Sequence record: SRR2962707_1678
Direction: 5' to 3' (one strand)
DNA: 48,781 nucleotides
Shown here: positions 1 through 48,781 of the stretch, one piece after another
Numbering within the stretch: the stretch's first letter is position 1
Layout: each line of letters starts with the position of its first letter
The notes under the pieces: model-generated
The model's input: the letters and a program-made list of their open reading frames with translations, nothing else
The model's database searches: none
What the model was told of the DNA's origin: nothing
Made by a program: the position numbers and the translations under genes

Positions 1-65
1 GTCATTTCGAACGAAGTGAGAAATCTTTACCCAAATTATGCAAGGTAAAGATTTCCCCCTCAGTC
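1..65. repeat. REP/REPIN-like palindromic element (may extend beyond window start)
   Basis: GTCATTTCGA...GAGAAATCT at 1-26; perfect 12-bp inverted repeat GAAATCTTTACC (20-31) / GGTAAAGATTTC (44-55), just downstream of ric. Confidence 0.6.
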
Positions 66-92
66 CTTTTTAAAACAATTCATTCTAAATCA

Positions 93-830
93 TTACACCA
101 GAGCATCCGACTGCTCAAAGTACTCTTTGAATAATTCAATGGACTTTGGAAATAAGATGTTGTTTTCCAGGTGAATGTGCAAATGAAGATCCTCTTCAAA
201 TTCCTTCAGCAGGGCGTAGGTGACCCGGTAGGTCTGACAAGCATCGGAAGGCGGCTGATATTGGTTGGTCGTAGCTGCTATATTCCTGAAGCGCTCACCT
301 TCTTCAGCATGTTCATGCTCCATCAAGGCAATCGGGTTTTCAATGTGACCAAAATAGGGTTCTGAAAGAGGATATTTACTACCAGAAGCCTCTACAAGGG
401 ACTTGATAAAGGGAAACAAAACAAACTCCTCCTTTTCCATGTGGGCGGTCAAAGCAACAGCCGTTTCATCAAATAATTCATTTACCTGAAAAAGCTCAGG
501 GTGTCTTTCACCATGTACCTGGCATAGCTTGTTCAGATAGGTTTGTAATACAGGTATAGTTGACGTCACATAATCGTGATGGGTATTTACAATATGATCT
601 ATGAGTACGTCCAACTCCATTTTTTGATAATCGTTTTCCACAGGCATAGAAAGTATTTGAGCTATTTCCTTCTCAATTTCAGCAAGATCAACCTGTTTGT
701 TTTCACAAGCTTCTGCGAGCGGTATTCCACCATTACAACAGAAGTCAATTCCGTATTTAGTAAAAACACGAGCTGTTTTATAATCCTGAGCTACAATCTT
801 GCTCACTTTAGTTTTTCCGTAATTTTCCAT
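93..830 (-). CDS. ric: Iron-sulfur cluster repair di-iron protein (Ric/YtfE/ScdA)
   Basis: N-terminal GIDFCCNG (ScdA_N); hemerythrin-like motifs HHDY, HMEKEE, EHEH, HIHLENNILFP. Confidence 0.95.
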   Translation of the reverse strand: MENYGKTKVSKIVAQDYKTARVFTKYGIDFCCNGGIPLAEACENKQVDLAEIEKEIAQILSMPVENDYQKMELDVLIDHIVNTHHDYVTSTIPVLQTYLNKLCQVHGERHPELFQVNELFDETAVALTAHMEKEEFVLFPFIKSLVEASGSKYPLSEPYFGHIENPIALMEHEHAEEGERFRNIAATTNQYQPPSDACQTYRVTYALLKEFEEDLHLHIHLENNILFPKSIELFKEYFEQSDALV

Positions 831-845
831 AATATAAATAAGATT

Positions 846-865
846 TAAAGATGATAATATCCTTT
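846..865. promoter_or_regulatory. Candidate Rrf2 operator upstream of ric
   Basis: TAAAGAT-N6-ATCCTTT; half-sites are the exact reverse complement of the box at 1351-1370. Confidence 0.65.
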
Positions 866-878
866 AATAGTTAAAATT

Positions 879-1310
879 TTATTGTTTTAATACAACTTTA
901 CCTGATCGTAAGAGTTCAGTTAATTCATCCATTTCAGTATTATGTAACACACTCTTTAGGTTATCTTTTATTCCAACGAATTTATGATGAACAGGGCAGG
1001 GGCGTTCAGAAGAGCACTCCTGAAAACCTAGCACACAATTGGTCATAATCTTGTCACCATCTATTGCTTTTACAATATCTGCCAGTGTGATGGTTTTATT
1101 ATTAACCCGGGCAAATCCTCCATGGGGACCTCTAACAGAATTTAGCAAGCCTTGCTTCGTCAGTTGCTGTAACACTTTCGCTGTGAATGATACCGGCGAT
1201 TCAATGGCATCTGCAATTTCCTGAACGCCTGCCCAAGAGTTCGTTGAATAGTTCCTCTGCCAGAGGTAAACCATTACTTTTATGCCATATTCGCAGGTCC
1301 TGGAGAACAT
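879..1310 (-). CDS. Rrf2-family transcriptional regulator (Fe-S binding, IscR/NsrR-like)
   Basis: MFSRTCEYG start (ATG at 1310), SVRGPHGGF wing, C-terminal CVLGFQECSSERPCPVH Cys motif. Confidence 0.93.
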   Translation of the reverse strand: MFSRTCEYGIKVMVYLWQRNYSTNSWAGVQEIADAIESPVSFTAKVLQQLTKQGLLNSVRGPHGGFARVNNKTITLADIVKAIDGDKIMTNCVLGFQECSSERPCPVHHKFVGIKDNLKSVLHNTEMDELTELLRSGKVVLKQ

Positions 1311-1325
1311 ATCGATTGTTTTGAG

Positions 1326-1333
1326 CAAAGCTA
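1326..1333 (-). promoter_or_regulatory. Bacteroidota sigmaA -7 element for rrf2
   Basis: TAGCTTTG on minus strand matches TAnnTTTG, 16 nt upstream of the ATG. Confidence 0.6.
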
Positions 1334-1350
1334 AAAACAAATAACTTAAT

Positions 1351-1370
1351 AAAGGATAAATTTATCTTTA
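1351..1370. promoter_or_regulatory. Candidate Rrf2 operator (autoregulatory)
   Basis: AAAGGAT-N6-ATCTTTA imperfect palindrome over the expected -33 region of the rrf2 promoter. Confidence 0.65.
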
Positions 1371-1416
1371 ATTTTTTTTGAGAATATGTTTATCCTTTTT
1401 GAAATTCATTTGATAG

Positions 1417-1881
1417 CTACTTCTTCAACCGATTCTCTTTTCTTACCAGGGCTGCATCATATCGTTTTTTCTCTTCATCAGTCACAATTTCAAGGCTGGG
1501 TACTTTCACCGGGTTCCCTGATTCATTGATCGCCACAAAGGTGAATATCGCATCATTGGTCTTGTACATTTTCATATCTGGCAGGCTTGATGCCCATGCT
1601 TCTACAAAGATTTCCATTGAGGTATTGAATGCTCGGGTAATGCTGGATCGGATATAAACGGTATCTCCGGATCTGATAGGACCATCAAATGACACTGAAT
1701 CAATTGAAGCTGTAAGTGCCACGCAATGACCGTGTTTTTGAGCAGTAATTTCAGCTGCAATATCCATCCATTCCATCAGCATTCCTCCGCGCAAATACCC
1801 AAGAGGGTTGGTGTGGTTGGGCATGACGATGTAAGTAACATCGGTAACCGAATCCGCTACTTTTTTGATCTCATTTTGCAT
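1417..1881 (-). CDS. Acyl-CoA thioesterase (hotdog fold, YciA-like)
   Basis: VMPNHTNPLGYLRGG..MEWMD, FNTSMEI, FTFVA motifs. Confidence 0.9.
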   Translation of the reverse strand: MQNEIKKVADSVTDVTYIVMPNHTNPLGYLRGGMLMEWMDIAAEITAQKHGHCVALTASIDSVSFDGPIRSGDTVYIRSSITRAFNTSMEIFVEAWASSLPDMKMYKTNDAIFTFVAINESGNPVKVPSLEIVTDEEKKRYDAALVRKENRLKK

Positions 1882-1978
1882 ATTTAAAATACGTTTTGTT
1901 TCACTTCATATTAGTTTAACCATAGGTCAGATGATAGCCATTGTTCAGGCTATTATCAATTTAATGGATTGGTTCGTT

Positions 1979-3589
1979 TTATAGCGTCTCTATATGATTC
2001 TTTGATCTGTTAATATGATCTCTAGGTAATTCCATTTCTGACGCTTTTCTTGTTTTATAAAACGATCCCACACTCTTTTGACGTGCGATGGACTGGGAAA
2101 TAATGAGTTGTGCGACTCGAGCGAGGTTGCGTAACTCTGAGGAAGCTAATGTGACTTCATGGGTTTGATAATAGTCCTCGACTTCTTCCTGAATATCTTT
2201 CAGGTTAAGAGAAGCCTGAACAAGCTGGTGGTCATTACGACGAATGCCAGCATTCCTGCCGAGGATCGACTGAATCCTTTTCTTCCTGACGTGAAGGAAT
2301 GCAGAGTTTTCTGTTTGACTAGCTGGTTTTTGTTGCATAGCAGTAGCATCATTGTAGGTGAAATTTGGAATACCTTTCAAGTGAGTCAACGTTTCTTCCG
2401 CACAAATGTGGGCGAAAACCATAGCCTCAAGAAGTGAATTGGAGGCTAGTCTATTCGCACCGTGCATACCAGTATTTGCACATTCGCCACAAGCTAGTAA
2501 ACGACGAATGGATGTTTGAGCTTTTTCATTTACCTCAATTCCCCCACATAAATAATGCATAGCCGGACGTACGGGTATAAGGTCTGAAGTAAAATCTAAA
2601 CCATCATTTGATAATTTTTTTACTATGCCTGGAAAATGGTTTTTAAATGCTTCTTTATTCAGATGCCGACAGTCCAGGTATACATAGTCAACTCCTGTTT
2701 CATTTATTTCCGCTTCAACAGCCTGAGCCACACTGTCCCTGCAGGCCAGTTCGCCCAAATCGTTGTAACGGTACATAAATCGCTCTTGTCTGTTGTTCAG
2801 TAAGTGAGCACCAAAACCTCTTACTGCCTCTGATATGAGGAAGAAAGGGCATTCTTCCTCTTTTGAATAGAGTGCTGTTGGATGAAATTGGACAAATTCC
2901 ATACCAGTCACTTGTGCGCCTGCCCGGAAAGCTATGGCTATGCCATCTCCAGTGGCAATTGTCGGATTGGTTGAATAGGGGTAGGCCTGACCTATACCAC
3001 CAGTGGCAAGAATGGTCATTGGAGCTTGAAAAACTTGTACTTTTCCGGTTTTTACATTTAAGGCATAGGCACCACAACACATGTTGCCATTTAGATCTTT
3101 TTCAGTGATCAGATCAAGAGCCTGTTGATAGCTGAAGAGTTCAAGGTTAGGTAAGGCAATTGCCCTCTGCAGTAAGGCACGCTGTATTTCCTCCCCGGTT
3201 TTGTCTTTATGATGAAGAATGCGCGGTGCTGAGTGGCCACCTTCTCTTGCCAGGTCGTAAAGATTGGCGGATGATTGATCAAAGCATACTCCTAAATCGA
3301 TCAATTCATAAATACGTTTTGCACCCTCATTAACCACCATTCTTACAATCGATTCATTGCATAATCCCGCACCTGCACGGAGGGTATCTTGTACATGTTC
3401 CTCTAGCGTGACTTGAGATTTCGTTAGCGTTACCGCTACACCACCCTGTGCCATTCTGGTATTGGATGTGTTTAAATCTGATTTTGTGAGGACAGCCACA
3501 CGAGCCTTTCTTTCGGCTGTCGCAACCTCAATCGCGCTCAATAGCCCCGCTATTCCTGAGCCGATGATGAGAAGATCGTATGTTTTCAT
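1979..3589 (-). CDS. nadB: L-aspartate oxidase
   Basis: GSGIAG FAD motif, MAQGG, REGGHS, QFHPT, SEAVRG, HYLCGG, HGANRLASNSLLE; start placed at MKTYD (3589), 5 bp after nadA stop. Confidence 0.95.
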   Translation of the reverse strand: MKTYDLLIIGSGIAGLLSAIEVATAERKARVAVLTKSDLNTSNTRMAQGGVAVTLTKSQVTLEEHVQDTLRAGAGLCNESIVRMVVNEGAKRIYELIDLGVCFDQSSANLYDLAREGGHSAPRILHHKDKTGEEIQRALLQRAIALPNLELFSYQQALDLITEKDLNGNMCCGAYALNVKTGKVQVFQAPMTILATGGIGQAYPYSTNPTIATGDGIAIAFRAGAQVTGMEFVQFHPTALYSKEEECPFFLISEAVRGFGAHLLNNRQERFMYRYNDLGELACRDSVAQAVEAEINETGVDYVYLDCRHLNKEAFKNHFPGIVKKLSNDGLDFTSDLIPVRPAMHYLCGGIEVNEKAQTSIRRLLACGECANTGMHGANRLASNSLLEAMVFAHICAEETLTHLKGIPNFTYNDATAMQQKPASQTENSAFLHVRKKRIQSILGRNAGIRRNDHQLVQASLNLKDIQEEVEDYYQTHEVTLASSELRNLARVAQLIISQSIARQKSVGSFYKTRKASEMELPRDHINRSKNHIETL

Positions 3590-3594
3590 TCTTA

Positions 3595-4527
3595 TCACAT
3601 TGCACACATTCGTTCCAATGGTTCTTTTGCCTGGCTGATCAACTGTAGATCCATCCTGATTTCCGGGGTTTCCAGCATCAGACATGCATATAATTTTTCC
3701 AGCGTGTTTACTTTCATATAAGCACATTCGCTGCATGCGCAGCTGTTGTCTGCTTTTGCAGGAGCAGGAATCAGCCGTTTGTCAGGTGCCTTTTTTTGCA
3801 TTTCATATAAAATCCCTGCTTCAGTGGCTACTATGTACGTACTGGCTGTATCTGATTCAACAAAGTCGATCATTTTGCGTGTAGAACCGATGAAGGAGGC
3901 CGCCTGAAGTAGGTGATCTTCACTTTCGGGATGAGCAATGATTTTGGCTTCCGGATATTGTTTGAAGACAGCTAAGAGCTTGTCAATACTGAATGCTTCA
4001 TGTACAACACAACTTCCGTCCCATAGTACCATCTCTCTTCCTGTTTGTTGAATTAGATAATGACCCAGATTTCGGTCCGGTGCAAAAACGATGGGTAGAT
4101 CTGGAGGTATAGAGGCTATCACTTTCTCAGCATTGGCTGAGGTACATACATAATCGCTCATGGCTTTGATCTCTGCTGAGCAATTGATGTAAGTGACCAC
4201 CACATGATCGGGATAGTTATCCAAAAAATGGCGAAAAGCTTCCGGTGTGCAATGATCAGCAAGTGAACATCCTGCCGAGAGGTCAGGAAGTAGTACCTTC
4301 TTACCCGGATTCAAGATCTTTGCCGTTTCCGCCATGAATTTAACACCTGCAAACACGATGATTTCAGCTTCGGTCTTCATGGCTCTTTTGGACAAATCCA
4401 GGCTATCTCCGATATAATCAGCAACATCCTGTATGGCTGACTCCTGGTAGTAATGTGCCAGAATGATTGCATTTTTTGCCTCGGCTAACGCTCTTATTTT
4501 TTCCTGATCTGTGTTCAACTTTCCCAT
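3595..4527 (-). CDS. nadA: Quinolinate synthase
   Basis: ILAHYYQ, GDSL, AGCSLA, YINCSA, SCVVHE, AHPE, C..MK motifs. Confidence 0.96.
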   Translation of the reverse strand: MGKLNTDQEKIRALAEAKNAIILAHYYQESAIQDVADYIGDSLDLSKRAMKTEAEIIVFAGVKFMAETAKILNPGKKVLLPDLSAGCSLADHCTPEAFRHFLDNYPDHVVVTYINCSAEIKAMSDYVCTSANAEKVIASIPPDLPIVFAPDRNLGHYLIQQTGREMVLWDGSCVVHEAFSIDKLLAVFKQYPEAKIIAHPESEDHLLQAASFIGSTRKMIDFVESDTASTYIVATEAGILYEMQKKAPDKRLIPAPAKADNSCACSECAYMKVNTLEKLYACLMLETPEIRMDLQLISQAKEPLERMCAM

Positions 4528-4545
4528 ACTTGTTGAATTAGTTCG

Positions 4546-6342
4546 TCAAATAGAAAGGGTTTTTGTATCGTATCTTGCCGCCTGGGTCATCACCTGCATT
4601 TGTGCGAATTCAAGAAAATTCGAAAATGCTTGAGCTTCCGATTTGGATACGTTCAATTTTTTATTAACCAGATGTTGGTAATAAGTTATTCCGTCTTTCA
4701 TGTTAGATACAAATGTCTGAATCTTCTTTTCTGTTCTGGTCGTGCCTGCATCCAGAAATTCATCAACCATTTTCTTTAATTGATCGAGATAAAGCCCAAG
4801 TTCTTTCATGAACATATGTGGTCGGTCTTTTCGAGACATGATATTGGCACGGCCGTATATGTGATCAACCATCTCTTTCAGGGTGACAGCTTTATCAAAA
4901 TATGCGGTATTTGGCCCGGGGCATACGGAAACTCCATTGCCCTCATGCTTTGTATTCAATTTGTTCTCATGTAAAAAAGAGGTGGTCAATCCCGTGCAAA
5001 TGCAGGCTTTTTCAGTGATTTTCTTATAAGCACTTTGAAACGCTTGTTTTGTAAGCCCTTGACCTTCCAATTCTTTGATTTTTAGGCTCTGATATTTTCT
5101 GGATGCTGTACAGATGGGTTTTTCTGTAAACTCTGTATTGAATGAAAGGTGTTTTTTTATACATGGACTTCCAGGCCTTCCTTGTTTGATTAGCTGATGC
5201 TTTTCCTGGTCTTTAGTATTGGACCTCAAATTGTGAAAGGGGACGCCTAAAGGGGATATCCCGCTAAGGTAGAGATCCTTTTCTTTAGCATTTTTAATCA
5301 AATTTCTTGTATGATCATCAACACATGTTGCTTCCTTAACCAAAAGAAAGGGGGAGCCCCAGCCAACTGCGTCTAGTTCATAATGATCCAGGAGAAACTC
5401 ATGCTCATTGGCAGTGCCCACTCCTCCTTGTGCAGTAATTTTCAAGGTAGGTATTTCAGATAATTTCGCATGGCCTTTTTCTATTAGTGCTTCCTGGTAT
5501 ACCTCATATATCGCTTGAGTAAGGGACGCTCGCTCGTTTTTAAATTCTTCCAGAATCGGACCCATTAGGTATCCTTCTGTTCCGAACGCATGCCCACCAC
5601 AGTTGAGCCCTGATTCTATTCTGAATTCGGAAACCCAAAGTCCTTTTTTTGCCAAAAACTTTCCCTGAATCATAGCAGACCTGTAATCATTTACCTTCAG
5701 GATTATTTTCTTTTTGAAATCCCCGTTTTGATTTGGATAAAAGTCATTAAACTCTGACAAATAACTGTACAATGAGGGGTTAAGTCCAGCAGATAGAACG
5801 AGAGAGGACTGTAGCTTACTGGCTGCAAAACCTTTTACAGAGGCATGTGCATCGTTGTAGCTCTTTGGCAAGGGCTTTCCTTTTACGTAGTTAGCCTTAT
5901 CCAGTTTGGTCATGATATTTACATCAATTGAGCCTGGTTTAGCCTGTGTACGGGCATATTGGATAACATCATCTGAAGAACCCTGTGTGGCTAATGCTAA
6001 ATAACCCTTTTTAACCCTCGATTGATCAGGTAGCAGCTCAAAGTATTGGACGGCCTCTTGTAAAGAACAGGATTGTTTGAATTTAGCAAAATTCCTGTCT
6101 ACAATTTCCTTTACAAGGTTAAGGTATGAAGTAATCCGTTTGGCTCGTGCATCACTGGCATGGTCAGTGATGGGAGTGTAAGCGATTTTGTACTTATCGC
6201 TGTATGATTTTCTGACCTTCTCTAAAATCCCATCTTCTACGATAGAAATTACTGAATTGATTCCAAAGGAGGCAACCTTAATAGGTGTATCTATCGTAAA
6301 GGCGATACCCATTACCGGTATATGAAAGTTATGTATATACAT
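4546..6342 (-). CDS. Conserved hypothetical protein; probable FMN TIM-barrel oxidoreductase (nitronate monooxygenase/FabK-like) with Cys-rich C-terminal part
   Basis: 598-aa ORF; ESGLNCGGH, AQGGVG, GWGSPFL resemble NMO/FabK motifs; Cys in GSPC, PICTAS, ACICTGL, VCPGP. Confidence 0.55.
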   Translation of the reverse strand: MYIHNFHIPVMGIAFTIDTPIKVASFGINSVISIVEDGILEKVRKSYSDKYKIAYTPITDHASDARAKRITSYLNLVKEIVDRNFAKFKQSCSLQEAVQYFELLPDQSRVKKGYLALATQGSSDDVIQYARTQAKPGSIDVNIMTKLDKANYVKGKPLPKSYNDAHASVKGFAASKLQSSLVLSAGLNPSLYSYLSEFNDFYPNQNGDFKKKIILKVNDYRSAMIQGKFLAKKGLWVSEFRIESGLNCGGHAFGTEGYLMGPILEEFKNERASLTQAIYEVYQEALIEKGHAKLSEIPTLKITAQGGVGTANEHEFLLDHYELDAVGWGSPFLLVKEATCVDDHTRNLIKNAKEKDLYLSGISPLGVPFHNLRSNTKDQEKHQLIKQGRPGSPCIKKHLSFNTEFTEKPICTASRKYQSLKIKELEGQGLTKQAFQSAYKKITEKACICTGLTTSFLHENKLNTKHEGNGVSVCPGPNTAYFDKAVTLKEMVDHIYGRANIMSRKDRPHMFMKELGLYLDQLKKMVDEFLDAGTTRTEKKIQTFVSNMKDGITYYQHLVNKKLNVSKSEAQAFSNFLEFAQMQVMTQAARYDTKTLSI

Positions 6343-6380
6343 TCTGTTTATTTTCTACGATTAACTGTAATACTATTGTA

Positions 6381-8387
6381 CTAAATGACACATGTATCAT
6401 TATTGCAGAATTTTTCTACCTCTGCATCTTCCTCATGGTTTACGTACTGGATAGGTTGAAGCCTGGAGGCCATTTCCACATATTTCTCACGGGTGATCGC
6501 CTCATAAGGCATTTGAGCGTATGCACCTACTTCCAGCTTCGGTAGGAAGCTGATCGATTTGAGCGAATATTTAAAATAGTCGAGGATAGGGGCAATCTGG
6601 TTGGCTTCCTCCGGTTTGAAAGTGACCGTGCAGGATACCTGATTGTCCGACCAGTAGGTCTGCAAAAACGTTGCTAGACTTACCTGTTCCCAAATGCTCA
6701 CATCCTTTTGGCTCCTGCCTTGATTATGGACTGGGAAGGATACAACCACGGAGGAATTATCCATCACGTCATCTTCAATGTCGAGTCCTGCTTCCTCTAG
6801 TGCTGGTACTAGGGCAGAGGTTTTAGCGATACGCACCCTACGAATGTAATAGTCAAACTCAGGAAAGTGGCAACCGGGATTTACACCAGCCAGTAAACTT
6901 ACTGTTCCTGAGGGTTTTACGCTGGTAGTTTTGATACTACGAGGGACACACAGCCAGGAGGAATAAATTTCATCCCATTTTTGGATTTCGTTGTAGCCGT
7001 CTTGCAGCCAGTCTCTTAGTGTTTCGAGCGAGTTCCTGTCTATGAAATTCGTTACACCCGTTACTGAAGTGCCTATTCTTCGATTACGTTTTTGCACTCT
7101 GTTGGTCTGATGCCAGGTAGTGGAAACAAGAGTAGCTGTTTTGCCTACCATGTATGCAAACTTCAATGTCCGTAAATAGTCAGCTTTTGACTCTGCACGA
7201 GACGGGAAAGTTTCTACGAGACAACATAGCTCAAAGCTTTCCAGTGATTGCTCGCCACAAGGATTGGTGCCCTTGGCTTTTGAGTCTTTGTAATCAGCCG
7301 GATCACACAGACGGGAAAACGCTCTGATGTTGTCCATAAAAATGTAGCCGGGCTCACCATTGATAGCCGTTTGCTGTGCCACTTCTTCAAAGTCGGTTTG
7401 ATTATCTACAAAAACGCTGTTGTTGGATGCCCATCCATAGGCAGCTCGTTCTGCTCGTGAACCAGTGTAGGTTTTCTTTTCTGCATCCCAGCTGTAGTCT
7501 TTTAGTTTTTTGTATTCTTCATTATCCACATTTCCTAAAGCAATCTGGGCGGTACGACGGACATTCCCAGCTACCACACATTGTCCGATCATATTCATAA
7601 TGTCTGTGATAGCTGTAAGACTGATGTAGGTGTCATGAGACTGCTCCAATACCTTTCGTACCTGCTCATGTAACTGTTCCAATGGTTCATAGCCACTAGA
7701 GATTCCGCCAAATCCTTTAATAGGTACTCCGGCTGGTCGGATTTTACTGTAATCGAAACGAAGGGTAAATCCTGGTGTACCAATGAAGTGTTGTTGAAAG
7801 TAGGAGGCAAGTAATCTTCGGAGGCTCTCCACCCAACCTTCTCGTGTATCCGGGATGATGAACACTTCTTCTTCAGTCTGAGGTTTATAAACTTTCAAAC
7901 GCTGTGCACCGGCCACATCGAAACCAACTCCCACACCCACCATACTCATATCCATCATAAAGGTGAAAGGCATGGTAGCATCTTCCAGCGATTTTCCTAT
8001 TTGGTCGGTAGAAACAAATGCACAGTTGAATAATGCTTGACCTACTTTCTTTTCATGTATGATGGGTGTCCCCATGGCCCAAAGCATTCTACCAGGTGGC
8101 AAGAATTTCATTTTAAACATACGATCGAACATTTCCTGAGCAGACTTCTGCGCCTTGTTATCATTCCATCCAAGATCATTGTTTAGGATGTATTCCTTTT
8201 GAAGTGAATAGCAACCCTCAACCACGCGTCTTACCGTCTCAAACCATTGTTCATTTGTTCCATCTTCTTTAAGGCGTGAATAGGTACGGTAATAGGTAAG
8301 TAGTCCAAGGCCATTGAAGCCAAATTGGGGGTCTGTATTGCTATATTTTTCTACAAAATCATCGGTTAGTTTGAAGTTCAGCTGCAT
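6381..8387 (-). CDS. nrdJ: Class II (adenosylcobalamin-dependent) ribonucleotide reductase, monomeric RTPR-like type
   Basis: RTYSR, PPGR, LFNCAF, TNPCGEQ, ELCCLVE, TTSVKPSGTVSLLAG, C-terminal CNNDTC redox tail. Confidence 0.93.
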   Translation of the reverse strand: MQLNFKLTDDFVEKYSNTDPQFGFNGLGLLTYYRTYSRLKEDGTNEQWFETVRRVVEGCYSLQKEYILNNDLGWNDNKAQKSAQEMFDRMFKMKFLPPGRMLWAMGTPIIHEKKVGQALFNCAFVSTDQIGKSLEDATMPFTFMMDMSMVGVGVGFDVAGAQRLKVYKPQTEEEVFIIPDTREGWVESLRRLLASYFQQHFIGTPGFTLRFDYSKIRPAGVPIKGFGGISSGYEPLEQLHEQVRKVLEQSHDTYISLTAITDIMNMIGQCVVAGNVRRTAQIALGNVDNEEYKKLKDYSWDAEKKTYTGSRAERAAYGWASNNSVFVDNQTDFEEVAQQTAINGEPGYIFMDNIRAFSRLCDPADYKDSKAKGTNPCGEQSLESFELCCLVETFPSRAESKADYLRTLKFAYMVGKTATLVSTTWHQTNRVQKRNRRIGTSVTGVTNFIDRNSLETLRDWLQDGYNEIQKWDEIYSSWLCVPRSIKTTSVKPSGTVSLLAGVNPGCHFPEFDYYIRRVRIAKTSALVPALEEAGLDIEDDVMDNSSVVVSFPVHNQGRSQKDVSIWEQVSLATFLQTYWSDNQVSCTVTFKPEEANQIAPILDYFKYSLKSISFLPKLEVGAYAQMPYEAITREKYVEMASRLQPIQYVNHEEDAEVEKFCNNDTCVI

Positions 8388-8425
8388 AGGATTATCGTTT
8401 TTAATGAAGGAAAGTTGTTACGGGT

Positions 8426-8433
8426 CAAATATA
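8426..8433 (-). promoter_or_regulatory. Bacteroidota -7 promoter element for the nrdJ run
   Basis: TATATTTG on minus strand about 40 nt upstream of nrdJ ATG. Confidence 0.6.
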
Positions 8434-8455
8434 TGTAAACTTTTTATTAATGATA

Positions 8456-8475
8456 AAAAGATGTTTATATCTTTT
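8456..8475. promoter_or_regulatory. Candidate Rrf2 operator between divergent nrdJ and GNAT promoters
   Basis: Perfect palindrome AAAAGAT-N6-ATCTTTT with the same spacing as the boxes at 846 and 1351. Confidence 0.65.
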
Positions 8476-8489
8476 ATTAAAATAGTTTC

Positions 8490-8497
8490 TAAGTTTG
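8490..8497 (+). promoter_or_regulatory. Bacteroidota -7 promoter element
   Basis: TAAGTTTG 18 nt upstream of the ATG at 8516. Confidence 0.6.
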
Positions 8498-8515
8498 CAT
8501 GACTAATGAAACACG

Positions 8516-9667
8516 ATGAGGCTAAGAGAAATCAGTAACCCTAAGGAGCTAAGCAAGTTTGTAAAATTCCCGATGAAGCTTTATAAAGCGGCAGCTCATT
8601 ATGTGCCCCCTCTAATAAAGGATGAGATAAACACACTATCGGCACATTACGATGTAGGCTTTAAAGATGCCCGCGCTCGATTTTGGGTAGTGGAGAGCAA
8701 GGGTAGGATTATCGGCAGGATTGCTGGGATTATTAAACCATGCGATACAGATTCATCGCAAATGGAAGCACGCTTTGGATGGCTGGATTTTGTGGACAAC
8801 TTTAATGTGGTAAGCCTTTTACTTTCAGCGGTAGAGAGCTGGTGCTTGCAAGAAAACATCTATAGCCTAAAAGGCCCGCTTGGGTTTAATTCTTTTGATC
8901 GCTCGGGAATCCTGATAGAAGGATACAATGAAGGATCTACAATGTTTGGTAATTATAACTATCCTTATTATTCAAGGCTGCTGGAGGCAGTAGGGTACAA
9001 GTCGAAATTTCATTGGGTGGAATACCAGATACAGGTACCAAAGAAGATTCCTGAAAAGTTTGTAAAAGGTGCTCAAACAATTCGTAAACGGTATGGACTA
9101 AAGCAGGTGGCTATCAAAAATAAAAAAGCACTTCAAGGGTATTCGGAAGCCATACGCATATTAATTAATGAAGCCTACCACGGGATCAGTGGGTTTTCTA
9201 AAATATCACCGGAGCAATTTGCTCAATTGTATCAAAAATTTGTTCGACTTATTCCCAGTGATTATTTCTCCCTTATTGAGGATAGTAATGGTGAACTCGT
9301 TGGCTTTGGGTTGGTAATGCCAGATCTTTCGGAAGCACTTAAGAAAATGAAAGGACGGTTTTTTCCTTTTGGATATTGGAGGATTTACAAGGACATAAAA
9401 AAGTCTGATACCGTAGACCTATTGCTTATAGCAGTCAAGCCTTCCTTTCAACTCAAGGGTGTCCATGCACTAATTTTTGAACAGATCATACCAGCAGTAA
9501 TCCGGCGTGGGGTTCAGCTTGTGGAAAGCACAAAAGAGCTGGAATCCAACTTCGATGTAAGGAACTTATGGGGTGATTTTGACTACAGGCAACACAAAAG
9601 AAGTGCATGCTTTTACAAAGATCTTCGCTCAAGTGCATCTATAGAGAAATTACTTAGCAGCTTATGA
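8516..9667 (+). CDS. GNAT-superfamily (YghO-like) protein
   Basis: FVKFP..LY..YVPPL, GRIAG, RFGWLDF, GPLGF, YNYPYY, DLLLIAV..QLKG pattern. Confidence 0.7.
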   Translation: MRLREISNPKELSKFVKFPMKLYKAAAHYVPPLIKDEINTLSAHYDVGFKDARARFWVVESKGRIIGRIAGIIKPCDTDSSQMEARFGWLDFVDNFNVVSLLLSAVESWCLQENIYSLKGPLGFNSFDRSGILIEGYNEGSTMFGNYNYPYYSRLLEAVGYKSKFHWVEYQIQVPKKIPEKFVKGAQTIRKRYGLKQVAIKNKKALQGYSEAIRILINEAYHGISGFSKISPEQFAQLYQKFVRLIPSDYFSLIEDSNGELVGFGLVMPDLSEALKKMKGRFFPFGYWRIYKDIKKSDTVDLLLIAVKPSFQLKGVHALIFEQIIPAVIRRGVQLVESTKELESNFDVRNLWGDFDYRQHKRSACFYKDLRSSASIEKLLSSL

Positions 9668-9705
9668 CTTTTCCATTGAATTCGTTTTCTGGAGTGAATT
9701 GTAAA

Positions 9706-9719
9706 TTGATAAATGTCAT
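9706..9719. promoter_or_regulatory. FNR/Crp-like box upstream of porin gene
   Basis: TTGAT-AAAT-GTCAT, similar to TTGAT-N4-ATCAA. Confidence 0.5.
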
Positions 9720-9775
9720 TTCATTCTTTGCGATTTGTCAGAATTCGCTGAGTCTGTCATTTAGAGTTTTGAGAT

Positions 9776-11032
9776 ATGAGAAAACTTGGTGTCATTAGTC
9801 TGTTTTTGGGTTTGGTATTATCCGTACAGGCCCAGTTTAAACTTTCTGGAGAGATTCGCCCCAGATCCGAATACAGACACGGATTTCAGTCGCTTGTTAC
9901 ACCGGATCAGGATCCAGCATTTTTTACTGAGCAGCGTACTCGGCTAAATGCTGAATATTGGAAAGATCAATATTCCATGAAGATTGTACTTCAGGATATT
10001 CGGGTTTGGGGTAGTCAAAGCCAACTCGTGAATAATGGGGGAGCACTTACGGCGATACATGAAGCCTGGGCGAAGGTTCGTTTGAGTGATGTTACATCTT
10101 TGAAACTGGGCCGACAGGAAATTATTCTGGATGATTCCCGCATCTTTGGTAATGTTGACTGGGCGCAGCAGGCGAGGAGCCACGATGCAGCTCTGTATGA
10201 AATGAACAATGATGGCTTCATATTGAAAGTGGCTGCTGCCTATAATCAAGATGGTGTTCAGTCCACAACCAACTTCTACACCGTGCCTAGAAGCTATAAG
10301 ACACTACAGTTTCTGTGGGCCCAAAAGCAATTGGGACAGATCAAATCATCTTTCCTGTTTCTCAATAATGGATTACAGGGAGGTACAGCAACAGATGGAG
10401 ACACCTTTTTCAGTCAAACGTATGGACTGAGGTTGGTTATGGAAGCTGGAAAACTTCAGCCGAGTGGTGCCTTTTATTATCAAGCAGGCGAGGATGGTGC
10501 TGGTGTCAGCCTTTCAGCTTATGATTTACAACTTGATTTAAAATACAAGCTCAGCGATAAGACAAGCCTGACACTTGGATTTGAATCGTTATCGGGGAAT
10601 GATCAGGTCGATCCATCTTCAGACAATCACGCATTCAATCCATTTTACGGGACTAACCACAAGTTCAACGGACTCATGGACTATTTCTATGTGGGTAATC
10701 ACATTGGAAGTGTAGGTCTAAATGACATCTACCTGCAATTGAATGCTCCGATATCGACGTGGAGCTCAAGTCTTGCTGTACACTACTTTGCTTCGCAAGC
10801 AGATCAACTGGATCCTGCTACCAGTGAAGCGGCTGATAAATATCTCGGAACAGAAGTCGACCTTGTTTTGACCAAGAAAATCTCAGATGAGATCAAATTC
10901 AATTTAGGATACTCACAGATGTTTGGTTCTGATTCAATGGAGCTTCTAAAAGGGGGTGCCGGTGCGACCAATAATTGGGGGTGGATGATGTTAGCGATTA
11001 AACCTACCTTCTTCCAAATTGATGGAAAATAA
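9776..11032 (+). CDS. Alginate-export-family outer-membrane beta-barrel porin
   Basis: Signal peptide; RPRSEYR, QRTRL, KLGRQE..DDSRIFG..DW.Q.ARSHDA, FNPFYGTNHKFNGLMD, LGTEVD. Confidence 0.8.
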   Translation: MRKLGVISLFLGLVLSVQAQFKLSGEIRPRSEYRHGFQSLVTPDQDPAFFTEQRTRLNAEYWKDQYSMKIVLQDIRVWGSQSQLVNNGGALTAIHEAWAKVRLSDVTSLKLGRQEIILDDSRIFGNVDWAQQARSHDAALYEMNNDGFILKVAAAYNQDGVQSTTNFYTVPRSYKTLQFLWAQKQLGQIKSSFLFLNNGLQGGTATDGDTFFSQTYGLRLVMEAGKLQPSGAFYYQAGEDGAGVSLSAYDLQLDLKYKLSDKTSLTLGFESLSGNDQVDPSSDNHAFNPFYGTNHKFNGLMDYFYVGNHIGSVGLNDIYLQLNAPISTWSSSLAVHYFASQADQLDPATSEAADKYLGTEVDLVLTKKISDEIKFNLGYSQMFGSDSMELLKGGAGATNNWGWMMLAIKPTFFQIDGK

Positions 11033-11039
11033 TGTGGTT

Positions 11040-11053
11040 ATGATAAAAATCAT
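11040..11053. promoter_or_regulatory. FNR/Crp-like box upstream of nap operon
   Basis: Perfect palindrome ATGAT-AAAA-ATCAT 48 nt upstream of napD. Confidence 0.55.
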
Positions 11054-11101
11054 TTTTTAAATTTATAAGGATTGCCAACTTGAACAGCAAAACCTAACAC
11101 T

Positions 11102-11326
11102 ATGCCAGTCAAGAGCTACATCATCATACCTCAATCAGATCAAAAGCAGCGGTTGATTGACGAAATAGGTGACATGGATGGATGTGAGATTCATCCTGCA
11201 GAAAATCAAGAGGTATTGGTACTGGTCACTGATACCGAAAATGAGAGCGACGATAAAACGCTCTTTGCTCAGATAGAATCCAATCAAAACATTAAACACA
11301 TTTCACTTGTCTCCGGATATGAATGA
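11102..11326 (+). CDS. napD: NapD-like Tat signal chaperone
   Basis: 74 aa, MPVKSYII...GCEIH...LVLVTD pattern, overlaps napA start. Confidence 0.75.
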   Translation: MPVKSYIIIPQSDQKQRLIDEIGDMDGCEIHPAENQEVLVLVTDTENESDDKTLFAQIESNQNIKHISLVSGYE

Positions 11327-13661
11327 AACACTAGAAAATAAGGAAGTAAGCAGAAGGCAGTTTTTGAGAATGGCTGCTAGAGCTTCAGCCATAGCTGCTG
11401 CTGCTTCCATGTTCCCGGGAATTGTCTTTGCGGAAGAACAAAACCGAATGATTGAAAAGCTAGGTGCGCTGGATGTTTCATGGAAAAAAACTCCTTGTCG
11501 GTTCTGTGGAGTAGGGTGTGGTTTGAAAGTAGGTATTTCAGATGGCAAAGCGGTAGCCGTTAAGGGAGATCCCCAAAGCTCTGTAAACAAGGGGCTTTGT
11601 TGTGTAAAAGGCTACCACTCGATTCTGGCACTTTACGGAAAAGACAGATTGACTAAGCCATTGATCCGAAAAAATGGAAGGATGGTAGAGTCAACGATGG
11701 AAGAGGCACTTGATCTGGTAGCTTCCAAGCTAAAATCGACCATCGAAGAAACAGGGAAAGATTCTGTATCTATTTACGGGTCGGGACAATGGACCATTCC
11801 TGATGGTTATGTGGCCTCCAAGCTCTTCAAAGGTGCCATAGGTACCAACAATGTGGAAGCCAATGCAAGGTTGTGTATGGCCAGTGCTGTGACAGGATTC
11901 CTGACCTCATTTGGTTTGGATGAGCCAATGGGTTGCTATGAAGATATTGATCATGCAGATGTGTTTGTACTGTGGGGTAACAATATGGCAGAAATGCACC
12001 CCGTGTTGTTTTCCAGAATATTGGATAATCGATTGAAGCGCCCCGTTAAAGTTATTGATCTTGCTACACGAACTACACGGACTTCTAATGCGGCTGATAA
12101 GTCGATTCTATTTAATCCGCAGACCGATCTGGCAGTCGCCAATGCGATCTGTTATGAGATCATCAAAAACAGATGGGTAAACACTGGTTTCGTTGAGAAG
12201 CACTGTACGTTTAAAGAAGGGAAGACCAATATTGGCTATGGACTGGAAGAGAATTTTCAGTTCAAAGATGAAGCCAAAAGCATCGACTTTGAGGCTTACG
12301 AAAAATTCCTCGAGGATTATGCTCCGGTAAAAGTGGCTGAGTATAGCGGTGTTTCAGTAAAGGACATTAAGTACCTCGCTTCTCTTTATGGCAATCCAAA
12401 CAATAAAGTGATGTCCTTGTGGTGCATGGGACCCAACCAGCACACCCGCGGCACCTGGATCAACAACTTGATTTACAACATTCACTTACTTACTGGTAAG
12501 ATTTCAACTCCGGGAAATAGTCCGTTTTCACTTACTGGGCAACCGAGTGCGTGCGGCACGGTTCGGGAGGTGGGTACATTGACCCATAAGCTTCCACATG
12601 GGGTGGTGATGAATGAAGAAGACCGCAAGATGGCGGCTGAGATCTGGAAGGTTCCGGTTGAGAACATTCAGCCTAAGCCTTCCCATCACACCGTTTCCAT
12701 GTTTAGAGCCTTAGATCGTGGAGACATTCGTTTCATGTGGATTCAGGTGACCAACCCGATGGTGACCATGCCGCACTTGAACAGGTATCGAAATGGTGCC
12801 AAAAAAGACGATCGATTCATTGTCGTTTCGGACGTATATCCAACTCCAACAACTGATATTGCGGATGTGGTACTTCCTTCAGCAATGTGGATTGAAAGGG
12901 AAGGAATGTACGGTAATTCGGAACGACGAACGCAGCATTTCAATCAGTTGCTCCAACCTCCGGGTGAAGCAATGAGTGATACCTGGCAGTTGATAGAGGT
13001 GGCCAGGAGACTGGGTTTTGAGGAGCAGTTTCCATGGGATAAATCCAATCACATTGAAGAAATCTGGAAAGAATACAGCCGATTCCATGCAGGGAAAAAG
13101 CATGCGATGGTGCCTTACGAAGTGTTAAAATCTCAGCCAGGAGCGCAATGGCCTTATGTGGATGGAAAAGAAACAAAATGGAGGTACCATGGAAAATACG
13201 ATCCGGCATGTAAAGGTGATACCTTCGATTTTTACGGAAAACCGGATGGAAAAGCATGGATCTGGGCTCGTCCTTACGAGCCGGCACCTGAAGAGCCGGA
13301 CGCTGATTATCCGTACTGGCTATGCACCGGGCGTGTGCTGGAGCATTGGCACACAGGGTCAATGACCCGTAGGGTGCCTATTCTCCATCAGGCCGTTCCG
13401 CAGAGCTATGTTGAAGTGAACCCCGAAGATGCAAAAAGGATGGGTATTCGAAATGGGGATAAAGTGAAGCTTATCTCTCGTAGGGGGGAGATAGTTATGG
13501 ATGCTTCCGTAAATGAGCGAGGCAAGCCGGTTTCTGGTCATGTGTTTGTTCCATTTTTTGATGAGTCATATTTGATTAACAACCTGACTCTGGATGCCTA
13601 TTGTCCAATTTCCAAACAGCCGGACTACAAGAAGTGCGCGGTTAGAATTGAGAAGGTATGA
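11319..13661 (+). CDS. napA: Periplasmic nitrate reductase catalytic subunit (Mo-bisPGD, 4Fe-4S)
   Basis: Tat motif SRRQFL; CRFCGVGC..C cluster; GSGQW; NARLCMASA; NMAEMHP; SLTGQPSACGT; TGRVLEHWHTGSMT; CPISKQPDYKKCAV. Confidence 0.95.
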   Translation: MNETLENKEVSRRQFLRMAARASAIAAAASMFPGIVFAEEQNRMIEKLGALDVSWKKTPCRFCGVGCGLKVGISDGKAVAVKGDPQSSVNKGLCCVKGYHSILALYGKDRLTKPLIRKNGRMVESTMEEALDLVASKLKSTIEETGKDSVSIYGSGQWTIPDGYVASKLFKGAIGTNNVEANARLCMASAVTGFLTSFGLDEPMGCYEDIDHADVFVLWGNNMAEMHPVLFSRILDNRLKRPVKVIDLATRTTRTSNAADKSILFNPQTDLAVANAICYEIIKNRWVNTGFVEKHCTFKEGKTNIGYGLEENFQFKDEAKSIDFEAYEKFLEDYAPVKVAEYSGVSVKDIKYLASLYGNPNNKVMSLWCMGPNQHTRGTWINNLIYNIHLLTGKISTPGNSPFSLTGQPSACGTVREVGTLTHKLPHGVVMNEEDRKMAAEIWKVPVENIQPKPSHHTVSMFRALDRGDIRFMWIQVTNPMVTMPHLNRYRNGAKKDDRFIVVSDVYPTPTTDIADVVLPSAMWIEREGMYGNSERRTQHFNQLLQPPGEAMSDTWQLIEVARRLGFEEQFPWDKSNHIEEIWKEYSRFHAGKKHAMVPYEVLKSQPGAQWPYVDGKETKWRYHGKYDPACKGDTFDFYGKPDGKAWIWARPYEPAPEEPDADYPYWLCTGRVLEHWHTGSMTRRVPILHQAVPQSYVEVNPEDAKRMGIRNGDKVKLISRRGEIVMDASVNERGKPVSGHVFVPFFDESYLINNLTLDAYCPISKQPDYKKCAVRIEKV

Positions 13662-14350
13662 GGAATAAGTCAATCATTTTCTTCATTGTACTTCTGATGA
13701 TCGCGGCAATCATTGTTTTTGATCTGAGCATCAGTCAGTCTAAGACGGAAGCGGAAATAACTGATGATCCGACTGAAATGGTCGTTCGCGGTGAAATGAA
13801 GGAAGAGGATGTCTTTGATCTTCAGGATTTAGCACTGGAATTCAAAGCCTTACAATCCGTAGAAAGCCAGAAGACACTTGCGGAATACTATGAAAACCGA
13901 GCCTATGATGGAGCACCTCCGGTGATTCCTCACCCGTTGGTAAGTGAAAAAGGGATAGGAGGTAAGATGTGTCTACAGTGCCATTCTACGGGAGGTTATG
14001 TAGATCAGTTTAAGGCGTTTGCACCCATCACGCCACACCCTGATCTTTTAAGCTGCAAGCAGTGTCATGTCCCGGTTAAAACGGATAAGTTGTTTATGGC
14101 TAGCCAGTTTGAGCGCTCCAAACCTAAAAAAGTTGGCGGTGGTGTACTAGACGGTAGCCCGCCACCTATACCTCACGATTTTCAAGTCAGAGGTAGCTGT
14201 CTTTCCTGCCACGGAGCACCATCTGCGCCTAAGGAGATTAGAGTGACGCATCCGGAGCGGGTGAATTGTCTTCAGTGTCATGCGCCAACAAAAGGACGCC
14301 AAATTACATGGGAACGAAAGTCAACAGAAGAGGAAGGAGGAACAGAATGA
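13658..14350 (+). CDS. Membrane-anchored NapB-like c-type cytochrome with four hemes
   Basis: RAYDGAPPVIPH and SPPPIPH (NapB-type PPxIPH, twice); CLQCH, CKQCH, CLSCH, CLQCH; ATGA overlap with napA. Confidence 0.85.
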   Translation: MRNKSIIFFIVLLMIAAIIVFDLSISQSKTEAEITDDPTEMVVRGEMKEEDVFDLQDLALEFKALQSVESQKTLAEYYENRAYDGAPPVIPHPLVSEKGIGGKMCLQCHSTGGYVDQFKAFAPITPHPDLLSCKQCHVPVKTDKLFMASQFERSKPKKVGGGVLDGSPPPIPHDFQVRGSCLSCHGAPSAPKEIRVTHPERVNCLQCHAPTKGRQITWERKSTEEEGGTE

Positions 14351-14973
14351 AAAATAGATTAACAACTGTTGTTCTTGCTGTATTGGGCTTCTGCATCATT
14401 AGCTGCTCCGGAGGTCATAAAGAAACCAACCTGGATTTAATTGCCAAGCATACCGATACGGTGACGTATGATTTTGACAGCTTTGAGCGTCTTGAAGATT
14501 TGGAGGTAGCAACAGTCTTGACTAAAATCCAGGAAAGGGATTCGCAGTTTTTGATACCTTCCAGGGTTCAGCAGATGACAAAATTTCCGTGCTCAAACTG
14601 TCATACCAAGCCAGTGGAGCAGCTTAAGCAATTGAATGAAGGAACCAGTGCTCACTGGGACATAGAGTTGAAGCATGCCAACCCGGTCTCTATGAACTGC
14701 ATGACATGCCACAACATGGATAAGCCGGATGAGCTGACGTCACTCACAAAGACCAGCGTCAGCTTCGATCATTCGTATCAGCAGTGTGCGCAGTGTCATT
14801 CTTCGCAATTCAAAGACTGGGAGGGAGGCGCTCACGGAAAACGATTAAGAGGATGGCTTCCACCAAGGATATCACAAACCTGTGTCGGTTGCCACAACCC
14901 GCATAAACCCGCCTTTGAAAAAAGGTGGCCATCTCGCCTGAATACAGAGAAAATTAAAGCACAAAATCACTAA
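14347..14973 (+). CDS. Tetraheme cytochrome c lipoprotein
   Basis: Lipobox-like IISC; CSNCH, CMTCH, CAQCH, CVGCH; ATGA overlap with upstream gene. Confidence 0.85.
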   Translation: MKNRLTTVVLAVLGFCIISCSGGHKETNLDLIAKHTDTVTYDFDSFERLEDLEVATVLTKIQERDSQFLIPSRVQQMTKFPCSNCHTKPVEQLKQLNEGTSAHWDIELKHANPVSMNCMTCHNMDKPDELTSLTKTSVSFDHSYQQCAQCHSSQFKDWEGGAHGKRLRGWLPPRISQTCVGCHNPHKPAFEKRWPSRLNTEKIKAQNH

Positions 14974-14976
14974 GTC

Positions 14977-15987
14977 ATGGAAGAAAATCAATCATGTGGA
15001 CATAATTGTAGCTGCGGTAGTAAACAGGAATCTGCTCCAACTCCCGATACAGGGTTTGGTCAGATGGGAGATGCCAAAACCAGCAGGAGGGGTGCCTTAA
15101 AGAAATTGACACTTGGGCTATTGACCGGAGCTGGGATGGCTTCCACTTCATGCAGTGTGGTGGGCGATGATGATGCAAAAGAAAAAAACAGTCTGAAGTG
15201 GGATGAATTCTTTAAGAAGAATTACCGGGTGATGACGGAAAAGGAGCAAAAAGAAACGGTAAAGCGCCTGGAGCGACTATACGAGATGAATACGGGCAAG
15301 AAAATCAGCGTTTCATCAAAAGGAGCTACTGAAGATGTGCTGTATGGGTATGCATTCAATATCTCCAAGTGCCAGGGATACATGGACTGTGTAAATGCCT
15401 GTGTGGAAGAGAATAATCAAGATCGCTCTTCTGAGATGCAATACATCCGCATTCATGAGCATAAGAATGGCCAAATCAATTTTGAGTTAGCTGAGGATGA
15501 TTTCTTCCATGAAGTTCCGGCTGAAGGTCATTTCTACATGGGCACCCAGTGTTTCCATTGTGAAAATCCTCCATGCGTGGATGTATGTCCGGTGGAAGCA
15601 ACCTGGAAAGAGAAAGATGGGATAGTGGTGATTGATTATGACTGGTGTATAGGCTGTAGGTATTGCATGGCCGCTTGTCCGTATGATGGACGAAGATTTA
15701 ATTGGAAACAACCGGAAGTGCCGGAGAATGAAGTCAACAAGGATCAGCATTACCTGGGCAATCGATTAAGGAAGAACGGGGTGATGGAAAAGTGTACCTT
15801 CTGCATTCAGCGGTCACGCAATGGAAAGAATCCGGCCTGTGTAGAGGCCTGTCCAACCGGAGCAAGAATCTTCGGAAATATCCTGGACCCGAACAGTGAA
15901 ATACGATGGGTGCTAGAAAATAAAAAGGTATTCAGGCTCAAAGAAGATCTGGGCACAGAACCAAAGTTTTGGTATTTCATGGATTAA
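14977..15987 (+). CDS. NrfC/DmsB-like multi-Fe-S electron transfer subunit, Tat-exported
   Basis: SRRGALK Tat motif then STSC; CQGYMDCVNAC, CFHCENPPCVDVCP, CIGCRYCMAACP, KCTFC...PACVEACP. Confidence 0.9.
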   Translation: MEENQSCGHNCSCGSKQESAPTPDTGFGQMGDAKTSRRGALKKLTLGLLTGAGMASTSCSVVGDDDAKEKNSLKWDEFFKKNYRVMTEKEQKETVKRLERLYEMNTGKKISVSSKGATEDVLYGYAFNISKCQGYMDCVNACVEENNQDRSSEMQYIRIHEHKNGQINFELAEDDFFHEVPAEGHFYMGTQCFHCENPPCVDVCPVEATWKEKDGIVVIDYDWCIGCRYCMAACPYDGRRFNWKQPEVPENEVNKDQHYLGNRLRKNGVMEKCTFCIQRSRNGKNPACVEACPTGARIFGNILDPNSEIRWVLENKKVFRLKEDLGTEPKFWYFMD

Positions 15988-15990
15988 GCA

Positions 15991-17241
15991 ATGATGAATC
16001 AACTAAGAATATTCGGCTCACTGGTTAAGGACAGCATATCAAATGCTATGCAGGGTTCCAGATCCTATCATATTTGGATGGGTGTCCTTACGTTCTTCAT
16101 GCTTATGGGCGCCTATTGCTATTACCAGCAGCTAAGTAAGGGACTTATCGTCACTGGTATGCACGATAATGTGAGCTGGGGTCTATACATTTCCAATTTT
16201 ACGTTTTTGGTTGGAGTAGCTGCAGCTGCTGTGATGCTGGTGATGCCCACCTATGTGTTGAAGGATGTGGATTTCTCAAAGGCCGTGTTGATAGGGGAAG
16301 GTCTGGCCGTAGCGGCATTGATTATGTGCCTTGCATTTGTGACTGTAGATTTAGGCGGTCCGGGAAGAGCCTGGCACCTGATACCAGGCATTGGGTTATT
16401 CAATTTCCCTCAGTCCATGTTGGCGTGGGATGTGATTGTATTGAATGGCTACCTGTTCATCAATATTACGATACCTCTTTACATCCTAATGTCCAGGTAT
16501 CAGAATAAAGAGCCTAATAAAAGCTTTTACCTGCCCGGGGCAATGATCTCTGTCTTCTGGGCCGTGGGTATTCACATGGTGACTGCCTTTTTATATGCTG
16601 GCTTGCCAGCCAGACCATTTTGGAATACCTCTTTGCTCGGTCCAAGGTTTTTAGCCTCCGCTTTTGCAGCTGGTCCCGCTCTGATCATCATCATCTTAGA
16701 AATTATTTCCAAGTATACCGATTACAAAATCGCGGAGAAGTCGTTTGCCAAGCTGGCGATGGTTGTCACCGTAGCAGCTCAGGTCAATCTCATCATGCTC
16801 ATTTCTGAGTTATTCAAGGAGTTTTATGCCCAGACCCACCATAGTTTGAGTGCGGTTTACTTATTCTTTGGACTCCATGGAAAAACAGGACTGGTGCCGT
16901 GGACCTATGCCTCATTGATATTGAATGTGGTGGCTACCGGAATACTGACTATGCACCTGATCCTAAAAAGCTATCGCTGGCTGACTGTGGCATGTATTTG
17001 CCTGTTCGTCGGGATATGGATTGAGAAAGGTATGGGACTGATCATTCCTGGATTTATACCCGGAGCGTGGGGAGATATTGTAGAATATGTACCCACCTGG
17101 ATTGAAATAGGAGTCACGATTGGAATCTGGGCCATGGGAGCGTTTATCTTCACGATCCTGGCCAAGTCAGCCATCTCCATAGAATTGGGACGGATGAGGT
17201 ATAAAGAAAAGAAACCTTCAGTTTCCACCACTCCCTCATGA
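15991..17241 (+). CDS. NrfD/PsrC-family membrane quinol-interacting subunit
   Basis: Polytopic; TGM.D.VSWGLYISNFTFLVGVAA, DLG.P.R, HMVTAFLY, RPFWN, PRFLASAF. Confidence 0.9.
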   Translation: MMNQLRIFGSLVKDSISNAMQGSRSYHIWMGVLTFFMLMGAYCYYQQLSKGLIVTGMHDNVSWGLYISNFTFLVGVAAAAVMLVMPTYVLKDVDFSKAVLIGEGLAVAALIMCLAFVTVDLGGPGRAWHLIPGIGLFNFPQSMLAWDVIVLNGYLFINITIPLYILMSRYQNKEPNKSFYLPGAMISVFWAVGIHMVTAFLYAGLPARPFWNTSLLGPRFLASAFAAGPALIIIILEIISKYTDYKIAEKSFAKLAMVVTVAAQVNLIMLISELFKEFYAQTHHSLSAVYLFFGLHGKTGLVPWTYASLILNVVATGILTMHLILKSYRWLTVACICLFVGIWIEKGMGLIIPGFIPGAWGDIVEYVPTWIEIGVTIGIWAMGAFIFTILAKSAISIELGRMRYKEKKPSVSTTPS

Positions 17242-17519
17242 AGTGGCGCATAAATCAAAATATGGTTCGAGTTCGCCTTTCAGGTGAGGATACCCAAAAA
17301 CTAAAGGAAGGTGCTGAATTAGTTGAGTCTCTGCCTTTTACTGGCAAAGCATACAGGTATCGCCTGATGCTTGCTGAGGAAAACCAAGCAGCGCTAGATT
17401 CTGATTCAATAACGATTACAATCAATAGTAAAGCGATTTTAAAGGAGGATGACATCAGTGTAGAGTGGGAGTCCGCTGAGGGACTCAAGGTGCTGGTCGA
17501 AAGCGATTTATACGGATAA
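17238..17519 (+). CDS. Small hypothetical protein
   Basis: 93-aa ORF, ATGA-coupled to the NrfD-like gene. Confidence 0.7.
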   Translation: MKWRINQNMVRVRLSGEDTQKLKEGAELVESLPFTGKAYRYRLMLAEENQAALDSDSITITINSKAILKEDDISVEWESAEGLKVLVESDLYG

Positions 17520-17545
17520 TGTGCAATTACAAATGCTTCAAGTAA

Positions 17546-17878
17546 ATGAATGATTCAATCAAACCCTCAACTGTTATCACTTTAAAAGATTCGATCCAAT
17601 ATGCCGAAGGGGCTGTTGTGAGCAAAACGCTGACAAAAAACAAGAGTGGTAATACGACGCTTTTTGCATTTGATAAAGGTCAGGGACTAAGCGAACATAC
17701 GGCTCCCTTTGATGCCATGGCGGTTATTGTGGAGGGTCAATCTGAAATCACCATAGATGGTGAAGTTTTTGAGTTAAAGGAAGGTCAGATGATTGTCATG
17801 TCGGCCAATGTTCCTCATGCATTGGAGGCTGTCGAGCCTTTCAAAATGATGTTGATCATGATCAAAGAAGCTAAGTAA
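17546..17878 (+). CDS. Cupin domain protein
   Basis: FAFDKGQGLSEHTAPFDA...G..I.M.ANVPHAL.A. Confidence 0.9.
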   Translation: MNDSIKPSTVITLKDSIQYAEGAVVSKTLTKNKSGNTTLFAFDKGQGLSEHTAPFDAMAVIVEGQSEITIDGEVFELKEGQMIVMSANVPHALEAVEPFKMMLIMIKEAK

Positions 17879-17891
17879 CTGTCTTCGGCTA

Positions 17892-18902
17892 ATGAGCAAA
17901 CTGAAACTGGTTGCGATAGCAGTACCTATTTTTCTTATTCTTGGGCTATTCACAGGCCTCAGTCGGTTTGGACTGATCAATTTCCCGCTCTCGTTTCATC
18001 ATGGTGTATTAATGCTCAATGGATTTGCCGGAGGAGTCATTACAGTTGAGCGCTTGCTAAGTAAGCCAAAAGACCCATGGATACTTATTGGCCTTATCTT
18101 ACTTATTGCCGGACTTGCATTCTATCTGTTCGGTTTTGAATTTGGGTTATTATTGGTAGCTGGCAATATTGGGATCTTGTTTCTCAAAGAAGCACTTCAA
18201 TTGGCCGAGAAGGAGTTACAAAATGGGTTGTACCAGCTGATCGGGCTTTTGTCCTGGTTTATTGGCAATCTCAAGTTCTATCAAAACGGTTTTTATCCGG
18301 AAGCAGTGCCGTTTTGGATCGTGTTTATCCTCATGCTGATAGTAGGCACCCGACTCAGTAAAATGGGAAAAAAGGATGTGATTAGCCTGATTCTTTCACT
18401 GGCTATTTTCTTTTCCTTCTGGCTGGGCTTTCATGGGTATGGTCAAACCATTTATGGAATTGGTCTCATAGCATTAAGCATGCGATTAGGTTATCTGGAG
18501 GTAAAAAATAGTAGTAAGCACCTTCTGGGATTAGTGGCAGCATATTTTTGGTTGCTGCTGACAGGAGCCAGTTCGCTGTTTTCAGATTATATCTTGTATA
18601 GCTATGATCTGGTGCTTCATGCATTCTTTCTGGGTTTCTTTTTCTCCATGATTTTCATCAATGCACCGGATGCGCTACTGGAAAAACTTGGACTGAATCG
18701 GTTGAATACCTACCCCAACTTTTGGGTGCTGCTTCTTTCGCTGGGATTGGTTGCCCGACTAATTGTTGGAGATCTGTTTCACGTACAAGAAGCTCGTAAT
18801 ATGGGCGGCACTCTGAACCTACTCACGATTCTCCTGTATGCTGCCTCTTTGCTATTTCAGACGATCAGGAACAGCACGAAGGCTGAAAGAACTCATCGTT
18901 AA
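17892..18902 (+). CDS. Polytopic membrane protein, NnrS-like
   Basis: Many TM segments; HHGVLMLNGF.G....ER and YD..LHAFFLGF.FSMI motifs. Confidence 0.55.
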   Translation: MSKLKLVAIAVPIFLILGLFTGLSRFGLINFPLSFHHGVLMLNGFAGGVITVERLLSKPKDPWILIGLILLIAGLAFYLFGFEFGLLLVAGNIGILFLKEALQLAEKELQNGLYQLIGLLSWFIGNLKFYQNGFYPEAVPFWIVFILMLIVGTRLSKMGKKDVISLILSLAIFFSFWLGFHGYGQTIYGIGLIALSMRLGYLEVKNSSKHLLGLVAAYFWLLLTGASSLFSDYILYSYDLVLHAFFLGFFFSMIFINAPDALLEKLGLNRLNTYPNFWVLLLSLGLVARLIVGDLFHVQEARNMGGTLNLLTILLYAASLLFQTIRNSTKAERTHR

Positions 18903-20027
18903 GAATAGAATTCCTATTGGCATCAGGGATGAGACTACCATCAATATTGGAAAAAAATTGGTGAGTATAGGAATGGATAGCTGGGTGAATATGGCCTTAC
19001 TAAATAGCAGTCCCTCTGACAGGATAATTCCCATGACGAGTAGCCAAACACCAATTCTTGAAAGTCCATTCAACCTGATGTGCTCATTTTTAAAAAAGTA
19101 GGAAAGTAGAAACAATGTGAAGAAGCCAAGCATCACCAAATGGATAAAACCGATGACTGAGTAGGGGACGGTATTGTTTATGAATGCCTGGACGGAATTG
19201 GTGCTACCTGCTAGTTGAAAAGCCAGTTTAAGTCCATAGGCAATAATTGATAACTTAAGCAGCCAGCCAGTTAGCGAATTAGAGAATTTAATGCTTCTGC
19301 TCTTCAGAAGTAGCACAAAGGCAATAACCTGAAGAATTGCCCCAATACCACTTACCAAATACATGAACGACGGAGGACCTACCCATAAAACGGATAATCC
19401 GAAAAGAGGGATCAGAGAGATGTTCATCAATAGAAAAATGGTTTTTCCTTTTGATGGGTCATTATTCACAATGTGAGCGAATACAACAAAAACGAAAAAC
19501 CCATTATACAGAAAATGCAAAAACCAGTAGATAGAGAGGTTGTACCAAATGGAATCTCCCAGATCATTCGCCATGAAGTACCCAAGTGCATAAGGTCCAA
19601 TACTTGAAATAATTAGATAAATGCCACCCCATCTCAAAAAGAGAGATCTCGTGGTTTTAGCATTATCTCTGGTGTACCTGAAAATCAATATCACTAAGTA
19701 GTACGAGCAGAAGACATACAGTGTGCTGAAGGCAATCGAAATAGCCCCATATCCCTGGAAAGGGAAGGAGAGAAGCATGCCAACGATGCTCAGCTGAGTG
19801 ATCCAAAACAGACGATTGAAAGCCATACTGTTTTCGACTTTCATCAGTTTGCATATGATGATATATGCACCATTGTATACCCATCCAATTAAAGCTATGT
19901 GCGAGTGGGTATGAAGCAGGTATTTATAATTCATCAAAGGTATTCCGGATTGCATTAGTCTTAGCAGCAATCCCATTGTTGCCGCCAGAGTCAGAAATAC
20001 CAGTGAAATCCGAACATAGCTTTTCAT
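18852..20027 (-). CDS. His-containing polytopic membrane protein
   Basis: HTHSHIALIGW, FLHFLYNGFF, GFIHLVMLG; start could be 20027 or 20063. Confidence 0.6.
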   Translation of the reverse strand: MKSYVRISLVFLTLAATMGLLLRLMQSGIPLMNYKYLLHTHSHIALIGWVYNGAYIIICKLMKVENSMAFNRLFWITQLSIVGMLLSFPFQGYGAISIAFSTLYVFCSYYLVILIFRYTRDNAKTTRSLFLRWGGIYLIISSIGPYALGYFMANDLGDSIWYNLSIYWFLHFLYNGFFVFVVFAHIVNNDPSKGKTIFLLMNISLIPLFGLSVLWVGPPSFMYLVSGIGAILQVIAFVLLLKSRSIKFSNSLTGWLLKLSIIAYGLKLAFQLAGSTNSVQAFINNTVPYSVIGFIHLVMLGFFTLFLLSYFFKNEHIRLNGLSRIGVWLLVMGIILSEGLLFSKAIFTQLSIPILTNFFPILMVVSSLMPIGILFLTMSSFSLRAVPDRLK

Positions 20028-20085
20028 TAAGCCAAGGTTAGCTATGCGTCGGGATAATCCCAATCATTCAGTGTAAAAAGAGGCA

Positions 20086-20625
20086 TCAGGCTTCCTGCTC
20101 TAATAAATGATAGTTCTTATTCTCCCATGTTTCCATCATGGTACTGTCAGAGCTATCCTCATCATACACATGCCATTCAGTCACTGGCTTCCTGTAGATG
20201 TTTAAACTTACCGAGCGTGCAGTGTTGGCATTGGAGTATCTGTGGATTCCGATTTGATTCATGTACGAAAACTCCTCATCGCCCAATAGCACGTTACTCA
20301 CTTTTTCAAGTCGGTCATCATTTACATTGATTTTAAATCGCTCTTCTCGGAGCATTCCTTCAATTGGGTGAACCCATGCTTCCTGTGCGTTGAAATCATG
20401 AATAGGAGAGGATTGACCTTTCTCCCAGCAAATCAGCAATATTTCAAAGTCCTCATTTCGTGCCAATACATTTCTGGCATACTTTTCATCGCTCCATGAA
20501 TAATAGCGTTCAAATTCAGCTCTTGGAATTTTTACATGACTCATCAATTCAAGTATATGATTGCCACTGTCTTCACATTTGGAGAGCTCTTTCACAAGTT
20601 GGTCTACGGTTGTAATTGCTTCCAT
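20086..20625 (-). CDS. Cysteine dioxygenase-family cupin with degenerate metal site
   Basis: YARN, LLICWEKGQSSPIHD, GIHRYSN, SVSLNIY..P. Confidence 0.75.
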   Translation of the reverse strand: MEAITTVDQLVKELSKCEDSGNHILELMSHVKIPRAEFERYYSWSDEKYARNVLARNEDFEILLICWEKGQSSPIHDFNAQEAWVHPIEGMLREERFKINVNDDRLEKVSNVLLGDEEFSYMNQIGIHRYSNANTARSVSLNIYRKPVTEWHVYDEDSSDSTMMETWENKNYHLLEQEA

Positions 20626-20697
20626 AATTATGTATTTTCAGATAGTCAATTTAGAGATGGAAAACGTTTAAAAGGATGATCATCCATAGCCAAGGTT

Positions 20698-20728
20698 ATG
20701 ATATTCATCAGTGGTTGATGAAAGTCAA
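20698..20728. promoter_or_regulatory. Tandem FNR/Crp-like boxes in the divergent CDO/USP region
   Basis: ATGAT-ATTC-ATCAG (20698-20711) and TTGAT-GAAA-GTCAA (20715-20728). Confidence 0.5.
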
Positions 20729-20808
20729 TGAATAAGCTTTAATAAATCATAACTTTCATTTAATCATATTTCTAGTTTTGACGTGTATTCTTATAGAATA
20801 GAAATGAC

Positions 20809-21726
20809 ATGACCATGAAAAAAATACTTGTACCTGTGGACTTTTCGAGCGTTTGCGGTGATGCCGTACGCTTTGCCATTCAATTGGCAGAAAAGAACGA
20901 TGCGCAGATCACACTTTTAAACAGTGTGCATTTTGATTACTTCTCAGACTATCAATTCACCTCATTCAACTCTGCTACTTCATTGATGGATGATATCCGT
21001 GAAGCAATGAAGGAGAAAATAAAAGAGTATGTGAAGAAGTTTGATACTCGATTGAGAATCAATACACTGGTGATTGAATCCACTTTGGTTAACTCCATAA
21101 AAGAGTTGGTAAAAGACGAGGAGTATGACCTTGTGGTTATCGGCACGCATGGTTCTAAAGGTCTTCAGGAGGCCTTAGTCGGATCTAATACCGAGAGAGT
21201 TGTTCGTCATGCACCTTGTCCGGTTATTTCTATTCCAGGAAAGAGTGATGCGAACAAAATCAAACGAATCCTTATCCCATTGGATATCAGGGAGATTAAA
21301 GAATCCTTTCTGAAGGAAATTGCTGCTCTGCAAAAACAATTTGATGCAAAATTTGAATTTTTATGGGTTAAAACACCTCATAACATCGAGAACGAGGAGA
21401 AAGTAACGGAGGAGCTCAGCAAACTGATAAAGCAGCATGGCATCTCCAACTTTGAGTTCACCATCGTGAAAAATGTATTTCCATCGGATGGCATTTTGTG
21501 GCATGCCGATGATACCAATGCAGACATGATTGCCATGGCCACTCATGCGAGAAGAGGTCTCTCTCACTGGTTATCCGGTAGCCTTACTGAGGATACCGTC
21601 AATCATATAAAAGTACCAGTGTGGTCATTTAAAATGGAAAAGAAGGAAAAATCCATTAGTTTAAACAGTGTAAAAAATGCTCACGGAAAACCGGAGTACA
21701 AAAAAATTGAAGTGTTAACTTCCTAA
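20809..21726 (+). CDS. Universal stress protein (two USP domains)
   Basis: KKILVPVDFS, GTHGSKG..GSNTERVVR..PCPV, ATHARRG..GSLTED. Confidence 0.92.
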   Translation: MTMKKILVPVDFSSVCGDAVRFAIQLAEKNDAQITLLNSVHFDYFSDYQFTSFNSATSLMDDIREAMKEKIKEYVKKFDTRLRINTLVIESTLVNSIKELVKDEEYDLVVIGTHGSKGLQEALVGSNTERVVRHAPCPVISIPGKSDANKIKRILIPLDIREIKESFLKEIAALQKQFDAKFEFLWVKTPHNIENEEKVTEELSKLIKQHGISNFEFTIVKNVFPSDGILWHADDTNADMIAMATHARRGLSHWLSGSLTEDTVNHIKVPVWSFKMEKKEKSISLNSVKNAHGKPEYKKIEVLTS

Positions 21727-21744
21727 AATCTAATAATACACCCT

Positions 21745-22590
21745 ATGAAAAAAATAATCGTACCGGTTGATTTCTCTGAAATGGCATCTCATGCCCTCAA
21801 TTTCGCGATTGAGTTCAATGAAAAAGTGAAAGGGGAAATTGTACTTGTTCACGTAATAGAAATGCCTGTTGGACACCTGAGCTTCACCGGCGAGGTTAAT
21901 ACCTCCGGAATGGAAGCGTTTTACACAGGAGAGTTTATCAAGGCAACACACAATAAATTGGATGAATGGTCCAAACGGGTTTCTGATGCTGGCCAGGAAG
22001 TTTCTGTTCATATGAAATATGGAAATGCCTTTACGAATATCAGTAAGTTGATTGCCGAGGAGAAAGCCCATTGGATCATCATGGGATCGAAAGGATCATC
22101 CGGACTAAGAGAGGTATTTATTGGTTCCAATGCAGAACGCATGATCCGACATGCCGAATGTCCTGTTTTCATCATTAAAGGAGAAACTCATCTCAAAGAC
22201 ATTAAGAGTATGGCATACGCCACTGACTTGAGCCAGGAGCAAGATCTTATTGCTGACCATGCCAAAGACATGCAAAAGTTGCTTGGCATCAACATGCATA
22301 TTGTTAAAGTAAAGACACCATATAACTGGCTAGATGAAGGACAGGCACAAAAGCAATTGGAGCATTTTGCTGAGCGAAATCATTTTGAAGATTTCACGCT
22401 AAACTCCATTGATGCTGACTTTGCTGATGAGGGAGCGGTGAAATTTGCTGAGGAAGTGAAAGCGGGCATGATTGTGCTGGGTACACATGGTAAAAAAGGT
22501 ATCGCACATATCATTGGAGGCTCTATTGCAGAAGATGTGGTGAATGAATCAAAAATTCCGATTCTGGTTTATAAGATACTTGATTTGTGA
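21745..22590 (+). CDS. Universal stress protein (two USP domains)
   Basis: KKIIVPVDFS, GSKGSSG..GSNAERMIR, GTHGKKG..GSIAED. Confidence 0.92.
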   Translation: MKKIIVPVDFSEMASHALNFAIEFNEKVKGEIVLVHVIEMPVGHLSFTGEVNTSGMEAFYTGEFIKATHNKLDEWSKRVSDAGQEVSVHMKYGNAFTNISKLIAEEKAHWIIMGSKGSSGLREVFIGSNAERMIRHAECPVFIIKGETHLKDIKSMAYATDLSQEQDLIADHAKDMQKLLGINMHIVKVKTPYNWLDEGQAQKQLEHFAERNHFEDFTLNSIDADFADEGAVKFAEEVKAGMIVLGTHGKKGIAHIIGGSIAEDVVNESKIPILVYKILDL

Positions 22591-22611
22591 TTCGGTTTTA
22601 AATCCCATTTT

Positions 22612-22642
22612 AGCCCTTTCGGTTCTCCGGAAGGGCTTTTTT
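22612..22642 (+). terminator. Intrinsic terminator after USP pair
   Basis: AGCCCTTTCGG-TTCT-CCGGAAGGGCT hairpin followed by T-run. Confidence 0.85.
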
Positions 22643-22778
22643 GTTGTCCCATCGCTCGTATCGGTGTGACGAATGCCGCTAAGGTTGAGATTTGCAAAAC
22701 ATCCCAATCGTTTCATAGTTGGTAAAACAACAAGTAACTTCAAAAAGTCATTAGATTGATTTTCTACCTTTCAGGAAG

Positions 22779-23936
22779 ATGAATAGAAATAAAACCATTT
22801 TAACCATTCTCATTATTATTTTGGCGAGTGTCGGCTTAATCTACTGGACGTTTTCTACTGAGCCGGAAGCTGAACGTGAAGGGGCTACCCGTGAGACCGC
22901 CATGCTAGTGGAAGTTACTTCAGTAAATAAAGGTGATTTCCGTCCGATGATCCGGGCTACTGGCACTGTACAGGCATCAAAAGACATCACCCTAAGCCCC
23001 AGGGTGACAGGTGAAGTGGAATACATTCACCCTCAGTTTGTTCCCGGCACAATCGTACAAAAAGGTCAGACACTCATCAAAATCGATCAGTCAGATTATA
23101 TCAACAATGTGGCCCTGGCAGAAAGCAACCTCTTGATCGCCCAATCCAATTATGAGCTGGAACTCGGACAACAGGAAGCAGCTGAAAATGACTATCAGAT
23201 GGCTCAGATGGATGTTGAGGGTGTGCAGAATAAAGATCTTCTACTGAGAAAACCTCAGCTAAATATCGCTAAAGCAAATCTAAAAACCGCTGAGGCCCGG
23301 CTTAAGCAGGCCAAACTGGATTTAGAACGTACGGTTCTAAAGGCCCCCTTCGATGCACATATTGTTACTCGTTCGGTAAATGAAGGATCTCAGGTTACTC
23401 CCGGTAATCAGTTAGCGCGAATGGTTGGGGTAAGTGAATATTGGGTAAATGTCAATGTGCCGCCATCCAAAGTGAGTTGGATCAATTTTGATAGTGAGTC
23501 GAAGGGGGAAGATGTTATAATCAAGAGTAACTCATGGGCTGAAAATCAGGAGCGAAGAGGGAAACTGTTTAAGTTGATCGGAGCGCTTACCCCTCAATCA
23601 CGTTTTGCCCAGGTATTGATTGCTGTCAACAATCCCATGCGATCCACAGAGACAGAACCGTCTTTGATGATAGGCACCTTTGTCGAGGTTCAGATCCCTG
23701 CCAAAGAGTTGGTTGGGGTCGTAAGGTTAGACAGGGACCACTTAAGAAAGGGCAACTCGGTTTGGGTGATGGAAGATGAGAAATTGAGTATCAAAGAAGT
23801 ATCTGTCCTTTTTCAGGATGATGTGTACGCCTATGTCAATGAAGGCCTGGATGATAACAGTCAGGTCATTACAACAAATCTTTCTACCGTTGTGGAAGGG
23901 GCAGCCGTCCGAACTGAGGAGATGACAACTAAATAA
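22779..23936 (+). CDS. RND efflux periplasmic adaptor (MFP)
   Basis: N-terminal TM, ATGTVQ..LSPRVTG, coiled hairpin, RTVLKAPFDA. Confidence 0.92.
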   Translation: MNRNKTILTILIIILASVGLIYWTFSTEPEAEREGATRETAMLVEVTSVNKGDFRPMIRATGTVQASKDITLSPRVTGEVEYIHPQFVPGTIVQKGQTLIKIDQSDYINNVALAESNLLIAQSNYELELGQQEAAENDYQMAQMDVEGVQNKDLLLRKPQLNIAKANLKTAEARLKQAKLDLERTVLKAPFDAHIVTRSVNEGSQVTPGNQLARMVGVSEYWVNVNVPPSKVSWINFDSESKGEDVIIKSNSWAENQERRGKLFKLIGALTPQSRFAQVLIAVNNPMRSTETEPSLMIGTFVEVQIPAKELVGVVRLDRDHLRKGNSVWVMEDEKLSIKEVSVLFQDDVYAYVNEGLDDNSQVITTNLSTVVEGAAVRTEEMTTK

Positions 23937-23939
23937 GAA

Positions 23940-26900
23940 ATGGCAGATCAGCAATTGGATAATAGAGAAGGAGTGATTGGTTTTTTTGCGAGAAACTCTG
24001 TGATCGCAAACCTCATGATGATACTGCTTTTGGCAGGAGGCATCTGGACCATGTTTACGATTCAGAAGGAAGTCTTACCTCAGTTTCAGCTGGACATTGT
24101 TGAAGTGAGTGTCACCTATCCGGGAGCCTCACCCAATGAAGTAGAAGAAGGCATATTACTCCCTGTGGAAGAGGCCATTAGAGGAGTGCAGGGAATCAAA
24201 GAAGTAACATCAACCGCACGGGAAGGATCAGGCCAGATTTCTGTAGAGTTGGTGGTAGGCACGAATCGAATGAAGGCTTTCCAGGACATTGATCAGGCGG
24301 TCAATCGTATTCAGACGTTCCCTGACGATATCGAACAGCCACGTGTTAGACTACAGGCTATTCAGCGGGATGTTATGGAAATAGGCCTCTTCGGGGATGT
24401 GGATATATGGACGCTAAGGACTATAGCGGAACAACTTAGAAATATCTTACTAAGCAATGACGGAATCACACAGGTAGAGATTGGAAATGTTCCTGACTTT
24501 GTCACCCATGTTGAAATACCCGGAGATAAGCTTCTCGAGTATAACATCACCTTGGGGCAAGTGGCCGATATCATTCGTCAATCCAGCCTGGATGTACCTG
24601 CAGGAGCCATCGAAACGGAGGCTGGCGAGATCAACCTGAGGATGCAGGAGCGTAAAATTTGGGCAAAACAATTTGCCAATATTGATATTATATCTTCTCA
24701 ATCCGGTGCGACTGTTAAGCTGGGTGATATTGCGACAATCACGGATGGATTTGAGGAAGAAGGTTTTCATGGGCAGTTCAATCAACAAAATTCTGTTGAG
24801 CTTGAAATCTTCCGCATTGGCAATCAATCTCCTTTAGAGATAGAATCTATTGTAAAAGAAATTCTAGCTGATTATGAGCCGCTTTTACCACCAGGCATCA
24901 AGGTACGAATCAGCGGTAACCGGGCGGATGATTATCGAGAGCGTCTTTCACTCCTCACGGAGAACGGACTCATGGCAATTGTCATTGTGCTTTTCATCCT
25001 TACATTATTCCTCGAGTATCGTTTGGCATTCTGGGTGATGATGGGAATGACGATTTCGTTTATCGGAGGGATCATATTCCTGCCTGTGATCGATATCAGT
25101 GTAAACATGATCTCCATGTTTGGATTCCTGGTAGTGCTTGGTATCGTAGTAGATGATGCCATTGTTGTAGGGGAGAATATTTACGAGTATCGACAAAAAG
25201 GGTATAAGTTCATAGATGCAGCGATAGCAGGGACCAAAGACGTCTCCCGACCGGTAATATTCAGTATCCTCACAACCATTGTTGCTTTCATGCCATTGCT
25301 ATTCATGCCAGGTACTACAGGAAAGTATTGGTGGCCGCTTCCTGCAGTGGTCATCGTAGTGTTATCAGTTTCACTTTTTGAGGCCTTATTCATTCTACCC
25401 TCACATGTTGCGCACAAACCGAAAAAGAATCCATTGAACATCATCAGGAAGCTGGAATGGGTGCAGGGAAAGGTAGCGAAGGGGTTTAATGCATTTATAG
25501 ACAGGCTTTATCGGCCATTCTTATCTACCTGTTTATCAAATAGATATATCACGTTAACTGCAGCTTTAGCGCTGCTATTTGTCATAGGGGGATATGGGTA
25601 TAGCGGTCACATGGGAATGGTGTTGATGCCCGAAGATGCAGCGGATGAAATTGAGGCCGGCGTTCGACTACCGGTTGGTACAACCACAGATCAGGCATCT
25701 GCCATTGCTGAACAAATTACCACCTCTACCATTGCAATGTTTGAAGAGCATGATCTGTATAAGGTAGCGGAGGGTGTGAAAACCAATGTGAGAGGAAAAA
25801 GCTTTATCGATGTGGAAGTGGTCATGAAACCACCTGACCAGCGAGATATGACAGCCAGGGGGTTTATTCAATTGTGGCGTGACAATATCGGAGAGATCGA
25901 AGGAGTTGATCAGATCACATTTGAAGCCGAAAGAGGACCCGGTGGATGGCAGCAGGATATAAGTGTGGATTTGAGTCACCCGGATATTAATGTACTTGAA
26001 AGAGCCAGTCAGGCCTTTTTGGATCGCATGGAGCCATACAAAGAGACGAAAGACCTGAATGACAACTACAATAAGGGAAAGCTTCAATTTGGATTTGAGC
26101 TCCTACCGGAGGCCAGAAGCCTTGGCTTAACCCCCGGTTACGTCGGTCAGCAGATTCGTGATGCATTCTTTGGTGCTTTGGCCATTCGCCAACTCAGAGG
26201 CATTAACGAGACCGAAGTACGAGTGAAGCTACCTGAACATGAACGAAAGGATTTGAATAACCTGGAAGATTTTGTCATTCAGACTCCCAATGGTGCGATT
26301 GTTTCGCTAAGCGATGTAGTAAAAGTTTATCAGGGTGAAACGTTTACGAGCATCAACCGACGGGATGGAAAAAGAGTGATCAATGTAGGAATGGACGTAG
26401 AGCCTGACAATGCTCAGACGCGAGTACTGGCATCTATTAAAGAAGATGTGCTTCCGCAGCTACGTGCAGACTTTCCCGGTCTTACCTGGACATTCGAAGG
26501 AAGCCAGGCAGAAATGCGGGAATCAACCCAGGCACTTTGGAGTGGATTTGCGCTAGCAATGTTGATTATATATGCACTTTTGGCGATTGCCCTAAACAAT
26601 TATGCCCAGCCTATTATCGTCATGTTTGCTATTCCTTTTGGAATCGTGGGCGCGGTGATCGGACACATTTTGCTTGGATATGATCTTTCTTTGGTTAGTT
26701 TGATGGGAGTGATTGCGTTATCAGGAGTGGTGGTCAATGACTCATTGATTATGATTGATTTTGCAAATAAGAACAGGGGAGATATACCGGCATTTGATTC
26801 CATTCTACGAGCTGGTATTCGAAGGTTTCGTCCCATTGTTTTAACCACACTTACCACTTTTGGAGGTCTCACACCAATTATATTGGAAACGTCCAGACAG

Positions 26901-27071
26901 GCTCGTCAATTGATTCCCATGGCTATTTCACTAGGTTTCGGAATTGTGTTTGCCACAGCCATTATCCTGGTTATCGTACCATGTCTTTATATGATTATGG
27001 ATGATGTATTGAAAGCCATCGATAAGAACCCCTTGCCTGAAGTGGAAGAGAAAGAGCTTCAAACAGCATAG
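23940..27071 (+). CDS. RND efflux permease (AcrB/D/F family)
   Basis: 1043 aa; [38 protein letters not shown]. Confidence 0.95.
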
Positions 27072-27103
27072 AGACCTTGGCTATTCCTGCGTAACTTTAG
27101 GCT

Positions 27104-27580
27104 ATGAAGAGGTGTTTGCCCATTTTTTTGGCAGCAATGATGTTTGGTTGCACAGCTGTTAATCAAGGTGAGAATACTGAACGGTCATTCAAACTTAATT
27201 TTAAGAATTGCACTCCTGAATTAGGCTTAGCGTCAATTAAACTTTCATTGGATAGAAGTTATAGAAAAGATGAAATCACGGATATTCACGGTTATTGTGA
27301 ATACCGATTTTTTCATCCGGGCGGGTTAATTATTTACTTTTCATCAAATGTCTACTCAGGCTCCACACTCAACCTAAAGAATAGGTTAGATATGAATATC
27401 GATACCTACTCAAACAATCGATCCATATCTGATACTGTCAGAAATTCAGGGCAGGAGAATGACGGAACTTATTGGATGGAGTGGATTCGTGGAAACTTTG
27501 TCGCTGGATTTATTAACAGTGTTGATACAGTGGAAGCAATCAATATTCTAACAGATATTGAAGTTGAGAGCACCAACTAA
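27104..27580 (+). CDS. Hypothetical lipoprotein
   Basis: MKR..hydrophobic..FGC lipobox. Confidence 0.65.
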   Translation: MKRCLPIFLAAMMFGCTAVNQGENTERSFKLNFKNCTPELGLASIKLSLDRSYRKDEITDIHGYCEYRFFHPGGLIIYFSSNVYSGSTLNLKNRLDMNIDTYSNNRSISDTVRNSGQENDGTYWMEWIRGNFVAGFINSVDTVEAINILTDIEVESTN

Positions 27581-28458
27581 TATCTGGCTGAAACAGGTAG
27601 GGGGATGGTGTGAGGGATGCCATCTACAACCAATGCCCGCATACCATTTTTTAGTTCTTCTCTGAGTTTTTTTCCTAGTTCATTTCTGATGATGTTTTCA
27701 TGATATAGCGCTCTCACTTCTCGGGCCGGTATCACTATGCCATATACTTTCACCAGTCTATCGTCCAAAAGACCATAATTCGCATCATAGGCATGAGATA
27801 GTTCGTGAGCTAATTTTATCAGTTTGTGTTTCGGTCCCCATCTGATTTCTGCTCCGCTACCTATTTGATCAAATGGTGCATAATCAACAATATTCTGGTT
27901 GCGTTCCATCACCTGAAAGGCATATGCATTGTTGTTCAATATACCGAGTCTGTTGTTTGGAATAGGCACTACCATGTAGCTGCCAATACAGTTGACAATA
28001 GAGATAGTGAATTTATTCTCCGATTCCTGTAGTGTTTGTATAATCTTTCGTGCATATACTGATTTCTTGTACAGCTTGTTCAGCACTTTGACTGTCCTCC
28101 TTAATTGTTTATCAGATTTAGCTAGTGGAACCTCAATAAGCTCACATTTCGACTCCTCCATTTTGTAAATGTGTTGATCCCGATACTTGAATAATTCATC
28201 GTTCAGCTTAATCCATAGTCCTTTTTCCGTGATTGGAATTGATTTGCCTGCGTATGATTTAGCACGCATAATCTGGGCATTATGCCCAAGTGGACTTGAC
28301 GCATCGAAGGCGTATATGATTTCACTTGGTGATGTTTTTGTATTACTTAAACCTGTCCATAATGAATCTATGGGGGCCTTGTATTGCCCAAAACAAGTCA
28401 ATGATATACACCAAATCATCACCGGAAGCCATACTCTATGAATCCGGTAGTTAGTCAT
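27577..28458 (-). CDS. Secreted zinc metallopeptidase-like protein (M91/NleD-like C-terminal domain)
   Basis: Signal peptide; LAHELSHAYD (HExxH) and downstream EVRA...ENIIRNELG...R. Confidence 0.65.
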   Translation of the reverse strand: MTNYRIHRVWLPVMIWCISLTCFGQYKAPIDSLWTGLSNTKTSPSEIIYAFDASSPLGHNAQIMRAKSYAGKSIPITEKGLWIKLNDELFKYRDQHIYKMEESKCELIEVPLAKSDKQLRRTVKVLNKLYKKSVYARKIIQTLQESENKFTISIVNCIGSYMVVPIPNNRLGILNNNAYAFQVMERNQNIVDYAPFDQIGSGAEIRWGPKHKLIKLAHELSHAYDANYGLLDDRLVKVYGIVIPAREVRALYHENIIRNELGKKLREELKNGMRALVVDGIPHTIPLPVSARY

Positions 28459-28681
28459 TAGTTAGTCCTTTTTTGCGTTGTGCTTTGACTGTTAAGAGAA
28501 CGGAAAGCATCAGTCGGCAGCTGAATATTCCCAATAAAATGATCCTAACTTGTAAAAAAGAATGCGTTTTAGGGAGGATGTGGAATTTTCACCGACAAAT
28601 ATTTGGCGTTCATCAAAATACCCAAAATAGGGTATTTCAGTTAGCGGAACAATGGCGTAACTTAATTAACCATTAAGAACC

Positions 28682-28975
28682 ATGTTTATCACTAACTCAC
28701 ATATTATGAACTCACAACAGGTTATCACGAAACTCCTAGTTCAAATGATTCTTCAGGAAGCTTTGAAGAATCGGGAGGAAACAAAAATTTTTATACCATC
28801 CTCATTTGCCCACAGATTGGAAAAAGATTTGGGCATCAAAACATACAAGGACATCCAGTTTGGTGGCTACCGGGTGGTATGTGGTCCTTTTCATGAACTG
28901 CTAGCTTACAATAAAGTAAAGAATGTACAGCTGGTCATGAATACGAGAGGAGATATTATCGAACGCCCGAATTAG
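28682..28975 (+). CDS. Hypothetical protein
   Basis: 97-aa ORF filling the intergenic space; no motif recognised. Confidence 0.5.
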   Translation: MFITNSHIMNSQQVITKLLVQMILQEALKNREETKIFIPSSFAHRLEKDLGIKTYKDIQFGGYRVVCGPFHELLAYNKVKNVQLVMNTRGDIIERPN

Positions 28976-29487
28976 CTCTCACGATCGTAGTTGATCGCTT
29001 TAATGATCATTTCGCGAGGTTCTTTTCCGAGCTGAAGTATTGCTTCTTCGTTTATTTTTTTGCCTGTGATAGCCTTGGCAATCGGCGCAGTAAAAGCAAT
29101 CTTTTGCTTCTTGACATTTGCCTCATCCACACCTACAATTTGGAAGGTTTGTTCCCTGTTTTCCTTCTTGAAAAGCAAAGTAACTCTTGCACCAAATCGC
29201 ACTTCATTCATTTCATTTTCTGATATCTCAAGTAGTCGTGATGAGCTTATACGTTCTTCCAGCAATGCAAGCTTTCCTTTAGCTAATTGCATTTTGTATC
29301 GCTTATCTTTTCCGTCTTCGATACCATGAATGTCCTCAATCTCTGATAGAAGATTTTCTCTTTCCTCATGAAGCAAGGCCAGCCCTTTAGCGGTGATATA
29401 GTTACTTACACCTGCGGGCAGGGGTGCTCTTGGTGGAATGATAGGGGCTTCCTCCTGGTTATCCTCATTAACAAATGCTCGGCTCAT
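28972..29487 (-). CDS. GreA/GreB-family elongation factor-like protein
   Basis: NYIT..G, VRFGARV, QIVGVDEA, IAFTAPIAKA. Confidence 0.85.
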   Translation of the reverse strand: MSRAFVNEDNQEEAPIIPPRAPLPAGVSNYITAKGLALLHEERENLLSEIEDIHGIEDGKDKRYKMQLAKGKLALLEERISSSRLLEISENEMNEVRFGARVTLLFKKENREQTFQIVGVDEANVKKQKIAFTAPIAKAITGKKINEEAILQLGKEPREMIIKAINYDRES

Positions 29488-29582
29488 AGGTTTAAATGTA
29501 TATATCCAAACGATTACTATGCAATTAGAACATATTCAGAACAAGAATATGGAAAAACGAGTTTTCAATTTAAAGCAATAAC

Positions 29583-29834
29583 ATGAGTGAGGAAGAAATT
29601 AAGCAAGCCATAAAAGATATTCCTGTTGGAGCCAAGCTGCAGCTGGTAAAAAGCAATGGAGACATCATAGAAGTCCGCTTAATGAGTCATGAGGTGGCTG
29701 GTACGGAAGCAAAAGAATATGGAGAACTCGTTGTTCCGGCATTGCCACCAGCCATCACTGTTCAAGGCGGTTCCAGGTTTGGTAGCTTTCGTATTGAGGC
29801 ACAAGAAATACTAAATGTTGCCTGGATAGATTAA
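29583..29834 (+). CDS. Hypothetical protein
   Basis: 83-aa ORF with protein-like composition. Confidence 0.6.
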   Translation: MSEEEIKQAIKDIPVGAKLQLVKSNGDIIEVRLMSHEVAGTEAKEYGELVVPALPPAITVQGGSRFGSFRIEAQEILNVAWID

Positions 29835-29837
29835 CCA

Positions 29838-30239
29838 TTAGGCGTTGCTCTTCTGGTATTGATCGTTGGGATGATATTCAATGAATTTGAAAGGAAGATC
29901 TAACAGGTCGCTGTAATCTTCACCGGCTTCATACATGTCCTCATCATCTTCATCATAGTACCACCGGACCATTACTTTCTTTCCCTTGTTTTCAAGTTTC
30001 TTAATTTCTTTCAGAATATCATAAATGCATTTGGAGGAGCTGGTATTAAAATATTCCATTTTAATCCTTACATCAACTTTATCACCTTGTATGTGCTTGG
30101 ATATTGTTTCTAAGATTGGCTCATAGAACTGCATGGAATTCTCCGGACTGGATCTCCCATACATTTTAAAGACTCCTCTGGCCGGATCTAGCAATATTGC
30201 TGGTGTTGTTCGTGTTGGTTGGATTTTAATTGGCTCCAT
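29838..30239 (-). CDS. SiaC-family (DUF1987) regulatory phosphoprotein
   Basis: T..TP, GRSSPEN...FY.P, EYFNTSSSK, WYY..DDEDM.EAGED. Confidence 0.88.
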   Translation of the reverse strand: MEPIKIQPTRTTPAILLDPARGVFKMYGRSSPENSMQFYEPILETISKHIQGDKVDVRIKMEYFNTSSSKCIYDILKEIKKLENKGKKVMVRWYYDEDDEDMYEAGEDYSDLLDLPFKFIEYHPNDQYQKSNA

Positions 30240-30320
30240 TTAGTTTTTGTTGGTAGATAAAAAAACAAAATTTCATCCAGAAACAAAAAGGGAATTAGGT
30301 GAGCGGTTCAATTTGTTCGT

Positions 30321-30752
30321 TCAATCCTCAAAACGATCGGTTACATCTTTATAAGTACAGAAGACATATCTGATTGTTCCCTCGTTATTTAAGATCGGAT
30401 GAGTATTTACCTCGAGCCACACTTTCTCTTTAAGCGGGCGCGACACACCCATGATTACATTTAGTTTCGGCTTGTAGTTGGTGATTGCTTCGATGATGGG
30501 AAAATCATACGTTTCAAATTTACTCCCATCCTCATGTGAAATTTTCCAATAAGGATCCATGGCGCTGTTACCCAGAAATTGTTCTTTGGAGAGTCCAAGT
30601 AAATGATATGCAGCCTTGTTACAATCGATAGGCTGGGCGTTAGCATTGTAGACGCCCACACCTATACTCAATCCATCAATCAACCGGTGAAAATCCGCTT
30701 CTCCGGATTGATACGCATGGTTGAGTTCATTGATATCCAGATGTTCATCCAT
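30321..30752 (-). CDS. Stand-alone PAS domain protein
   Basis: CNKAAYHLLGLS, EDGS....FP, WLEVNT.P, ends ..DVT. Confidence 0.8.
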   Translation of the reverse strand: MDEHLDINELNHAYQSGEADFHRLIDGLSIGVGVYNANAQPIDCNKAAYHLLGLSKEQFLGNSAMDPYWKISHEDGSKFETYDFPIIEAITNYKPKLNVIMGVSRPLKEKVWLEVNTHPILNNEGTIRYVFCTYKDVTDRFED

Positions 30753-30833
30753 ACCCGAGCAATTTAATACAGATACGCATTTAGTTGAGTATCTGTTTGC
30801 TCTGAATTGTATAATGAATGGAGGTTAAAAAGC

Positions 30834-31367
30834 CTAATCCAATTTCAAATGATGAATATGTTCATCAATCAAATCAATTCTGTTGGTAATGTTCTCGACA
30901 TACTTAGCCAACTCCTGCTCTATTTTTTCTACTTTCTTATAGAATTTAGAGCCACTCTGTGTTCCATATTCCTCACTTGCTTCAGTGTAATCTGCACATT
31001 CCTCACTTAGAAAAGTTTTAAAATTAGGTGTTGTGTATTCCGTTTCAACCGTCAGAATTTCATCAAGTGTTGCTTTTGCTTCCTTATCATTGGAGCCTGC
31101 ATATTTCTCGCTCACCACTTGGTATAGTACTGTGTCATAGTGATGAATTTTATCCAACAATTCGATGGTTTCATTTCTGTAAAAGTCTGACGTACAGTAA
31201 TATTTCAAGCCTGTGTATTTCCCCAGTTCATCCGCACGTTTGTCCCACTTCACTGTAAGATCATCAATGATTTTTACAATATCCTCGTCCTGAGCCTGAG
31301 TAAATAGGGCAGTGGTAAAAAAGAAAACAAAAAATAATCGTTTCATGGTTAAGGTTAAGTTTTTCAT
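30834..31367 (-). CDS. Hypothetical secreted helical protein
   Basis: Signal peptide ending AQ; C-terminal EHIHHL. Confidence 0.7.
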   Translation of the reverse strand: MKNLTLTMKRLFFVFFFTTALFTQAQDEDIVKIIDDLTVKWDKRADELGKYTGLKYYCTSDFYRNETIELLDKIHHYDTVLYQVVSEKYAGSNDKEAKATLDEILTVETEYTTPNFKTFLSEECADYTEASEEYGTQSGSKFYKKVEKIEQELAKYVENITNRIDLIDEHIHHLKLD

Positions 31368-31526
31368 AAAGTTATGTCGATAATATTCTAATTTGAAACA
31401 TGTTTGGGGTGATTAGTCGTGAGATAATGGGGATAGACCGAAAATCAGTTTTTATTTATATGCATGTGGGAAGATATGGCATTCTATTACCTTTAGCTAC
31501 CTTTAATCTTTAAGACAACTAAACGA

Positions 31527-32168
31527 ATGAGTGATTCTAATAGCAGCGGTAAAGCCGGAGTGATCATTGTAATCATAGTAATTGTACTGGGTGGCCTGAC
31601 GGCTGCATGGTATTTTGGTTCGTATAAGCCGGAACAGGAAGCCAAAGAGCAGGCACGGCTGGAGCAGATTGCAGCAGCTGAGGCGGAGAAAAAGAGACAA
31701 CAGCAGGAAGCGCAGAAGAAAGACAAATACGACCAGCTAATCGCAGATGCAGATGTGGCTTTTGAACAAGAGAACTGGGAGTCCGCACGGTCGCTTTACT
31801 CCGAAGCATCTTCACTTTATCCAAGTCAGCCATACCCTCAGGATCAACTGTCTCTAGTGAATTCAAAGTTGGATGAGATAGCTGAAAGAGAGGCCAGGAG
31901 AGCAGCTGGAGTAGTGGAAACTGCTTCATCACCCACCGGTCGTTTCTATGTTATTATATCGAGTAGTATCGATGAGGACCTGGCGATGGACTATGCAAAG
32001 AAGTTAGCTAAAGAAGGTACCAGTGTAAAGATCGTGCAGCATAACTTCAATGACCTGCCTTTTCATGGGGTGTCAGTGGGAGATTACAACACCTGGGATC
32101 AAGCAGTCAGCAAATCTAAATCATTGGGAACCACTTACGGAAAAGAGGCGTGGGTTCTAAAATATTAG
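31527..32168 (+). CDS. SPOR-domain membrane-anchored protein
   Basis: N-terminal TM, coiled/TPR-like middle, C-terminal FYVIISS...A....L...VSVG.Y...AWVLKY. Confidence 0.7.
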   Translation: MSDSNSSGKAGVIIVIIVIVLGGLTAAWYFGSYKPEQEAKEQARLEQIAAAEAEKKRQQQEAQKKDKYDQLIADADVAFEQENWESARSLYSEASSLYPSQPYPQDQLSLVNSKLDEIAEREARRAAGVVETASSPTGRFYVIISSSIDEDLAMDYAKKLAKEGTSVKIVQHNFNDLPFHGVSVGDYNTWDQAVSKSKSLGTTYGKEAWVLKY

Positions 32169-32199
32169 TTTGACTTAAACTAGATTTTCGTAATAGACC

Positions 32200-33858
<1,659 letters not shown>

Positions 33859-34057
33859 TTACTCTTTTCATTAGAGAATGTTATTAGTTCTAATTGCCAG
33901 AATATCATTATTCGAAAAATAAATATCATTCCTTAAAGTATGTTTCAAATAACTTCTTCATATAGTCCTACCGTCAATTGAAATACCCCCTGGTAGGTAT
34001 TGCTAGTCATTCAGTTTTTTAGCACCTTTATCTGCTAATTAATCCGTTTTATAAGCA

Positions 34058-34354
34058 ATGCCTGCATACGAATATAAAATTGAAGTCAAAGGAGTTGGAT
34101 CGATTAGTGTTCAAGTGACACTTGCTAATCAGCCTATAGCCATGGTAAGTAATAATGGGAAGAAATGGAGGGATGAAGATAATCCTACGTCATTATCATT
34201 TAATGGTAACTTAATAGGGGCTATTAAAATAACTGCGGCCTCCGGAACCGGATGGTCGATTAAAATAACCAATCAAGGAAATGCTGTATTTACTTCATCT
34301 GGAGAAACCGAGAATAATAGCTCTAATGTATCAATCAATGTTCCGCCAGTTTAG
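34058..34354 (+). CDS. Small hypothetical beta-rich protein
   Basis: 98-aa ORF, alternating hydrophobic pattern. Confidence 0.6.
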   Translation: MPAYEYKIEVKGVGSISVQVTLANQPIAMVSNNGKKWRDEDNPTSLSFNGNLIGAIKITAASGTGWSIKITNQGNAVFTSSGETENNSSNVSINVPPV

Positions 34355-35345
34355 CTTATCACTACTGGTGATTTGTTCCATATCAACCTGCTTTGGTCAA
34401 ACATCAGCATTAGAAAGTTCGGATGGAGAGACATCTCTGTTGATTTCCAATATCGGAACTGTGTCATTAAATTTTGCAGCTAGTAAGGTTGGTCTATCCT
34501 ATGGAAGGTTCAGGTCATCTACAGATCAATACCTTTTCGATGCGGATGAATTAATCTACGGGTTTGATGGTAGCATATCGGCAAGCGATGGTGTAGCGTC
34601 ACTTATTAGTGATGGTAAGCTGCATCCAATTGGAGAATATGGTGGGTTGATTGCTCTGCGAGGAGAAAGCTCCCGAACTCCAAATAAAGCAGCACTAGCT
34701 GTGGCTATGAATAAGACTGTGTTTTTATCCTTAAAAAGAGAGTCCTCATCAGTAAATCTGTATGAATTAATTAATGAAAGTGATTCCTTAAATACAGTAA
34801 CTGATAATGGATTTAATCTTACAATTGGGTATAATAAACTTGGCGGATGGTACCGGCACGGACCAGGTCATTATAACACCTCTATTTTTGGTATTTCCTT
34901 AAAGTTTGGTGAAACAACCAATATTAAGGATCTATCAAATGGAACCATCACTTCCATAGTTTACAACGAAGATAGTACACGTCTTATCCAATCGAACAAT
35001 GAAAATGTTCGCACACCTTTATCAAAGTATGATGATCGGGTCTTTTTCATGAACATCAACTCTGACTTTCTTTACTATCCCAATGTAATGGGAAATCGTA
35101 TTGCTTTTCTGTGGTATAATAGGCTCAAGTTTACCAATAAAGATGAAGATCTGTATGATGATGATGAAGATCATAAATGGGAGTTCAATTCAGGATTAGG
35201 AGTAGCATTAACCAAGAATCAGGCACCAAGAGAAGTAGTAGGCTCATTGCAAATCCATTTTGAGGATGTTTTTGACATCACCGATTCCGATAACAATTTC
35301 ATGGAGCGAATCAGTGTGAATATTGTTGTTGGATTTCCTTTTTAA
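34338..35345 (+). CDS. Hypothetical exported protein, possible outer-membrane beta-barrel
   Basis: Signal peptide from MFRQF (34338); amphipathic strands; C-terminal VNIVVGFPF. Confidence 0.55.
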   Translation: MFRQFSLSLLVICSISTCFGQTSALESSDGETSLLISNIGTVSLNFAASKVGLSYGRFRSSTDQYLFDADELIYGFDGSISASDGVASLISDGKLHPIGEYGGLIALRGESSRTPNKAALAVAMNKTVFLSLKRESSSVNLYELINESDSLNTVTDNGFNLTIGYNKLGGWYRHGPGHYNTSIFGISLKFGETTNIKDLSNGTITSIVYNEDSTRLIQSNNENVRTPLSKYDDRVFFMNINSDFLYYPNVMGNRIAFLWYNRLKFTNKDEDLYDDDEDHKWEFNSGLGVALTKNQAPREVVGSLQIHFEDVFDITDSDNNFMERISVNIVVGFPF

Positions 35346-35439
35346 TCTTTTCAGGACGCAAAGTGACTTTTACATTGTATGATTAGCTTTTACATTTTTT
35401 CATTTAACTTTTTAGTGGCTTGAGCATAATACTACTAAT

Positions 35440-36426
35440 ATGGATGAGTTAAGGTTTCAAAATATTATCAATTCAAACCTTTCTTTTGATGATTCTTCAT
35501 TAGTCAAGGGAATGATTTCAAAAGCTGTAGGAATTCCACCTGCTAACTCTACCATCATTTCAGAGGAAGTGACTAAAAATATTTCTGAGATAGAATCTTA
35601 TATTAATATTGATGATGTTAAGCAACTAGCATATGATCTTGATGCATTAAATGATCTCAGCCAAATCACCCCCATGATACAACCTCCAAAATGGCTAAAT
35701 AGGACTGAAGATTTTCCTGTTCAAATTATTGAAGGAATGAGGTCCGCCATAGGATTGGAAAAAATTGAGGGGTTTGTCACCAATCCGGCCATACACCATG
35801 ATTATAAATCATTTTTCAAGAAAAACTTTGTAAAACCCATATTGAAGTCGCATTTAGGATTTGGGGTCAGAGTAAATACTGATGAATTAAAGTCCAAGAC
35901 TAACGCAATAGTTCTTGAAGAACTGGAGATAAAAAAACAGTTCCTGGATGGTCTCAAAGAGGAGAGATATAAGGAGGATGAGGTTGAAGTGTATGAATTC
36001 AATCAGACGACCAATAGGTATGAATTGAGCACACTGAGCTCCGTATATTCAAAAATGAGATATGGGCAGGTAAGGAAGCAAGGATTTGAGAATGGATCCT
36101 CCGATGTAACAGGGAAAAATAATACTCCAACGCCCCTTCTCGGTTTCCTGGGGGGTGGTGGTGGAGGTTCCAGGATTCCTCCTCCAAATATTCGAATAAA
36201 GATAAAAGTAACATCTAATGTGAACCATCCTCCATATAATCTTGATGCCAGTCATTATAGCCATAATAAATTCTATCATTTTGCAGGTCCTGGTCCAGTG
36301 TTTAACGGAAGCCTCAGCCCCGGAATTTATACGTTTAGAGCCCGTGGTGGAAAATTTAAAAAACATAAGGATTGCCAATCAAAATACAAAGTGCTGAAAC
36401 CTGGATCAATTCATGTAATATTTTAA
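35440..36426 (+). CDS. Hypothetical protein with Gly/Pro linker and basic C-terminal domain
   Basis: 328-aa ORF; LGGGGGGSRIPPP linker. Confidence 0.6.
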   Translation: MDELRFQNIINSNLSFDDSSLVKGMISKAVGIPPANSTIISEEVTKNISEIESYINIDDVKQLAYDLDALNDLSQITPMIQPPKWLNRTEDFPVQIIEGMRSAIGLEKIEGFVTNPAIHHDYKSFFKKNFVKPILKSHLGFGVRVNTDELKSKTNAIVLEELEIKKQFLDGLKEERYKEDEVEVYEFNQTTNRYELSTLSSVYSKMRYGQVRKQGFENGSSDVTGKNNTPTPLLGFLGGGGGGSRIPPPNIRIKIKVTSNVNHPPYNLDASHYSHNKFYHFAGPGPVFNGSLSPGIYTFRARGGKFKKHKDCQSKYKVLKPGSIHVIF

Positions 36427-36436
36427 TCCTGTAACT

Positions 36437-37147
36437 ATGATAGATACTATTCTTCTACAAATTCAATCAGATAATTTCGGAATATTCACCTATACAATGG
36501 CTATAATAAGCGCGATTTGTGCTACGCTATGGGCTATAAAAGCCAAAGTATTTGGAGGTAATAAGAAGTGGTGGAAGGGAAGTGATGAGTTTTATGTGAA
36601 AACAGGACCTAAAATTGGCTTGATACTTAGTGTCATTGGTTTTGCATCAATGTATTTATTAACAACTGCCTCAAATTTCAAATTCTATCTAATAGTTGGA
36701 GCTATACTGGCTATAATTACCTTGATTTTCTTTTTGTCCTATAGCTACTTATTAGAACTATATGTACTTAAGAAATACAAAACTATTGAAAGTAATGGGG
36801 AGGTTCAATCAGTATTAACTGATGTGATTTGTGGCAAAGACTATACACCTTTAGCAGTTAATTATAAGAAAGAGAACCCTCACGATTCGGACGAAGATAT
36901 GCTTCAGGTGTCCAACAATGAAAAGCATTACTGGACTAGGCATTCCATTGCAGCTAACAGAGTAAAAATTGTAGCATTGTTGATTTTACTCCAAGTGACT
37001 GGAGCATTGACGGTAGCTCAAGCTGGGTTGGTTGTTCAGGTAGTGACCACAGGTAGGCCTCCATTTCAGACGTCAAAGGAAATGATCGAAAATGGAGACA
37101 AGCCCGCTGTTCCTGGTAATAATAAGCCTGAAGGATCGTTACAGTAA
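36437..37147 (+). CDS. Hypothetical membrane protein (about 4 TM)
   Basis: Three N-terminal hydrophobic helices, soluble loop, fourth helix; 10 bp after previous gene. Confidence 0.65.
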   Translation: MIDTILLQIQSDNFGIFTYTMAIISAICATLWAIKAKVFGGNKKWWKGSDEFYVKTGPKIGLILSVIGFASMYLLTTASNFKFYLIVGAILAIITLIFFLSYSYLLELYVLKKYKTIESNGEVQSVLTDVICGKDYTPLAVNYKKENPHDSDEDMLQVSNNEKHYWTRHSIAANRVKIVALLILLQVTGALTVAQAGLVVQVVTTGRPPFQTSKEMIENGDKPAVPGNNKPEGSLQ

Positions 37148-37230
37148 CTCTATTACACATCCTTAAATCATAAAAAATCCTTCATAAAATTTCTCGAAAC
37201 TTACACTATCATCCTTTAAATTAAATACAC

Positions 37231-37238
37231 TATATTTG
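37231..37238 (+). promoter_or_regulatory. Bacteroidota -7 element for csp genes, implying a long 5' UTR
   Basis: TATATTTG about 245 nt upstream of the first csp ATG. Confidence 0.5.
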
Positions 37239-37483
37239 CATCACCTATATAGATAGGTACAATAATTTAGTTAATACGCTGCTCCACGCAGTAGGTAGTG
37301 CCTTCAAGTAGCAATTTCCCTTAAAGAATTTCTTCCTGTCGTTTCCGCTGAGTTGATTAGATGTAAATCATAATCAAACGTTTTTTCTTCATTATTGAAG
37401 TAATCGATGGATCATCTTTTTTACTTCGTTGTAAAGGAGGTATCTGTCAAAAAAATAATAATTAACAATACAATACAATTAAA

Positions 37484-37678
37484 ATGCAAGAAGGAACGGT
37501 AAAGTTTTTCAACAGCGAAAAAGGGTTTGGGTTTATTACGCCAACCAATTCTAAAAAAGACATTTTTGTTCACATGAGTGGACTTATCCATGAGATCATG
37601 GAAAATGACAAGGTAGCCTTTGAAGTAGAAGAAGGTAAAAAAGGTCTCAACGCCATCAATGTTGAGCGAATCGACTAA
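37484..37678 (+). CDS. Cold-shock protein
   Basis: GTVKFFN..KGFGFI (RNP1), DIFVH (RNP2). Confidence 0.96.
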   Translation: MQEGTVKFFNSEKGFGFITPTNSKKDIFVHMSGLIHEIMENDKVAFEVEEGKKGLNAINVERID

Positions 37679-37715
37679 GAATTATTTTAATTAGAACAAG
37701 ATAAATAGCAATACA

Positions 37716-37907
37716 ATGCAAGAAGGAAAAGTTAAGTTTTTCAATCATGGTAAAGGATATGGATTCATTACGCCTGATTCAGGTGAAGATGTATTCGTAC
37801 ACGTAAATGGATTGATTGACGAAATCAAGGAAAACGATCGTGTTCAGTTCGAAACTGAGCAAGGCAAGAAAGGCCTTAATGCGGTGAACGTAGAAGTGAT
37901 CGACTAA
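37716..37907 (+). CDS. Cold-shock protein (tandem paralog)
   Basis: GKVKFFN..KGYGFI, DVFVH. Confidence 0.96.
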   Translation: MQEGKVKFFNHGKGYGFITPDSGEDVFVHVNGLIDEIKENDRVQFETEQGKKGLNAVNVEVID

Positions 37908-37941
37908 GACACACTATCGCTCATGGAGCGAATACTTTAAA

Positions 37942-37974
37942 AGGTGACTTTGCATAGCAGGGTCACCTTTTTTT
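37942..37974 (+). terminator. Intrinsic terminator after csp pair (possibly bidirectional)
   Basis: AGGTGACTTTGC-ATA-GCAGGGTCACCT hairpin plus T-run; A-run on the 5' side. Confidence 0.85.
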
Positions 37975-37998
37975 ATGAAGGACTCCTTCATGTTTGAA

Positions 37999-38910
37999 TC
38001 ATGCAATTCTGGCTTTTGGCTTAGTGAGTAGCTGCCCCTTTCTGTAGGCGAATGAAAGGGCTGCCGGGATTTCCGCTTCCGCTTCAATCACCGCGGCTCT
38101 CGCTTTCTGTATTTCGGCCATCATCTCCTGCGCCTCAGCTACCGCCATGGCTCTTCTTTCTTCAGCTTTTGCATTGGCGATCTCCAGGTCTGCTGCCGCC
38201 TGATCGATCTGAAGCTTCGCACCGATGTTTTTACCGATATTGATGTCGGCGATATCGATGGAGAGTATTTCATAGGCCGTGCCTGCATCCAGTCCTCCCG
38301 CCAGCACTCGCTTGGAAATGGCTTCCGGCTGCTCTAGCACCAGCTTATAAGTAGAGGATTCACCCATGCATGAAATGATACCCTGACCCACTCGTGCCTT
38401 GATCGTTTCTTCACCAGCACCACCCACCAGCTGTTGGATATTAGTGCGTACTGTCACCCGTGCCTCTGCAATGAGCTGAATGCCATCTACAGTTACTCCT
38501 GTAATGGAGGGGACAATAATCATGTATGGGGTAACAGATATTTGCACAGCTTCTAATACATCCCTGCCTGCCAGGTCTATGGCTGTAGCCTGTTTAAATG
38601 TCATTTGTAGGTTGGCTTTATCAGCCACGATGAGAGCTTTGATCACCTTGGTCAGATTACCACCGGCCAGGTAATGGGTTTCCAGTAATTGCGAGTTAAT
38701 GTTTTGAATGCCTGCCTTGGTAGCCAGTATCAATGAATTGACAATGAGTGGTGGTGGCACCTTCCTGAAACGCATAAACACCAGGTCCAGCAGGTTGACT
38801 TGTACGCCTGAGAAAACGGCTGTAATCCATAAGTTAATAGGGAAGATGTATAGCAGCAGCCAGAGGCCGACGAGTACTGCGCCCGAAATAATTAGTAATT
38901 GTATCTCCAT
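37999..38910 (-). CDS. floA: Flotillin-like protein FloA (YqfA/UPF0365)
   Basis: [64 protein letters not shown]. Confidence 0.92.
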
Positions 38911-39016
38911 AAAATCGGGACAGTTAAGAATTGAAGGCGGAAGCTACGTTATTTCTCCGCTTTTGCACTGAAATGTGGAAAAAATAATTTGGTTAGTTAA
39001 AAAGAATGTGACTCAA

Positions 39017-39511
39017 TCAAGAAGCAAGTGGAAAAACCGTCTTATGGTGAAGTGCATCTTTGATGATGGCTTCCCATTTTTTAACAAGAGGTAGTTCTCC
39101 ATTCGGTCTGAAGTGCTCATCTGAACTAAAAAAATCAAAGACGATAGGCGACTTTTGAGAATCATAAGGTATCAATACCAGTTCCAGGTTATCAATGATC
39201 GTCTCACCGGATTTAAGATTCCTTTTGACGCAGTTTACCGTACATTTTTGAACATCAAAAAAAGAAATGCAGTGCCTGGTTACTAACCCGTTTCTTTGTT
39301 TATAGAAAAAGACATAACGCTTTGAGGATGAGATTCCTATTCCAAACTCAACACCCAAATCCCAGGATGCTAGCTGGCTATTACATGATTCTGCCATAGC
39401 TCTGAGGCCAGACAATAATTCATTTTCAACTTTTTTCCTGCTTATATGCATGCCAACGAATGGCAGAATGGTCAATGTGATGAGCACAAGTCCAATAATG
39501 GTTATTCCCAT
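39017..39511 (-). CDS. Hypothetical single-TM membrane protein
   Basis: N-terminal TM followed by soluble domain. Confidence 0.65.
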   Translation of the reverse strand: MGITIIGLVLITLTILPFVGMHISRKKVENELLSGLRAMAESCNSQLASWDLGVEFGIGISSSKRYVFFYKQRNGLVTRHCISFFDVQKCTVNCVKRNLKSGETIIDNLELVLIPYDSQKSPIVFDFFSSDEHFRPNGELPLVKKWEAIIKDALHHKTVFPLAS

Positions 39512-39589
39512 AATTTTTTCTTTTAATCAGAAGTTTTTCGATGCTTATTGGACGTGGGTTTATAAGAAGGTCACATAGGGTAAACTGAG

Positions 39590-39813
39590 CCTGCCTGCCG
39601 CAGGCAGGGTTCGCGAGATAGTTGGTGAATGACCTTACCCTCAACCCCCCGATACGTCGGACTGCTCCAACATTGAGAGGAAGCGTTTTCGCCATTCCTG
39701 CGATTTAGAAGTGTGCATTTCATTACGAGCTATTCCCCCTTAAAAAAGGGGGTTGGGGGTTGTTAAGATATATAACAGATTCCCCAGCCCCACTATGTTG
39801 GGTCAGGAATGAC
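39590..39813. repeat. Cluster of short REP-like palindromes
   Basis: CCTGCCTG-CCG-CAGGCAGG (39590-39608); CCGATACGTCGG (39649-39660); CCCCCTT...AAGGGGG (39735-39752); AGATTCC...GGAATGAC (39777-39813). Confidence 0.6.
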
Positions 39814-39847
39814 GTTCTTATGAGATATGATTCCCGGCCTATATCTC

Positions 39848-40438
39848 TTACCCAACCACCAACTTACGCATATAATCAACATTAATGTTTTGCAACTGCC
39901 CGAAGATGTGGTTGTTGATGGTGGCATTGCTGGAAGAGAAGTATTCATTGATGGCTTCATACATCTCTGATTTACTCAATCTTCCGTCACGGTTGATGTC
40001 CAGCTCTTTAAATGCATTGATGATCGAGCCTCTGTTGAGTCCCAGGATTTTATACAGTGTTTCAAACTCATCAAAATCAATAAATCCGTCCTTGTTGTGA
40101 TCGCAAAGATCAAATAAGAACCGAACCACAGAAGCAGAAAACCAGCGTATAAAATGAGATTTTTCCTCACCTTCATTTGATCGCTTTATGATCCGAATCC
40201 ATTCATGCACAGTGATCTTTCGTCCTTTGCCATCTGATTCCATGAGCAGGCGATCAAAATTTTTGATGGTCATGTACCTTAAGTATCTTTTTTCTGCAGA
40301 GTTGAAAAGTCCCTTTCGGGTTTGGTACAGACGCTCCAGCAGTTCGTCAAAATCTCCCGGCTCTAGAACGCCATCTTTGTTTGCATCCATCAAATAGAAG
40401 AATAGCATCCACTTACGTATGGTATGAGTTATCAGCAC
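39848..40438 (-). CDS. EF-hand calcium-binding protein (calerythrin-like)
   Basis: DANKDGVLEPGDF, DHNKDGFIDFDEF, DINRDGRLSKSEM loops; second hand degenerate. Confidence 0.88.
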   Translation of the reverse strand: MLITHTIRKWMLFFYLMDANKDGVLEPGDFDELLERLYQTRKGLFNSAEKRYLRYMTIKNFDRLLMESDGKGRKITVHEWIRIIKRSNEGEEKSHFIRWFSASVVRFLFDLCDHNKDGFIDFDEFETLYKILGLNRGSIINAFKELDINRDGRLSKSEMYEAINEYFSSSNATINNHIFGQLQNINVDYMRKLVVG

Positions 40439-40625
40439 GATGATTCATTTGACTTTAGAAGGTCTAATCTATAAAAGAGCAACGAGACTTTCAGATATAA
40501 GAGGAGAGACAGCCTGGATATCGAAAAAAATCCGGTTCAAATCAGAAGATGTTCGCTGCATAGAACGCTTCAAGAAATTTTTTAAAGAGATTTATAGCTT
40601 CTTGATCGTGTTAAATTCAAATCTT

Positions 40626-40850
40626 CAGATAGCACCAAGTATTATCGGGGGCATAACGAAAAATGGAAATGAAATTACTGTTGTAGCCAGACCTTCTGAT
40701 GATAATAAGGTACTAGTTCATTACGATTCAGAATTTGATGTGCTTCAATATGTCGATGCTGAATTCTGGGGAGAAGATGGGATTAACCCTCCGATAAAAA
40801 TAACACTAGGACAACTCTTGAGAGAAACACAAATTGATCGAATACCCATA
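40626..40850 (+). pseudogene. Gene fragment, possibly the inverted 3' end of the adjacent sacsin-like gene
   Basis: Protein-like reading QIAPSIIGGITKNGNEITVVARPSD...QIDRIPI without its own credible start, antisense to the tail of the 1193-aa ORF. Confidence 0.45.
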
Positions 40851-43800
40851 AGGCATTCTGAATTTGCTCCTCCAGACCTTGAATCATTAATCAGCAATTG
40901 CCCTGGTGAATGAAAAAATTCGGAGGAAATGCTGTTTTGACTCTCTGTATCAATTGTAATATTCTGAAGTTCATCAGGTAGATCAATATTTTCCTGAGAA
41001 AAATAATCTAAAATTTCCTCGATGTTTGATCTTAGTAAAAAGTCCAGCTTCTTTTCATGCCCGAGTAGGTAAAAGTAACGGGTTAAAACTTCAGGTAACC
41101 TTAAAAGAACGCTATTGGAATACCATGGATCTGATACGTAAAGATTTGGCTTATCAAAATGGACATTGACGTTCTTACTGAAACCAATATTTGGATAAGT
41201 GATCTTCAATTCAGTTGCTTGATGAATCTTTAGTTTACTGACTTTGTCTTGAAGATTACTTAGAACATCTACTTCACTATCACTACTAGACTCGTGTTCA
41301 ACCCATATTTTGAAGAGTGGAATAACACTATTCAAACGCTCAGCTAAAATTGAGCATGGTTCTTTATTTTTTGGAATTAGTTGAAAATCACTTTGCCTAA
41401 GGATTGTTACATTGAAGTGTCTTAAGAGTTTTTCTATGTTTTGGTGTTTTTTGTTCTCAGCGCTTAGAGATAGAAAAGGAAATTGACCCTGGAAAATAGA
41501 TTCGTTTCCATCAATGAAACACATGACCTCATCACAATTTGTAAATTGTCGTTGATTATTTAGTAAAAGTCCAGATTGAGACCATTCTTCGATAAGAGAA
41601 ATATCAGAGGAACTCCAATTAGGGCATGAGTCTAATAAATGGGTATATACTTTTTGAATGCATTTGCGATTTTCACTTTTGACATGTTGCTCATCGGTGG
41701 TATCTGAAGATATGCTATCGAGTAAATCCAAATAGTCGGATAACTCCAAGTTTGTTCGAAAACCAAAGAATGATTTCCAATCGGGAGTTAGTTCTGGGCC
41801 TTTAAAGACAGGCAAGTATTCACCAGCAAGATCTATTATGTCATCCGTATTGAGTAAAACGGAGCTTGCTTTTATGCATTTACCTGTGGCAACAGGTATG
41901 CAATCTTTGTTTTTGATAAACCAGGGAATATAGTTTTCAATTGTGACACCATTAATTTGGCCACCCATGTGAGAATATCCCCAATAGGCTCGTCCAGGTT
42001 CGTTCAATGCTTCCAATTCAATATTCTCAATGACATCCCTCCAGAACCTGATTGATAGCTCATATGAATTGGTCTCATTTAGATATGTTAATGAGGTTAG
42101 ATTTGAAAAGGAGTCAGCTGAAAAGCTGTTATTATAAAATCGATTATTGTACTCGTTAAAAAAATCATCTAACCAACCGAACTGGATAAAATTTTCTGTT
42201 GATGTCTTATTGGGTAATAGGATAGGAGAAATTCCTTCATTTACCCCAAGCATTTTAAAAAAACGTTTCCATTCATCTTTGTCAGCCTTGTCAGTGCAAT
42301 ACTCGTTGCTTACAAAAATGTCTATCCCTAAAACCTCTTCGATTTCAAGTCTTGGAGAATATAAATTAGATAAATAACATTCTTCAGCTATTTGTAAGGT
42401 TCCTTTTTGTGTAAGCAGCTTTATTCTTGATAAACGATTCAGTAAATCTTCTTTAAGCTGATTTTTTCGGTATAGAAGAAATAAATCTTGGATTGTTTGA
42501 ATGGCATTCTGTGCGGTCACATAGCTTTCTATATTGGGAATAAGAGTTTGATGGATATAGGTAATGTCCGTTTTTTCGGCCATACCCAATGTCTCCAGCC
42601 AAAACCTCACTTCTCCTTCTTTTGCTAGCCACTCTTTTAGTGTAGGGTGTATAAATGATAAGACACTTTTTGGGTCCTCCCAATTTTGGTCATCTGGGGC
42701 TGGAAAGCAGAGGTCCGATGGCGTATTTAATACCGCTTTATGATCTCGAATAAATGGCAGCTTCTTGAGGAATTCGATCGATACCTCAGCTGGTTTTTCA
42801 GATTCACAGAGAATCTTAAGATGTTTGATCAGTTGAATATTGTTATCTATAGATAGAACATCTGAAAGGCTTTGTGATTTCAGCAACGTAAGAGCGTCAC
42901 TCCACTCAAAACTGGATGCTCCCAGTTTCTTGAAAATGTGACCAAATCCAGTGTTCGCAGCAAATTTCTCCTTGCCATTTTGATTTTGGTTGATGAAGTT
43001 TTTGATAGGGTCACGTCCAATAAAATCCTTGTCGGAAAGAAACGTGAAGTCAATAATCGCATTCTCAATTTTTACTATTTCCTTTTCATTGGTAATTATG
43101 AAAGGTATAGACTTTAATGCCTCATCAATTCCATTATTGAACTCAATTGCCAACAGGTCATTCATGACAGTTCTATCAGGAATCAATTGATATGCTTGAT
43201 ATTCATATTCGGATGTTACCAATTCAGATATCCACTTAAATATTTCTAAAGGAATGGTTTTGAATAACCACTGATTCCATTTTGAATCTACATGAAGTTT
43301 TTCTCTGCTAGCAGTTGTTAGAAAGCTTGTATTGACCAATATGGGTAATGAGTATCTTGTTTCATCGGTGGGTAGATATGAATATAGAAGTTTGTCCTGA
43401 GGCGATAGTTTCTTAATACCATCTTTTCCAAGCTCTGCTGCCATAGACATCTCTATGGTGTCAGCTTTGAGAAGTTTGTCAGGAATGTTTCTCTCGTCTT
43501 GAAGAGATGTTGTTAGGTCGTCCGGTACCGGAAGGTTAATTGTTGTGGTCAACCAAGTAGATTTTAAATCATCTCCTTCTTTTAATGAAATTTTGTTCTG
43601 TATTGTCCTGTCTATTTCGATTGAAACAGAGGGTATTTGAATATCAAAATCGATACTTGATATATTTCTTAGAAAAAGAAACATATTAAGATTCTTAGAA
43701 AGGACTTCAATGGCCCCTCTGGTTTCCTTTTGATTTTTTAGTTGAACTATAGTGGCAACTTTTGCATCAATGCTTTTTAAGTATTGATTAATTGGTTGGG

Positions 43801-44326
43801 GAATTTCCTGTTCATTCGTGAAAATTGGGATAATTTGCCAGGGGAACTGGAATTTTCTATCATTCTCTTTCTCCCACGTTTCTATTGAATCCCCCCATTT
43901 CCAATCAAAAGGGTATGATGAATCAAACCTGAAATATTCGCCATTGGTGAATATGGTCACACGCTCTGATTGTCCAAAAACGGATTTAAAACCAATGCCC
44001 TTATAGCCCGTTTTATTGGGGTCGGATTTTTTTGTACCATCATCCACGTTGCATATCCCACGAAGATCGCGAGATGTAAACGGTTTTCCTGAATGTGCTA
44101 GGATTAGGTAACCATCTACTATTTTGATCCAAACCTTAACTGGTTCATTATTCTGGTGTGAATCGTCAGCATTTTGAAGTAGTTCATAAATGAATCGTTT
44201 AGAATCAGTATATAAATCTCCTGATAAAGCGTTTAGTGAACGAGCTTGGTTCACTGCAAGGCCAGGTGTAGTGTAGCCTGCTGTGTGTTCTTGGAATATT
44301 TTGTCAATGTAAGGTTTTAGGCTCAT
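40745..44326 (-). CDS. Sacsin/NOV-like protein with N-terminal GHKL (HSP90-like) ATPase; C-terminus possibly disrupted
   Basis: RFIYELLQNADDS, GKPF...D..GIC, TGYKGIGFKSVF; YSYLPT...LP..VN..F; repeated W..F...LG modules. Confidence 0.85.
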   Translation of the reverse strand: MSLKPYIDKIFQEHTAGYTTPGLAVNQARSLNALSGDLYTDSKRFIYELLQNADDSHQNNEPVKVWIKIVDGYLILAHSGKPFTSRDLRGICNVDDGTKKSDPNKTGYKGIGFKSVFGQSERVTIFTNGEYFRFDSSYPFDWKWGDSIETWEKENDRKFQFPWQIIPIFTNEQEIPQPINQYLKSIDAKVATIVQLKNQKETRGAIEVLSKNLNMFLFLRNISSIDFDIQIPSVSIEIDRTIQNKISLKEGDDLKSTWLTTTINLPVPDDLTTSLQDERNIPDKLLKADTIEMSMAAELGKDGIKKLSPQDKLLYSYLPTDETRYSLPILVNTSFLTTASREKLHVDSKWNQWLFKTIPLEIFKWISELVTSEYEYQAYQLIPDRTVMNDLLAIEFNNGIDEALKSIPFIITNEKEIVKIENAIIDFTFLSDKDFIGRDPIKNFINQNQNGKEKFAANTGFGHIFKKLGASSFEWSDALTLLKSQSLSDVLSIDNNIQLIKHLKILCESEKPAEVSIEFLKKLPFIRDHKAVLNTPSDLCFPAPDDQNWEDPKSVLSFIHPTLKEWLAKEGEVRFWLETLGMAEKTDITYIHQTLIPNIESYVTAQNAIQTIQDLFLLYRKNQLKEDLLNRLSRIKLLTQKGTLQIAEECYLSNLYSPRLEIEEVLGIDIFVSNEYCTDKADKDEWKRFFKMLGVNEGISPILLPNKTSTENFIQFGWLDDFFNEYNNRFYNNSFSADSFSNLTSLTYLNETNSYELSIRFWRDVIENIELEALNEPGRAYWGYSHMGGQINGVTIENYIPWFIKNKDCIPVATGKCIKASSVLLNTDDIIDLAGEYLPVFKGPELTPDWKSFFGFRTNLELSDYLDLLDSISSDTTDEQHVKSENRKCIQKVYTHLLDSCPNWSSSDISLIEEWSQSGLLLNNQRQFTNCDEVMCFIDGNESIFQGQFPFLSLSAENKKHQNIEKLLRHFNVTILRQSDFQLIPKNKEPCSILAERLNSVIPLFKIWVEHESSSDSEVDVLSNLQDKVSKLKIHQATELKITYPNIGFSKNVNVHFDKPNLYVSDPWYSNSVLLRLPEVLTRYFYLLGHEKKLDFLLRSNIEEILDYFSQENIDLPDELQNITIDTESQNSISSEFFHSPGQLLINDSRSGGANSECLMGIRSICVSLKSCPSVIFIGGLIPSSPQNSASTY

Positions 44327-44397
44327 TTAGTGATTCTTTATTTAAATCATTTAACTCCTGATGATTATATGGTTTGCTAAATATTATCTTCAATAAA

Positions 44398-44423
44398 TAT
44401 ATCATATTATGATATAATATCAT
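44398..44423. promoter_or_regulatory. Overlapping palindromes, candidate XRE operator
   Basis: TATATCATA-T-TATGATATA (44398-44416) overlapping ATGATAT-A-ATATCAT (44409-44423) in the divergent intergenic region. Confidence 0.45.
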
Positions 44424-44458
44424 CTCAATTCGTTATTTTTAATTCTCATCAATTTTAA

Positions 44459-44659
44459 TTGCTGGTGAATAGAATTAAAGCGGTATTAGAAGAAAAAGGT
44501 ATAAAGCAGACGTGGCTTGCTGACAAGTTGTCAAAGAGCTACAATATGACTAATGCTTATGTACAAAATAGAAGACAGCCTAGTTTAGAAGATCTGTACA
44601 AAATTGCAGAAATACTTGATGTTGATGTTAGACAGCTCATTGAACCATCCAAAAAATAA
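44459..44659 (+). CDS. XRE/Cro-C1 helix-turn-helix regulator
   Basis: NRIK.VL.EKG..QTWLA..L.KS....N....NRRQPSL..L..IA.IL.V; start TTG 44459 or GTG 44465. Confidence 0.9.
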   Translation: MLVNRIKAVLEEKGIKQTWLADKLSKSYNMTNAYVQNRRQPSLEDLYKIAEILDVDVRQLIEPSKK

Positions 44660-44664
44660 GGTGT

Positions 44665-46017
44665 ATGGCTAAGTATATTCCAGAGCAACATATAACAGGA
44701 GAGCTAGGAGTCAATAAGTTTCAAACCTACTGTCTTAAACATAAACCATTTATTATTTTCAGAGAGGAGAGTAAAAATGATTTTGGAATTGATGGAGAAG
44801 TAGAGATCGCAGAATATGATGATACAAAAAAGCTAGTAGCTTCTGGAGAGATAATTAAAGTCCAAATAAAATCAACTTCAAAAGGTAGTTACATACATAA
44901 AGAGACAGAAACTTCATTCGAGTTCCGCGCTAATAAGGATGATATAGAATATTGGAATAGACACAACTTGGGAGTGATTCTTGTCATTTTTGATGAAGTA
45001 AATGAAACCCTGTACGCTAAGAAAATCGATCAATTTGATGTTGTAACCCTAAAAACAAAAGTTCCAATACAGTTTGACAAAGAAAGAAATAGACTGGCTG
45101 TAGGGGACAATGATTTTCGTGAAAGATTTTCCACACAATTCAAATCACGCGTTGATTTCTCAAGAAGTGAAAAAATCGCATTGAATATTTTCCCATTCTC
45201 AAAGATTCCCAAATACCTATTTGAATTTAAAAGCCATTATAAAGACCCCAAGGAGATATATAATATAGTGTCTGGCGATGACGCTCCAAATTTCAAGATT
45301 GTCGGTGATAGTATTTATACAATTTACGATGTTGCACTCTTTTCAGAGTTTAGAGATAAAATCATAGACTACAGTACCAAAGATCGTCATTCATTTAAGA
45401 AATCCCTTCTAGATGATAATCTTCACAATGTTTGCGTAGAACTTATCAATAGACAATTTTCAGAAACAGTCTACAAGAAGAAGATTAACTTCAATAGAAA
45501 GTATAAGCGTTATTTTTTTATGCCTCTATTTCGAGAGTTTGATGAAAAAACTGGCAGATTTCCCACTAGAATTGTCACTTACACACCAAAGAAAAGAAGC
45601 ACAGCTACAAGAACAGTAGTTAGCTATCATGAATACGGGAAGAGCCAGTTTTACAGGCATTTTGCTTTTGAAACAAAGCCAGTTTTAATTCAAGACCAGC
45701 TTTTCTTAATCATCAATCCACAATACTTCTTTACTTCAGATGGCAAAAATCCATTGGCTGATCCTGATGAAATCACTAAACTAACGAACTATTTAACAGC
45801 CAGAGAATTCAATGAACAGAACTTAAATCATATTCATTTTATCCACTCGTATCTGTCCAACAAGTATGGCAAGTTAACACTATGCGAAATAGAAGAGTCT
45901 GAGTTAGTGCTTGGCAATTATTTATCTGCAGACAGTGATTTCAGCATTGCCCTGGATTATACACCTGAAAAATCAACAATTGAGTCAAACCAAAAAAGTC
46001 TATTCGGAGATGATTAA
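44665..46017 (+). CDS. DUF4365 (DREN-type PD-(D/E)xK nuclease)-APAZ fusion, short-pAgo effector partner
   Basis: N-terminal GELG, FRE...DFGIDGEVEI, VQIKST; C-terminal APAZ-like YRHFAF...LIINPQYFFTSDG...EFN; overlaps the pAgo start. Confidence 0.85.
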   Translation: MAKYIPEQHITGELGVNKFQTYCLKHKPFIIFREESKNDFGIDGEVEIAEYDDTKKLVASGEIIKVQIKSTSKGSYIHKETETSFEFRANKDDIEYWNRHNLGVILVIFDEVNETLYAKKIDQFDVVTLKTKVPIQFDKERNRLAVGDNDFRERFSTQFKSRVDFSRSEKIALNIFPFSKIPKYLFEFKSHYKDPKEIYNIVSGDDAPNFKIVGDSIYTIYDVALFSEFRDKIIDYSTKDRHSFKKSLLDDNLHNVCVELINRQFSETVYKKKINFNRKYKRYFFMPLFREFDEKTGRFPTRIVTYTPKKRSTATRTVVSYHEYGKSQFYRHFAFETKPVLIQDQLFLIINPQYFFTSDGKNPLADPDEITKLTNYLTAREFNEQNLNHIHFIHSYLSNKYGKLTLCEIEESELVLGNYLSADSDFSIALDYTPEKSTIESNQKSLFGDD

Positions 46018-47593
46018 GATTGAATTACTAAAAGAACCACTATTAGAATTCGGTGATGACTTCTTGTGTGATGATCCCAAAAAAGGGATTGAAATAGGTG
46101 GGTTCTATTCAAAAAGTCATGCAAGTCATCATTCTGAAATTCACTATGCTTTGATGGGCTCAAAAAGGAATATGGAACTCTTTTCTGAGTGGATTGAGAG
46201 CTTGAATCAGTTCATTGAGGCAAGTGCCTCTAAAAGTTCTCTCATTAATAATGAATCAACGATTATTGATGGTGAAATCTCTGATAACGAACAACTTGAA
46301 TTATTTGGTGAGCAACTATTAACCGAAGATGAAATCAATGAATCGGATACTGATGAACCTACAACTAACAAAAAGTTAAATCCTGACTTTCCCGGATTCA
46401 ATAAGGATTCTCCTTTCAAATCAGAATTTATCCATGACGAATTAAATAGGTCAAGGATAAGGGAAGATGCGATTGAAAAGATTATTAAGAGTAAAAAGTT
46501 AACGAAGCTCGAAAAAGCTGATGAAATCACTCTTTTATTAAAGGAAGGGTTTGAATTTTTGGTAGAAAATTTCTCCACTAAGCCTGACATATGCATAGTC
46601 ATTTTACCCTCCAATGTTTTCAAGCAACTCTCTTCAATTCCTTTTGGGAAAACTCATATCAATTTTAGAAGAAAGCTAAAAGCTGAATTAATATCGGTTT
46701 CTTCGGAAATTCCAATTCAAATTGTACTTGAAGATACCCTTCGAGAAACAAAAAAAAGTTTACAAGACAAATCGATGATCGCTTGGAATTTTAGTGTCGC
46801 TCAATATTATAAAACCAATTCAATTCCATGGTCTTTGACTGATATTGATAAGAATTCATGTTTTATTGGAATAAGTTTTCATAAGCTCATTGATCCTGAA
46901 AAAAGCTTAATGCGGTCTAGTGTGGCTCAAGCATTCAATAGAGAAGGCAGAGGTCTTGTATTTGTTGGAAAACCATTCGAGTGGGACAAGAAAACAACAA
47001 AAGTTGCAGCTCCACATCTCACATATGAATATGCCAAAAATTTAGTTGGAGACATTATTAATACTTATGTAGCTCAAAATCAAGGAATAAGACCAAATAG
47101 AGTAGTTGTTCATAAGACAACCGACTTCTGGAATTCAGCAATTAATGCAGATTATAGTGAAGTTGAAGGGCTAAAGGATGGGATACATGAGGTTTTAGGG
47201 GAAAGCATTGATATAGACCTTGTTACCATAAAAAACAGCGATATCAAGTTATTAAGAGAAAACGGAAAGTATCCAGTGATGAGAGGCACATATGCAGAAA
47301 TTGGTGACGATGATGCTATTCTTTACACAACAGGATATATCCCTTATTTTGAAACATTCCCTGGCATGCATATGCCTCAACCAAAACTCATTAGCCTTTA
47401 TGAAGGTGAAACTTCAATTAAGAACGTTTGTCGGGAAATTCTAGCCTTGACTAAAATGAATTTCAATAATTGTAATTACTATGATAGTCTGCCAATAACA
47501 TTAAGGTTTGCCCAGAAGGTAGGGGAGATCATCCAGTATTTTCCTGAAAATGAAGAATTCAAGCCTCCAAATAGATACTATTTTTATATGTAA
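46010..47593 (+). CDS. Short prokaryotic Argonaute (MID-PIWI), catalytically inactive
   Basis: EPLLEFG, FPGF, FRRKLKA, PIQI, AWNF..A.YYK...PW, CFIGISF, VVVHK, RGT, LYTTG, ILALTKMNFN, LPITLRFA.KVG.I, C-terminal YYFYM; ATGATTAA overlap with upstream gene. Confidence 0.95.
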   Translation: MIKIELLKEPLLEFGDDFLCDDPKKGIEIGGFYSKSHASHHSEIHYALMGSKRNMELFSEWIESLNQFIEASASKSSLINNESTIIDGEISDNEQLELFGEQLLTEDEINESDTDEPTTNKKLNPDFPGFNKDSPFKSEFIHDELNRSRIREDAIEKIIKSKKLTKLEKADEITLLLKEGFEFLVENFSTKPDICIVILPSNVFKQLSSIPFGKTHINFRRKLKAELISVSSEIPIQIVLEDTLRETKKSLQDKSMIAWNFSVAQYYKTNSIPWSLTDIDKNSCFIGISFHKLIDPEKSLMRSSVAQAFNREGRGLVFVGKPFEWDKKTTKVAAPHLTYEYAKNLVGDIINTYVAQNQGIRPNRVVVHKTTDFWNSAINADYSEVEGLKDGIHEVLGESIDIDLVTIKNSDIKLLRENGKYPVMRGTYAEIGDDDAILYTTGYIPYFETFPGMHMPQPKLISLYEGETSIKNVCREILALTKMNFNNCNYYDSLPITLRFAQKVGEIIQYFPENEEFKPPNRYYFYM

Positions 47594-47616
47594 AATCGAT
47601 AGGGGACTATACACAC

Positions 47617-48627
47617 ATGGAAACACTGCCATCCAAATTTTTAAAGCTTAAACAAGACAGCAATAGTATCACTTCTAATCCTTTATTGAGACATTTTAAT
47701 CAGGATGCCTTAGATCACATCGAGAAGGAGTCGATCAATGACAAATACATAATGTCTAAGAGAAATAAAATGTTAGATCTGATAAGGAACATGGGTGTTG
47801 ATTTTGACCCTAAGCTTAAAAGTGCCTTTGATGAATACAGTGAAGCATTGGTTTACCTAGATCTTAGGCGAAAGTTTGGTTCAATCACGCCAATTCCAGA
47901 GGAAAAAGGGAAGAAAACACCCGATTTTAAAGTTGACCATCAAATTGATAGTGTCAGTAATATTCTTGTTTTTGCAGAATTGAAATCTTTATCCTTTGCT
48001 TCAGGAAACTTAAATTATAAAGATTCAATGAATCAATCATTGGATGCACAAATCAATATTGAAGAACAACATAAAGCTGGAAATAAGATTGGATTTGGTA
48101 TATCCGAAGTGGCACCATTGAGGAATTTAAATAAAGACTATGATCCATATTCAACCAAGTACTGTGTTGAATCTATTATTGAAAAAATTGATCATAACAT
48201 CAAAGCTGGTCAGTATGAATCAGGAGAAACAGTTCTTTTAATAAATACTGAGCAAATAATATTTCAGAGTAATCATATTGAAGGAGCCTTACCTTTTTAT
48301 CGAGGTGGACAAGTTGATTCATTGATTAGTGGTGTTCAATGGAGTGTAGCATTTGGCAAATTGGGAAATTTAATATTTCGACCGATAGAATTTGAGGGAT
48401 CGAAAAATGTAGATGGCCAATTGAATTTCAATGGGATTTTAGAGTCTTACGATTTCATAAAAGCTATTTGTTTCATTCATCAGTTAAATCATAAGGAGTG
48501 CAAAGTGCTTGGTCTGTATCGATACCACGATCAAAGCGATAACCTGCTGAACTTTCTGAATATTTACTGCGATGTAATCAATGATGATTTAAATAGTCAT
48601 GCTTGGGAAATTGAACAATTGTTATAG
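47617..48627 (+). CDS. Hypothetical protein with PD-(D/E)xK nuclease-like motif
   Basis: Helix EYSEALVY, then KKTPDFKV and FAELKSL; starts 23 bp after the pAgo stop. Confidence 0.6.
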   Translation: METLPSKFLKLKQDSNSITSNPLLRHFNQDALDHIEKESINDKYIMSKRNKMLDLIRNMGVDFDPKLKSAFDEYSEALVYLDLRRKFGSITPIPEEKGKKTPDFKVDHQIDSVSNILVFAELKSLSFASGNLNYKDSMNQSLDAQINIEEQHKAGNKIGFGISEVAPLRNLNKDYDPYSTKYCVESIIEKIDHNIKAGQYESGETVLLINTEQIIFQSNHIEGALPFYRGGQVDSLISGVQWSVAFGKLGNLIFRPIEFEGSKNVDGQLNFNGILESYDFIKAICFIHQLNHKECKVLGLYRYHDQSDNLLNFLNIYCDVINDDLNSHAWEIEQLL

Positions 48628-48781
48628 AATCCGATAAAAAATTAATCACATTATGTTAAGTAAGGTTTGAGCGTTGGCCTGCCAAAATACCCGGGCGTGG
48701 GCTGGCCTTTGTGCGGCTGATAGGTGATTATTTTGGCTAGATTTTTTGTTTACTTTTTTATCAATGAAAAAAGTAAAAGCC

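What the first reader, a model, noticed from the sequence alone, without database searches (positions are those of the whole stretch)
45991..46306. Beta-clamp-binding-like pentapeptides in both SPARDA subunits
Seen: the nuclease-APAZ protein ends ...NQKSLFGDD (QKSLF, 45991-46005), and the pAgo has QLELF (46292-46306) inside a low-complexity acidic insert; both are followed by G plus an acidic residue. Established: DnaN-binding motifs follow QL[S/D]LF (QxxLF) and lie in disordered tails or loops. Inference: the complex may dock on sliding clamps and so be aimed at replicating plasmid or phage DNA, where ssDNA targets are exposed. I do not know of this being described for short pAgos. Five-residue motifs can arise by chance.
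Basis: inference. Interest (0 to 1): 0.7.

Follow-up and report, generated by a model that had tools for sequence, protein, structure and literature searches.

The report
Clamp-binding-like tail on a SPARDA nuclease
The nuclease partner of a short bacterial Argonaute defence system ends in a conserved five-residue peptide that looks like the tag DNA enzymes use to hold the replication sliding clamp, so the system may hunt invaders at replication forks; binding itself is untested.

Summary
Both pentapeptides are at the stated coordinates in a genuine SPARDA operon (DREN-APAZ 44665-46017, short pAgo 46010-47593). They are not equivalent.

APAZ tail: QKSLF is a conserved short linear motif. Q-x-x-[LMI]-F lies in the last 25 residues of 78 of 116 full-length homologues. 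A clamp-motif-like penta- or hexapeptide is present in 94 of 116, against a mean of 6 in shuffled tails. The flanks vary freely in sequence and charge, and AlphaFold2 predicts the tail disordered. Y-family polymerases of the same bacterial order use the same penta and hexa forms (14 of 14 DinB termini).

pAgo insert: only an acidic '...LF' is conserved (112 of 121). The Q is kept in 7 of 121, so QLELF is not a conserved clamp motif.

DnaN binding could not be tested because the complex job was not folded. The main rival is that LF anchors the published autoinhibitory C-terminal tail inside the complex; solved proteobacterial SPARDAs also carry LF, without Q in register. My searches found no paper linking Argonautes or defence systems to clamp-binding motifs.

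Verdict: a real conserved motif and a plausible, untested replisome tether (about 0.45). It is a new variant of a known system.

The parts
44459..44659 (+). 66-aa XRE/Cro-type HTH protein, ending 5 nt before the DREN-APAZ start; possible regulator of the operon
   Evidence: Pfam HTH_3 4.8e-9; ORF list
44665..46017 (+). DREN-APAZ (DUF4365 PD-(D/E)xK nuclease plus APAZ), 450 aa, the SPARDA effector subunit
   Evidence: Pfam DUF4365 2.3e-19 at residues 13-142. PADLOC Aga_REase-PNTD1-PNTD2 1.1e-60. PDB DREN-APAZ 9jsb_D 2e-42 with the profile. Q67 and K69 invariant, D43, E45 and E47 nearly invariant.
45955..46014 (+). C-terminal tail (residues 431-450, DYTPEKSTIESNQKSLFGDD) after the last APAZ strand
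   Evidence: AlphaFold2 pLDDT below 50 at 432-441, mean 54 for 441-450. Tail length and charge statistics.
45991..46005 (+). QKSLF, a conserved Q-x-x-[LMI]-F short linear motif that is clamp-binding-motif-like
   Evidence: 78 of 116 homologues strict, 94 of 116 penta or hexa forms, shuffled mean 6.0 and max 15. Present in 14 (strict) or 19 (any form) of 24 clusters at 50% core identity.
46010..47593 (+). short pAgo (MID-PIWI), 527 aa, start overlapping the upstream stop by 8 nt
   Evidence: PADLOC pAgo_I 7.8e-135. PDB short pAgos 9om4_B 7e-69, 9qbp_B, 9jsb_A.
46226..46375 (+). clade-specific acidic insert in the N-terminal (MID) part of the pAgo (residues about 73-122)
   Evidence: Absent from solved pAgos: query 72 aligns to chain 79 and query 124 to chain 82 of 9om4_B. 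Present in 121 of 121 listed homologues, median 54 aa, median net charge -10.
46256..46285 (+). conserved I-x-DGE-[IV] beta-hairpin at the start of the insert (residues 83-92)
   Evidence: DGEV-like in 116 of 121. G88 invariant, I85 nearly invariant. AlphaFold2 strands 83-86 and 89-92.
46292..46306 (+). QLELF in the disordered acidic part of the insert; only LF is conserved
   Evidence: [LMIF]F in 112 of 121, Q..[LMI]F in 7 of 121. pLDDT below 50 at 95-115.

Best explanation
The operon is a SPARDA system: an RNA-guided short Argonaute paired with a DREN-APAZ collateral nuclease. I read the conserved Q-x-x-L-F at the tip of the DREN-APAZ C-terminal tail as a beta-sliding-clamp (DnaN) binding motif. 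On this reading the flexible tail tethers the complex to clamps loaded on replicating DNA. The guide-loaded pAgo then meets the single-stranded template that replication forks expose, which is the only form of target that SPARDA can sense. The pAgo's acidic insert with its conserved LF is more likely a separate element, such as a nucleic-acid-mimicking plug or a weak auxiliary contact, than a second canonical clamp motif.

Shown: the system's identity; the motif's conservation, position and predicted disorder; and its match to bona fide clamp motifs of the same lineage. Inferred: binding to DnaN and the targeting consequence. The tail may serve both as an autoinhibitory plug and as a tether.
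For: Identity.

Conservation of the motif:
- 78 of 116 full-length homologues have Q..[LMI]F in the last 25 residues, and 28 of these end exactly at ...LF.
- Q at -4 carries 3.15 bits, against 0.55-1.41 bits in the flanks.
- A further 13 carry the hexapeptide form Q..[LMIF].[FL] and 3 carry Q..[LMI]L, giving 94 of 116. Shuffled tails give a mean of 6.0 and a maximum of 15 in 500 shuffles.
- The motif is kept in 14 (strict) or 19 (any form) of 24 clusters at 50% core identity.
- It recurs in distant representatives: 30 of 102, against a shuffled mean of 4.6 and maximum of 12. These include terminal QLSLF and QLTLDF.

Positive control in the same order:
- 14 of 14 DinB orthologues end in a clamp motif (12 hexa QLxLxF-type, 2 penta).
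- 11 of 11 second Y-family paralogues carry QxxLF, for example QINLF followed by an acidic run.
- The APAZ tails therefore sample the same two interchangeable forms.

Against a purely acidic plug: in this clade the tail before the motif is net positive in 42, neutral in 13 and negative in 44 of 99, with a median D/E fraction of 0.20. Charge mimicry cannot explain what is conserved.

Disorder: pLDDT is below 50 at 432-441.

Clamp pocket: DnaN of the closest genome-held relative and 23 others of the order keep the ...DGHRL..., P242, N321 and MPVML pocket segments. Calling these pocket residues rests on recalled E. coli numbering.

Literature:
- The consensus QL(S/D)LF at C-termini is given in passages of PMC9690074.
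- SPARDA needs ssDNA and cannot unwind duplex, and replication is suspected as the source of ssDNA, in passages of 10.1101/2025.04.08.647717.
- In BabSPARTA the distal tail (436-450) is disordered even in the apo state, in passages of 10.1101/2023.09.23.559129.
Against: No binding evidence of any kind: the one complex job was not folded.

The Ct tail already has a published role. It is an acidic plug in the nucleic-acid groove, and it contacts DREN.

Solved proteobacterial SPARDAs carry LF with Q out of register: Nba ...AAQGEGLF and Xau ...EMEAQDLF.

Among 102 distant representatives, 25 have LF only and 47 have nothing. The older shared feature may therefore be an LF anchor that is unrelated to the clamp.

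22 of 116 near homologues lack Q in register, and 16 of those 22 still have LF.

The pAgo's Q is not conserved.

Shuffle controls ignore relatedness between sequences.

The window's own genome is not held, so no cognate DnaN was examined.
Confidence: 0.45

Rival explanations
1. Cis-acting anchor. The LF, with Q in this clade, is the hydrophobic anchor of the known autoinhibitory Ct tail. It docks inside the SPARDA complex, in the guide/target groove, a flipped-base pocket or the DREN domain. It is displaced when guide and target bind. The resemblance to a clamp motif is coincidental.
For: XauSPARDA's Ct (414-444) lies in the positively charged groove of the apo form, clashes with the first target base, helps hold DREN closed, and becomes invisible on activation (passages of 10.1101/2025.04.08.647717). 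The SPARTA Ct is autoinhibitory, and truncations give hyperactivity. Solved Nba and Xau DREN-APAZ tails also carry LF near the end without Q at -4. 25 of 102 distant representatives have LF only. The pAgo insert conserves an acidic LF without Q, which suggests a shared internal LF-binding site.
Against: The passages I read name only R424:E31 and S241:R33 as Ct/DREN contacts and do not mention LF. In BabSPARTA the distal tail is disordered in the apo state. In this clade the tail is not consistently acidic: 42 of 99 are net positive before the motif. Q at -4 and the penta/hexa interchange are what the clamp pocket tolerates, and an unrelated pocket would not be expected to produce them. AlphaFold2 does not dock either segment in cis in the single chains, but the heterodimer was not modelled.
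Confidence: 0.3
2. Docking on another partner. The motif recruits or senses something other than host DnaN. Candidates are a phage- or plasmid-encoded sliding clamp, an SSB-interaction-type site, or another SPARDA protomer in the apo dimer or the active filament.
For: Many tails end exactly at ...LF-COOH (28 of the 78 with the strict motif, of 116 examined). Distant tails are acidic with a terminal LF (median D/E 0.28), which recalls acidic-tip motifs such as the SSB C-terminus (recalled, not tested). SPARDA forms apo dimers and filaments with many interfaces.
Against: The filament and dimer interfaces described in the passages read do not involve the Ct. The Q-x-x-L-F register fits the beta-clamp consensus better than an SSB-type tip. 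No candidate partner gene is conserved next to the operon: the downstream 336-aa gene of the window has no counterpart among the ORFs of 150 aa or more listed for L001.
Confidence: 0.15
3. Two-site docking. Both the APAZ QKSLF and the pAgo QLELF are clamp motifs, one for each pocket of the DnaN dimer.
For: Both lie in segments predicted as disordered, and both are followed by G plus an acidic residue. The closest relatives keep EQ[LM][ED][LM]F. LF in the insert is conserved in 112 of 121.
Against: Q..[LMI]F is present in only 7 of 121 pAgo inserts, and position -4 is mostly E, D, V or I. Solved SPARDA pAgos have no insert at all.
Confidence: 0.1

Closest known systems
SPARDA (short pAgo + DREN-APAZ): NbaSPARDA, XauSPARDA, EaeSPARDA (PDB 9jsb, 9qbq, 9qbp; PMC12205087, PMC12774872, bioRxiv 10.1101/2025.04.08.647717)
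   Same: Same two-gene architecture, DUF4365/DREN nuclease with conserved catalytic positions, APAZ domain, and MID-PIWI short pAgo. All have a C-terminal tail after APAZ with an LF near its end.
   Different: The window's pAgo carries an acidic insert of about 50 aa that the solved ones lack. The tail is shorter (20 aa) and only mildly acidic. In this clade it carries Q-x-x-L-F in clamp-motif register, whereas the Nba and Xau tails have Q out of register.
Autoinhibitory C-terminal tail (Ct) of APAZ proteins in SPARTA and SPARDA (bioRxiv 10.1101/2023.09.23.559129; passages read)
   Same: A C-terminal extension after APAZ, with acidic residues after the motif. The published survey reports 16-46 aa tails with 21-45% D/E in the S2A and S2B clades.
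   Different: The published concept is charge mimicry by an acidic helix. Here the conserved element is a specific pentapeptide at the tip, while linker charge ranges from -10 to +5. The passages I read describe no such motif. The papers' supplementary alignments could not be seen.
Beta-clamp-binding motifs of Y-family polymerases (DinB C-terminus; ImuB-like paralogue) in the same bacterial order
   Same: Same penta and hexa consensus, terminal position, and acidic residues after the motif. Consensus QL(S/D)LF per PMC9690074.
   Different: Position 2 is mostly Q, K or T in the APAZ tails, against L, I or V in the polymerases. Clamp binding is established for the polymerase family in general but not for SPARDA.
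Mobile-element and RNP proteins that use the beta clamp to find replicating DNA: Tn7 TnsE, IS and Tn3 transposases, a group II intron-encoded protein (PMC4678854, PMC3971601, PMC11417375, PMC6698660; search listing and abstract starts only)
   Same: The concept: a clamp contact directs a DNA-targeting machine, RNA-guided in the intron case, to replication forks or lagging strands.
   Different: Those are mobile elements seeking insertion sites. Here a defence nuclease would use the same address to sense invaders. There is no sequence relationship.
NucS/EndoMS, a clamp-tethered PD-(D/E)xK-type nuclease (PMC9690074 passage)
   Same: A nuclease with a terminal clamp-binding motif whose activity is aided by the clamp.
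   Different: It is a mismatch-repair enzyme, not a guide-dependent collateral nuclease, and it has an unrelated domain architecture.

Membership tests
SPARDA (short pAgo + DREN-APAZ) | Effector with N-terminal DUF4365/DREN PD-(D/E)xK nuclease domain and conserved catalytic residues | tested here: met
   Pfam DUF4365 2.3e-19. Q67 and K69 invariant, D43, E45 and E47 nearly invariant in 99 sequences. They align with the GIDG and VQIKS segments of 9jsb_D, whose catalytic E16, D41, Q60 and K62 are named in PMC12774872.
SPARDA (short pAgo + DREN-APAZ) | APAZ domain fused C-terminally to the effector | tested here: met
   PADLOC Aga_REase-PNTD1-PNTD2 1.1e-60 over residues 3-438. The profile matches DREN-APAZ chains over almost their full length.
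SPARDA (short pAgo + DREN-APAZ) | Adjacent short pAgo with MID and PIWI domains only | tested here: met
   PADLOC pAgo_I 7.8e-135. PDB short pAgos 7e-69 to 1.6e-28. The genes overlap by 8 nt.
SPARDA (short pAgo + DREN-APAZ) | Guide-RNA- and target-ssDNA-dependent collateral nuclease activity and filament formation | not testable with these tools
   Needs biochemistry. Known for the Nba and Xau systems only.
Beta-clamp-binding motif (CBM) | Sequence Q-x-x-[LM]-F or Q-x-x-L-x-[LF] | tested here: met
   APAZ QKSLF and pAgo QLELF both match. Consensus QL(S/D)LF per PMC9690074.
Beta-clamp-binding motif (CBM) | Located in a disordered terminus or loop | tested here: met
   pLDDT below 50 at APAZ 432-441, mean 54 for 441-450. 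pLDDT below 50 at pAgo 95-115.
Beta-clamp-binding motif (CBM) | Motif conserved among homologues while the flanks drift (APAZ tail) | tested here: met
   78 of 116 strict, 94 of 116 penta or hexa; Q(-4) 3.15 bits against 0.55-1.41 in the flanks; 19 of 24 clusters at 50% identity.
Beta-clamp-binding motif (CBM) | Motif conserved among homologues (pAgo insert) | tested here: not met
   Q..[LMI]F in 7 of 121; only LF is conserved, in 112 of 121.
Beta-clamp-binding motif (CBM) | Physical binding to the hydrophobic pocket of DnaN | not testable with these tools
   The single complex job was not folded.
Autoinhibitory acidic Ct tail of S2-clade APAZ proteins | C-terminal extension of 16-46 aa with 21-45% Asp/Glu | tested here: inconclusive
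   The window's tail is 20 aa with 5 D/E (25%). The clade median D/E is 0.20, and 42 of 99 tails are net positive before the motif. Criterion taken.
Autoinhibitory acidic Ct tail of S2-clade APAZ proteins | Occupies the guide/target groove in the apo complex and is displaced by the target | not testable with these tools
   No heterodimer model or coordinates could be inspected.

The most novel reading that the evidence does not exclude
In the Bacteroidota-type SPARDA clade the tip of the DREN-APAZ tail is a true DnaN-binding motif. Short-Argonaute immunity would then be physically coupled to the replisome. The complex rides or samples loaded clamps, scans the single-stranded lagging-strand template of fast-replicating plasmids and phages with its RNA guides, and fires its collateral nuclease there. 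The tail doubles as a switch, plugging the groove when idle and tethering when free. The clade's acidic pAgo insert has taken over part of the plug role.
Probability: 0.35. Interest if true: 0.85.

Novelty: new variant of a known kind. Interest (0 to 1): 0.62.

Why it matters
How short Argonaute systems meet single-stranded target DNA in a living cell, and why replicating multicopy invaders trigger them, is still open. The SPARDA authors themselves only suggest replication as the source of ssDNA. A conserved clamp-docking peptide would give a concrete mechanism that can be tested by mutation. It would also provide a clean separation-of-function mutant (LF to AA). And it would extend the beta-clamp 'address label', known for polymerases, repair enzymes, transposases and a group II intron protein, to guide-dependent immune nucleases. 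If the motif is instead the anchor of the autoinhibitory tail, it still identifies the key residues of that switch.

Tried and rejected
It gives no evidence either way, and I did not attempt it by any other route.
- The window's own genome is not held. DnaN and the polymerases were therefore taken from the closest genome-held relative (L001/G001, APAZ 83% identical) and from 40 other genomes of its order.
- The Cell Research version of the Xau paper (PMC12690152) is not held, so I read passages of the preprint instead. Supplementary alignments and figures that might show the tail motif or its contacts could not be seen.
- Literature searches for any link between Argonaute, SPARDA or defence systems and clamp motifs: (3 hits, unrelated uses of 'clamp'; searches checked two of them). 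None was relevant.
- Earlier scan notes: nothing on this sequence. There were only parallel, unverified notes on clamp-like tails elsewhere.
- I rejected reading the pAgo QLELF as a conserved clamp motif.
- I rejected the TTG at 45911 as the pAgo start, because homologues start at MKIELL.
- I rejected 'tail is simply an acidic plug' as sufficient for this clade, because linker charge is not conserved.
- Rows dropped: 5 of 121 APAZ sequences shorter than 420 aa (P0004, P0061, P0099, P0114, P0115) and 30 of 132 new representatives shorter than 420 aa were left out of the tail counts. A1 holds 99 of the 121.
Full report
**What is there.** The window's right end holds a three-gene plus-strand cluster.
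- A 66-aa XRE-type HTH gene lies at 44459-44659 (Pfam HTH_3 4.8e-9).
- A 450-aa protein lies at 44665-46017. It has a DUF4365/DREN nuclease domain (Pfam 2.3e-19, residues 13-142) and an APAZ region (PADLOC Aga_REase-PNTD1-PNTD2 1.1e-60).
- A 527-aa short Argonaute lies at 46010-47593 (PADLOC pAgo_I 7.8e-135). Its ATG overlaps the upstream stop by 8 nt.

The nearest solved structures are the SPARDA complexes. For the nuclease these are 9jsb, 9qbq and 9qbp (2e-42 to 1.4e-35 with a family profile). For the pAgo they are 9om4_B, 9qbp_B and 9jsb_A. The catalytic positions of the nuclease are conserved: Q67 and K69 are invariant, and D43, E45 and E47 are nearly invariant in 99 sequences. This is a bona fide SPARDA operon.

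**The observation.**
- QKSLF is residues 443-447 of the nuclease-APAZ, followed by GDD and the stop.
- QLELF is residues 95-99 of the pAgo, followed by GE.
- The pAgo motif lies in an insert of about 50 residues (about 73-122) that is missing from all solved short pAgos. In the best PDB alignment, query residue 72 pairs with chain residue 79 and query 124 with chain 82.
- The bare pattern Q..[LMI]F is not specific. It occurs 5 times in 14,679 residues of the window's open frames of 150 aa or more, and one of those is a QDQLF in the folded core of the APAZ domain. Everything therefore depends on conservation and context.

**The APAZ tail motif is real.** I examined the query plus the 120 best of 132 homologues, at 27-91% identity.
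- 116 are at least 420 aa long. Five truncated sequences were dropped.
- 78 of 116 have Q..[LMI]F within the last 25 residues, and 96 of 116 have [LMI]F.
- In 28 the protein ends exactly at ...LF. In the rest, 1-11 mostly acidic residues follow.
- Anchored on LF, position -4 is Q in 78 of 96 (3.15 bits). Linker positions -16 to -5 carry 0.55-1.17 bits, and positions -3 and -2 carry 1.2-1.4 bits, with a preference for S, N or T at -2.
- Many members without the pentapeptide carry the other classical form of a clamp motif. 13 have a hexapeptide Q..[LMIF].[FL], such as QTSLQF, QTSLPF, QMTLAL and QQTIEF, and 3 have Q..[LMI]L.
- In total, 94 of 116 carry a clamp-motif-like peptide. Shuffled tails give a mean of 6.0 and a maximum of 15 over 500 shuffles. 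The shuffle ignores relatedness.
- Of the 22 others, 16 still have LF.
- To address relatedness, I clustered the 99 sequences of alignment A1 by single linkage at 50% core identity. This gives 24 clusters, of which 14 contain the strict pentapeptide and 19 contain some form.
- In 102 more distant full-length representatives from an exhaustive profile search (30 shorter ones dropped), 30 carry a penta or hexa form. These include terminal QLSLF and QLTLDF. Shuffled tails give a mean of 4.6 and a maximum of 12. A further 25 have LF only and 47 have nothing.
- AlphaFold2 with the family alignment gives a confident fold (mean pLDDT 87.5) but leaves the tail disordered: below 50 at 432-441 and a mean of 54 for 441-450.

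**The pAgo motif is only half real.** All 121 sequences examined (the query plus the 120 best of 552) have an insert at this position. Its median length is 54 residues and its median net charge is -10.

Two elements of the insert are conserved.
- An I-x-DGE-[IV] segment is present in 116 of 121. AlphaFold2 models it as a beta-hairpin at residues 83-92, and G88 is invariant.
- An [LMIF]F is present in 112 of 121, embedded in acidic residues.

Q at -4 is found in only 7 of 121; those visible in the alignment are the closest relatives, at about 80% identity or more. Elsewhere position -4 is E, D, V or I. The LF region is predicted disordered, with pLDDT below 50 at 95-115. QLELF is therefore a subclade-specific coincidence or a recent gain on top of a conserved acidic-LF element. 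It is not a conserved clamp motif.

**Comparison with true clamp binders of the lineage.** No genome is held for the window. The closest genome-held relative is a Roseivirga MAG (L001/G001). Its SPARDA is 83% identical in the nuclease subunit and keeps both peptides...SNQANLFGDD and EQLELFGEK.
- Its DinB ends ...GHQLTLDF, and a second Y-family polymerase carries QINLFEDAEE.
- Across 41 genomes of the same order, 14 of 14 DinB orthologues end in a clamp motif: 12 hexapeptides of the QLxLxF type and 2 pentapeptides. 11 of 11 paralogues carry QxxLF.
- The APAZ tails therefore use the same two interchangeable forms, at the same terminal position, often with the same acidic continuation.
- The published consensus is QL(S/D)LF at C-termini (PMC9690074, passage).
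- DnaN of G001 and 23 relatives keeps the segments I recall as lining the peptide pocket in E. coli: DGHRL, P242, N321 and the C-terminal MPVML. The assignment to the pocket is from memory.

**What was already known about this tail.**
[quoted passage not shown] Only its proximal helix (423-436) is ordered; residues 436-450 are disordered.
- A survey in the same paper found 16-46-aa tails with 21-45% Asp/Glu in the S2A and S2B clades (10.1101/2023.09.23.559129, passages).
- In XauSPARDA the negatively charged Ct (414-444) lies in the groove, clashes with the first target base, helps hold the DREN domain closed through R424:E31 and S241:R33, and becomes invisible on activation (10.1101/2025.04.08.647717, passages).
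- None of the passages mentions an LF or Q-x-x-L-F motif, and I could not see the supplementary alignments.
- The solved proteins do carry LF near the end: Nba ...AAQGEGLF plus 4 residues, and Xau ...EMEAQDLF plus 6 residues. Q is out of register in both.

**Weighing.**

For a clamp motif:
- Q in register.
- The penta/hexa interchange, which is characteristic of the clamp pocket.
- The terminal, disordered position.
- The match to the lineage's own polymerases.
- The rest of the tail is not conserved in charge in this clade. Before the motif it is net positive in 42, neutral in 13 and negative in 44 of 99, with a median D/E fraction of 0.20. Charge mimicry therefore cannot be what selection maintains.

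Against:
- There is no binding evidence, because the only complex job was not folded.
- A documented cis function exists for this tail.
- An out-of-register LF is widespread in the broader family and in the pAgo insert. This could point to an older, internal LF-binding site.

The two readings are not exclusive. A tail could plug the groove when idle and tether when released.

My estimates are: clamp docking 0.45, cis-only anchor 0.30, another partner 0.15. A true two-site version involving the pAgo QLELF is about 0.10; that figure lies inside the clamp-docking estimate rather than adding to it.

**Mechanism proposed.** This is inferred. The guide-loaded SPARDA is held by its flexible tail on DnaN rings, which accumulate on actively replicating DNA, and most densely on small, fast-replicating plasmids and phages. 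There the lagging-strand template is single-stranded. The SPARDA authors state that the complex needs ssDNA, cannot open duplex, and probably depends on replication for its target. Target pairing expels the remaining plug, filaments form, and the DREN nuclease fires. The acidic pAgo insert of this clade is a candidate for the plug itself.

**Novelty.** I found no paper that connects Argonautes, SPARDA or SPARTA, or defence systems with clamp-binding motifs. The searches were made, over PMC open-access papers and bioRxiv only. Conceptual precedents exist for mobile elements and a group II intron RNP (listings only) and for the clamp-tethered nuclease NucS. The system is known. The motif and the insert are undescribed features of one of its clades.

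**Context.** The operon sits in a defence island. The divergent upstream gene at 40745-44326(-) is a TmtA (Tiamat) homologue (PADLOC 1.6e-298).

Noticed in passing
window 40745-44326 (-): The 1193-aa protein divergently upstream of the SPARDA operon is a near full-length match to PADLOC TmtA (Tiamat defence system), E 1.6e-298. Pfam sees only a sacsin-type domain at residues 39-137. The region is therefore a defence island.
   Followed up: partly
window 47617-48627 (+): A 336-aa ORF starts 24 nt after the pAgo stop, on the same strand. It has no Pfam or PADLOC match, and no counterpart appears among the ORFs of 150 aa or more listed downstream of the pAgo in the related locus L001. Function unknown; it may be a separate cargo gene.
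   Followed up: partly
window 44459-44659 (+): A 66-aa XRE/Cro-type HTH gene ends 5 nt before the DREN-APAZ start, so it may be an operon-internal regulator. I did not check whether related SPARDA loci keep it.
   Followed up: no
window 46256-46285 (+); pAgo residues 83-92: The start of the clade-specific pAgo insert holds a strongly conserved I-x-DGE-[IV] element (116 of 121; G88 invariant) that AlphaFold2 models as a beta-hairpin. Its role is unknown and it is not described in the SPARDA passages I read.
   Followed up: partly
APAZ tails and pAgo inserts of the near homologues (P0003-P0242): In this clade the pAgo insert is always strongly acidic (median net charge -10). The APAZ tail linker is often lysine-rich (42 of 99 net positive before the motif), unlike the acidic tails described for SPARTA and SPARDA. 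This may reflect charge complementarity, or transfer of the plug role from the tail to the insert.
   Followed up: partly
L035/L061 (G001 contig 15) and L037: In the Roseivirga MAG the second Y-family polymerase (internal QINLF) lies next to a second DnaE-like gene. This fits an ImuB/DnaE2-type mutasome cassette.
   Followed up: no
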